A stretch of DNA of 64,000 nt from Mobula hypostoma (taxonomy: Eukaryota). The notes beneath the pieces were generated by a model. That model did not search any database. It saw only the letters and a list, made by a program, of their open reading frames with translations, and was not told the DNA's origin. Numbering within the stretch: the stretch's first letter is position 1; each line of letters opens with the position of its first letter. The translations under genes were made by a program, and so were the position numbers. The stretch lies in contig NC_086108.1 of the NCBI RefSeq assembly GCF_963921235.1, positions 21,390,001 to 21,454,000 on the forward strand, read 5' to 3'. This document shows, in pieces, positions 1 to 64,000 of this stretch.

Positions 1-28
1 TGATATTCTCAAAGTAACTGAACCCCCC

Positions 29-222
29 GGGGTGTATGGGGTGTCAGGGAGGGGTAGCACCTCTGGTGGGGGAACATGTCGCGTCCTTTTCAGGGCGGTT
101 AGTCCACCTTTGGTCCCCACCTGGCACTCAGCTCTCACCTGTGGCTCCCTGTAGCTGTTTGCATGCGACAGCGGCCACACCCCAGGCAATGGCTTCGACA
201 AGCCGGCTAAACCAGGTGAGGG
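29..222 (+). ncRNA. HDV-like self-cleaving ribozyme (predicted) at the element 5' end
   Basis: P1 GGGGTGT 29-35 / ACACCCC 177-183; P2 132-142 / 211-222; P3 GGC 143-145 / GCC 174-176; L3 starts TCC; AGGCAA 184-189; P4 GGCTT-cgac-AAGCC 191-204; J4/2 GGCTAA with catalytic-equivalent C207. Confidence 0.75.
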
Positions 223-593
223 TAGCCGACGGGTCTCAAACCCTCGGTGAGATAGGGAGTTGTCTATCCCAGCATGTGAAGACAGACTCCGGCGGATTGA
301 GTGAACGAGACCTATGGAAGGTCCAACGGTCAAGAAGGCGGTCTCTACAAGCGTCGTGGAACGTGTAGAGCAGGACAAGACACAGAAGACGTCTCAGTCA
401 TCCACTGCGCCTAGTCCCATCTCCAGCCGTCTAGACTCTGTCTTGCCACTGGATCCAGATGGGAATTGGGAAGAGAGAGTGAGGCTGACGCTGCGCAACT
501 CTCCCTCACTTAAATCCAAATCACGCGCTAGTCTTGACACCATCATAATGGTGTCGAGGTCTTCATCGACGTCAATGATGGACGAACAACAAC
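29..593 (+). mobile_element. Non-autonomous RTE-type (bipartite 5'UTR+3'UTR) retroelement, apparently full length
   Basis: 11-bp TSD AACTGAACCCC at 16-26 and 594-604; (AAC)n tail at ~585-596; no RT ORF; structured GC-rich 5' end. Confidence 0.75.
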
Positions 594-1020
594 AACTGAA
601 CCCCAAACCCAAGCACAAAATAAACTACAAATAGCATTCATCGTTAACAATCTGAACCCAAGCTATGATTTCAAGAATTTAGTAAAGAAAAAAGATATAA
701 TTAAAAATCAGCTTTTAAAGTTGTACATAAATTAGTTGTGATATCTGGCTTAGTGAAGTCACTTAACTCATCAGGGCAGAAAAGGAGAGTTTTCAAAATT
801 TCACTGAACTCCTCATATCACAACCCACTCTTAAAAACACAGGAAGAGGCCACTGGCACAATTGCTTTATGCTAGTGCTTACATTCCACGTGTTCAGTCC
901 AATCTTGCTGCATCACAGCTTATCAACCTATCCTGCCATTTCCTTTTCCTTTCAATTTTCCTTGGATTACACTAAAATTAATGTGTTGTTTACTTAAATA
1001 CCTTTACATTATATTTTTGA

Positions 1021-1645
1021 GTCAGAGGCTGTTTGAGATGCACACCAATGGGAGGATTTAATAGGTGGTGGGAGCTCATTGCCACTGCCCCCTGGCTATA
1101 ACAACCTTAACAAACCAATTATACCAAACTTAAGGTCTCAGATAAGCTCTGACAACCACGTCCAGCACCAGGCATTCACACGTGGCTAAGCTACTAAGCC
1201 TGGCAGAACCATTTCTATTGACGTGAGAAGGGGTAAACGTGGGTTATTGGCACCTTAAGACCAATCTCTTCAGGCATATGAGGTTCATCAGTTGTGGCTG
1301 ACAGCTCATCTAGGAGAAGGAAAACTCTGATCTCAAACCTCAGCTGCCTTGCGGCTATACCTGCTCATGGGAAAAGCTTCAGGAGTAAACCCCGAGGAAA
1401 AATCCAGAGATTGAGTCCCTAACGCAGTCCCATGTCAAGTTCAACGCTGACTGGCAACTCCTGCGACGCTGCTTGCGCCAAATTGTATCGGTCTGTCCCG
1501 TTCCTTTGGATTTATCAGCTGCATGGAGGGTGGAGCCTGCTACATGGGCATCACTTGCTCTCCACATTGAATTGACCTCACTTACATATCATGCAGACAG
1601 CCAGGATGCAACGTCCATGGTCAACCCTGACCAGCGGAGCTCAGC
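1021..1645 (+). mobile_element. Decayed non-autonomous LINE-derived element (RTE/Vingi-like 5'UTR)
   Basis: GC-richer non-coding island with the GGAGAAGGAAAACTCTGATCTCAAACC motif I associate with RTE-like 5'UTRs; boundaries approximate, no clear TSD. Confidence 0.4.
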
Positions 1646-1721
1646 TTTCTCACTGCTTTCTAAATAATGAAGTTTCACTTCAATACTTTTACAAGTTGAT
1701 TAGTGACCACCTTGTATTTAT

Positions 1722-4275
1722 GAACTGAGGGGTGACCTGATAGAGGTGTATAAGATGATGAGAGGCATTAATCAAGTGGATAGTCAGAGGCTTTTTCCCA
1801 GGGCTGAAATGGCTAACACGAGAGGGCACAGTTTTAAGGCGCTTGGAAGTAGGTGTAGAGGAGATGTCAGGGGTAACTTTTTTATGCGGAGAGTGGTGAG
1901 TGCGTGGTTTTAGCTAAGATAGACTGGCAAATGACACTTAAAGGGTTGATGGTGGATATGCTATGGAAAGCATTTAAAGATTGCATGGATGAACTACATA
2001 TATTGTTCATCCCAGTTTGGCAAAAGAATAAATCAGGGAAGGTAGTGCACCCGTGGCTGACAAGGGAAATTAGGGATAGTATCAATTACAAAGAAGGAGC
2101 ATACAAATTAGCCAGAAAAAGTGGCTCACCTGAGGACTGGGAGAAATTCAGAGTCCAGCAGAGGAGGACAAAGGGCTTAATTAGGAAAAAGAAAAAAGAT
2201 TATGAGAGAAAACTGGCAGGGAACATAAAAACTGACTGTAAAAGCTTTTATAGATACGTGAACAGAAAAAGATTGGTTAAGGCAAATGTAGGTCCCCTAC
2301 AGACAGGAACAGGTGAATTGATTATGGGGAGCAAGGACATGGCAGACCAATTGAATAACTACTTTGGTTCTGTCTTCACTAAGGAGGACATAAATAATCT
2401 TCCGGAAATAGTAGGGGACAGAGGGTCCAGTGAGATGGAGGAACTGAGCGAAATACATGTTAGTAGGGAAGTGGTGTTAGGTAAATTGAAGGGATTAAAG
2501 GCAGATAAATCCCCAGGGCCAGATGGTCTGCATCCCAGAGTGCTTAAGGAAGTAGCCCAAGAAATAGTGGATGCATTAGTGATAATTTTTCAAAACTCTT
2601 TAGATTCTGGACTAGTTCCTGAGGATTGGAGGGTGGCTAATGTAACCCCGCTTTTTAAAAAAGGAGGGAGAGAGAAACCGGGGAATTATAGGCCGGTTAG
2701 CCTAACATCGGTGGTGGGGAAAATGCTAGAGTTAGTTATCAAAGATGTGATAACAGCACATTTGGAAAGCGGTGAAATCATCAGACAAAGTCAGCATGGA
2801 TTTGTGAAAGAAAAATCATGTCTGACGAATCTCACAGAATTTTTTGAGGATGTAACTAGTAGAGTGGATAGGGGAGAACCAGTAGATGTGGTACTTTTGG
2901 ATTTTCAAAAGGCTTTTGACAAGGTTCCACACAGGAGATTAGTGTGCAAACTTAAAGCACACGGTATTGAAGGTAAGGTATTGATGTGGATAGAGAATTG
3001 GTTGGCAGACAGGAAGCAAAGAGTGGGAATAAACGGGACCTTTTCAGAATGGCAGGCAGTGACTAGTGGGGTACCGCAAGGCTCAGTGCTGGGACCCCAG
3101 TTGTTTACAATATATATTAACGACTTGGATGAGGGAATTAAATGCAGCATTTCCAAGTTTGCGGATGACACGAAGCTGGGCAGCAGTGTTAGCTGTGAGG
3201 AGGATGCTAAGAGGATGCAGGGTGACTTGGATAGGTTGGGTGAGTGGGCAAATTCATGGCAGATGCAATTTAATGTGGATAAATGTGAGGTTATTCACTT
3301 TGGTGGCAAAAACAGGAAAACAGATTATTACCTGAATGGTGGCCGATTAGGAAAAGGGGAGGTGCAACGAGACCTGGGTGTCATTATACACCAGTCATTG
3401 AAAGTGGGCATGCAGGTACAGCAGGCGGTGAAAAAGGCGAATGGTATGCTGGCATTTATAGCAAGAGGATTCGAGTACAGGAGCAGGGAGGTACTACTGT
3501 AGTTGTACAAGGCCTTGGTGAGACCACACCTGGAGTATTGTGTGCAGTTTTGGTCCCCTAATCTGAGGAAAGACATCTTTGCCATAGAGGGAGTACAAAG
3601 AAGGTTCACCAGATTGATTCCTGGGACGGCAGGACTTTCATATGATGAAAGACTGGATCGACTAGGCTTATACTCGCTGGAATTTAGAAGATTGAGGGGG
3701 GATCTTATTGAAACGTATAAAATTCTAAAGGGATTGGACAGGCTAGATGCAGGAAGATTGTTCCCGATGTTGGGAAGTCCAGAACGAGGGGTCACAGTTT
3801 GAGGATAAAGGGGAAGCCTTTTAGGACCCAGATTAGGAAAAACTTCTTCACACAGAGAGTGGTGAATCTGTGGAATTCTTTGCTACAGGAAACAGTTGAG
3901 GCCAGTTCATTGGCTATATTTAAGAGGGAGTTAGATATGGCCCTTGTGGCTAAAGGGATCAGGGGGTATGGAGGGAAGGCTGGTACAGGGTTCTGAGTTG
4001 GATGATCAGCTATGATCATACTGAATGGCGGTGCAGGCTCGAAGGGCCAAATGGCCTACTCCTGCACCTATTTTCTATGTTTCTAATAGGCTGCTGGCAA
4101 CGGTGGTGGAGGCAGATATGATAGGTTCTTTTAAGAGACTCCTAGATAGGTACATGCAGCTTAGAAAAATAGAAGGCTATGGGTAATCCCAGGTAATTTC
4201 TAAAGTAAGTACATGTTCGGCATAGCATTGTGGGCCAAAGGGCCTGTATCGTGCTGCAGGTTTTTTAAGTTTGTA
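1722..4275 (+). mobile_element. Older CR1 3' end, split by a younger CR1 (pieces 1722-1907 and 4086-4275)
   Basis: LRGDLIEVYKMMRG-type coding remnant stops at GTGCGTGG (1907) and resumes at ~4086 into a CR1-type 3'UTR. Confidence 0.8.
1910..4085 (+). mobile_element. Young CR1 LINE, 5'-truncated, RT pseudogene
   Basis: ORFs 1904-3502, 3503-3802, 3799-3996 with [22 protein letters not shown] and KFADDTK; CAG>TAG stop at 3500-3502; frameshift ~3775; TTTCTATG tail. Confidence 0.95.
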
Positions 4276-4927
4276 ACTCTAACTGTGGAATCTCAGAAGT
4301 ATCTTCTCTGCACTTCTCCAGTCAGAAAACTTCAAAATTTTTAAGGCTTCTGCTGGCTCTGCTTTTGCAGTGAAAAGAGCCCTGTTTGTTCAGACTTTCC
4401 AGATAGGTGCAAATTTTACAATATGCATCCCAAATCCCAGTGTATTCTGTATTATTAATTGTGGGTGACACAACCGCTAGCTTCTGGGTTTTTATTCACG
4501 ATGGCAAGCTATAGCTTCCTGGAAATAGTGCAGCCTCACTCACTGTTGAAAGTCAGCTTACCTAAAAGCACTCTGACCACTGGAACAGCTGTAAAGGTGA
4601 GATAAATCCCTGTATGGATTACACTTGAGTCACAACTTTGGACCACAATAGAAAGCTGGGATCCTCTGCATCTGCACCAGATGCGTAATTCCAGTAGTGA
4701 GAGTTGTTATGCATCTGGTTGCACCACCCGACTCTTAATATATTCATACAGAATTACAGCAACTATTTTTTAAAATCAGATGTTTAATTTTGTAAAATAA
4801 TTTGGACATTGGTTTGAATTCAGTCATTTGGCTTCAACCATTTCAATGTGGATTAATTAAGAATGTATGGGAGGTCAACAATGATAAAAGACTACTAGTG
4901 CACTGAAACTTGTACCTTGCACGCTAA

Positions 4928-5712
4928 AGGCTGATTTATACTTGGGCGTACTAGCTCTATGCCGTAGCCTACGCAAGTGGGCTACGCCGTTGTGAGCATT
5001 TATACTTGTGCGTTGATGTGTCTGCGTCGCTCTGCAATTCACCGCCAAAATGCTAGTTGGCGGTGGGGTTTCTATGTCACTGTGTTGAGTTTCTTCGTGT
5101 TGAAATTCAACACGAAGAAACTCAAACTTCAAACAATGGCGACTGAAACTGATTGAGGGTGAATTTTCTGTATGTACAGTGTAGTGTCACTTAACAGAAT
5201 TGGGAATTTCGAGCCAAAATCGATTTGTCGGAAAAAATCGGCACGTACACGCATGTGCACGACATGCATGCGCACACACCTGCCTGTGCAAGGCTTCATG
5301 GTCATTGTAGTCTTTCTCGGGGTAAACAAGTTTAAAGCGAGCGTCTTTTTCCGTAAAAGTGAAAATTCTCTTTCGGTTAACAAAAACAGGTACTAATGTA
5401 GGTCTTTCATAAAAGCGAAAAGTGTCCTCCATAATTTCAGAGGTCTGTAAAGCTTTATGGAAAGCATTACAGCCAGAGTTCCTTCCCTGCCCTTCAGTTG
5501 CCCAATGGCAAGCTATTGCAGCGTAGGAGGAAATGCGATGCTATCAAGCGGATCAATCACAGTTGTTTCGGTCTGCGTCGCCACAACGCAAAGTACATTT
5601 TAGGAGAGGCGCGCGTTAGGCTGTGGCATAGGGTTTGCATAGAGTAAATTGTAGAGTTTGCAGCTATGCTGTACCTACGGCGTGCATTTGACGCAGAAGT
5701 ATAAATCAGCCT
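4928..5712. mobile_element. PIF/Harbinger-type non-autonomous element (MITE)
   Basis: Perfect 16-bp TIRs AGGCTGATTTATACTT (4928-4943 / 5697-5712); 3-bp TAA TSD (4925-4927, 5713-5715). Confidence 0.85.
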
Positions 5713-7042
5713 TAACTCTACCATGATTATATCCAGCTGTATATCCAACGTGCCAACTAGTTTAGGAGAGTACAACATTTATTGTTCATTCTTGTATTTT
5801 TAATCACCTTATGTTAGTTTTAAATATCTTTTACATTAATTTAACTCCAAGTCTTGGCTGAATCTGAAGGAACATTTTACGGTCTGACATCACAACTTAT
5901 AATTCCAGTTGTTTAAAAAATAATTTCTAATGTCTAGACATTGTAAGTTAATACCTCTAATAACCCCATGAAGTATCATTTTGCTAACTCATGTTATAGT
6001 CATTGGACACCCGGGAAGTACATCTTCATTAAACAATATGGAATATATATTAAACATGTTGTATTTGCTAATTATTTTTACAGCAGATAACCTCTAAACC
6101 TATCTTGTAAATATTGTGTTGTATCATCCTTCTGTAATCTTTCTCTATATTAGCAATTTTGTTAAAGTCTGCATTCAAAATCAAAATCTTGGTCACTCGT
6201 ATGGAATGGAAACAATGCATTTCCAAACATTTGATCTGTACAGGTCTTCAGTTCAAACATGGCCTTGTCTTATATAGCATGACTGTGCTTCCTCTACCAG
6301 TTATTTCCCTTGAAGATTATCCCCCTTAAGTATTCTGTGGGCGTCCTGTTTCCAAAACCGAAGTGCAAACAAATGTTATTCTCAGGATATTGGACTATGC
6401 ATGTCAGTACCTCAACATTTGCAATCAGGAATATGATCAGGCAGCATTTTCATTCCTAAATCGATACATAATACCCCTTATTAAAGGCACATATCTGACC
6501 AGCATTATCGATTTTGGTGCTGTAGGTGTCAGAACCAAATTCATTGCTCTCCTAAAACACTGACTTCTTTATATTGAGTGCCAGAGTTCATCATATATCC
6601 TCTCTCCTCTGCTTTTATTTGACAAGATATTTGTATATTACAAATTGTCAGAATGTATCAAGTAACTCTTGTCCTACCAATGTAACAATCCATCAAGAAA
6701 ATACAGAAAACAGAATTGTCAGTTATGACTTTGGCACAGATCTTGTATTAATTTGTAATGAAGAAATCACTATTGCTTCTGACAATGGAAAAGTGCCCCC
6801 ACTTCATTGCACAGAATCTTTCAAACACCTGTAATTGCTGGAATGGCTTTGAGTAAACTTTGGCAGTTCTTCCAACATTACTCATCCTCCTTCCCAGCAC
6901 TCTCCCCTCCATCAAAGATTTACGAAATCTGTATCTGTCATTTTAATTGCCCATAAACTTGGCTTGCAAGCTCTTTTCCCCAGATATAAACCTATTCAAA
7001 AATCAATTTAAAAACCATTCTTTTAATTGCAAAACCTTACAG

Positions 7043-7519
7043 AAAGCAGCAACCACTATCAGGGACCCTGCCCCCACCTCCAATACCCAAGACATGCTCT
7101 CTTCTCGCTGCAGCTATCAGGAAGGTGGTACAGGAACCTGAGGACCCACACCACCAGGTTCAGGAACAGTTTTTACCCCACAGCCATCAGGCTCTTGAAC
7201 CAAAGGGAATAACTTCACTCAACTTCACTTGCCCCACAATTGAAATGTTCCCACAATTGATGGACTCACTTTCAAGGACTATTCATCTCACATTCTCAAT
7301 ATTTTTTGCTGATTTATTTATTATTATTTCTTTCTTTTTGTACTTGGACAGTTTGTTGTCTTCTGCACTCTGGCTAAATGGCCAAGTTGAGTCTTTCACT
7401 GATCCTGTTATGGCTATCATACTATAGATTTATTGAGCATGCCCACAAGAAAATGAATCCCAGGATTGTATATGGTGACATACATTTACTTTGATAATAA
7501 ATTTACTTTGAACTTTGAG
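7043..7519 (+). mobile_element. Rex1/Babar LINE 3' fragment
   Basis: C-terminal motif SGRWYRNLRTHTTRFRNSFYPTAIRLLN; AATAAA then ACTTTGA-type tail. Confidence 0.8.
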
Positions 7520-7529
7520 AAACATTTTT

Positions 7530-9640
7530 CAGATTCAGATTTATCACATGTACATCGAAAACTCCAGTGAAATGCAACCTAAAGGTGCGCTGAGGCACCC
7601 ACAAGTGTTGCCACCATAGTCCAGTGCCAACATAGCATGTCCACAATGCTCAACAGAACAACACAGAACACAACAAGCAACAAACCAATAACAGCAAAAC
7701 AAATTGCATTACTCCCTCCCACCTACGTATCCATGTAGACAGCCCTCCAACTCCAGGACAGGCCTTGAGCCTCCAGTCTCCAGGCCTCACTCATTCAGCT
7801 TTGCCTTCCAGATTTCCAATCGACCTTAGGGCTCCGATCTTCATTGTTGCTCACCAGACTAGGCAATGATTGTACACTGAACTCCAGGCTCAAACTCAGG
7901 GTGCACCGACTGACCTGTCCTTCTGCATCCTTGTGCCTCTGCTTGCACGGACATCTGATCCCAAGACACACCTACTGGAACAGCCAAAATCCACGCTGCA
8001 GAGTGCAAAGTGGAGGTCTGGACACTGGAAGCTCTCATCACTGGATTTCGAATGACGAACATGGAGCAGAGGCTTGACCTCTAACTCCTCCACATCCCTT
8101 TTCCTAAGTCCTAATCTGACCTTTAACTCCCCAATATCACCGGTTAGCCTAACGTCGGTGGTGGGGAAACTGCTGGAGTCAGTTATCAAGGATGTGATAA
8201 CAGCACATTTGGAAAGCGGTGAAATGATCGGACAAAGTCAGCATGGATTTGTGAAAGGAAAATCATGTCTGACGAATCTCATAGAATTTTTTGAGGATGT
8301 AACTAGTAGAGTGGATAGGGGAGAACCAGTGGATGTGGTATATTTGGATTTTCAAAAGGCTTTTGACAAGGTCCCACACAGGAGATTAGTGTGCAAACTT
8401 AAAGCACACGGTATTGGGGGTAAGGTATTGGTGTGGGTGGAGAATTGGTTAGCAGACAGGAAGCAAAGAGTGGGAATAAACGGGACCTTTTCAGAATGGC
8501 AGGCGGTGACTAGTGGGGTACCGCAAGGCTCAGTGCTGGGACCCCAGTTGTTTACAATATATATTAATGACTTGGATGAGGGAATTAAATGCAGCATCTC
8601 CAAGTTTGCGGATGACACGAAGCTGGGTGGCAGTGTTAGCAGTGAGGAGGATGCTAAGAGGATGCAGGGTGACTTGGATAGGTTGGGTGAGTGGGCAAAT
8701 TCATGGCAGATGCAATTTAATGTGGATAAATGTGAAGTTATCCACTTTGGTGGCAAAAATAGGAAAACAGATTATTATCTGAATGGTGGCCGATTAGGAA
8801 AAGGGGAGGTGCAACGAGACCTGGGTGTCATTATACACCAGTCATTGAAAGTGGGCATGCAGGTACAACAGGCGGTGAAAAAGGCGAATGGCATGCTGGC
8901 ATTTATAGCGACAGGATTCGAGTACAGGAGCAGGGAGGTACTACTGCAGTTGTACAAGGCCTTGGTGAGACCACACCTGGAGTATTGTGTGCAGTTTTGG
9001 TCCCCTAATCTGAGGGAGTACAAAAAAGGTTCACCAGATTGATTCCTGGGATGGCAGGACTTTCATATGAAGAAAGACTGGATGAACTGGGCTTGTACTC
9101 GTTGGAATTTAGAAGATTGAGGGGGGGATCTGATTGAAACGTATAAGATCCTAAAGGGATTGGACAGGCTAGATGCAGGAAGATTGTTCCCGATGTTGGG
9201 GAAGTCCAGAACGAGGGGCCACCGTTTGAGGATAGAGGGGAAGCCTTTTAGGACCGAGATTAGGAAAAACTTCTTCACACAGAGAGTGGTGAATCTGTGG
9301 AATTCTCTGCCACAGGAAACTGTTGAGGCCAGTTCATTGGCTATATTTAAGAGGGAGTTAGATATGGCCCTTGTGGCTACGGGGGTCAGGGGATATGGAG
9401 GGAAGGCTGGGGCGGGGTTCTGTGTTGCATGATCAGCCATGATCATAATAAATGGCGATGCAGGCTCAAAGGGCCGAATAGCCTACTCCTGCACCTATTT
9501 TCTATGTTTCTATGTTTCTTAAACCCTACCCTGACCTCCAACTCCCCCCTCCGGCCCAAAACCATCCCTACGAACTTTAAAAAATAACAATTAAACCTGA
9601 ACCACGATCTCAATGGAGTCCACAGCTCAGTGCCATCTTG
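7530..9640 (-). mobile_element. Non-autonomous Rex1-like/SINE-like element split by a CR1 (pieces 7530-8138 and 9520-9640)
   Basis: Minus-strand 5' CAAGATGGC motif at ~9640, similar to the start of the Rex1 at ~47646; TCTGAA-type tail at ~7530; similar C-rich sequence on both sides of the CR1. Confidence 0.45.
8139..9519 (+). mobile_element. Young CR1 LINE, 5'-truncated
   Basis: RT ORF to 9042 nearly identical to the 1910-4085 copy; 22-nt deletion between GAGG repeats at ~9012; TTTCTATG tail. Confidence 0.95.
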
Positions 9641-9712
9641 AAAAAAAATATCAGATTTTGAACTTTATCATTCATTTCCAGACATTTGCCCTTTTTAATA
9701 CCACATAGTTTT

Positions 9713-9898
9713 AAACATAGAAACATAGAAATCTATAGCACATTACAGGCCCTTCGGCCCACAATGTTGTGCCGACCATGTAACCTACTTCAGAAGCTGC
9801 CTAGAATTTCCCTACCGCATAGCCTTCTATTTTTCTAAGCTCCATATACCTATCTAAGAGTCTCTTAAAAGACCCTATTGAATCTGCCTCTACCACCG
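9713..9898 (-). mobile_element. CR1 3' tail fragment (same family as 4086-4275)
   Basis: Reverse-complement TTTCTATG tail; VVEADSIGSFKRLLDRYM coding end. Confidence 0.85.
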
Positions 9899-11273
9899 TT
9901 GGGTTACACTTGAATCTGAGGGGGACCAATATCCTGGCAGGGAGGTTTGCTAAGGGAGAGTTTAAACTAGAATTGCTGGGAGGTGGGAACTGAACTGAAG
10001 AGACAGAGGAAGGGGCGGTTGGCTCACATGTAGAGAAAGCCCACAGTGCGAGAGGGAGGATAGGCAGGTGATAGAGAATGAATACGCTCAGACCGATGGT
10101 TTGAGATGTGTCTATTTTAAAGCAAGAAGCATCGTGAACAAAGCGGAGGAGCTTAGAGCGTGGATCAGCACTTGGAGCTATGTTGTGGCCATTACAGAGG
10201 CTTCGATGGCTCAGAGGCAAGAATGGCTACTTAGAAATGCCATGCTTTAGATGTTTCAGAAAGGTCAGGGAGGGAGGCAAAAGAGGTGGGGGAGTGGCAC
10301 TGCTGATCAGAGTGTCACAGCTGCAGAAAAAGAGAAAGCCATGGAGAGATTGTCTACAGAGTCTCTGTGGGTGGAAGTTAGGAACGGCAAGGGGTCAATA
10401 ACTCTACTGGGTGTTTTTTATAGACCACCCAATAGTAACAGGGACATCGAGGAGCAGATACAGAGACAGATTCTGGAAAGGTATAATAATAACAGGGCTG
10501 TCGTGGTGGGAGATTTTAATTTCCCAAATATTGATCGGCATCTTCCTAGAGCAAGGGGTTTAGATGCGGTGGAGTTTGTTAGGTGTGTTCAGGAAGGTTT
10601 CCTGACACAATATGTAAATAAGCCTACAAGAGGAGAGGCTGTACTTGACCTGGTATTGGGAAATTAACCTGTTCAGGTGTCACGTATCTCAGTGTGAGAG
10701 CATTTTGGAGATAGTAATCACAATTCTATCTCCTTTACCATAGTATTGGAGAGGGATAGGAACAGACAAGTTAGGAAAGCGTTTAATTGGAGTAAGGGGA
10801 AATATGAAGCTATCAGGCAGGATCTTCGAAGCATAAATTGGAAACAGATGTTCTCAGCAAAATGTACGGCAGAAATATGGCGAATGTTCAGGGGATATTT
10901 GCGTGGCGTTCTGCATAGGTATGTTCCAATGAGATAGGGAAAGGATGGTAGGGTATAGGAACCCTGATGTACAAAGTCTATTGAAAAATCTAGTCAAGAA
11001 GAAAAGCTTATGAAAGGTAGAAAAAACTAGGTAATGATAGAGTTCTAGAAGATTATAAGGCTTGCAGGAAGGAACTTAAGAATGAAATTAGGAGAGCCAG
11101 AAGGGGCCATGAGGTGGCCTTGGCGAGCCGGATTAAGGAAAACCCCAAGGCATTCTACAAGTACGTGAAGAGCAAGAGGATAAGACGTGAGAGAATAGGA
11201 CCAATCAAGTGTGACAGTGGAAAAGTGTGCATGGAACCAGAGGAGACAGCAAACATACTTAATGAATACTTTG

Positions 11274-11435
11274 ACACGAGAAATTCTGCAGATGCTGGAA
11301 ATTCAAGCAACACACATCAAAGTTGCTGATGAACGCAGCAGGCCAGGCTGAGTCCTCACGAAGGGTCTCGGCCCGAAACGTCGAATGTACCTCTTCCTAG
11401 AGATGCTGCCTGGCCTGCTGCATTCACCAGCAACT
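11274..11435. mobile_element. Penelope-derived palindromic mini-element with a hammerhead motif
   Basis: 15-bp TSD TTAATGAATACTTTG (11259-11273 / 11436-11450); internal inverted repeat; hammerhead-like 11351-11386. Confidence 0.85.
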
Positions 11436-11557
11436 TTAATGAATACTTTGCTTCAGTATACACTGCAGAAAAGGATCTTGGCAATTGTAGGGATGACTTA
11501 CAGTGGATTGAAAAGCTTGAGCATATAGACATTAAGAAAGAGGATGTGCTGGCGCTT

Positions 11558-12440
11558 TAGAAACCAGAGAAACATTACAGCACAGAAACAGGCCTTTTGG
11601 CCCTTCCTGACTGTGCCAAAACATTTTTCTGCCTAGTCGCACTGACCTGCACCTGGACCATATCCCTCCATACACCTCTCATCCATGTACCTGTCCAAGT
11701 TTTTCTTAAATGTTGAGAGTGAGCCCGCATTTACCACCTTATCTGGCAGCTCATTCCACACTCCCACCACTCTCTGTGTGAAGAAGCCCCCCCACCGAGG
11801 TTCCCTTAAACTTTTCCCTCTTCACCCTTAACCCATGTCCTCTGGTTTTTTTCTCCCCTAGCCTCAGTGGAAAAAGCCTGCTTGCCTTCACTCCATCTAT
11901 ACCCCTCATAATTTTATATACCTCTATCAAATCTCCCCTCATTCTTCTATGCTCCAGGGAATAAAGTCCTAACCTATTCAACCTTTCCCTGTAACTCAGT
12001 TTCTCAAGACCCGGCAACTTCCTTGTAAACCTTCTCTGCACTCTTTCAACCTTATTAATATCCTTCCTGTAATTAGATGACCAAAACTGCACACAACCCT
12101 AACCCTAACCCTCACCATAACATTCCAACTCTTATACTCAAATACTTTGATCTATAAAGGCCAAAGTACCAAAAGTTCTCTTTACGACCCTATCTACCTG
12201 TGACGCTACTTTAAGGGAATTTTGTATCTGTATTCCCAGATCCCCCTGTTCTACTGCACTCCTCAGTGCCCTACCATTTACCTCGTATGTTCTACCTTGG
12301 TTTGTCCTTCGAAAGTGCAATACCTCACACTTGTCTGTATTAATCTCCATCTGCCATTTTTCAGCCCATTTTTTCAGTTGTTCCAAATCCCTCTGAATAC
12401 CCTCCTCACTGTCCACTACTCCTCCAATCTTTGTATCATC
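11558..12440 (-). mobile_element. CR1 3' fragment (another family)
   Basis: ORFs 12138-12515 and 11751-12092: DDTKIGG, ERVQRRFTR, RGDLIEVYKI. Confidence 0.9.
12095..12112 (-). repeat. Short interstitial telomeric repeat (TTAGGG)3
   Basis: AACCCTAACCCTAACCCT lies inside CR1 coding sequence where the LYK.LVRP.LEY segment is missing. Confidence 0.7.
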
Positions 12441-13100
12441 ACCTGGTCCAGGAACACCACTGGGATTGTGAAACAGGCCCAGCAGAGATTGCACTTTCTG
12501 AGGAAGCTTAAACAAGCATCACTCCCCACTAACATCTTAACTACATTCTACAGAGGCGTGGTTGAGAGTGTGCTGACCTTTTGCATCACAACCCAGTACA
12601 CCAGCTGCAGTGCTGTCAACAAAACAGCCTTGCAGAGGGTGGTTAGGGGAGCAGAGAAGGTTATTAGGGTCTCCCTACCTTCTGTCCAAGACCTCTTTCA
12701 GAGTTGATGCCTCCAGAAGACACGGTACATCATTAAAGACCCCTCACACCCTCGCCATGAACTGTTTGGTCTTCTGCCATCAGGCAAACGTTACAGGAGC
12801 ATCAAAACTAAAACCACAGGGCTACTAAACAGCTTCCTCCCACAGGCAGTCAGATTGCTAAATAGCTGCTCTACCTGACTCTGCTTTGAACACTCTTAAC
12901 TTACACTGGACACTTATATCTTGATTTTAACTGACATGTGGCTGTTGTGTTTTACTATCTATTGTTATGCTTATTATTTAGTGTTGCGTTTGTTATGTTA
13001 TGATTGCACTGCTCCTGGGAAATGCTGTCTCATTCTGCCCTGCAGAGCTGATGTATGGTTAGAATGACAATAAAGTTTTTTGAGTCTTGAATCTTGAATC
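12441..13100 (+). mobile_element. Rex1/Babar LINE 3' fragment
   Basis: AQQRLHFLRKLK...FYRGVVESVLTFCIT; SFLPQAVRLLN; TCTTGAA-type tail. Confidence 0.85.
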
Positions 13101-16012
13101 AAGTTGGATAAGTCTCCAGGACCCGATGAGATGTAACTCAGGTTACTGTGAGAGGCAAGGGAGGAGATTGCTGAGCCTCTGGCAATGATCTTTACATTAT
13201 CAATGGGGAAGGGACAGGTTCCGGAAGACTGGAGAATTGCAGATGTTGTTCTCTTATTCAAGAAAGGGAGTAGCGATAGCCCAGGAAATTATAGGCCAGG
13301 GAGTCTTATTTCAGTGGTTGGTAAGTTGATGGAAAAGACCCTGAGAGGCAGGATTTATGAACATTTGGAGAGGCATAATATGATTAGGAATAGTCAGCAT
13401 AGCTTTGTCAAAAGGCAGGTCGTGCCTTATGAGCCTGATTGAATTTTTTGAGAATGTGACTAAACATATTGATGAAGGTAGAGCAGTAGATGTAGTGTAT
13501 ATGGATTTTAGCAAGGCATAAGGTACCCCATGCAAGGCTTATTGAGCAAGTAAGGAGGCATGGGATCCAAGAGGACATTGCTTTGTGGATCCAGAACTGG
13601 TTTGCCCTCAGAAGCTAAAGAGTGGTTATAGACGGGTCATATTCTGTATGGAGGTCGGTGACCAGTGGTGTGCCTCAAGGATCTGTTCTGGGACACCTTC
13701 TCTTCATGATTTTTATAAATGACCTGGATGAGGAAGTGGAGGGATGGGTTAGTAAATTTGCTGATGACACAAAGGTTGGAGGTGTTGTGGATAGTGTGGA
13801 GGGCTGTCAGAGGTTACAGTATGACATCGATAGGATGCAAAACCGGGCTGAGAAGTGGCAGATGGAGTTCAACACAGGTAAGTGTGAGGTGGTTCATTTT
13901 GGTAGGTCAAATATTATGGCAGAATATAGTACTAATGATAAGACTCTTGGCGGTATGGAGGATCAGAGGAATCTTGGGGTCCGAGTCCCTATGACACTCA
14001 AAGATGCTGCGCAGGTTGACTCTGTGGTTAAGAAGGCATATGGTACATTAGCCTTTATCAATCGTGGGATTGATTTCTGGAGCTGAGAGGTAATGTTGCA
14101 GCAATATAGGACCCGGGTCAGACCTCACTTGGAGTACTGTGCTTAGTCCTGGTCACTTCACTACAGGAAGGATGTGGAAACCATAGAAAGGGTGCAAAGG
14201 AGATTTACAAGGATGTTGCCTCCATTATTACATCTATCACAAAAGGGAGATATATCTGAATAAAAACGAGACAGCTTATCTTTAGACATATGGGCTCTAT
14301 GAACCACTTTAAATTGTAAAAGGGAATGACGGGCACATAACGATGAGATATTAATCAATTTAAAATTTTCATTCCAAGTGTCCTCAGAAATTGAAATCTG
14401 TAAATCTTGTTCCCAAAGATATTTCTCATTCCCAGCAACATACCATAAATATTAGACATAGATGCATTATGGAAGGGTTTCAAATTAAAAATTATATCAA
14501 GTAAATTTTTATCTGGACTTGTAGGAAATATATGCTCTTCAGAACGCAAAAAGTCTCTAATTTGTAAATATCGAAAAAAGTGAGTTCGCGGTAGGCTATA
14601 CTTAACTGACAGTTGTTCAAAAGAAGAGAGACTATCTCCAACAAACAAATCATGAAAGCATTTAATACCCAATCTATTCCACTCTTTAAAAACTACATCA
14701 GACATAGAAGGTTTAAAAAAAGTTAGAAAAAATGGGACTGCAAAGTGAAAAACTCAGTAAACCAAAATATTTTCTAAATTGTACCCTCAAAGTGTGTTTA
14801 ACTACAAAATTATCAGTTAAATTACTTAAAGACAAAGGAATTGAGGATCGGAGAAGAGAAATGATAAGAGAATTTATTAGCAGATTTAGCTACTAAAGAA
14901 ACCCAGACCGGACAGACCGCTCGATTAATATAATATAACCAAAACGTAAGATTCCGTATATTGACTGCTCAGTAATAAAACCTAAAATTGGGTAAGGCTA
15001 AACCTCCATTCTTTTTAGCTTTTTGAAGATGAACTCTATTTAATTGAGAAATTTTATTTTTCCATATATAAGATGATATAATAGAATCCAAAGAATCAAA
15101 AAATGATTTAGAAATAAAAACACGAAATAAATATAAAAATTTAGGCAAAATATTCATTTTAATGGATTCGATTTGGCCAATCAACGATAGAGAGAGCAGT
15201 GACCAATTTGAAAGTGCCTTCTTAACATAATTCAAAAGTGTAAAAAAAATTTCTTTAAAAAGGAATTTGTAATTCCCAGTAATTGTTACGCTCCAATAAG
15301 TAAATTGACTTCTTACAATTTTAAAAGTAAGGTTAGTATTAACTAATACCAAATTATTCAAAGGAAAAAGTTCACTCTTATGAAAGTTAAGTTTATATCC
15401 AGAAAACTGACTAAAGCAGGAAAGTGAAGAAAGTAGAGAAGGTAAAGAAGACTCCACATTAGAAATGTGGAACAAAAGGTCGTCAACATAAAGCGAAACT
15501 TTGTGGGTAATACCCCTCCTTAAAATACCAGTGATATCATTAGATTCCCGGAAAGCAATAGCTAAAGGTGTTAAGACCAAATTAAAAAGCAAAGGACTCA
15601 AAGGACAGCCTTGTCTAGTTCCACGATAAAGTTTAAATGGTTTAGAGTACTGAGAGTTAGTAAGAACCTGAGTGGAGGGAGATAAGTAAAGTAATTTAAT
15701 CCACTGAATAAAATCGGGCCCAAAGTTAGATTTTTCTAAAGTTTTAAATAAATAATTCCATTCAACCCGATCAAAGGCTTTCTCAGCATCTAAGGATATC
15801 ACACATTCCAAAATCTCTAGAAGGAGAATAAATAACATTCAATAAACGAATATTAAAGTGGGAGTATCGATTTTTGATAAATCCAGTCTGATCATCAGAG
15901 ATAATAGATGGCAAAATATTTTCAATCCTACAAGCCAAAAGTTTAGGTAAAATTTTAGTATCAACATTAAGTAAGGAAATAGGTCTATAAGAAAAGCATT
16001 CAATTAGGTCCT

Positions 16013-16502
16013 GCAACACACATCAAAGTTGCTGGTGAACGCAGCAGGCCAGGCAGCATCTGTAGGAAGAGGTGCAGTCGATGGTTCAGGCCGAGACCCT
16101 TCGTCAGGACTAACTGAAGGAAGAGTGAGTAAGAGATTTGAAAGTTGGAGGGGGAGGGGGAGATCCAAAATGATAGGAGAAGACAGGAGGGGGAGGGATG
16201 GAGCCAAGAGCTAGACAGGTGATTGGCAAAAGGGATACGAGAGGATCATGGGACAGGAGGTCCGGGAAGAAAGACAAGGGGGGGGGAGGGGAACCCAGAG
16301 GACGGTTAAGGGGTATATTCAGAGGGACAGAGGAAGAAAAAGAGTGAGAGAAAGAATGTGTGTATAAAAATAAGTAACAGATAGGGTACGAGGGGGAGGT
16401 GGGGCACCTCTTCCTGGAGATGCTGCCTGGCCTGCTGCGTTCACCAGCAACTTCGATGTGTGTTGCTTGAATTTCCAGCATCTGCAGAATTCCTGTTGTT
16501 TG
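16013..16502. mobile_element. Penelope-derived element with inverted terminal repeat, nested in L1
   Basis: 14-bp TSD TTCAATTAGGTCCT (15999-16012 / 16503-16516); inverted repeat 16013-16061 vs ~16418-16467; hammerhead-like motif on minus strand 16076-16111. Confidence 0.85.
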
Positions 16503-17209
16503 TTCAATTAGGTCCTTACTCTTTTTAAGAATAAGCGAAATAGAGGCTTCATAAAAAGATTGTGGCAACTTACCTGATTTAAAAGAGTCGGCAAGGACTG
16601 AATATAAACGAGGTATAAGCAAAGAGGAAAAAGCCTTATAAAACTCTCCAGAAAATCCATCAGGACCCGGAGCCTTCCCTGAGTGCAAAGAGTGAACAAC
16701 CTCGGCAACTTCCTCATAGGAAATAGGTTGATCCAACAATTTTCGAATATCATTAGAAAGTGTAGAAATGTTTAATCGATCTAAAAAATTATTCATTAGA
16801 GCATTATCTTTAGGAGGATCAGAACTATAAAGTTTGGAGTAGAATTCTCTAAAAGCATCATTTATTGTAAATGATCAGATGTTTTATCACCATTAGCTTT
16901 ACAAATGTCTTTAATTTGACATTTAACTATAAAGGCCTTTAATTGGTTAGCCAACAGTTTACCCGTTTTATCTCCATGAACATAAAACTGACTTTTATCT
17001 TTTAAAAGTTGCATTTCAATTGGATAAGTTAAGAGCAGGTGGTATTTAGTTTTAATTTCAACATGTCTTTTATATAAAACAGGATCTGGAGCCAAAGCAT
17101 ATTTTTTGTCTAATTGTTTCAACTGATTGGCTAACTCATTTCTCTCCATATCAGCTTTTTTCTTAACGCTTACGGTAAAAGAAATAATTTGACCTCTAAT
17201 ATAAGCCTT

Positions 17210-17649
17210 GGGCCAGATCCCCCACCAGACTTAGTCTGGTGAGCAGGGTGTGACGACACCCAGCAGGACTAAAAAAAAACGAGACCTGACAAAGGACAGA
17301 TGAGCTCCTTGTGAGCCAACGGCCATCTTCCGTGCAAGAGATTAAAGCCTCACCACATATCTAAGAATCGTATGCTATGCAGCTAGTTAGAAGAGGTATG
17401 ATGAACTTGGGCGCTGCACCGTGTGCCTGGACCTGCCCAAGGCCTCTGCCTAAGGAAGGCCTGAGCTCGAAGAAGCGGCCACAGCTGGAGGCCAACACGG
17501 CCTCGGGCTCAAGTTCAGCGGGCGGTGCCAAGGCAGCCAGCGAGAACAAACTGGAGGAGAGGCGTTACTCGGTGCTGTCGCAAGATCGAAGAAGATGGAG
17601 TTGCGTTGCCGCCAACCCCAGATTCGAGACAGCACCCACTGACTGACTG
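17210..17649 (+). mobile_element. Non-autonomous RTE-type element nested in L1
   Basis: 9-bp TSD ATAAGCCTT (17201-17209 / 17650-17658); (ACTG)n tail; RTE-like C-terminal remnant SQDRRRW; 5' hairpins. Confidence 0.7.
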
Positions 17650-20007
17650 ATAAGCCTTAAAAGCCATAAAATAAGACTAAACGTCTCTTCTAGTGTATTC
17701 TCGTCAAAAAAAAGAATAATTTGTCTCTCCAAAAATTTTAGAAGATCTTTATCTGATAACAAAGTTGGACTAAAACACCAGAATCTGTTTATTTGGGAGA
17801 TACCCAGAAGATTTAAAGAAAAAAGCACAGGAGCATGATCTGAAACAGTAATTTCTTTATATTCACAGGATTGAACTAATGGAATCAATTGGCTATTAAC
17901 AAAAAAATAATCAATCCTGGAATATGTATGATGAACATGAGAAAAAAATGAGTAAAAAATGGCAACCATCAACAATATCACATTTCATTAGAAGAGATTG
18001 GATAAAGGAAGCAGATCTACTACAAGTCAATCGTTTAGAAGAAGAATGATCTAAAACAGGATCTAAACAGTTGAAGTCTCCTCCTAAAACCAAAGAATAT
18101 AAACTTAAATCTGGTAAAAGCGGAAAAAAAAAGTTCAAAAAAGCCTTGGATCATCTATATTCAGGACATACAAATTAGCAAAAACATTAATTTATTATCT
18201 AATTTCCCTGAGACAATAACAGAATGCCCATTGGTATCAGACACTACATTATGTTGAACAAAAGAAACTGAATTGTCTATAAGAATCGAAACTCCTCTTG
18301 CCTTAGCCTGAAAGGAGGAATGGAAAGATAAACCCTTCCAACGGCTGAAAAGACGTAAATTATCACATCTACGAACATGTGTTTCTTGTAAAAATAGAAT
18401 TGAGACATTCAATTTCTTAATATAATTAAGTATCTTATTACGTTTCACAGGATGGCTTAATCCTTTCACATTAAAACTTAGTAAATTAAAAATATGGTCC
18501 ATTTTAAATATTGCTTAAAGGAGATGTTGGAATAAAAACTGCTGGAATATATATTAAATCCAAACAATGAGCTTTAAGAAAAAGTTACCAAGCAACAAAT
18601 GAAGCTAAGAGAGCCAAACAGCTGATAGAAAAAAAGAAAACCACCCCCCACCACCAGCCCAAAGAGAGAAGATCGACCAAAGGGCAGTTGACAGCTAATC
18701 CTACCATCCCTCCCAAGAAAATCTATTGGCTGAGCTCCAAAAATAAATTTTCAAGGCAAAACTGTGTTCCAACAAGACACAACAAAAAAACAGAGCAAAA
18801 TTAAACATATTAAAAAAAACCTCATTAAAATTATAGTATAAAAATATTAGAAAGAAATATGAAAGTTCAAAACGTATTAACTTAGAAAGTATTAACTCAA
18901 AGAAAACTTACTAGTATTAAATCCTTAATTTTCTAAACAAGGAAATAAAAGTACAAAAAAATTAGATACGAAGGTATACCAAAAGTAAAAACAAAACTGC
19001 TCATAAAAGAAAGTAATGAACGGTTAGACTGCTAATTCTAAAAATAGGATCCATCAGGCAGACGCAACATAAATTTGTGTAAAGAATTATTGAACAGTTA
19101 AGCTTCTGAAATTGATTCGGCACTCAAGAAATCCTGCACCTCTTCGGTCAAATGAAACCATCTCTGAGAGTAATTTTTCAAAATGATTCTAAGACGAGCG
19201 TGGTAACGAAGAGAGGGTTTAAGACCTTTATTATACAGCTCAGACATGACTTTTTTAAACTTGAAGCATTCATTCAACACCTCGGGTGAAAAATCTTCCA
19301 CAATTCTGAACTTCTGGTCTTCATAATCCATCATACCTTTCCTACGAGATTCACGAATTAAAAGTTCCTTTGTTTGAAAGTCGCGAAGACAAATTATCAC
19401 TGAGGGGATCGTCCTCCAGGAGGAGGTCTTGTTACAGGCAATCTGTGAGCTCGGTCTATTTTAGGTGGAGATTTGATAATATTCTGAAATAAATTAGCCA
19501 AAAGGTTTGCAAAAAATTCCGAAGGCTGATTGCCTTCCAATGACTCTTTAAAACCCAGAATAAGTAGATTATTTCTTCTGTTTCTATTTTCTAAGTCAAT
19601 AATCTTCTGTTTTAATGTTTCATTAACCTTTAACTGTTTATCACAGGTCTGTTCCGGGCCGTCAACCATCGCGTCGAATGTTGTCAAAATGTCTTTGTTC
19701 TCTTTTATCCATTTATCGTGTTCACTTAAAGTTTTTGAATAGAATCCAATTTTCCATCCATCCGTTTAAATTCAGCACTGAGCTGCTGTAACTCCTCCGA
19801 AACTTCATTTTTATGCTTCCGAAGTGTCACCATAATAGATCCCAAAGTTACCAGAGGGTCCTCTTCTTTTTTAGTAGCTTTAGCACGACTCATCATAAAG
19901 CAATATTGCATTTAAAAGTAAGTTTTCAAAACAAGTTGGAAGCAGTAAATTAAAAAGACTAGGAGCACCTATAAAAGTGCTGCTACTCCCTCAACAGCCA
20001 GTCGGGT

Positions 20008-20325
20008 CTGTGTCTTTTTTATAGGACGGGGCACCTCTACAACCCACACCTCTAATCTCATCTCAAAGATTGGAACACCTGACTTCAATTAGCTTTTGTG
20101 GAAAGCATTACTCCAGGGGTTCATATACTTTTTTGAACCTAAACTGTGATTGTTTAAGTGGTATACACAGTATTGATGAGAAGTAGTACAATTGTTTGTG
20201 TTTCATTAGTCTCAGCAGACTGCGTTTGTCTATTATCATGACTTAGATGATCAGACCACATTCTATGAGTAATTAATGCAGAAAACCAGGTAATTGCAAA
20301 GGGTTCACAAACTTTTTCTTGATTG
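20008..20325. mobile_element. Orphan Tc1 terminal fragment (one TIR)
   Basis: Similar to 56825-57150 of the Tc1 element; ends in TG followed by TA. Confidence 0.8.
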
Positions 20326-20329
20326 TATG

Positions 20330-20893
20330 TAAAGTGATGCTAGATACTGGAGTGTGTGTAATAAGGTGACACTGACAAGAAATGATAGTGGTGGTAAAGA
20401 GGGTCACTGGGTGGAGGTGTTGATCAGCCTTACTGCTCTGGTAAAGTAACTGTTTCAGAGACTGGTGGTCCTGGTGTGGATGCTATGTAGCCTCCTCCCT
20501 GATGGGAGCAGGACCAGCCCGTCCAAGAGTAAGATGAGTGGGATCCTTCATGATATTACTGGCCTTTTTCGAGCACCTTTCTGTATATATGTCCTTGATG
20601 GCGGGTAGGCTGGTGACGGTGAGGCGTTGAGCAGTTTTGACTACCCATTGCAGAGTCCTCCTGTCAGCCGCAGTGCAGTTTCTGTACCATGCAGTGATAG
20701 AGCAGGTTAGGATGCTCACTGTTGTGCATCTGCAGAAAGTCGTGAGTATTAATGTGCATAGTCCAGCTCTCTTCAGCCTCCCTGGAAAGTAAAGGTATTG
20801 GTGTGCTTTCTTGATCGTATAGGATGTGTTCTGGGTTCCATGAGAGGCTGTGTGAGATGTGCACTCCCAGGAGTTTGAAACTGCTCGCAGCTT
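20330..20893 (-). mobile_element. Rex1/Babar 3' fragment, decayed
   Basis: ORF 20483-20917: KKAHQYLYF..LKR..SILTCSITAWY. Confidence 0.8.
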
Positions 20894-21234
20894 CAAGTGA
20901 TAGTCCCTCATGGGCAAATTAGAGAATGCCGTTCAGTATTAAGGAGCATCTTTAGTGTTTGTTAAAAAAGCTTCCCAATTACTCAAAAATAATCAACTCT
21001 GCCTCTGACACGAGCAGTTAAAGAGCTTTGTTATAATACCTTGCAATGTTCAAATGTACTTTTAAATCATTCAAGTAGCAAGAATCTTGCAAAACACGCA
21101 TTCAAAATCAAACACATATTCAACACAGAAAAGCCCCTTGGGAGCTGCTTTTTTTAAATCAATTTCAAAGTAATTCTATTAACTTGCTGCCTTACAGCAT
21201 TACTTGAAAGTGTGCAACTGGACATCAGCTTAGT

Positions 21235-21495
21235 TTTTTTTAGCGTGTCGCACCAGATAGTCAGCCATTCTTGTCTAGTGCATGGTATCAGGAGTGGTCT
21301 CCTTTCGGATTAACCAGGTCATGATATGAACGTTCCTGACTTGACCCTTTTTTTTTTTAGGAGGCCGAGTGGCTAGCTCGACGCTCAATCCAGCACAGAT
21401 GGAAAGTGTGCTCAGGGGGTGGCCCAACTTGGATTCAAACTTGGGAGTCTTCGCTCCGGAGTTTGGTGCCGATGCCATTGCGCCACCAGCCGGCT
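21235..21495 (-). mobile_element. tRNA-derived SINE
   Basis: Minus-strand A box TGGCGCAATGG and B box AGTTTGAATCC; internal and terminal A tracts; possible GCTTAGT TSD. Confidence 0.7.
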
Positions 21496-21860
21496 TAGTA
21501 CATGGAACAGATACAACTAAACACAATCTATCTGAATTTAAATCTTTTCCCTGGACACCCACAATTCCAATAGCCTTGAGGTTCTTTCTGTGAAACCCAT
21601 CTTGTTGAATTGAATAACAAAATTAAGTGTTCGACAAGATTTCTACAGGGACAACTATGGTGAAATACTACACTCCTCAGTCCCAGGTTTGAACTTTAAT
21701 TACCTGTTTCATAATTAAGTTAAGTTGCTCACTGTATTTTATCTTCATCATGACATGAACACATCTACATAGTCTGTTGTAAAACGAAGCTTCCACACTG
21801 AGTTCAATATCAAGTTTTTAACAAAATACAGATGTAAAAGCCATAGTTTTACATAGCCAT

Positions 21861-22154
21861 AGGGGGAAGCCTTTTAGGACTGAGATTAGTAAAAATTTCT
21901 TCACACAGAGAGTGGTGAATCTGTGGAATTCTCTGCCACAGGAAACAGTTGAGGCCAGTTCATTGGCTATATTTGAGAGGGAGTTAGATATGGCCCTTGT
22001 GGCTAAAGGGATCAGGGGGTATGGAGGGAAGGCTGGTGCAGGGTTCTGAGTTGGATGATCAGCCATGATCATAATAAATGGCGGTGCAGGCTCGAAGGGC
22101 CAAATGGCCTACTCCTGCACCTATTTTCTATGTTTTCTATGTTTCTATGTTTCT
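21861..22154 (+). mobile_element. Young CR1 3' tail (left inversion breakpoint repeat)
   Basis: Matches the last ~290 nt of the young CR1 family; TTTCTATG tail. Confidence 0.95.
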
Positions 22155-23627
22155 CATTCCCAACCGCATATTATAAATATTAAATATAGATCCATTATAA
22201 AAAGGTTTCAGATTAAAAATTACATCTAGTAGATTCTTATCAGGACTTTTAGGAAATGTACTTACTTGAGGCCGTAAAAAATCCTCAATAAGCCAAAATA
22301 TTTTCGGAATTGTATCCAAATCCTCATAGTGTGTTTAACTACCAGATTATGAGTTAACTTACTCAAAGATAAAGGAAGTGAGGATCCAAGAAGAGAAATA
22401 ATAGAGAATTTATTAACAGAATTAGCTTCTAAAAAAACCCATATTGGGCAATCCTCAAGATTAATATAATATCACCAAAATGTAAGATTTCTTATATTAA
22501 CTGCCCAGTAATAAAATGTAAAGTTTGGTAAGTCTAATCCTCCATTCTTTTTATCTTTCTGAAGATGAATTTTATTTAATCTAGAACGCTTATTCTTCAA
22601 TATATAAGAAGATATAATAGAGTCAAGAGAATCAAAGAAGGATTTAGGAATGAAAACCGGCAACGCCTGAAAAAGATATATAAATTTAGGTAATATATTC
22701 ATTTTGATAGAGTTAATTCGACCAATTAACAATAACGAAAGAGGTGACCAATTTAATAGTATTCTTTTCACGTGATTCAATAGAGTAAGAAAATTTTCTT
22801 TAAATAGACACTTATAATTTTTAGTGATTGTTACACCCAAATAGGTAAATTGGTTTCTTACAATATTAAAAGGAAGTTTAGAATTTGTTGGTATCAAATT
22901 GTTCAAAGGGAAAAATTCACTTTTATGTAGGTTTAATTTATAACCTGAAAACTGGCTAAAACAGGAGAGTAAAGAAAGCACATGGGGTAATGAAGTCTCA
23001 ACACTAGAAATAAATAGCAGCAAATCATCTGCATACAACGAGAGTTTATGAATAGTGTGTCTCCTTAAAATACCGGTGATATCATTAGATTCTGGAAAAT
23101 CAATGGTTAAAGGTTCTAAGGCCATATCAAAAAACAAAGGGCTCAACGGACAACCTTGTCTAGTGCCACGTTGAAGCTTAAATGGTTTGGAGTTATGAAA
23201 ATTAGTGATAACCCTAGCAGAAGGGGTGAAATAAAGTAATTTAATCCATTGAATGAAAACAGGTCCAAAATTAAATTTTTCCGAAGTTTTAAATGAGTAA
23301 TTCCATTCAAATCTGTCGAAAGCTTTCTCAGCATCTAGGGATACCACACATTCCGATACCATGTTAGAAGGAGAATAAATTACATTTAATGACCGGCACA
23401 TATTAAAGTGTGAATATCGATTTTTGATAAATCTGGTTTGGTTATCAGAAATGACAGATGGTAAAATATTTTCAATCCTATGGGCCAAAACTTTAGATAA
23501 AATCTTAACATCAACATTAAATAAAGAAATTGGTCTATAAGGAGAGCATTCAGTTGGATCCTTATTCTTTTTAAGAATGAGCAAGATGGAAGCCTCATAA
23601 AAAGATTGAGGGAGTCTGCCCAATTTA
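22155..23627 (-). mobile_element. L1 ORF2 RT portion (upstream part of a split, 5'-truncated L1)
   Basis: ORF 22472-23623: YRPISL, DAEKAFD, GTRQGCPLSP, LYADD. Confidence 0.95.
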
Positions 23628-24775
23628 AATATCTTTTATAAACCTAACGATTCCACAGCTATCTTGACTATATTTCTTCCCACCATGTCTCCTGTAAAAA
23701 TGCAGTTCCTTTTTCTCAGTTCTTTTGTCTCCAATGCATCTGTTCCCAGGATGAGGCTTTCCTTTCCAGAACACCAGCGGTGCCCTCTTCCTTCAAAGAA
23801 TGGGTTTCCCTTCCTCCACCGTTGAAACTGCCCTCACCTACATCACTTCCATTTCCTGGATATCCACGCTCACCTCTTCTTCCTGCTGTCTTAACAGGGA
23901 TAGAGTTCCTCTTGTCCTAACCTACCACCCAATCAGACTCTGTATCCAACACATCATTGTCCGCAATGTCTGCCATTTTCAATGGGATCCTACCACCACG
24001 AACATCTTTACTCTCCACCCCTCCTCACTCTCTACTTCCCACAGGGATTGCTCCCTCTGTAATTCTCTCATCCAGTTGTCCCTCCCCACTACTCTCCTTC
24101 CTGGCACTTACCCCTGCTAGCAGGAGAAATTCTACACCTGCGCATTCACCTCCTCCCCCACCTCCATTCAAGGCCTCAAACAGTCCTTCCAGTTTAGTCA
24201 ACACTTTACTTGCAAATCTGTTGGGGTGATCAGTTGTATCCTGTGTTCCCAATGCATCCTCCTCTAAGACCTGACATAGATTGGGGGTCCACCATTTTAA
24301 TTCCTATCCTTATTCACATTCCAACATGTCAGTCCATGGCCTCCTCACCGCCACGATGAAGTCATTCTCATGGTGGAGAAGCAACACCTCATATTATGTC
24401 TGGGTAGCCTCCAACCTGATGGCAGGAACATTGGTAATATTTTTTCTCTTTTTTCCCCCTCCCCCTTCCCTCTTCTTCTGATACCACTCTGGCCCTCTTA
24501 TTTGTCTCTTTGCCTGCCTATTTTCTCCCCCTTTCTGCCACGGTCCACTCTCTTCTCCTATCAGATTCCTTTTTCTCCAGTCCTTTACCTTTTCCACCCA
24601 CCTGGCTTCACTGATCACCTTCTAGCTTGTCCTCCTTCCCCTCGCTCAGCATTTTTCATTCTGGTGGTTTCCTCCTTCCTTCCCAGTCCTGATGAAGGGT
24701 CCCAGCCTGAAACAATGACTGTTCATCGATGCTGTCTGGCCTACCGAGTTCCTCCAGCATTTTGTGTCCATTATG
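23628..24775 (+). mobile_element. Penelope-like element, 3' part (RT thumb, GIY-YIG remnant, pLTR with hammerhead motif)
   Basis: IFYKP.DS, RVPLVLTYHP, EKQHLILCLGSLQPDG; CTGATGA..GAAA at 24685-24720. Confidence 0.8.
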
Positions 24776-25124
24776 TTTGTTTAATAGGATGAAAGGTTTT
24801 AGACAAATGTGGATCAAATTGCTATGATCTTATAGGAAGATTTTTTTTGTGCTTTGTTGGGTAGAGTGTTCCAAGATTTCAACCTAGGTACGAGAAAAGA
24901 AAATAGATTTAAAATCTGAATGTCTGTGGTTTAGAGAAGAATTTGTTGGCAATGGTGTTCCCTTGCAGTCGCTGCTACCTTGCTCTGAAGCAGTGCCAGT
25001 TTAGGAAATGCTTTTGTCGTAGCGGAGGTGGCTATACACTGCCCACTGTATAGACAGTGTAATGTGTTCCATTATCTGAATCCTTAGGATGGCGACTGGA
25101 GTGCCAATAATGTGAATTGATTTA

Positions 25125-27988
25125 TAGAAACATAGAAAATAGGTGCAGGAGTAGGCCATTCGGCCCTTCGAGCCTGCACCACCTTTCAGCATGATCATGG
25201 CTGATCATCCAACTCAGAACCCTGTACCAGCCTTCCCTCCATACCCCCTGATCCCTTTAGCCACAAGGGCCATATCTAACTCCCTCTTAAATATAGCCAA
25301 TGAACTGGCCTCAACTGTTTCCTGTGGCAGAGAATTCCACAGATTCACCACTCTCTGTGTGAAGAAGTTTTTCCTAATCTCGGTCCTAAAGGGCTTCCCC
25401 TTTATCCTCAAACTGTGACCCCTCGTTCTGGACTTCCCCAACATCGGGAACAATCTTCCTGCATCTAGCCTGTCCAATCCCTTTAGGATTTTATACGTTT
25501 CAATCAGATCCCCCCGCAATCTTCTAAATTCCAACGAGTACAAGCCTAGTTCATCCAGTCTTTCTTCATATGAAAGTCCTGCCATCCCAGGAATCAATCT
25601 AGTGAACCTTCTTTGTACTCCCTCTGTGGCAAGGATATCTTTCCTCAGATTAGGGGACCAAAACTGCACACAATACTCCAGGTGTGGTCTCACCAAGGCC
25701 TTGTACAACTGCAGTAGTACCTCCCTGCTCCTGTACTCGAATCCTCTCGCTATAAATGCCAGCATACCATTCGCCTTTTTCACCGCCTGCTGTACCTGCA
25801 TGCCCACTTTCAATGACTGGCGTATAATGACACCCAGGTCTCGTTGCACCTCCCCTTTTCCTAATCGGCCACCATTCAGATAATAATCTGTTTTCCTATT
25901 TTTGCCACCAAAGTGGATAACTTCACATTTATCCACATTAAATTGCATCTGCCACGAATTCGCCCACTCACCCAACCTATCCAAGTCACCCTGCATCCTC
26001 CTCACAGCTAACACTGCCGCCCAGCTTCGTGTCATCCGCAAACGTGGAGATGCTGCATTTAATTCCCTCATCCAAGTCATTAATACATATTGTAAACAAC
26101 TGGGGTCCCAGCACTGAGCCTTGCGGTACCCCACTAGTCACTGCCTGCCATTCTGAAAAGGTCCCGTTTATTCCCACTCTTTGCATCCTGTCTGCCAACC
26201 AATTCTCTATCCACATCAATACCTTACCCCCAATACCATGTGCTTTAAGTTTGCACACTAATCTCCTGTGTGGGACCTTGTCAAAAGCCTTTTGAAAATC
26301 CAAATATACCACATCCACTGGTTCTCCTCTATCCACTCCACTAGTTACATCCTCAAAAAATTCTATGAGATTCGTGAGACATGATTTTCCTTTCACAAAT
26401 CCATGCTGACTTTGTCCAATGATTTCACCGCTTTCCAAATGTGCTGTTGTTGACTCCAGCAGTTTCCCCACCACCGACGTTAGGCTAACCGGTCTATAAT
26501 TCCCCGGTTTCTCTCTCCCTCCTTTTTTAAAATGTGGGGTTACATTAGCCACCCTCCAATCCTCAGGAACTAGTCCAGAATCTAACGAGTTTTGAAAGAT
26601 TATCACTAATGCATCCACTATTTCTTGGGCTACTTCCTTAAGCACTCTAGGATGCAGACCATCTGGCCCTGGGGATTTATCTGCCTTCAATCTCTTCAAT
26701 TTACCTAACACCACTTCCCTACTAACATGTATTTCGCTCAGTTCCTCCATCTCACTGGACCCTCTGTCCCCTACTATTTCTGGAAGATTATTTATGTCCT
26801 CCTTAGTGAAGACAGAATCAAAGTAATTATTCAGTTGGTCTGCCATGTCCTTGCTCCCCATAATCAATTCACCTGTTTCTGTCTGCAGGGGACCTACATT
26901 TGTCTTTACCAGTCTTTTCCTTTTTACATATCTATAAAAGCTTTTACAGTCAGTTTTTATGTTCCCTGCCAGTTTTCTCTCATAATCTTTTTTCCCCTTC
27001 CTAATTAAGCCCTTTGTCCTCCTCTGCTGAACTCTGAATTTCTCCCAGTCCTCAGGTGAGCCACTTTTTCTGGCTAATTTGTATGCTTCTTCTTTGGAAT
27101 TGATACTATCCCTAATTTCTCTTGTCAGCCACGGGTGCACTACCTTCCTTGATTTATTCTTTTGCCAAACTGGGATGAACAATTGTTGTAGTTCATCCAT
27201 GCAATCTTTAAATGCTTGCCATTGCATATCCACCGTCAATCCTTTAAGTGTCATTTGCCAGTCTATCTTAGCTAATTCACGTCTCATACCTTCAAAGTTA
27301 CCCCTCTTTAAGTTCAGAACCTTTGTTTCTGAATTAACTATGTCACTCTCCATCTTAATGAAGAATTCCACCATATTATGGTCACTCTTACCCAAGGGGC
27401 CTCTCACGACAAGATTGCTAATTAACCCTTCCTCATTGCTCAAAACCCAGTCCAGAATAGCCTGCTCTCTAGTTGGTTCCTTGACATGTTGGTTCAAAAA
27501 ACCATCCCGCATACATTCCAAGAAATCCTCTTCCTCAGCACCTTTACCAATTTGGTTCACCCAATCTACATGTAGATTGAAGTCACCCATTATAACTGCT
27601 GTTCCTTTATTGCACACATTTCTAATTTCCTGCTTAATACCATCTCCGACCTCACTACTACTGTTAAGTCGCCTGTACACAACCCCCACCAGCGTTTTCC
27701 GCCCCTTAAGTGTTATGCAGCTCTACCCAAATCGATTCCACATCTTCCCGGCCTATGTCCTTCCTTTCTATTGCGTTAATCTCATCTTTAACCAGCAACG
27801 CCACCCCACCTCCTTTTCTTTCATCTCTATCCTTCCTGAATATTGAATATCCCTGAACGTTGAGCTCCCATCCTTGGTCACCCTGGAGCCATGTCTCTGT
27901 GATCCCAACTATATCATAATCATTAATAACAATCTGCACTTTCAATTCATCCACCTTGTTACGAATGCTCCTTGCATTGACACATAAA
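25125..27988 (-). mobile_element. Young CR1 with almost complete ORF2 (APE+RT), frameshifted
   Basis: ORFs 27706-27954, 25986-27689, 25214-26134: GITETW, MGDFN, SDHN, FADD; tail at 25125. Confidence 0.95.
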
Positions 27989-28834
27989 GTGTTCCTTTAG
28001 ATAAAATTAAAAATCTTTGGGAAGAATATTTACAGACTTAAATTTCTGAGGAAACTTGGAATCAAATTTTCCAATTGGTCAACACTTCATCGTTATGTGC
28101 CCATCACTCTCTTCTTCAATTTAAAGTGGTCCATAGGGCCCATGTGACTAAGGATAAGTTGTCTCGTTTTTATTTAGATATATCTCCGTATTGTGATAAA
28201 TGTAATAATGGAGAAGCTTCACTCATTCATATGTTTTGGACGTGTCCGAGTCTTGGAAAATATTGGAAAGAAGTATTTCAAACCTTTTCGATACTTTTTA
28301 AAGTAAATTTCAAGCCTAATCCTTTGACTGCTTTATTTGGTATTGTTGGAGGAAAGGATATTATTTTGGAGTCATCTGATTTGTATATTTTGGCTTTTAT
28401 GTCTCTTGTGGCCAGAAGGATGCTTTTGCTTAAATGGAAAGATGTGGCCCCTCCTATTCATGCCCAATGGTTGTGTGATGTGATGTGATGTTTAAATTTA
28501 GAGAAGATTCAATGTACAATCTTTGAATCTAATCAAGACTTTCAAATATTGTGGGGACCTTTTCTGAATTATTTTCAAAACCTTTGATTTGCTGTTAAAG
28601 CACAGATGATGACTAACAATCTTTTTTCTTTTTTTCTACTAATCAGCTTCGGTCGTGGTAGTGGGTTATATATTTTTTATATAATAAAATTATTATTTTT
28701 CAATGTTACAAACTAATTGACTTGTACGAATATAGGGTAAGGAGTCTTTATATGGATTTAGCTTAATGTATTGACACATAGTTTTTTCCTGTACTCTGAA
28801 TTCTTATATATAAATTAATAAAAATATTGGAAAG
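27986..28834 (+). mobile_element. L1 3' part (continuation of 22155-23627)
   Basis: LLQFKVVHR...CDKCNNGEASLIHMFWTC; AATAAA near the end, followed by the 18-bp TSD copy 28835-28852. Confidence 0.9.
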
Positions 28835-29100
28835 AGGTTTATAAAAGATATTGATCGACAATTTGTCTCCAGTGATGGAAGGAGAGAGATCGAGAAACGG
28901 GACAGAGAATTTAAAGGCAAGGTGGAAACTGGAAGCAAAGTTGATGAAACTGATGAGCTCAGTACGAGTGCATGAAGCAGCATGAAGGCAATTGTCAATG
29001 TGGTGCAGAAAGAGTTGGAGCTCATTACCAGGGAAGGTTTGGAACATGGACTATTCTATGTAGCCAACGAAAAGGCCAGCATAAGTGGGGCCCATGGCTA
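28835..29100 (-). mobile_element. Penelope-like RT fragment (upstream part of 23628-24775)
   Basis: ORF 28763-29047: FLHHIDNC...PFLDL...DKLSINIFYKP. Confidence 0.8.
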
Positions 29101-29126
29101 CAGAATAGCCATAGAAACAAATAATA

Positions 29127-30369
29127 CAGGTTTCCCTCGCTATCCGAAGGTGGAGCATTCCTACGAAACTGTTCGTAAGCTGGAATGTCGTAAAGTGAAT
29201 AAGCAATTACCATTTATTAATATGGGAAAAATTTCTGAGTGTTTCCAGACCCAAAAAATAACCTACAAAATCATGCCAAATAACACATAAAACCTAAAAT
29301 AACAGTAACATATAGTAAAAGCGGGAATGATATAATAAATACACAGCCTATATAAAGTAGAAATACTTTTCTGCAGCACTGTCTAGCGCAGCGAAAATCT
29401 CACGGCAGTACTCCTGGCAGAAACACTCTCTCCAGTAACCTTTAAGCTATGAAGCTGCCAAATCATACCAAATAACACATAAAAATACACAGCCTATATA
29501 AAGTAGAAATAATGTATGTACAGTGTAGTTTCACTTACCAGAATCGGGAAGACTCCAATAAATTGCAGTTTCGTCACAGTTAAACACTTGCTTATACGAA
29601 TAACCACTCTCTGTAATTATTTTCTTCAGTTCTGCTGGGAACTTTTCGGTAGCTTCAGTATCAGCCAAAGCACTCTCTCCGGTAAATGTTAAACTGTGAA
29701 GCTGCCCTCGCCTCAGAAACTGATCAAACCACCCATGACTACCTTTAAATTCCACCTTCACAACACTTTCATCACCAACGTACAGTGCTTTCTGTTTCAG
29801 CTTATTAAAAAAACTGACTAGTTTCTCCTTAAGTATAAGAAAACCTAATGGAACACCACGCTTTGGACACCCATCAATCCACTCAAGCAATAGACTTTCC
29901 ATTTTATCTATTATTGGATGCCGACTAAGAGAGACCACTTAGCTACGAGCAGAACCAACAGTAACATCGGCGGCTTTCAAAATTCTTTCTCTCTACGTAT
30001 AAACAGTGCAAATGGTGGACGCAGGCAAGTTCAACGTGCGGACAATGTCCTTACTTCATTCACCACAATCGAAACTCTTAATTATGTCTAGTTTTACGCT
30101 AAGTGTAACACCCTTACGAGCTCTTTTAGCCTTTTCCGATACCTCAGAACTCATCTTGCTAACGGATGCACAAAATAAATTCGAGATAAAGCACGTGTTT
30201 AAGCAATGGCGGCTAGAATGCAGTTCCGGGGGAGGAGCCTGGCTGTTCGGGCGTGCGCTGCCTTTTTTTGTAACAGTGAAAACACCTTCTGTTAGCAAAA
30301 ACAGGTAACTAATGTAGGTCTTTCAGCGAGGTGTCGTAAAGCGAACATTCAGAAAACCGGAGCCACCTG
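29127..30369 (-). mobile_element. Tigger/pogo DNA transposon, internally deleted
   Basis: TA|CAGGT...ACCTG|TA ends; CENP-B-type HTH (TLSVKLDII; FKGSHGWFDQF) and VFNCDETAIYW, then truncated. Confidence 0.9.
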
Positions 30370-30601
30370 TACATTGCTTCAATTCTTCTCTACCGGAATC
30401 TGACTGTATCAGAATAAAATAATAAAAAGTAAAATACACTAAAAAAAGAAACATACCTCAGCAGGCCAGACAAACATGAGAAAGAAAAAAAATTGTGGAA
30501 CTGACCTGATAGATTAACTTTGTTTCTCTTTCCAATTTGCTGCCTTATCTGCATTTTCATTTTTTAATTCCAGATTTCCAGCATCAGTCATTTTTCATTT
30601 T

Positions 30602-33068
30602 AGACAATAGGCAATAGGTGCAGAAGTAGACCATTCGGCCCTTCGAGTCTGCACCGCCATTCTGAGATCATGGCTGATCATCTACTATCAATACCTGGTT
30701 CCTACCTTGTCCCCATAACCCTTGATTCCCCTATCCATAAGATACCTATCTAGCTCTTTCTTGAAAGCATCCAGAGAATTGGCCTCCACTGTCTTCTGAG
30801 GCAGAGCGTTCCACACCTCCACAACTCTCTGGGAGAAGAAGTTCCTCCTCAACTCTGTCCTAAATGACCTACCCCTTATTCTTAAACCATGCCCCCTGGT
30901 ACTGGACTCTCCCAGCATCTGGATCATATTTCCTGCCTCTATCTTGTCCAATCCCTTAATAATCTTATATGTCTCAATCAGATCCCCCCTCAATCTCCTT
31001 AATTCCAGCGTGTACAAGCCCAGTCTCTCCAACCTCTCTGCGTAAGACAGTCCGGACATCCCAGGAATTAACCTAGTGAACCTACGCTGCACCTCCTCCA
31101 CAGCCAGGATGTCCTTCCTTAACCCTGGAGACCAAAACTGCACACAATACTCCAGCTGTGGTCTCACCAGGGCCCTGTACAAATGCAAAAGGATTTCCTT
31201 GCTCTTGTACTCAATTCCCTTTGTAATAAAGGCCAACATTCCATTAGCCTTCTTCACTGCCTGCTGCACTTGCTCATTCACCTTCAGAGACTGATGAACA
31301 AGTACTCCTAGATCTCTTTGTATTTCACCCTTACCTAACTCCACACCGTTCAGATAATAATCTGCCTTCCTGTTCTTGCTCCCAAAGTGAATAACCTCAC
31401 ACTTATTCACATTAAACGCCATCTGCCAAGTTTCTGCCCACTCACCCAGCCTATCCAAGTCACCTTGAATTCTCCTAACATCTTCATCACGTCACACTGC
31501 CACCCAGCTTAGTATCATCAGCAAACTTGCTGATGTTATTCACAATGCCTTCCTCTGAATCATTGACGTAAATTGTAAACAGCTGTGATCCCAATACCGA
31601 GCTCCGTGGCACCCCACTAGTCACCACCTGCCATTCCGAGAAACACCCATTCACTGCCACCCTTTGCTTTCTATCTGCCAACCAGTTTTCTATCCATGTC
31701 AATATCCTCCCCTCAATGCCATGAGCTCTGATTTTGCCCACCAATCTCCTATGTGGTACCTTATCAAATGCCTTCTGAAAGTCAAGGTACACCACATCCA
31801 CTGGATCTCCCGCGTCTATCTTCCTGGTTACATCCTCGAAAAACTCCAACAGATTAGTCAAGCATGATTTGCCCTTGGTAAATCCATGCTGTCTCGGCCC
31901 AATCCTACCACTGCTATCAAGATATGCCGCTATTTCATCTTTAGTAATGGACTCTAGCATCTTCCCCACTACTGATGTTAGGCTAACAGGGTGATAGTTC
32001 TGTTTTCTCCCTCCCTCCTTTCTTAAAAAGTGGGATAACATTAGCCATTCGCCAATCCTCAGGAACTGATCCTGAATCTAAGGAACATTGGAAAATGATC
32101 ACCAATGCACCTGCAATTTCCAGAGCCACCTCCTTTAGTACCCTAGGATGCAGACCATCTGGACCTGGGGATTTGTTAGCCTTCAGTGCCATCAGTCTAC
32201 TCATCAATGTTTCCTTCCTAATGTCAATCTGTTTCAGTTCCTCTGTTACCCTATGTCCTTGGCCCATCCATACATCTGGGAGATTGCTTGTGTCTTCCCT
32301 AGTGAAGACAGATCCAAAGTACTTATTAAATTCATCTGCCATTTCTCTGTTTCCCCTAACAATTTCTCCCAATTCATTCTTCAAGGGCCCAACATTGTTC
32401 TTAACTATCTTCCTTCTCTTCACATACCTAAAAAAACTTTTGCTATCCTCCTTTATATTCCTAGCTAGCTTGTGTTCATACCTCATTTTTTCTCCCCGTA
32501 TTGCCTTTTTAGTTAAATTCCGTTGCTCCTTAAAAATTTCCCAATCATCCATCTTCCCACTCACCTTAGCTCTGTTATACTTCTTCTTTAATGCTATGCT
32601 ATCTCTGACTTCCTTTGTCAACCACTGTGGCCACTTCCCCCCTTTGAATCCTTCCTTCTCCGGGGGATGAACTGATTTTGCACCTTGTGCATTATTCCCA
32701 AGAATACCTGCCATTGCTGTTCCACTGTCTTTTCTGCTAGGATATCTGACCAGTCAACTTTGGACAGCTCCTCCCTCGTGGCTCCATAGTCTCCTTTGTT
32801 CAACTGCAATACTGACACTTCTGATCTGCCCTTATCCCTCTCAACTTGCAGATAAAAACTTATCATATTATGGTCACTACCTCCTAATGGCTCCTTTATT
32901 TCAAGATCACTTATCAAATCCTGTTCATTGCACAACACTAAATCCAGAATAGCCTTATCCCTGGTCAGCTCTCATACAAGCTGCTCCAAAAATGCATCCC
33001 GTAGGCACTCTACAAACTCCCTATCCTGGAGTCCGGTACCAACCTGATTTTCCCAGTTCACCTGCATT
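30602..33068 (-). mobile_element. CR1 LINE (distinct family), ORF2 pseudogene
   Basis: ORFs 32618-32938, 31983-32714, 31487-32041, 30688-31458 with SDHN, PGPDG, KFADD. Confidence 0.95.
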
Positions 33069-34321
33069 CTTTAAAATGTAAGGAATGTGTAAAATAGTAA
33101 AAAAAAACTTTTTCCTCCCATTTATCCATGTCCTGTACCCTATGGCAACCAGCACAAGCAACAAATAATGAAAAGTAAAATAAGGTTCTTGGCTCACATG
33201 CAGAGGGAGTACAAAACGTAGAAGGCAAAATTCTCTGCGGGCTAGGATTGAACTTACAGGAAAAGTTAATTCAAAACCAACATGGAGAATTGAATGATTC
33301 CATTAATCAGATACCATCACTGCAGGCAATGAAGCACTTTTGAATATGAAAAAACATGAGGTGAAACAGTGCGAGAACAACCAAGGAACATCTACTGTCC
33401 AGTGTAATTAGCCAGTGTAATGAAGGGAGAGTGTTCAAATGCAGTTTCCTCCAACTCATTCTTTCTTGAAAAATGGAAGATTGAATTCTTCACTGTACTG
33501 TTGTGCCCTGTTCCCATTATCAACACAAGCAAAAAATTGTCACTACTAATTTACTTCATCCCTTCTGATTTTGCTCTTTGTATTCTTCAACTGGTAAATT
33601 ATCCCTCAGCATGGTTTAAGAAAAATTAGTCATACTACAAAATTTTCTAACTTTCATAGAGTGGGAGTTAAAACTGTAGACAGATGGCGCCATCTGAAGA
33701 AAATGGAGCATTGGGTGTTGACCAGACTAAACCAACAATCAGTGGTTGACATTTTCAACTACTAATTTCTTCATTATTTACCCAAGATATGGCACAAATA
33801 CAGCAATTTTCATTTTTTAGATAGGCTATAATTCACCAAGTGTTATGGTTTAACAATAAAAGGGCTACAGTTCTAACCTGATGCTCCTCCACAGCACATA
33901 AACATTAGGATCCAAAGGGTCAACAGAGCTTTAGTTAGAGATGAGAACAGCGGTAACTATTTTGCCAGCATGCTTACTGAAATAAACAGTCCTCTATGGT
34001 GATAAACATGAGCTGATTCAAAAGACATTAAGAAGCGACTTTAAAAAAAAATTACACAATTAGTTTAAGTGATTCCACTATGTAAAAAACAAGAATGGAT
34101 ACAGCCCTTGCAGAAAAATCAATCCTTTCCAGTTTTTAAAAATTTAATTTTATGTAGTGAACATCTGATTTATTTTCTGTGAAGAGCACTTTGTCTACTG
34201 CCAGTAGAAGCATCACAGGTTAGAAAACCAGATCCTACCATTATTCTGGGGAATTAGCAAACTACAAAAATTCAGGAAACAACATCACCCACAAGCAGCA
34301 AATGAAAGAGTCAGTGACACG

Positions 34322-36075
34322 TATAGAACACTACAGAAACAGGCCCTTCAGCCCATTGAGTCCACTGAACTATGTATCTGCCTAGTCCCATCAGCCTGCA
34401 CCCAGACCATAGCCCTCTACACCCCTCTCATCCATCTACCTATCCAAGTTTCTCTTAAATCAAACCTGCACCTAACACTTCTGCTGGCAGCTCATTTCAC
34501 ACTCTCACCATCCTCTGAATGAAGGAGTTCCCCTCATATTCTCCTTAAACATTTCACCTTTCACTCTTAACTCAAGATCACTAGTACTCCTGTACTCAAT
34601 ACTACGATCTATGAAGGTCAATGTGCCAAAAGCTCTTTTTACCCATGACACCACTTTCAAGGAATTATGTATCTGTATTCTCAGATCCCTTTATTCTATC
34701 CAATGCTCAGTGCTGTACTACTCACTATGTAAGTCCTACCCTGGTTTGTCCTTTCAAAGTGCAACGTGTCACACTTATCTACATTAAATTCCATCTGCCA
34801 TTTTCAGCCCGTTTTTCCAGCTGGTCCAGATCCCTCTGCAAGTTTTAATGGGCTTCCTTGCTGTCCACAACTCCTCCAATCTTGCTGTCACCTGAAAATT
34901 TGCTGATCCAGTTTGCTATATTATCATCCAGATCATTGATATAGATGCCAAACAACAACAGACCCAGCACTGATTCCTGCGGCACATCACTAGTCACAGA
35001 CCTCCAGTCAGAGAAACAACCATCTCCTACCACACTCTGGCTTCTTTTGTGAAGCTAATGTCTAATTCAATTTACTATCTCATCTTGAATGCCAAGCAAC
35101 TAAACCTTCTTGACCAATCTCCCATGTGGGAAAAATCAAGAGAAAATCTGCAAATGCTGGAAGTCTAAGCAACACACAATGCTGGAGGAACTCAGCAGGC
35201 CTGGCAGCATCTATGAAAAAGAGTACAGTTGATGCTTCGAGTTGAGACCCTTCATCAGGGCCTTTCTTCTCTGTAAACTACAGATGGTCCGCGACCTCAG
35301 CCCTGTTTCGTCTCACCTCTATAGACTCTGTGTCCGCCTCCTGAGCAAATACTGGTGGAAAAAATCTATTTAAGATCCCCCCCCCAATATCTTTTGGATC
35401 CATGCATCGACGACCACTCTGATCATCAAGTGGATCAATTTTGTCCCTTACTACAGTATCCTTTTGTTCTTAATATCTGTCGATGCCTTTCAGATTCTCC
35501 GTCACTTTGTTTGCTAAAGCAAACTCATACTTTTTTTTAACCTTCTTTCTTAAGAGTTCTCTTACACTTCTTATACTCCAGTACAGCATTTGTTCCTTCC
35601 TGCCTATACCTGCTATACACCTCCTTCTTCTTTTTAATCAGGGTCTCAATATCTTTCAAATACTAAGGTTCCATAAATCTGTTATCCTTGCCTTTTATTC
35701 TGACAGGAACATACGCACCATACTCTCAAAACTTCACCGTTGAAAGCTTCCCACTTACCAAGCACAACTTTGCCAGTGAACAACCTGTCCCAATCCACAC
35801 TTGCCAGATCCTTTCTGATACCATTAAAATTGGCCTTTCTTCAATTTAGAATTTCAACCCAAGGACCAGTCCTATCCTTCTCCATAATTACCTTGAAAGT
35901 AATGGCATTATGATCACAAGATTCAAACTGTTCCCCAAAACAAACTTCTGTTACATGCCCTGTCTCATTCATGGGAAATATGATATTGGACTCTCAATGG
36001 ATTGATTAAGGAAACTTTCCTGAATACAATTGACAAACTCTATGCCATCCAGCCTTTTTAAAGTATGGGCATCCT
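34322..36075 (-). mobile_element. Heavily deleted old CR1 fragments with a Penelope pLTR piece (~35135-35261)
   Basis: DVPQESVLG..YINDLD..KFSGD; CR1-type tail at ~34322; degenerate hammerhead motif 35227-35261. Confidence 0.7.
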
Positions 36076-36381
36076 CCACATGGTTCCAACACCATGCACT
36101 TGTCATTATGAATTCCAATTACCTCTGTTTTTTTAAATGAAGAACAAATATCCTAAATCATATAAAGCATAGGAAATTAACAGTAATTAATAATCTTCCT
36201 CTCTCATTCCTTTGATTTTTTTTCTCTGTCTGGTTTATCAAATCTCCAGGTTCCCTGCATGTGTTTACACAATTTCTTGTTTTCTCTAAAGGTTTAAATG
36301 TACATTATATATACACATAAAAATGAACACCTGGATAGTTGTTAACTATATTAACCCTTCATTCAAATATGTTTCACTTAC

Positions 36382-36466
36382 CATCAATGTTCATTGCTGG
36401 TAAAACAAGAGACATTTTTGGTCTGGTTGTCTTGTTATGGCTGATAGCTGGTAGCAAAAAATGATC
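36382..36466 (-). CDS. ATF6: Internal coding exon of activating transcription factor 6 (ER-luminal region); alpha paralogue favoured, beta not excluded
   Basis: 85 nt; acceptor ..ttatctgcttgtttttcAG, donor GTaagt; phase 0 to phase 1; translates [28 protein letters not shown], matching ATF6 [17 protein letters not shown] with the NKT sequon. Confidence 0.92.
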
Positions 36467-37310
36467 CTGAAAAACAAGCAGATAAAATCGTTTCACAATG
36501 TATGCTACCAATATCAAAAGGTAAGATGCAAGTCATATCTTGGGACATAAATTCAGCCTTCAGTTTATTTAATGATCATAAATCAATCTTTAGTTTATTA
36601 AATAAATTAGATTCTAACATTTTCAAACTCACATGATTGAAAATGGGTGATCCTTCTATTCACCCATTTAATCCTATCTGCAAACTTGAAGTCCAGCTGA
36701 ATAAGGCTGTTTCTAAACTTCGTTCCAGCGTTCTCAGCCTCTCAGCTGAAAACTTATACTCCTGTTGGATTCCCAGTTTATTGGATACAACAGTAATCCT
36801 CCAACATAAGGACATCATTTAGCATTGATGATTTGCTGAATGAGCATTGAAATGCTGTTTGACTGTGATGACCTGAAAGCCTCACATCTGCACATACATT
36901 CGGTGACAATGCAAATCATGTCAGATTTCCCCCCTCAATGCCTTGAAGCCTCAATTCATAGTGCTGCTCTAGCTGAGTTCAGTGAAGTAATTTCCATTAT
37001 GTATATCATTTCTACCGTGAGCCGGAGAATAACTAATTGATCCAGTGTTTGCAACCACAAGGAATGGCTTGTGAACATATTTCATTCTGCTTCTGAACAT
37101 CCTTTAAGGATGAAGGAATAAGAACAGTTCTTTTCAAATACAAATAAGACAGCACCCAGAACAGCTTCTTCTGAACAAAGTCAATTACACTCAATTGAGC
37201 TTAATTTTTGAGTCATTGCTTTGATAAATGGAAGAAAAACTGGTTTCAAAACATGAAGTCCTTTCAAGTAAACACTATCTTTATCCCATGAGGATAAGAT
37301 AAGTTATATT

Positions 37311-38086
37311 ACATAGAAACATAGAAAATAGGTGCAGGAGTAGGCCATTCGGCCCTTCGAGCCTGCACCGCCATTTATTATGATCATGGCTGATCATCCA
37401 ACTCAGAACCCCGCCCCAGCCTTCCCTCCATACCCCCTGACTCCCTCTATGGCAAAGGGCCATATCTAACTCCCTCTTAAACATAGCCAATGAACTGGCC
37501 TCAACAGTTTCCTGTGGCAGAGAATTCCACAGATTCACCACTGTGTGAAGAAGTTTTTCCTAATCTCGGTCCTAAAAGGCTTCCCCTCTATCCTCAAACT
37601 GTGACCCCTCGTTCTGGACTTCCCCAACATCGGGAACAATCTTCCTGCATCTAGCCTGTCCAATCCCTTTAGGATCTTATACGTTTCAATCAGATCCCCC
37701 CTCAATCTTCTAAATTCCAACCAGTACAAGCCCAGTTCATCCAGTCTTTCTTCATATGAAAGTCCTGCCATCCCAGGAAACAATCTGGTGAACCTTCTTT
37801 GTACTCCCTCTATGGCAAGGATGTCTTTCCTCAGATTAGGGGACCAAAACTGCACACAATACTCCAGGTGTGGTCTCACCAAGGCCTTGTACAACTGCAG
37901 TAGTACCTCCCTGCTCCTGTACTCGAATCCTCTCGCTATAAATGCCAGCATACCATTCGCCTTTTTCACCGCCTGCTGTACCTGCATGCCCACTTTCAAT
38001 GACTGGTGTATAATGACACCCAGGTCTCGTTGCACCTCCCCTTTTCCTAATCGGCCACCATTCAGATAATAATCTGTTTTCCTATT
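37311..38086 (-). mobile_element. Young CR1, 5'-truncated
   Basis: ORF 37535-38152 matches the family C-terminus; TTTCTATG tail. Confidence 0.95.
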
Positions 38087-39504
38087 GTTGACTTCCCCAT
38101 TACAACATGGCACAGGAACTGAGAATGTGTTCCAATTGTCAATCACGCTCATTTTCTATTCCCAACTAGAATGAAAAATATTAATTGTTACCAAGCAACA
38201 AAATATTGGTGCTCTACATAACACAATTTTTTTTCATTTTTAACAGTCTTTTGCCCTATTATCCCAGGCTGTTGAATTCTTATAATGCCCCTTTGAGTTA
38301 TTTAACAAAGGTTGAAATCATTCAATGTTAGTTAGGTGGCTGAACAATTTGGAACAAGACAAAAATAAAGTTCAAGTCGGAGGGCATCACTAAATTACAA
38401 CAATAGTGTTTATCTAGCAGAATCCTAGATTGCAGATGCAGTGTTTTCAAATTACTCCTATTCAGGAAGGTTATCACGACTGGTGCTTGAGGACCTCTAT
38501 ATATTTTTTAACTTGACGATTGAATCTTTAACTGTGTTTTGTGTGTAGATTGCAGGCAATGAATGGAGATGTGTCATTCTGTTTTCTTGTGCAAAATCAA
38601 TTTAACATTTGAAATTCTCCCACAGACTTTGTTGGATTTGGTGCAGCTATGAACCATGGTTATGCCAACATACTTCTCATGGCTCTGGTCCACATACAGG
38701 CAAAGAATGACTCAAGCCCCATCACCATTACCAAATGAAAGGCACCTAGGATACAATCTGTCACTAAACATAAATATATCAATGCACATATGGAAGTTGC
38801 ACTAAGGCAAGGGTTATCATAATGTCCAAGACTGCAAATAGAGTGCAGACAGCCCAGTCAAGAAATATCCTTGAAGAGCATAGCTTCCCTTTGCAAATCA
38901 GATTGCTGGAGCCATTTTCACTTACTGGACACAAGATAAGAATATAATGTAAGGATGCCAAACACCCACACTAACTAAGGGACAATTAATTGCTCTATTA
39001 ACTTCAACACATCATCAAATGCAAGCTTGTAGTTTCTATCAATTTTTAATACCTCTATTGTGAATGGTGATCGATTATGCAAGCAAGGAATTCAAACATA
39101 CACATTACCAAATGGCATACTAGTAACACTAGTCAATTTTATATGAAAACAACATTTTTCTGTCTGACTTCAGAACAATGTGGTGACAGGAGCCATGCTG
39201 TTCTACTTGAGGACAAATAAAGTAATATGTAATTGAGGAATGAGTGCAAGTTTTCAGCATCCAGTTAATCAATGATGACAGTTACTTGGAAGCTCCACCA
39301 AGATGGCTAACACTTGTCTTTGTTATACAGCAGAAAAGAATTCAGCCCCAGTAGCTGATCAGTCCTGAATCCTACTGCATACTTGAGCAAAAGACTGAGT
39401 TGGTTGCTGAAATACAAATTTTTTTCCTGTGTGGAGCGGTCAAGGGACGCCAACAGCTTATTTGCTGACAGAGGAAAGCTGCAGTGTAAATACAAAGAGG
39501 GTGC

Positions 39505-40950
39505 CCCAGTCCAGGTTGGATCCCACAGAGGATGTTAAAATAGGATGCTCTTGGCCGGGTCAGATCCCACAGGAGCACAGGAAGAAATTGCCCTGGTCCA
39601 GGATCAGATCTTGCAGGAACATGTTAAACAAAAGAAAATAAGTTGCCCTGGTCCAGGTCAGATCCTATGGCAGCAGAGAAAATAGTCATAGTCATAGTCA
39701 TACTTTATTGATCCCGGGGGAAATTGGATTTTCGTTACAGTTGCTCCATAAATAATAAATAGTAATAGAACCATAAACAGTTAAATAGTAATATGTAAAT
39801 TATGCCAGGAAATAAGTCCAGGACCAGCCTATTGGCGCAGGGTGTCTGACCCTCCAAGGGAATTGTAAAGTTTGATGGCCACAGGCAGGAATGGCTTCCT
39901 ATGACGCTCTGTGTTGCATCTCAGTGGAATGAGTCTCTGGCTGAATCTACTCCTGTGCCCAACCAGTACATTATGTAGTGGATGGGAGACATTGTCTAAG
40001 ATGGCATGCAACTTGGACAGCATACTCTTTTCAGACACCACCGCCAGAGAGTCCAGTTCCATCCCCACAACATCACTGGCCTTACGAATGAGTTTGTTTA
40101 TTCTGTTGGTGTCTGCTACCCTTAGCCTGCTGCTCCAGCACACAACAGCAAACATGATCGCACTGGCCACCACAGACTCGTAGAACATCCTCAGCATCGT
40201 TCAGTAGATGTTAAAGGACCTCAGTCTCCTCAGGAAACAGAGACGGCTCTGACCCTTCTTGTAGACAGCCTCAGTGTTCTTTGACCAGTCCAGTTCATTG
40301 TCAATTTGTATCCCCAGGTATTTGTAATCCTCCACCATGTCCACACTGACCCCCTGGATGGAAACAGGGGTCACCGGTACCTTAGCTCTCCTCAGGTCTA
40401 CCACCAGCTCCTTAGTCTTTTTCACATTAAGCTGCAGATAATTCTGCTCACACCATGTGACAAAGTTTCCTACTGTAGCCCTGCACTCAGTCTCATCTCC
40501 CCTGCTGATGCATCCAACTATGGCAGAGTCATCAGAAAACTTCTGAAGATGACAAGTCTCTATGCAGTAGTTGAAGTTCAAGGTGTAAGTGGTGAAGAGA
40601 AAGGGAGACAAGACAGTCCCCTGTGGAGCCCCAGTGCTGCTGATCACTCTGTCGGACACACAGTGTTGCAAACACACGTACTGTCATCTGCCAGTCAGGT
40701 AATCAAGAATCCATGAAACCAGGAAAGCATCCACCTGCACTGCTGTCAGCTTCTCCCCCAGCAGAGCAGGGCGGATGGTGTTGAGCGCACTGGAGAAGTC
40801 AAAAAACATGACCTTCACAGTGCTCGCTGGCTTGTCCAGGTGGGCGTAGACACGGTTCAGCAGGTAGAGATGATGGCATCCTCAACTCCTAGTCAGGGCT
40901 GGTAAAGAGGTTTCCCCAGTTGGGTCAGATCCCATGGAAGCACAGTAAGT
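39505..40950. repeat. Imperfect ~45-55-bp tandem repeat split by a Rex1 insertion
   Basis: Core CCC(T/A)G..C(A/G)GGTCAGATCCCA occurs four times in 39505-39680 and once at ~40914-40945. Confidence 0.55.
39682..40905 (-). mobile_element. Rex1/Babar LINE RT and 3' end
   Basis: STGAPQGTVLSP, QKFSDD, FLPVAIKLYN; AATAAAGT followed by ATGACT repeats. Confidence 0.9.
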
Positions 40951-41008
40951 GTGTGGTTAAAAAAAATAATTCTGAAATGTGTGTGTCTGTGTGTGCATAT
41001 GTGCCCTG

Positions 41009-41012
<4 letters not shown>

Positions 41013-41052
<40 letters not shown>

Positions 41053-41085
41053 TGAGAGAGACAGAGAGAGAGAAAGGGAGAGAAA
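41013..41085. repeat. (TG)19 microsatellite followed by a GA-rich tract
   Basis: Directly visible. Confidence 0.95.
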
Positions 41086-41655
41086 GGTAGTATAAAAGAT
41101 CCCTGCCCCAGTCTCTAAAAGGACTTCATGTCTGTACATTATGGACCAGAGAGCATTAAGATTGTTGAAGTATATTGCTGGGTGGAATAGACTGTGAGTG
41201 TCTGCAAACATGTTGTTAGAGAAAGGAAAAGAAGAGAAGACTGCAGGGTGGCCTATATTTTTGTTCAATGTAGATGTGAAATGAATAATAGTTGATTGAA
41301 TCCTATAAAAACAAAGCAGAGAATGTGAATAAGAGATACAAAAAGAACAGGCAAAGTATAACAGAGACAATATTTAAAAAGAAACAATTGGCACCAGAGT
41401 CTGAGGATGAACTCAAAGATTACAACCTGTTGTCCCCTTACCTCCTCCAGGCATGGTTTTAACAAAGCCCACACTATGTGGCGCCTCTCGAGTACTTAGT
41501 GAGGCTGGCATCAACTGGTGCCCTGCCACCAGTGGAGGCTCCCAAAGGCACGATGGGAGATGAGAGGTGGAGGGTGCAGAGGGATTGAGCGATATACTGA
41601 TTTAAATGTACCTTGAACTGATCTAATTGGAGCTTTAAGAAAATGTTTCCCACAT

Positions 41656-42236
41656 ATTGTGTGCAGTTTTGGTCCCCTAATCTGAATTGTGTGCAGTTTT
41701 GGTCCCCTAATCTGAGGAAAGACATCTTTGCCATAAAGGGAGTACAAAGAAGGTTCACCAGATTGATTCCTGGGATGGCAGGACTTTCATATGAAGAAAG
41801 ACTGGATGAACTGGGCTTGTACTCGTTGGAATTTAGAAGATTGCGGGGGGATCTGATTGAAACGTATAAGATCCTAAAGGGATTGGACAGGCTAGATGCA
41901 GGAAGATTGTTCCCGACGTTGGGGAAGTCCAGAACGAGGGGTCACAGTTTGAGGATAGAGGGGAAGCCTTTTAGGACCGAGATTAGGAAAAACTTCTTCA
42001 CACAGAGAGTGGTGAATCTGTGGAATTCTCTGCCACAGGAAACTGTTGAGGCCAGTTCATTGGCTATATTTAAGAGGGAGTTACATATGGCCCTTGTGGC
42101 TACGGGGGTCAGGGGGTATGGAGGGAAGGCTGGGGCGGGGTTCTGAGTTGGATGATCAGCCATGATCATAATAAATGGCGGTGCAGGCTCAAAGGGCCGA
42201 ATGGCCTACTCCTGCACCTATTTTCTATGTTTCTAT
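41656..42236 (+). mobile_element. Young CR1, 5'-truncated, with a 30-bp tandem duplication at its 5' end
   Basis: ORF 41643-42146; ATTGTGTGCAGTTTTGGTCCCCTAATCTGA occurs twice. Confidence 0.95.
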
Positions 42237-42439
42237 AATGTAGAATGGCATAAGATACACTGTCATATAATAGTCAACAATGTTAATAGGGGTCTTACTT
42301 AAAAACAGTAGCCAGTGCGCAGGAAGCATCAGAGGCATTGGCTGCAGTGGAAGGCAGGCGGAGCACCACAAACGTGATGAGTTCTTTCTTCTTGCATGGG
42401 AGTTTATTATTTTTTTTAAACCATAAAAAAGAGATAGGG

Positions 42440-43930
42440 TCTAGTGGAGCGGCCAACATCAGAGTGGGGGCTGGGAACTTAGAGGCTTTGATGAGAAGAG
42501 GCTGAGGTCAAAGAAACAGACGAGAGGATAGGGTTTTCCTTTCATTATTTGGTCTTGGTCATAGTACAGTGCAGGCAGGATGGCAGATATGGCAGTGGAA
42601 TGCTCCTCCTGTAGGATGTGGGAATTCATGGAACCTGATGGTCTCCCAGATAACTACACCTGGGGGCTGTGCAGCCAACTCCAGTTCCTTAAAGTCCACA
42701 GTAAGAAGATGGAGATGGAGTTGGATGAACTAAGGAGCTACAGCTGCAGTTGGATGAACTAAGGATCATCCTGGAGGCAGAGCAATTGATAGATAAGACC
42801 TTTGAGCAGCGGGTTACACCCAGAGTGCAGAATTCAGGGAGTAGATGGGTGAACACTGAGAGAGGTAAAGGGAGAAGGAAGTCAGTGCAGGATCCCCATC
42901 CCCCTGTGGCCATTCACCTCAGTAACAGGTATACTTTCGATACTGATGAGGGGTTGAACTACCTGGACAAGGCGGCAGCAGCCAGACCAATAGTTATTGG
43001 GGACTTGATAGTTAGGGGACAGATAGAAGATTCTGTGGCAGCAAAACAGACGCCAGGATAGTGTGTTGCTTCCCGGGTGCTAGGGTCCAGGATGTCTCTG
43101 AGAGATTACAGAATATCCTTGAAGGGAGGTGAGCAGCCAGAGGTTGTGGTACATACTGGTACCAGTGACATAGGCAGGAGAGGGGTAGAGGTCCTGTGCA
43201 GTAAGTTTAGGGAGTTAGGAAGGAGGCTGAAGAGCGGGACCTCCAAGATGATATTCTCCAGATTACTCCCAGTGTAACGAGCTAGGGAAGGTCAAACCAG
43301 GAAGATAGTGCAGACAAATGAGTGACTGAGGAGATGGTACAGGGAGCAGGGTTTCAAGTCATTGGATCATTGGAACCTTTTCTGGGGAAGGGGTGACCTG
43401 TACAAGTGTGACAGGTTGCACCTGAACTGGAGGGGAACCAATATCCTGGGAGAGAGGTTTGCTAATGCTATTGGGGAGGGCTTAAACTAGATTTGCAGGG
43501 GGGTGGGAATCGGTGAAGAGGCAGAGGATGGGATGGTTGGCACACAAGTTGAGACAGCTTGTAGGGAGTTTATGAGGAAGGATAGGTAGACAAAACAGAA
43601 CAAACGTACTCAACCAGATGGTTTGAGATGTGTCTATTTTAATGCAAGGGGTATCATAAACAAGGCGAACATAACTTAGAGTGTGGGTCAATACGTGGAA
43701 CTATGACGATGTGGCCATCGCAGAGACTTGGATATCTCGGGAGCAGGAATGGCTGCTGAGTGTGCTGGGCTTTAGATGTTTCAAAAAGGACAGGGAGGGA
43801 GCCAAAAAAGGTGGGGAGGTGGCATTGCTAATCAAGGATAGTATCACGGCTACAGAAAAGGAGGGATTGTCATGGAGGGATTGTCTACTAAGTCAGTGTG
43901 GGTGGAAGTCAGAAACAGGAAGGGGTCAAT
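42440..43930 (+). mobile_element. Old CR1 5' region: ORF1 (zinc finger + SGNH esterase) and start of APE
   Basis: VECSSCRMWE..CSQLQ; VIGDLIVRG; VVHTGTSDIG; LHLN; AIAETW; start coordinate approximate. Confidence 0.8.
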
Positions 43931-45932
43931 AACTTTGAAGGTATGAGACGTGAATTAGCTAAGATAGACTGGCAAATGACACTTAAAGGATTGACGGTGG
44001 ATATGCAATGGCAAGCATTTAAAGGTTGCATGGATGAACTACAACAATTGTTCATCCCAGTTTGGCAAAAGAATAAATCAAGAAAGGTAGTGCACCCGTG
44101 GCTGACAAGAGAAATTAGGGATAGTATCAATTCCAAAGAAGAAGCATACAAATTAGCCAGAGAAAGTGGCTCACCTGAGGACTGGGAGAAATTCAGAGTT
44201 CAGCAGAGGAGGACAAAGGGCTTAATTAGGAAGGGGAAAAAAGATTATGAGAGAAAACTGGCAGGGAACATAAAAACGGACTGTAAAAGCTTTTATAGAT
44301 ATGTAAAAAGGAAAAGACTGGTAAAGACAAATGTAGGTCCCCTGCAGACAGAAACAGGTGAATTGATTATGGGGAGCAAGGACATGGCAGACCAATTGAA
44401 TAATTACTTTGGTTCTGTCTTCACTAAGGAGGACATAAATAATCTTCCAGAAATAGTAAGGGACAGAGGGTCCAGTGAGATGGAGGAACTGAGCGAAATA
44501 CATGTTAGTAGGGAAGTGGTGTTAGGTAAATTGAAGGGATTGAAGGCAGATCAATCCCCAGGGCCAGATGGTCTGCATCCTAGAGTGCTTAAGGAAGTAG
44601 CCCAAGAAATAGTGGATGCATTAGTGATAATTTTTCAAAACTCGTTAGATTCTGGACTAGTTCCTGAGGATTGGAGGGTGGCTAATGTAACCCCACTTTT
44701 TAAAAAAGGAGGGAGAGAGAAACCGGGGAATTATAGACCGGTTAGCCTAACGTCGGTGGTGGGGAAACTGCTGGAGTCAGTTATCAAGGATGTGATAACA
44801 GCACATTTGGAAAGCGGTGAAATGATCGGACAAAGTCAGCATGGATTTGTGAAAGGAAAATCATGTCTGACGAATCTCATAGAATTTTTTGAGGATGTAA
44901 CTAGTAGAGTGGATAGGGGAGAACCAGTGGATGTGGTATATTTGGATTTTCAAAAGGCTTTTGACAAGGTCCCACACAGGAGATTAGTGTGCAAACTTAA
45001 AGCACATGGTATTGGGGGTAAGGTATTGATGTGGATAGAGAATTGGTTGGCAGACAGGATGCAAAGAGTGGGAATAAACGGGACCTTTTCAGAATGGCAG
45101 GCAGTGACTAGTGGGGTACCGCAAGGCTCAGTGCTGGGACCCCAGTTGTTTACAATATGTATTAATGACTTGGATGAGGGAATTAAATGCAGCATCTCCA
45201 CGTTTGCGGATGACACGAAGCTGGGCGGCAGTGTTAGCTGTGAGGAGGATGCAGGGTGACTTGGATAGGTTGGGTGAGTGGGCGAATTCGTGGCAGATGC
45301 AATTTAATGTGGATAAATGTGAAGTTATCCACTTTGGTGGCAAAAATAGGAAAACAGATTATTATCTGAATGGTGGCCGATTAGGAAAAGGGGAGGTGCA
45401 ACGAGACCTGGGTGTCATTATACACCAGTCATTTAAAGTGGGCATGCAGGTACAGCAGGCGGTGAAAAAGGCGAATGGTATGCTGGCATTTATAGCGAGA
45501 GGATTCGAGTACAGGAGCAGGGAGGTACTACTGCAGTTGTACAAGGCCTTGGTGAGACCACACCTGGAGTACTGTGTGCAGTTTTGGTCCCCTAATCTGA
45601 GGAAAGACATCCTTGCCATAGAGGGTGTACAAAGAAGGTTCACCAGATTGATTCCTGGGATGGCAGGACTTTCATATGATGAAAGACTGGATGAATTGGG
45701 CTTGTACTCGTTGGAATTTAGAAGATTGAGGGGGGATCTGATTGAAACGTATAAGATCCTAAAGGGATTGGACAGGCTAGATGCAGGAAGATTGTTCCCG
45801 ATGTTGGGGAAGTCCAGAACGAGGGGTCACAGTTTGAGGATAGAGGGGAAGCCTTTTAGGACCGAGATTAGGAAAAACTTCTTAACACAGAGAGGGCCGA
45901 ATGGCCTACTCCTGCACCTATTTTCTATGTTT
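43931..45932 (+). mobile_element. Young CR1 RT pseudogene with an internal 3' deletion
   Basis: ORFs 43898-45259 and 45111-45977; sequence jumps from CAGAGAG to GGCCGAATGG at ~45894. Confidence 0.95.
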
Positions 45933-46544
45933 AATAAGTCCCTGTCTATCCAAATGCTTGTAGATTCTGTCTCTTAATACTCCCTCCAATAACTTACCCA
46001 GTACCGTCAAACTTACCGGCCTATAATTTCCCGGATTACTTTTCGATCCTCTTTTAAACAACGGAACAACATGAGCTACTCTCCAGTCCTCCAGCACCTC
46101 ACCCGTAGACACCGACATTTTAAATATATCTGCCAGGGCCCCCGCAATTTCAACACTAGTCTCCTTCAAGGTCCGAGGGAATACCCTGTCAGGTCCTGGG
46201 GATTTATCCACTTTAATTTGCCTCAAGGTAGCAAGCACCTCCTCCTTTTCAATCTGTACAGTTTCCATGATCTCACTACTTGTTTCCCTTAATTCCATAG
46301 ATTTCATGCCAGTTTCCTTAGTAAATATAGACACAAAAAACCCATTTAAGATCTCCCCCATTTCTTTTGGTTCCGCACATAGCCGACCACTCTGATCTTC
46401 AGGAGGACCAATTTTATCCCTTACAATCCTTTTACTCTTAATATACCTGTAAAAGCCCTTTGGATTATCCTTCACTTTGACTGCCAAGGCAACCTCATGT
46501 CTTCTTTTAGCCCTCCTGATTTCTTTCTTAAGTATTTTCTTGCA
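45933..46544 (-). mobile_element. CR1 ORF2 internal fragment (another family)
   Basis: ORF 45918-46487: [14 protein letters not shown]. Confidence 0.9.
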
Positions 46545-47456
46545 TCGCCTCTGATCTGGGCCAACATTTATGTGCCGGGCGGCACCTAATTAATTAGCAT
46601 GTTTATTTCGGCATTTTTCTTAAAGATGTGCTGTGTGCCTCCCGGCTACCGCTGCTTTCTCCGCGAATCGGTATCTGTCCATGGCCTGGGAGTCGGGGTG
46701 GTGGGACACTGAGGTGTCATCTCGTGTTCTGTTTCCATTAGAGCAGGCAGCTCATCTTCTCCTATGACCGCCCGCCTCGATGTCAAAGGTCGAGGTTCGT
46801 CGTCTGCTGTGGCTGATGTGGAAGGCTTGCTTGACTGCTGAGCCTCGCGCATTTTTCTATCATACAGTTCTTTGTAAGCACTCAAACCATTCTGCAAATA
46901 TCCCCTAAACCGATGTATCCTTTCAAAATTAAAGTCATACTTTATCATTGCAGCGAAAATCTCACGCAGTTGCTTCACGTTCGGTTCGCTACAGCATTCG
47001 GTTTCGATTGTTATCCTTTCCTCTTCCAATTGCATCAGCTCTTCATCTATCAGTTCTTGGTCATGGGATGCCAAAACCTCTTCAACATCATATTCGTCAG
47101 CTTCCACAAGCCAAACTCACTTTGTCCTTACTTCGTTCACCACAATCGAAATGCTTAACTATGTCTAGTTTTACGCTCAGTGTAACACCTTTACGAGCTC
47201 TTTCAGGCTTTTCCGTCACCTTAGAACTTATCTTGCAAACGGCTGCTCACAGGCACGTCCTTAAGCAATGCTGACGAGATTGCAGTTCCGAATCCGGGGG
47301 AGAGCAGCTGCTCGGGTGTGCGCTGCCTTTTCTCACGCGCTGATTTTTTTCGTAACAGTGAAAACACCTTCTGTTAGCGAAAACAGGGTACGAATGTAGG
47401 TCTTTCGTAACAATTAGGTTTCGTAAAGCGAACATTCCAAAAGTGGGGGACACCTG
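46545..47456 (-). mobile_element. Tigger/pogo derivative (N-terminus fused to acidic C-terminus), one end missing
   Basis: 47140-47456 is similar to 30060-30369; ACCTG|TA end; ORF 46646-47107 EEVLASHDQELIDEELMQL. Confidence 0.8.
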
Positions 47457-47645
47457 TACATGCATAGCTTAGCTTCCAGAGATGTTAGGCTCAATAGTCT
47501 ACAGTTCTCAGGTTATTCTTTGCTGCCCTCCTTAAATAAAGTTTCCTGGGGAATAATCATGTATATATCTCAGCAAGGACGCCCACAATTCCAGTTTCCC
47601 ACAGTCCTCCTGCATTTTTCAGATTAGATCAGATTTTCTTTAACG

Positions 47646-50600
47646 AAAGATAGCGCCGGTAACTGGCGACTTCGCGCGTGCTCTCCTGAGCAACCTGCCC
47701 TCTCCACTATCCTATACCCGAGAAACCCTTCTAAACCTCCAATCTGCTACACCTAGCAAGATCAACAACACTCTGGCGAAGCTACTGAGAGACCAGCTGG
47801 AGACCACCGCGCCAGAATTGCTTCTTAAACTCCGGACCACGCCTGGAACCGACCAGTGAGGCCCACCACGTCCCCGGAGGCCCGCAGTCTGCTACCGTGC
47901 CGGAGCGCTTGGAGACACGGCCCATTCTGACCAGCACCTCTTCGGAGCAGACGACCACACAGAAGTGACGGCGGAGACCTCAAGGTGCCCCAGACGCTTC
48001 CCCAGAGCAACCACCGTAAAGCCCTGTTGGTAGCCATCCACAGCTGCCAGAAGTGAGGCCTCTGCCACTGACCTCGGAAATCGAGCCCAAGGCTTGGCTG
48101 GAGCGGAGGCCTCCGCAACTGTGACTCGGCTTATGGACTTGTTTCAGCCAGGATCCCGGCCATCCAGGATTAAGTGTCGGCTTCGGTTCCGACCCAATCG
48201 ACAGCCCGGGCCCCCAGCAGCTGGGGGTGGCAGCGGAGCCTCCCCCATCACTTGGCCCAACCCGGAGCGCCTGACAACGCGACCCACCGATCGATCCCCG
48301 TGGGATGCGTCCACCAACCTCAAAGAGCTGACAACAACACACTGCATCGATGGAAACCTGGAAAGATGCACTATTTACTGAGGAAGCGTGGGAAAAGAGC
48401 TGGGCTGCTGGTGAGATTGAAGCTGAGGGGCTTCAGGGTCCCTATGCCCACCATCCTACTAGCTAATGTGCAAGCCATAGAGCAGGGGTCCCCAACTTTT
48501 TTCGCACTGTGGACCTGTTTCATATTAGCAATATTCTTGCGGACCGGCCAGTGGGGGGGGAGGGGGGTAGTGTTGCCATCAAATACGTTGGGTTTACCCG
48601 GAGAAAGACTACAATGACCATGAAGCCTTGTGTGGGCACCAGTGCGCATGCGTAATTTGCGCGTACGTATACGTGCTGATTTTTTTCTACAAATCGGTTT
48701 TGGCGATTCTGTCGGGGGGTGTAAATCACGAACGCAATATAGGTGATAAGTGGCTAATATACTCAATTTCGTTTCTAAAAGGCTTTATCTAACGAATTTA
48801 ATATTAAACACACAGCGCATACTTTCCTCGCATGAATATAGCGATAAGTTAATTATCAGGGGAGCTTGAAGTAAGTGTTGAACGAACTTCCAGTAGAAGT
48901 GGTAGAGGCAGCTTCGATATTATCATTTAAAGAAAAATTGGATAGGTATATGGACAGGAAAGGAATGGAGGGTTATGGGCTGAGTGCAGGTCGGCGGGAC
49001 TAGGTGAGAGTAGCGTTTGACACGGACTAGAAGGGCAGAGATCGCCTATTTCCCTGCTGTAATTGTTATATGGTTATATAAGTCAATAGCATCATAACAT
49101 TTTAAGTAACATTTGGATAGTAAACACACAGCACATATTTTCCCCATATGAACATATAAAATCATTGCAACACACCAATATCACTGAACCAGTGGGAGCC
49201 CTGGGCTTGTTTCCCTGCAACAAGACAGTCCTATCGAGGGGTGATGGGAGACGATACTTGAAGGAGGTTCCTTATGTCCAGTCTATTCAGCAATTTAGTT
49301 TTCGTTGCATTCATTGCAGAGATATGTTGGAAATGGAAGCAACGTTTTCAGTTCTTTCGTGGCCATCTCAGGATATTTAGCCATGACTTTGATCCAGAAT
49401 GCCAGCAGAGATGTTATGTCAAACATGCTTTTCAGCCCGTCGTCATTTGCAAGCTCGAGGAGTTGATCTCCTTGCCGCGCTGACACGGATAATGACCTCG
49501 CATGCATGCGTAACAGTGGCCGTGACAGGGAATGAGGAAAGGTGCAGCTGACTCATATCGCCAAGTCATATCGTTTCCTCGCGACCCGGTAGCGCATGCT
49601 TTGCGGCCCGGTGGTTGGGGACCGCTGCCATAGAGAACAAGGTGGATAATCTTAAGGGAGACTCACCTACTGCAGGGAGGTGCAGAACTGCTGTGTATTC
49701 TGTTTCTCCGAGACCTGGCTCTCTCCTGCCACCCCCAACTGTGCCATCCGACTGGAGGGATTTTCGATCCATCGGATGGACCACACGGCGTCTTCGGGCA
49801 AGACGAGGGGAGGTGGAGTCTGCCTACTGATCAACACTGGGTGGTGCTCGGACACAGTGGCGCTGACAAGCTCCTGCAGCCCGGACCTGGAACACCTGTC
49901 AGTGAAGTGTTGTCCCTACTATCTGCCACGGGAATTCACCTCGCTCATACTGAGAGTGGTCTACATTCCCCCCCAAGCAGACGTGGAGTGTGCTCTGAAC
50001 ATACTGTATGCAAACATCAGTGAACTTGAGACCAGGTATCCGGAGGTTTTGCTCATTACAGCTGGGGACTTTAACCAGGCCAACCTCAGAAAGGCGCTGC
50101 CAAAGTTATACCAACATGTCTCCTGCCCCACTAGAGGCCCGAATATACTTGACCACTGCTACACAGCAGTCAAGGATGCCTACCATTCCGTCCCACGACC
50201 CCACTTTAGAAAATTGGACCATCAGGCCATACTCCTCCTCCTGGCTTACAAACAGAAACTGAAGCAGGAGGTCACGGTGTCAAAAGTAGTGTTGTGTTGG
50301 ACAGAGGAAACGGATGAGGTTCTCCGTGACTGCTTTGAATCGGTGGACTGGTTAGTATTCAAGGACTCGGCAGCTAACCTCGATGAGTATGCCTCAGCTG
50401 TCACGGACTTTATTTGGAAATGCACGGAGGACTGTGTGTCTCGCAGGACGATCCTAACCGGAAACCTTGGATGAATTATGAGGTCAAGTCCCTTTTAAAG
50501 GATAGAGCTGCAGCTTTTAGGTCCGGGGATACCAGTCACTACACGGAATCCAGGCGTGAACTCCGGAAAGTCATTAAGGGCGCCAAGAGGCATTACTGAG

Positions 50601-52435
50601 CCAAGTTGGAAATCCAGGCTTACCAGAGGGCTGCCAGTAGACTATGGCAGGGTCTAAATGAGATCACTGGGTGCAAAGAAAAGGCTGGGAGTATCAATAA
50701 CTGTGGCGCTTCTCTTCCTGATGAACTTAACGTATGCTACGCAAGATTCAAACAGAAGAGGAGTGTCCTGCTCCCTCCGGATGAACCGGACCTGGTGGCA
50801 TCGAGATTCATGGTCACCGAGGAGGACGTTAGAAGGGCCTTCCTGAAGATAAATCCAAGGAAGGCGACGGGCCCAGATGGCGTCCCAGGATGGGTTCTCC
50901 GGACCTGTGCAAGCGAGCTAGCTGGAGTGCTTGCTGACATCTTCAACTGCTCCTTGCTTCAGTCTAAGATCCCCTCGTGTTTTAAGAAGGCAATGATAAT
51001 CCCAGTGCTGAAGAAGAGCAAGGTGGCATGCCTGAATGACTATCGACCTGTGGCTCTGACATCAATTGCTATGAAGTGCTTCGAGAGATTGGTTATGGCA
51101 CACATCAACCACAGCCTACCGGTCAACCTCGATGCTTTGCAATTCGCCTACTGGAGCAACAGGTCAACGGCAGATGCCATCTCTCTGGCCTTACATTCCT
51201 CCTTAGAACACCTGGAGAATAAAGACGCATATGTAAGGTTCCTTTTCATTGACTACAGCTCTGTCTTTCAATACCATCATTCCAAATAAACTGATTTCTA
51301 AGCTCTGGAACCTGGGCCTTAGCACTCAGATCTGCAGCTGGATCTTCAACTTCCTCACAGACAGGACCCAGGCTGTAAAAATAGGGGACAAGCTCTCCTC
51401 TACAATCAGTCTGAGCACCGGTGCCCCATAAGGCTGTGTACTCAGCCCCCTGCTGTACTCACTGTACACGCATGATTGTGTAGCCAAGTTTCCTTAAGTT
51501 TGCTGATGACACAACAATTGTAGGCTGTATCTCAGGTAATAATGAGTTTGAGTACAGAGAGGAAATTAAGAACCTGGTGGCATGGTGCGAAGACAATAAC
51601 CTATCCCTCAATGTCAGCAAGATGAAGAAATTGGTTGTTGACTTCAGAAGGAGTAGCGGACCGCACGACCCACTTTACATCGGTGGTGCGCAAGTGGAAC
51701 AGGTCAAAAGCTTTGAGTTCCTCGGGGTCAATATCACAAATGGCTTGACTTGGTCCAACCAAGCAGAGTTCACTGCCAAGAAGGCCCACCAGCGCCTTTA
51801 CTTCCTGAGAAAACTAAAGAAATTTGGCCTGTCCCCTAAAACCCTCACTAACTTTTATAGAGGCATCATAGAAAGCATTCTTCTAGGGTGCATCACAACC
51901 TGGTATGGAATTTGTCCTGTCCAAGACCGAAAGAAGCTGCAGAAGATCGTGAACATGGTGCAGCACTTCACACAAACCAATCTTCAGTCCTTGGACTCAC
52001 TTTACACCGCACGCTGTCGGAGCAATGCTGCCAGGATAATCAAGGACACGACCCACCCAGCCAACACACTATTCGTCCCTCTTCCCTCCGGGAGAAGTCT
52101 CAGGAGCTTGAAGACTTGTATGGCCAGATTTGGGAACAGCTTCTTTCCAACCGTAATAAGACTGCTGAACGGATCCTGACCCAGATCTGGGCCGTACCAT
52201 CTAAATATCTGGACCTGCCTCTCGTTTTTTTGCACTACCCTACTTCCCATCTTTCTATTTTCCATTTATGATTTATAATTTAAAATTTTAATATTTACTA
52301 ATTTTTACTATTTTTAATATTTTAAATATTTAATATTTGTAATCCAGGGAGCGGGAAGCATAGAATCAAATATCGCTGTGATGATTGAACGTTCTAGTAT
52401 GAATTGCTTGGTGACAATAAAGTATAAAGTATAAA
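47646..52435 (+). mobile_element. Rex1/Babar LINE, probably full length, pseudogenised
   Basis: 5' AAGATAGCGCC; RKRGKRAG..ILLANVQAIE|NK; FSETWL, AGDFN; KATGPDG, DYRPVALT, KFADD; FFPTVIRLLN; AATAAAGTATAAAGTAT tail. Confidence 0.9.
48483..49627 (-). mobile_element. hAT-Charlie non-autonomous element nested in Rex1
   Basis: 8-bp TSD CCATAGAG (48475-48482 / 49628-49635); TIR CAG(G/C)GGTCCCCAAC; dimerisation-domain remnant FWIKV..YPE...LLPFPTYLC. Confidence 0.9.
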
Positions 52436-55354
52436 AGATCCTGGAAATTTAATTCCATCATACGTTTTAAGAAACTTGCACCCTCTGCTGTTTCAGAGAC
52501 TAACCTCTGACATCCCCATCAATTATTTCGCTTTTTCAGTCTTCAAGTCGTTCCACACAGTAAAAACAGAGCAGAAGTACTCATTGAAGACTTCTCCCTT
52601 CTCCGGATAATGTACTGGAAACAGTTGAAATTTTCACGTAGCATTGTAAAGATGAGTAATGCAACTCGCAATAAAATTTTAAAGGGAAAGGAAAAAAAAC
52701 AAATAATTCTCAGAATGTACATTGGCTTATTATGCCACAAACTAACTTTAGCCAGTTGATTATCATCTGACAATATATACAATATATTCAGCAATGAAAA
52801 CCCAAAGGAGCACAGAAATTATCTCCTTCCCAGTCTGTCATGAAATCAGATTTCTGTTTTATTCCAAATCTGCTTCTTTACCTGTGATATCAGTTGCATC
52901 ATCTTCAATGCCTTTGAAAACAACTCACTTGAGGATATGGGCAACAACTTTGTCCTTTATAAGCTACTAAACTGACTTCAGTTGTTTATTGCATTAGGTC
53001 TTCTCATATTATTTCATTACAACTTGAGGCCATTCTGTCCATTGAATCTATCTAAAGTCTAAAAGCATTCTTTATCAGTTCTATTCATCCACTTATTTCC
53101 CTCTAATTTCTACTTTAAAAATGAGTCAGGATTAAGCCCAGAGTTCTTCAGCTTCAGAGTTAACTTCTGTGCCATTGTGTATTTTGAATCCCTGTTTCCT
53201 TTCCATCCAAAGTACCTTAATAAAGATATTTTGGATAGAAAGTAAATTAAAAAGAAAATAGAAATTCACTTATTGTAATCCATCCAAGTGAACTTCTTGT
53301 TGATCCAGTAAAGGAAATTGGCAAAAGTAAGGCAATCACTCAATCAATCAACTGGGTAGGAAGATGCATGTAATGCATGTAGTTGTGGGGGGGGGGGTGC
53401 ATTTTTGCAGTGAGGCAAAAGGCACCATATGACTTAGTTTGGTGCAAGCCAACTATATGTTTCTGTTTGCAAGTAAATAGTATGAACTTGCTCTTAAACA
53501 AAGCCCTGGCACTCCCTCCAGATACCTGGAACAACTCCTGTCCAAGAGGAAACAACTAATAAAAGTGTTTGAAAACCTACAGATTATCAATTCTTTAAAA
53601 CAATGTATTAAAAAGATCATTAATCATGCTTTATGGTAACATAACCATTTAGCCACCTATCAGTGATGATCTGGAACCGAACCCACATCCCAAGAAATGG
53701 ATGGTTAAGAAATATTGCTTACAGAAATATGTAATTGTGGTCCTGCTAGACTTTGTATAATATAAAGCATTTTTTCAATTTAACACAAGGGATTTTCACA
53801 GTTTTAATCAGTAACACATTTAATAATATCCAACATATTCACTTTATAAAAAACATACATACACATGCACAAATACATGGCCCATAATTAAAAGCTTATT
53901 AAAAATAGAAAGCCATAAAGAAGAATGACACTTTTTCTCGTAACTTTCCCTCTCTGAAATAGGTTGATATAAAAAGTTAACCTTTGTGATTGATGACACT
54001 GTTCATTCACAGTAAGTGGAATAGCTGTATTCTTTTAATACTCCAACTGTTATGTTAGGTCTGGCTAAAATGGCACTGTCTCACTGTAATATGTGGCATG
54101 GAAAGCACTTTCTCACTTCAATGATCATTCTGGACAATTGCCCAAGATGTAATTTTTTAAATATTGTAAGATAAAGAACTGCTCTTTCCATCCGAAGGCA
54201 ATGAATTCTGGTCACTACTACACATATTAAGAGTGTGATGTTATTCTCTGAAGGGAAAAAAAGGTCTAGCTTTGGCACAACATTAAGCACCAGAAAAGTG
54301 TGTTCAAGAATGAAGCATATTAAGTGTGAGCTATGTAACATTTTCTTCATCTCTATTCTTACCCGAAAGAACTGTGTAAGTGAGGACCTTCACCAGAAGG
54401 GTATAGTAACACAAGGTGGCTTACCAGCACCTTCCCCAGGCCTTTTGGGCATAGAGAATAAATGCTCTATGAGAGCAATGTCTACATCATGAAAATAAAA
54501 TAAATCTGTAATATGTTTGTGCACACATTCAAAAAAATGTTTCTTTTTTGTGTTTGGTGTATTTTTACACAAATGGTTCCATACACTTGGAACAGAAACT
54601 CAGAGCAGACAGCTGCCCAAACTCTGTTCTCATCAATTCAGCCACGTCAACAGAGATGTTACTGTGTCACAGCTGTTTCACATCAGCACTGCCAAGCTGC
54701 TTCCGTTCAATTACATATTGCAAGCATTCTGAAGCTTATGTTATTGCTGTGCAAAGCTGCCTGTCATTAAGGTTATGGTAGCAATTAGTTCATACTAGGT
54801 GAATCCACCACATGAAGGGTCAGTGTAACAAATGCTCCTTGTACAGTCATGAAAAGAAACCTTGCTGAGTTCCTTTCCAACTTTTGCCAGGAGGTTAATA
54901 TGTCACTGGAAATGCACTTTAATAATGTGATGATAGCTTCTGTAGAAACATTCTATTAATTTTTCTGCTGTGTGAAGATGTATGTATAACAGATAACATT
55001 TTAAAACAATAATCTAAATGAAATTATCCTTACATCTTTTGGGTGAAATATTTAATTGAGGCAACATATGCTCTACCAATCAGTATATAGGAATTTACAG
55101 GACATTTTGATGACAGGCAAATTCTCCCATTGTCAGCCCCACTACTTACCATTCAATTGAGATTTGTTGCTAGAGTCATAGAGTTATACAGCTATAGGCA
55201 CAGAAAGAGGCTCTTCAACCCAACTGTGCCAGTCAAGGTGACCATCCAAGCTTGTCACATTTGCCCAGGTTTGGCTGAAAACCCTCTAAATCTCTATCTA
55301 GCTGTCAAATTGCTTTAAATGTTATTGTACCTGACCGAAGCCTTGTTCCGGACA

Positions 55355-57150
55355 CAGCTGCAAGAAAAAGTTCGTAAACCTTTTGCAATTAACTAGTTTT
55401 CTGCATTAATTATTTATAAAATGTGGTCTGATCTTCATCTAGTTCACAACAATAGACAAGCACACTCAGCCTAAACAAATGAGCCACAAACAATTGTACT
55501 TTTCATGTTTTTACTGAACACTTTGTTTCATCATTCACAGTCCAGGCTAAAGAAAGTATGTGAACCTCTGTATTTAACTGGTAAAACCTTTTACAGCTGC
55601 TGATCAGATTTGCACAACAGCAAGGAGGAATTTTAGACCATTCCTTCATTAAAAAAAACCATTTGAGTTCAATATTTCTAGCATATCTTGCATGAACAGT
55701 CCTCTTCAGGTCATGTCACAGCTTCTCAATTGGGTTAAGGTCTAGACTCTGACTTGATCATTCCAAAATACTAACTTTCTTCTTTTGAAACTATTCTGTC
55801 GTTGATTCGCTCGTGTTTCAGATCATTGTCTTCTCGCATCATCCAACTTTGATTAAGCTTCAGCTGACGGACCGCTATCCTGACATTCTCCTGTGAAATA
55901 TTTTGATACAATTTTGAATTCATTGTTCCTTCAACGATCGCAAGCTCTCCAAGCCCTGAGGCAGCAAAGCAGCCCCAAACCATGATGCTCCTTCCACCAT
56001 GCTTCACAGCTGGGATGACATTTTGGTGTTGGTGTACAGTGTCCTTTTTCCTTTTGTGCATTTCTGCCCAAGAGTTCAATTTTTGTCTCATCTGTCCACA
56101 GAATATTGTCCCAGAAGCATTGTGGAACATCCAAGTGGTCTGTTGCAAACTTGAGACGTGCAGCATTTTTTTTATTTGGAGAGCAGTGGTTTCCTCCATG
56201 GTGTCCTTTCATGAATACCATACTTGTTCAGTGTTTTTCTTATAGTGGACACATGAACAGTGACTTTAGCAAGTTCAAGAAATTTCTCAGGTCTTTTGCT
56301 GTTACCCTTGGGTTCTTCTTCACCTCCTTCAGCATTGCACATCATGCTCTTGGTATACACAAAATACTCTGCAGATGCCGGAGTCAAAGCAACATGCACA
56401 ACACGCTGGAGGAACTCAGAAGGTTGGGCAGCATCTGTGGAAACGAACAGTCAACGTTTCCGGCTGAGACCCTTCGTCAGGACTCCGTGGAAACAAACGA
56501 GTCCTGGTGTAGGGTCTCGGCTTGAAACATTGACTGTTCATTTCCACGGATGCTGTCCAACCTGCTGATGCTCTTGGTATGTTCTTTGCAGGACACCCAC
56601 TCCTAGGGAGAGTAGCAACAGTACTGAATTTCCTCCATTTGTAGACAATTTCTCTTACTGTAGACTGATGAACATTCAGATCTTTAGAAATGCTTCTGTA
56701 GCCTTTTCTAGCTTCATGTATCTCTACAATTCTTCTTTCTGAAAGTTGGTTTGATCAAGGCATGGTGCACATAAACAGATCTTTCTTGAGAAGAACAGCT
56801 CTGCCAGTAACTTGACTTTGTGTGTCTGTGTGTCATTTTTATAGGCCAGGATGCCTCTACAACCCACATCTCCAATCTCATCTCATTAATTGAAACACCT
56901 GACTCCAAATAGCTTTTGTAGAAAGCATTACCCCAGAGTTTCACAAACTTTTTTGAACTTAGTCTGTGATTGTTTAAATGGCGTACTTCGTATTGATGAG
57001 AAGAAGTACAATTGTTTCTGTGTTGTTAGTTTAGGCAGATTGTGTTTGTCTATTATTGTGATTTGGATGAAGATAGCACTACATTTTATGAGTAATTAAT
57101 GCGGAAAAACAGGTAATTGCAAAGGGTTCACAATTTTTTTCTAGCAAATG
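55355..57150 (-). mobile_element. Tc1-like DNA transposon with long (~200-bp) TIRs and a decayed transposase
   Basis: ILWTDETKIE, VKHGG.SIMVWGCF, DND.KH; long inverted termini; TA at 57151-57152. Confidence 0.9.
56357..56567. mobile_element. Penelope-derived palindromic mini-element with two opposed hammerhead motifs, nested in Tc1
   Basis: 13-bp TSD ATGCTCTTGGTAT (56344-56356 / 56568-56580); hammerhead-like 56449-56484 (-) and 56500-56535 (+). Confidence 0.85.
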
Positions 57151-58489
57151 TACATATCACCTCTGTGTGAATAAGTTGCCTTCCAGTTCCTATAAATCTT
57201 ATTTCTAATCTTAACTCAAAGTTATTGTTGTTCAACACATGTCTAGTATTTCAATGGCCAGGAACTTCAGGTATTTTTAAACAGCACTGCTGAAAAATTA
57301 TGTTATTTTTGTTCACAGGAGTTGTTTCAGGTAGTGTGTGGCAGTGATTCCAGAGGAAAAATTCCAAAGATCAAGTTCTTGCAAAATGAAAGCTATCAAA
57401 ATTGTTGCATCCAGAGATATCAGTTTACAGTTTACAATGTAGGCATCTGTGCTTGTCAGCCTTTTAGCCTTTCGGCACTGAAGGTCTTTCTGTTGAAGGA
57501 CCAAGCAAGCTAAGGAGCTACATCTTTCCTTAATCAGTTAAAGCAAATTTAGTCTTTAACCTGAAACATCAATTTGCCTTTCTCTCCACAGATTCTGCCA
57601 CACTTGTTGAATTGAATGCCTCCAGCATTTTCTGATTTTAGTTCAGATTTCGAACAACTACAGTTCTCGTGATTTTTCAAAGTGAATGTTTAATGGGCCA
57701 AAGGTAGGTGCTTGTGTCTGGCAGTTCTGACTCAGAAACTCATAACAACATTCTTTAATTTTTCACCCTTCAAAAAATACTTCTTAGAATTCTTTTCAAA
57801 AATGGATCTCACATTTTTTCACTTTAAATTTCATTTTCCGTTGCCTCATTCATTCATTTAACAAGTTTCTGCTCCCCTGAAATCTCTCTGTCTCCCTACT
57901 ACTCACATCATCTATCTTTCTATCATTAGCAAACTTGAGACATTTTACACTTGGTTCCTTATTGATATCGTTAACATAAATTGCAAACAGTCAGGTACAA
58001 TACTGACCTCCAACGCTGCCCATTTGGACCTTGCACATTCTCTCTGTGACTGTGTGGCCTTGTCCACTCTAGCTTACTGTTCTTTTGATAACATAATATA
58101 CTTTTACCTTTGACACCATTTTGAAATTTGTCTTTTTTGCCTTAAAATTTTAAATATTTTTATCAGCAAAAACTCTTGCTTTCAGGAAGCAAACAAATCA
58201 CTTTAAATGTAATTTGCCAATTTAATATATTCAACTTCATACTTGTCTTCTTTGTTGAGACTTAGACCTTGATTTCAAGTTGAATGTCATCACTTTCAGT
58301 CTGTTGACTGCACTCTATTATACTGTTTCCTTAGAAAATTATCAATTCTCTTTACACGGTACCCCACCTAAAATAGTTCCCTTGATAGCTCCTCAGTATA
58401 TTGATCTGGAAAAACACTTCTTAAACACTTAGTGAATTCAATCTATCCTGGAGTGTACAATTGGGATATCCTGGAATCCCAAGCTGATC

Positions 58490-59056
58490 ATAAGACCATA
58501 AGATACAGGAGCAGAATTAATCTATTTGGCCCATTGAGCCCGCTCCGCTATTTCCTCATGGCTCATCGATTTCCCTCCCAGCCCCAATCTCCTGTCTTCT
58601 TGCTGTAACCCTTCATGCTGGACTTATTTCCTGGCATAATTTAAATATTACTATTTAATTATTTATGGCTTTGTTACTACTTAATTATTCATGGTGCAAG
58701 TGTAACGAAAACCAATTTCCCTCCGGATCAATAAAGTATGACTATGACTATGCCCTGACCAGTCAAGAATCTATCAACCTCTACCTTAAATATATATAAA
58801 GACTTGGCCTCCACAGCCACCTGTGGCAATACATTCCACAGATTCACTACTCTCTGGCTAAAGAAATTCATCCTCATCTTCATTCTAAAAGGATGTCCCT
58901 CTTTGCTGACATTGTGTCCTCTGGTCTTAGAGTCCCCCACCATAGGAAACATCCACTCCACATCCACTCTATTAAGGCCTTTCACTATTCCATAGGTTTC
59001 AATGAGGTCACCCCTCTTCTTCTGAACGCTGGTGAATACAGGGCCAGAGTCATCAA
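58490..59056 (-). mobile_element. Old CR1 3' end with a nested plus-strand Rex1 tail (~58620-58752)
   Basis: [19 protein letters not shown]; the inserted tail matches the reverse complement of 39682-39820. Confidence 0.8.
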
Positions 59057-59565
59057 AGAATACTAAGTATTTATAGAAAAATAAACCATGGAAAGAAATC
59101 CTTTGGCCCAACTTGCCCTTGATGATCAAGATGTCCATCTAATCGTATCCTAGTTGTCTGTATTAGGCCTATATACCGCTCAACCTTTCCCATCCATGTA
59201 CCTGTCTACATGTTTAAATTATGCTTTTTCATACGTGTCAAACTTTGCCTCTGGCAGCACATTTAACACACATACAGTATCACCTTCCGCAAGAAGTTCC
59301 TTCATCACCGTCTCAATGACCACCTACTTTGTATATCAGCTGCAAGCATATTAACCACGCCTTAAACATTGCAATACAGAGACATCACTTTGCGGCCATG
59401 TCTCTACAATGAGTTTGTACTTATTTATATTTATTTCATTAATGCTGGAGCCATTCAAGTAAAGAATGTTCAATTATGCCTTTTTAAGCATCTTTTATCT
59501 TCTGGTAAGGTGGCAGTATGTTCGGACACAACAGCCTCCCTGGGGCCAACCAAAGGCGTTTCTGA

Positions 59566-59701
59566 ATCACAAATTAGAAAATCTGCAGCTGCTGGAAATC
59601 TGAGCAACACACGTAAAATGCTGGAGGAACTCAGCAAGCCAAGCAGCATCTATGGATAAGAGTACAGTCGACATTTCGGGCCAAAACCCTTCGGCAGGAC
59701 T
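59566..59701 (-). mobile_element. Penelope pLTR fragment with a degenerate hammerhead motif
   Basis: Similar to the other pLTR copies; motif at 59666-59701. Confidence 0.7.
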
Positions 59702-59769
59702 GAAAGGTGTTTTGACCTTTTTTAAACATTCTTTCTTTACAATTGCAGGGCAATGCTGATCATTAAGAA

Positions 59770-60448
59770 CTTCAGCTGCTGGAAGTCTACTCCATTAGCA
59801 AGCTGCTTGTTGAGAAGGAGCTGGAGGAGCTGGATGGTGCTGACCGTGTTACTGCTTGCTGCAAGAAGGCATTGGAGCCAGTGTGCAAAGGCGTTGGGCA
59901 GTCTAACAGCCAGTGAATGCCTTGGACGTTTCTCTTGCGAATGCAAAACCCTGTTGGACATCGATAATGTAAAATACTGCAAGTCCATTTCCCTTGATTA
60001 TTGGGGAGACAGATTGCAAGGGAGCTGTGTGGACTCGGTCATAACAAAGAATAAGCCTGCATTATGCCACAGACTTGCATTCCAGAAGCGGAGATGCCAG
60101 AGGTAGTGTAGCATGGCACCCATGCTCGGCTGGCAGCTGCTCTCCAGTGTTTGATCAGTGGGATGACAAGTTGGACTGTGTGCATGTGTATGCAAGTTTG
60201 CCTGCAGACTGCTGACAACTTCTTGCTCCTGCTGATAACACCCATGCACCATCAATTTACAAGACATGACACTCAGGGACTTTTGGCTATAATATATTTT
60301 TTTTCAGTGTGACTGTATATTTACTGCTATCTTATATGTGCCTTGTGCTGTGTGACTGTTGGTACTGTGTTTTGCACCTTGGCCCCATAGAAACACTGTT
60401 TCATTTAGCTGCATTGGTTCAACGATAATTAAATTTGAACTTGAACTT
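59770..60448 (+). mobile_element. Decayed SINE-like element with a Rex1-type tail
   Basis: TTGAAC-type tail at ~60435-60448 and TG-rich 3' region; 5' boundary uncertain. Confidence 0.35.
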
Positions 60449-62391
60449 TATGTATGTCCTCAGGAATGAGATTGGCCTGTTTTTACCTCACTTACATGAT
60501 TTCTAGCACTGACCAATTATATGGTTTAATCTGACTAATCTGACGGGTGTGCTCTTACAAAAACAAGCTCTGTCTCTTCTATGACACAGGGTGGATTCAA
60601 TACTGATTTTTTTTAACCATGTTCTTTCCAAACTTCCTCTCACCACAATCTCCTCTCAGTCTCAATATTCAGCTATATGTCTTATCTGTAGGTCCAGATA
60701 ATTTGATACTTGTGAGGAATTAAAATCAAAACATAAGTTTTAATTTCATGTTGAATAAAATAGAGAAGAAACTCGATGATTATTTCAGTTGCCATGCAGT
60801 AATGAAGTGCAGAACTGTAGCATAATACAGTGTTTCCTTTCTTTATAAAAATGCAATAATTAAAAGCAGAGGTTCAACTGCACACATTCTGTAACATTTT
60901 ATTGATGTCTTTGGTGAGATGTCAAGGATTTGTTTCTGGTTTTGGAATCAATGCCAGTGTATTCTTTGCCTGGAGGGCAAACAGGAATGGGTAAAATGGA
61001 TTTATTCTTGGTCAATCCAAAACATAAATGGACATCAGTGGTCTGGCTTAGATTGGAGCAAGGAGTTCAGGAATTTAAATTTAAATATGGAAGTTATCCT
61101 TACTTACCTCTTCTTTGAAGCCAGATAGATGCAACACAACAAATTGTTAGTAATTCCATGGCAATTCTAAAATTCCATTCAATTAATCCTTACCATCTTA
61201 TAAGTGTAAGATTATATTAAACCGATGCTTCATCAATTTGCAATTAAACCAAGATGTCTTCCAAATGTCTATGATGCTATAATTACAATCCACCTCTCAA
61301 TTATGATAACTAAAGCTTTCTGAAAATTTATGAAATTGGGAAGTATTTTCAACATATTGAGAGATTAATGATCCAGAATGAACAGAGAAAATCATTCAGT
61401 CCTTTTACTGACCTTCTACTTATTTAGTTCATGTGCCTATCTGCACTTCAGCTTCACTTACCAAAAGAATTTTGATACCCGTATCAAATAGAAAATGTCA
61501 ATATAATTCTCAAGCTTTAAAACCAATGAAAACCCCAACATCTCCCAGTCTAGTCTTCCTCACATTCATCTGGGAACTGCTGTCTAAATTGGGTAAATGT
61601 CCCACTGGAAAAGTTATCTTCACTGAATCATACCTTACAGACAACATGCCAGACACCTCTATCTCTGGCTGTATAGACTCCAACCAGTGACACACTGTAT
61701 AGTCCTGACAGACCTCATTATTAACTCCAACTCTCATGAAGCCTCGTAGGCAATGAGAAAGTCTCCAGATTATCACCCACTCTCCTCCTTCAGTACTCCT
61801 CACTTCAAAGAAGCACTGAGAGCAACCAGGTCACAAAGTTTATTTTGGACATGGTACATCACTGACTGCCAGCTAGGTCTGTAATTGGAAGTAAGTGAAA
61901 CAACATGAGGCATAAATCTATTTGACCCTCATCCTCACCAATCCACAGCAGTAAGTATCTATGTCTCCCGTATCAGTAGACACTGTACACTCCTTTTAGG
62001 CACAAAGCCCTATCTTCACATTGAGGATACTCCTAATCATAGTGTGTGATATTAAAAAAGTGCTGAATGTCAGAACAGATCTGACAGCTCAAAACTGGAT
62101 AACCAAGAGAACCATGAATCATTACAAGCATCAGGATGTACAAGACAGCCAGTTCTTGGTAAATAATAACATTTATTCTACCATTACCTTCTTACTGCAT
62201 TTGTCTTGTTGAATGGCATTCCAGGAGCAATATCAGGATTAGTGTAGAAGTGTGCTTGATGGTCAGCACAGATTTTATTGTCCAATACACCCCATTATTG
62301 ATTGTACAACTCTATCACTCCAAATGTTAATAGTACAGATGTAATTTCACAAATATATAACTGAAGTATAACCTTCATAACTGAGCATTCA

Positions 62392-62545
62392 CACCAAAGT
62401 TGCTGGTGAACGCAGCAGGCCAGGCAACATGCTGCCTGGCGACTGTACCTCTTCCTAGAGATGCTGCCTGGCCTGCTGCGTTCACCAGCAACTTTGATGT
62501 GTGTTGCTTGAATTTCCAGCATCTGCAGAGTTCCTGTTGTTTGCG
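62392..62545. mobile_element. Penelope-derived palindromic mini-element lacking the hammerhead core
   Basis: 14-bp TSD TAACTGAGCATTCA (62378-62391 / 62546-62559); ~32-bp inverted repeat 62395-62426 vs 62466-62497. Confidence 0.85.
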
Positions 62546-62768
62546 TAACTGAGCATTCAATTGTGTTTGCAATATATCAGAACACTGGTTAGCTTTCCTT
62601 GCCTAATCTACACGATACCCATTTGTGAATCATGAACTGTATCAACATTTAGATCAGGGTTTCCTAACCTGGGGTCCATGGACCCCTCGATTAATGGTAA
62701 GGGTCCGTGGCGTAAAGGTTGGGATCTCCCCCTGGGGGCGGTGGGACTTCCTAAGGAGCGCTCAGTAG

Positions 62769-63571
62769 CAATGTTCCCTCTAATTTGTAATGTCCAGAGC
62801 GTGTTATTTTGTGCTATGCAATTTATCGCCCAGTGACAACATGTGCACATTGAATTTTATATATAGAGGCATTCATTTCAACAGCTAGCAAAGCACTGTC
62901 AATAAGAACTCTGATCTCCTTTAGGTTTGATCATTTTCACTCTTGTTCATCTGCGCTCTCACAAAACAGAAGTAGCAGGCCTGTAGTGGGTAATGGAAGG
63001 CTTTCTCTCCGGAGCTTTTGCACACCATGCGTATGTAATTTACTTGCTAAATGACACTTTAAAAGTCAAGTTTCCAAATATTACTCCACTTCGTCCCACT
63101 TGTAAACTTTCTAGCAACTTTTCTATTACAATAATACACGTAGATAACATCAGTTTCTGTATTGTACATAAATATTTCTCATAGCTGCACGTTCCAGACC
63201 TCATGAGCTTTCGGTGTAGCAGTTTCTACTGTTTCATTAAGCCATTCTGTTTTAAATGAACTAGCAATTCTTCTGCACTTCGCGCCCTTTGCTTCTTTAG
63301 AATTCAACATAATGAATCAATAATTTCTTCAATAAATACAATATAAATAAGCCAGTTCTAAAATCTGTAGACAAATCATCGCAAACTCCATGTTGTCAAC
63401 ACTGCCCACATCAGAAATGGGAAAAGGAAATGTGATTGTGTATGATCATGAAATACACTTAACATGCCAATGAGGTAGAAGGTGACAACCTTTTGTGCAC
63501 TTTAAATTGTTTTGTGAACTAGTAGCAAAAGATGTGTGTGCGCACACACGCACACCTTAGAGGGAACATTG
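62769..63571 (-). mobile_element. hAT non-autonomous element (possibly Tip100-like)
   Basis: TIR CAATGTTCCCTCTAA / TTAGAGGGAACATTG; 8-bp TSD CTCAGTAG / CTCAATAG (7 of 8 match). Confidence 0.8.
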
Positions 63572-63872
63572 CTCAATAGCAAGGTGGTGGGAGCTGTGGG
63601 ATTACAAGCTTAATTTAAGAAAAGAATTAATTATTATAACCATTTGATCCTCAGTGCCTCATAATTGATTACAATGATCATGTAATCACCTCATCTCTTG
63701 CTAACCTGTGCTCTCTCAGATTTTGGCATATCCTGAGAAAGCTGGACAGAAGAAATTGTGTTATTTCTGAAGCTGACCTATGCATCATTACTGTTCAGTA
63801 CTACAGTTAGTATTAGCTAGTATGATTCCCATACTCTGTTCCTGCGAATTAGGATATGGCGCTCAAAGGGGT

Positions 63873-64000
63873 TGTGACGAAAGAGGGTTACAAAAAGTAC
63901 ACATAGACTAAGATGTTAACTGTCCTGTGCTGGCACCAGTGGGATCAGCAGTTGATCTGCCACCTGTCTTCAGGAGAAAGAGAGATAAGGAAGACAATGG
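63873..64000 (+). mobile_element. Probable start of an LTR, running off the window
   Basis: TGTGACG start preceded by a short purine tract AAAGGGG; the other end is not visible. Confidence 0.4.

What the first reader, a model, noticed from the sequence alone, without database searches (positions are those of the whole stretch)
29..222. HDV-like ribozyme with a hairpin inserted in L3, starting at the 5' end of a non-coding retroelement
Seen: every element of the HDV double pseudoknot is present in order. P1 GGGGTGT (29-35) / ACACCCC (177-183); a multi-helix J1/2 closed by GTGTCAG 41-47 / CTGGCAC 121-127; P2 132-142 / 211-222; P3 GGC / GCC; L3 T146-C-C-C-T-G151, which keeps the U20/G25 equivalents; AGGCAA-T...G-G-C207-T-A-A, aligning with HDV GGGCAAC...GGCGAA. 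The predicted cleavage site (before G29) is 2 nt from the left TSD. Unusual: a 19-nt hairpin GCTGT..ACAGC (154-172) sits inside L3, which is normally 7-8 nt, so standard descriptors could miss it. The two deviations (A184 for G, T190 for C) both fit CpG decay. Established: RTE, R2 and ingi-type LINEs use 5' HDV-like ribozymes. Inference: a non-autonomous family that makes its own 5' end by self-cleavage. It lies antisense to ATF6, so it would not cut the host pre-mRNA.
Basis: partly seen in the sequence, partly recalled or inferred. Interest (0 to 1): 0.9.

Follow-up and report, generated by a model that had tools for sequence, protein, structure and literature searches.

The report
Self-cutting RNA heading a ray retroelement
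Window 29-596 is a decayed copy of an abundant short retroelement, cut down from an RTE-type LINE, whose first 194 bases form a hepatitis-delta-type self-cleaving RNA fold with an unusual extra hairpin in its core loop.

Summary
Window 29-222 has every HDV-type helix and core motif. It is one copy of a ~568-nt family: 4312 first-look candidates, and 776 exact copies of a 39-nt core.

In 94 distinct copies, 52 start exactly at G29, the predicted cleavage site. None share upstream sequence.

I found the parent: a ~3.5-kb endonuclease plus reverse-transcriptase LINE, RTE-like, in the same genome. It carries the same ribozyme at its 5' end. The short family is its first 517 nt joined to its ~45-nt 3' UTR, a "bipartite non-autonomous LINE".

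A covariance model found related ribozyme cores upstream of the ORF in 15 of 80 related RTE loci from metagenomes. Covariation is strong: 17 of 19 pairs change on both sides, and 94% of cells pair against 34-44% in slid controls. P1 covaries too.

Only three lineages (this family, L124, L152) carry the L3 hairpin; the other 13 have a 7-8-nt L3.

RTE 5' HDV-like ribozymes and ribozyme-bearing non-autonomous derivatives are already published. The L3 hairpin was absent from the papers I searched.

Cleavage itself is untested. The ATF6 claim was not verified.

The parts
16..26 (.). Left target-site duplication AACTGAACCCC. Bases 27-28 (CC) are extra and lie between it and the element.
   Evidence: Read. 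The same 11-mer recurs at 594-604.
29..596 (+). One copy of a ~568-nt bipartite non-autonomous LINE. It is the 5' 517 nt of an RTE-like LINE joined to that LINE's ~45-nt 3' UTR and (CAA/AAC)n tail.
29..35 (+). P1 5' strand GGGGTGT. The predicted cleavage is 5' of G29.
   Evidence: 52 of 94 copies start here. Relatives have compensatory P1 variants.
36..131 (+). J1/2 peripheral rod, of the P1.2 type. The closing stem is 39-48/120-129. Bases 38-44 repeat the P1 heptamer.
   Evidence: The rod is also present in L124 and L152.
132..142 (+). P2 5' strand.
   Evidence: 9 of 11 P2 pairs change on both sides among 16 relatives.
143..145 (+). P3 5' strand GGC.
   Evidence: 3 of 3 pairs covary.
146..173 (+). 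L3. 146-151 reads TCCCTG (family majority TCCCCG); C147 and C148 are the P1.1 partners. The inserted hairpin is 154-158/168-172.
174..183 (+). P3 3' strand GCC (174-176) followed by the P1 3' strand ACACCCC (177-183).
184..190 (+). P1.1 3' partners and J1.1/4. The window reads AGGCAAT; the family majority reads GGGCAAC.
191..204 (+). P4 hairpin GGCTT-CGAC-AAGCC.
   Evidence: 5 of 5 pairs covary.
205..210 (+). J4/2 GGCTAA. C207 sits at the place of the catalytic cytosine.
   Evidence: The GC of this motif is present in 16 of 16 aligned relatives (read).
211..222 (+). P2 3' strand.
223..545 (+). The rest of the LINE 5' UTR. It holds a small ORF from ATG 314, of which 77 codons lie before the deletion junction.
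546..596 (+). LINE 3'-UTR module. It completes a hairpin with 533-545 and is followed by a second hairpin and the CAA/AAC repeat tail.
594..604 (.). Right target-site duplication.

Best explanation
The first 194 nt of the element (window 29-222) encode an HDV-like, nested double-pseudoknot, self-cleaving ribozyme inherited from an RTE-like LINE.

Inferred mechanism: copies are transcribed as part of longer host or read-through transcripts. The ribozyme folds as P1/P1.1/P4 stacked beside P2/P3, with the J1/2 rod pinching P1 and P2 together. It cuts immediately 5' of G29. This releases an RNA whose first base is the element's first base. The partner LINE's protein then recognises the shared ~45-nt 3' UTR and tail and copies the RNA into new sites by target-primed reverse transcription.

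The short family is an internal-deletion derivative: the 5' UTR joined to the 3' UTR. This lineage of the ribozyme carries a 19-nt hairpin inserted in the 3' part of L3. The copy in the window has three CpG-decay changes in the core and is probably inactive.

Shown here: the fold, its covariation, the 5'-end clustering, and the parent LINE. Inferred: catalysis, co-transcription, and mobilisation by that LINE.
For: 1. Complete HDV architecture with core motifs. No hits in 60 shuffled windows or 5000 shuffled elements.

2. The family majority restores GGGCAAC and TCCCCG: G184 in 74/78, C190 in 72/78, C150 in 67/78. The 39-nt core is exact 776 times in the genome, against 0 for the reversed control.

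3. 5' ends: 52 of 94 distinct copies start at G29 and 67 of 94 within 29-31. Among 67 upstream flanks there is only one low-complexity match. Of 48 copies analysed, 38 have a TSD of at least 7 nt, and in 19 of those it abuts G29 directly.

4. Parent LINE. L076/L102 continues past window-equivalent 544 into EN (PF03372, below cut-off) and RT (PF00078, E 4e-15) and ends in the same 3' module. A further 39 copies span that junction. All 20 sampled LINE 5' ends carry the same ribozyme after unrelated flanks, and 9 of 20 have an intact GGGG start.

5. Homologous cores lie upstream of the ORF, on the ORF strand, in 15 of 80 related RTE loci. 94.3% of cells pair against 34-44% when slid. 17 of 19 pairs change on both sides against 3-8 when slid. 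0 of 500 shuffles reach the observed values.

6. Within the hairpin-bearing lineages there are compensatory changes:
   - P1: GTGGTGT/ACACCAC and AGGGTGT/ACACCCT.
   - P2: T140A with A214T.
   - P4: TACG/CGTA.
   So the fold stayed under selection after the hairpin arose.

7. [quoted passage not shown]
Against: - No cleavage assay and no RNA data exist for this element.
- The L3 loop is part of the catalytic core. A 28-nt L3 was not in the literature I searched, so the hairpin could impair catalysis.
- The cleavage-site pair is G-C in this family, not the G.U of HDV. The HDV state is recalled, not checked. Relatives L170 and L178 do have G.U.
- A subfamily with A34 gives an uncompensated A.C in P1: 25 of 78 copies, and 173 exact 25-mers. 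Its copies still start at G29. So either P1 tolerates the mismatch or the 5' end does not depend on P1.
- The lineage variants A93 and C42 in the J1/2 rod are also uncompensated.
- The L3 hairpin shows only one-sided changes: 0 of 5 pairs change on both sides, in 4 sequences.
- Alignments A5 and A7 were fitted to the model's structure, which favours pairing.
- Rfam families do not match.
Confidence: 0.82

Rival explanations
1. The fold is a true descendant of an RTE HDV-like ribozyme, but the L3 hairpin has inactivated it in this lineage. On this view the exact 5' end at G29 comes from an internal RNA polymerase II start site. The conserved structure would then serve another role, such as translation or binding of the LINE protein.
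For: - L3 is 28 nt here, against 7-8 nt in 13 of 16 relatives.
- The A34 subfamily amplified with a P1 mismatch and still starts at G29.
- The cleavage pair is G-C.
- There is no RNA or biochemical evidence.
- Kojima 2018 (PMC5786205, passages read) notes that LINE 5' ends also drive transcription.
Against: - The core motifs GGGCAAC and GGCTAA and the TCC..G of L3 are invariant in all three hairpin-bearing lineages.
- P1, P2 and P4 changed by compensatory substitutions after the hairpin arose. That is expected if the catalytic fold is still selected.
- P1 begins at the first base of the element in both the LINE and the short family.
Confidence: 0.13
2. The element is an ordinary SINE. It would be transcribed by RNA polymerase III from a small-RNA-derived head, and the HDV-like motif would be incidental.
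For: It is short, high in copy number, and has a LINE-type tail and TSDs.
Against: - No tRNA, 5S or 7SL match in Rfam at E up to 10.
- No tRNA found by ARAGORN.
- The whole 5' 517 nt is the 5' end of a LINE.
Confidence: 0.02
3. The resemblance to the HDV fold is due to chance in a GC-rich repeat.
For: Rfam gives no match.
Against: - 0 descriptor hits in 60 shuffled windows and 5000 shuffled elements.
- Covariation across 16 sequences.
Confidence: 0.01

Closest known systems
HDV-like ribozymes at the 5' ends of RTE-clade LINEs. Source: Ruminski et al. 2011, cited in PMC5786205 and PMC4908430; the paper itself is not held and was not read. The mosquito Agam-2 ribozymes with a structured J1/2 are described in PMC4908430 (passages read).
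   Same: - The ribozyme occupies the very 5' end of an EN+RT single-ORF LINE.
- The cleavage site is the first base of P1, which is also the first base of the element.
- There is a long structured J1/2 (P1.2-type) domain.
- The core motifs in L3, J1/4 and J4/2 are present.
   Different: - A 19-nt hairpin is inserted in L3.
- The cleavage pair is G-C.
- The host is a cartilaginous fish. 'A ray' comes from earlier scan notes and was not checked by me.
- Here the main carrier is a deletion derivative present in thousands of copies.
Bipartite non-autonomous LINEs of the RTE clade, such as MAR4_MD, WALLSI3 and RTESINE2 (Kojima 2018, PMC5786205, passages read).
   Same: - Made only of the 5' and 3' ends of the parent LINE.
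- Keeps the extreme 5' end. Kojima suggests the 5' ribozyme as the reason for this.
- Has a microsatellite-type tail.
   Different: For this family the ribozyme is actually mapped and supported by covariation, and the deletion junction is defined at window 545/546. I did not compare sequences with the named families, because no repeat library was available.
R2 ribozyme and the R2-derived non-autonomous elements made by internal deletion (PMC3414825, abstract from the search listing; PMC3774820, passages read).
   Same: - The 5' HDV-like ribozyme is retained in a non-autonomous deletion derivative.
- J1/2 is long and variable.
- Duplicated P1 sequences are discussed for R2, and a duplicated P1 heptamer is present here.
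   Different: - R2 is specific to the 28S gene and is co-transcribed with rRNA, whereas this family is dispersed.
- The LINE clade is different.
L1Tc/NARTc of Trypanosoma cruzi, L1TcRz (PMC3383444 and PMC3185411, abstracts from the search listing).
   Same: The autonomous LINE and its truncated non-autonomous partner share the same 5' HDV-like ribozyme.
   Different: - It belongs to the Ingi clade and occurs in a protist.
- Its ribozyme is a 77-nt minimal form that doubles as a promoter.
Genomic HDV ribozyme and the mammalian CPEB3 ribozyme.
   Same: Nested double pseudoknot. GGGCAAC follows P1 and GGC.AA precedes the P2 3' strand. The HDV letters are recalled from memory and were not checked in a call.
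   Different: - No sequence-level homology could be shown, and the Rfam HDV families do not match.
- L3 is 28 nt.
- J1/2 is 96 nt.

Membership tests
HDV-like self-cleaving ribozyme (nested double pseudoknot) | P1 helix whose first 5' nucleotide is the cleavage site, pairing with the strand that directly follows the P3 3' strand | tested here: met
   - There are 7 Watson-Crick pairs, 29-35 with 177-183.
- P1 varies with compensation in L124, L152, L170 and L178.
- The element's 5' end coincides with the P1 start.
HDV-like self-cleaving ribozyme (nested double pseudoknot) | P2 pseudoknot: the strand just 5' of P3 pairs with the 3' terminal strand after J4/2 | tested here: met
   There are 11 pairs. 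9 of 11 change on both sides among 16 sequences, and 96.2% of cells pair.
HDV-like self-cleaving ribozyme (nested double pseudoknot) | Three-pair P3 closing a short (7-8 nt) L3 that begins U-C-C and holds a G at position 6 | tested here: inconclusive
   - P3 is met, and 3 of 3 pairs covary.
- L3 begins TCC..G in all three hairpin lineages.
- L3 is 26-28 nt because of the inserted hairpin. The other 13 of 16 relatives have 7-8 nt.
HDV-like self-cleaving ribozyme (nested double pseudoknot) | P1.1: two C of L3 pair with two G immediately after the P1 3' strand | tested here: met
   In the family majority, C147 and C148 pair with G185 and G184. In the window copy A184 breaks one of the two pairs.
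HDV-like self-cleaving ribozyme (nested double pseudoknot) | P4 helix between J1.1/4 and J4/2 | tested here: met
   There are 5 pairs, and 5 of 5 change on both sides.
HDV-like self-cleaving ribozyme (nested double pseudoknot) | Catalytic cytosine in J4/2 just before the P2 3' strand | tested here: met
   C207 lies in GGCTAA. The G-C of this motif is present in 16 of 16 aligned relatives. Its catalytic role was not tested.
HDV-like self-cleaving ribozyme (nested double pseudoknot) | G.U wobble at the cleavage-site pair (typical of HDV; recalled from memory) | tested here: not met
   The pair is G29-C183 in this family and G-C in L124. It is A-U in L152 and G.U in L170 and L178. T183 occurs in some contigs of other organisms.
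HDV-like self-cleaving ribozyme (nested double pseudoknot) | Site-specific self-scission that gives a 5'-OH product | not testable with these tools
   This needs an in vitro transcription and cleavage assay or 5'-OH RNA sequencing.
Bipartite non-autonomous LINE | The 5' part equals the 5' end of an autonomous LINE present in the genome | tested here: met
   - L076 shares window-equivalent 76-544 and then continues into EN and RT.
- 39 more copies span the junction.
- 20 LINE 5' ends align from the G29 equivalent.
Bipartite non-autonomous LINE | The 3' part equals the LINE 3' end; there is no EN or RT; insertions carry TSDs, 5' truncations and a repeat tail | tested here: met
   - The LINE stop codon is followed by the same ~45-nt module and AAC tail.
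- There are no Pfam domains in the short element's ORF.
- TSDs and truncated copies are present, and one copy has an inverted 5' part.
RTE clade of LINEs (for the parent element) | About 3-4 kb, a single EN+RT ORF, a very short 3' UTR with a short-repeat tail, and RTE placement in an RT phylogeny | tested here: inconclusive
   - The element is about 3.5 kb.
- Homologues are ~1060-aa EN+RT proteins on ~4-kb contigs, and one is named 'Craniofacial development protein 2'. That this name marks RTE/BovB relatives is recalled from memory.
- The 3' UTR is about 45 nt.
- No phylogeny with reference clades was made.
SINE (Pol III, small-RNA-derived head) | A head derived from tRNA, 5S or 7SL | tested here: not met
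   Rfam at E up to 10 found none in window 1-3000. ARAGORN found none in L030, L066 or L072.

The most novel reading that the evidence does not exclude
The 19-nt hairpin between the G25-equivalent and the P3 3' strand would be a tolerated, or even functional, new peripheral element of the HDV fold (a 'P3.1'). It would define a structural subclass of active HDV-like ribozymes that motif descriptors with a fixed short L3 cannot find. That subclass has spread in at least three RTE lineages and, through a deletion derivative, to thousands of copies in a vertebrate genome.
Probability: 0.4. Interest if true: 0.6.

Novelty: new variant of a known kind. Interest (0 to 1): 0.48.

Why it matters
- It gives a comparative, covariation-backed case that a non-autonomous LINE derivative keeps its parent's 5' ribozyme. 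Kojima 2018 put this forward only as a suggestion.
- It shows that the catalytic-core loop L3 of HDV-like ribozymes can carry a stem-loop. If the ribozyme is active, descriptor and covariance-model searches that fix L3 at 7-8 nt under-count this ribozyme class. The hairpin would also be a new handle for studying core folding.
- The family offers hundreds of near-identical natural copies in which to look for 5'-OH-ended RNAs in vivo.

Tried and rejected
- **Rfam.** The E-value scan of window 1-3000 and of ten related loci gave no HDV-family match.
- **Other copies in the window.** BLAST found none.
- **Old RTE from an earlier scan note (L031).** It shares no sequence with the element and gives no ribozyme hit.
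- **Search for the parent LINE by the 3' end.**
  - 30 of 30 loci anchored on the 3' 73 nt were the short family.
  - A 'not-family' IUPAC pattern in front of the 3' module gave 21 hits, all family copies with small indels.
- **91-nt core as a DNA query.** It returned nothing, although exact-pattern counts show the core is abundant. I took this as a limit of the tool.
- **L073 and L093.** The family sequence breaks off after window-equivalent 258 and 388. What replaces it was not identified, and neither was taken as the LINE.
- **Protein search with the small ORF.** One 205-aa hit, a degenerate copy.
- **Sequencing runs.** No RNA holder is listed. All four runs laid were contigs, so no RNA starts or ends could be read and table 6 was empty. 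The table of differences was truncated, so I make no conservation-rate claim from it.
- **RNAalifold.** It was spoiled by wrong coordinates for L110 and was redone.
- **ATF6.** A bZIP-motif regular expression on the six-frame translation found nothing, and a look-up of earlier notes near the window was empty. The claim stays untested.
- **Literature on an L3 insertion.** Searches and passages of PMC3774820 and PMC4908430 showed no report. Ruminski 2011 and the Webb/Luptak reviews are not held, so absence from print is not established.

Full report
**What is in the window.**

Bases 29-596 are one insertion flanked by the direct repeat AACTGAACCCC (16-26 and 594-604). Two extra C lie before G29, and the element ends in a CAA/AAC repeat.

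- P1, 29-35 with 177-183, seven Watson-Crick pairs.
- P2, 132-142 with 211-222, eleven pairs and one bulge.
- P3, 143-145 with 174-176.
- A five-pair hairpin, 154-158 with 168-172, inside L3.
- P4, 191-195 with 200-204.
- GGCTAA at 205-210, directly before the P2 3' strand.

The 96-nt J1/2 folds into a rod of -45.8 kcal/mol, z about -3.4.

I wrote my own descriptor. It asks for P1, P3, an L3 starting TCC, RG.CAA after P1, P4, C.AA, and P2. It finds this one core in the window and nothing on the other strand. It gave no hit in 60 shuffled 64-kb windows or in 5000 shuffles of the element. Rfam reports no HDV family here.

**The family.**

The window lies in a 3.48-Gb genome. Earlier scan notes call it a ray; I did not check that.

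A search with the element gave 4312 first-look candidates. All 40 that were scored were 96-100% identical. A 39-nt stretch of the core occurs exactly 776 times, and its reversed control 0 times.

Among 78 distinct copies of the ribozyme region, the majority differs from the window at only three places:
- C150, in 67 of 78.
- G184, in 74 of 78.
- C190, in 72 of 78.

All three are CpG sites. The ancestral core therefore reads TCCCCG in L3 and GGGCAAC after P1. The window copy is therefore a decayed copy with one P1.1 pair broken.

**5' ends.**

I examined 99 loci, gathered in three ways: by whole-element similarity, by a 3' anchor, and by a core anchor. They held 94 distinct copies.
- 52 start exactly at the G29 equivalent.
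- 15 more start at 30-31.
- 9 start at 32-37.
- 18 are further truncated.

Of 67 upstream flanks compared all against all, only one low-complexity pair matched. No sequence is shared upstream of G29.

Of 48 copies that start at 29 and reach the 3' end, 38 have a recognisable TSD of at least 7 nt. In 19 of those it abuts G29 directly. Truncated copies with their own TSDs and one copy with an inverted 5' part fit LINE-type target-primed reverse transcription.

**The parent LINE.**

Sampling by the 3' end gave only the short family, 30 of 30 loci. All 40 core-anchored loci matched the family over the part of the element they hold. Seven were atypical:
- L066 and L072 carry a ~145-nt insert at 545/546.
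- L092 has an inverted 5' piece.
- L068 is rearranged near its 3' end.
- In L073 and L093 the family sequence breaks off after window-equivalent 258 and 388. What follows was not identified.
- L076 leaves the family sequence after window-equivalent 544 and proved to be the parent.

Its continuation, L102, encodes an AP-type endonuclease (PF03372, 21 bits, below the cut-off) and a reverse transcriptase (PF00078, E 4e-15). The main ORF stops at TAG. About 45 nt follow that are 91% identical to the end of the short element, and then an AAC tail.

A query across the junction found 39 further LINE copies of 87-93% identity. The 5' ends of 20 of them carry the same ribozyme sequence after mutually unrelated flanks. 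Nine of the 20 have the intact GGGG start.

The short family is thus the LINE's first 517 nt joined to its 3' UTR, a 'bipartite non-autonomous LINE' in the terms of Kojima 2018 (PMC5786205, passages read). That paper lists RTE, Ingi, Vingi and R2 as the clades that make such elements. It suggests their 5' ribozymes as a reason why the extreme 5' end is kept.

Homologues of the RT region are ~1060-aa EN+RT proteins on ~4-kb contigs, at 57-72% identity for the best. One is named 'Craniofacial development protein 2'. These features, with the ~45-nt 3' UTR, point to the RTE clade. I made no phylogeny.

**Comparative test of the fold.**

Using 25 homologues (A1), I fetched 80 related RTE loci from metagenome contigs.

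My descriptor found the same ribozyme, with an L3 hairpin, in L124 and L152. It also matched L126, which I set aside as a probable chance hit: its core letters differ, and neither covariance model matched it.

| Helix | This family | L124 | L152 |
|---|---|---|---|
| P1 | GGGGTGT / ACACCCC | GTGGTGT / ACACCAC | AGGGTGT / ACACCCT |
| P2 | reference | one extra T in the 3' strand | T140A with A214T |
| P4 | GGCTT / AAGCC | near-identical | TACG / CGTA |

The core motifs TCC..G, GGGCAAC and GGCTAA are unchanged in all three.

A covariance model of the 91-nt core (R1) hit 9 of the 80 loci. A second model built from those hits (R2) hit 15 of 80. All hits lie on the ORF strand and upstream of the ORF.

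| Measure | A7, 16 sequences | A5, 11 sequences |
|---|---|---|
| Cells that pair | 94.3% | 95.5% |
| Cells that pair when 3' partners are slid | 34-44% | 36-44% |
| Pairs with changes on both sides | 17 of 19 | 14 of 24 |
| Same measure when slid | 3-8 | 1-4 |
| Shuffles reaching observed values | 0 of 500 | 0-1 of 500, by measure |

In A7 the pairs that change on both sides are P2 9 of 11, P3 3 of 3 and P4 5 of 5. These alignments were fitted to the model, which favours pairing.

P1 is outside the models. It pairs perfectly where I could place it: L170 GTGGTGT/ACACCAT and L178 GGTGGTG/CACCACT, both with G.U at the cleavage pair.

**The hairpin.**

Only this family, L124 and L152 have the extra 19-21 nt. 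The other 13 aligned sequences have a 7-8-nt L3, such as TCCTCGT, at the same place. The insertion is lineage-specific.

Within the hairpin only one-sided, wobble-compatible changes are seen: 0 of 5 pairs with double changes, in 4 sequences. Its own pairing is therefore conserved but not proven by covariation.

The J1/2 rod is also present in L124 and L152. Webb et al. 2016 (PMC4908430, abstract and passages read) report that such a structured J1/2 accelerates large HDV-like ribozymes by nearly three orders of magnitude.

**Points against, or left open.**
- No cleavage or RNA evidence was available.
- The cleavage pair is G-C here.
- An A34 subfamily has an uncompensated A.C in P1 (25 of 78 copies; 173 exact 25-mers) and yet starts at G29.
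- The lineage variants A93 and C42 in the rod are uncompensated.
- The heptamer GGGGTGT is repeated at 38-44 and could compete for the P1 3' strand. No copy starts at 38.
- Contigs of runs from four other coded organisms hold copies that are mostly 80-95% alike, a few more. Variants there include T183 and A191 with T204, and contig ends match the LINE's ORF terminus. That table was truncated, and all four runs are contigs.

**Comparison with what is known.**

HDV-like ribozymes at RTE, R2, Ingi and LOA 5' ends are published, as cited in PMC5786205. So are non-autonomous derivatives that keep them: NARTc (PMC3383444, abstract) and R2 deletion derivatives (PMC3414825, abstract).

New here:
- A documented vertebrate family with its parent LINE.
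- Covariation support for the fold.
- The L3 stem-loop, which my searches did not find in print. Key papers are not held, so it may have been described.

**Verdict.**

This is a new variant of a known kind, of moderate interest.

Noticed in passing
window 38-44 (and L030:1510-1516): The P1 heptamer GGGGTGT is repeated 2 nt downstream and forms the 5' side of the J1/2 rod's closing stem. It could compete for the P1 3' strand. The repeat is degenerate in L124 and L152, and a LINE subfamily has C42, which would spoil it.
   Followed up: partly
window 314-545 (small ORF from ATG 314): In the short family the ORF runs through the deletion junction and the CAA tail with no stop: 22 of 24 copies with the exact start string. 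In the LINE it ends 12 codons after the junction. tblastn finds related peptides (SSRLDSVLPL.PD) upstream of the main ORF in about ten related RTE loci, with 72-82% DNA identity. It may be a conserved small upstream ORF or a conserved RNA element.
   Followed up: partly
L066:767-909 and L072:768-912: Two older copies (81% alike) carry a ~145-nt insert exactly at the 545/546 junction, with a B-box-like GAGTTCGAATCC motif. ARAGORN calls no tRNA. This may be a chimeric subfamily with a SINE-derived piece.
   Followed up: partly
L047:1180-1579: One copy has bases 206-302 inverted in front of 291-596. The pattern looks like twin priming during LINE-type integration.
   Followed up: no
P0002-P0121: Proteins 57-72% identical to this LINE's RT region are named from a tapeworm, a frog, a slug, a lancelet, a sea snail and a monitor lizard. 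Such a spread hints at horizontal transfer of this RTE lineage. No tree was made.
   Followed up: no
L103-L122 (LINE 5' ends): A LINE subfamily shares C42 and T102 (7-8 of 20), and A93 is in 13 of 20. A93 is also the state listed in contigs of other organisms, so it may be ancestral.
   Followed up: no
L170:356-408 and L175:301-376: There are weak Rfam int-alpA matches (E about 0.6) inside the J1/2 domain of two hairpin-less relatives. They are most likely chance.
   Followed up: no
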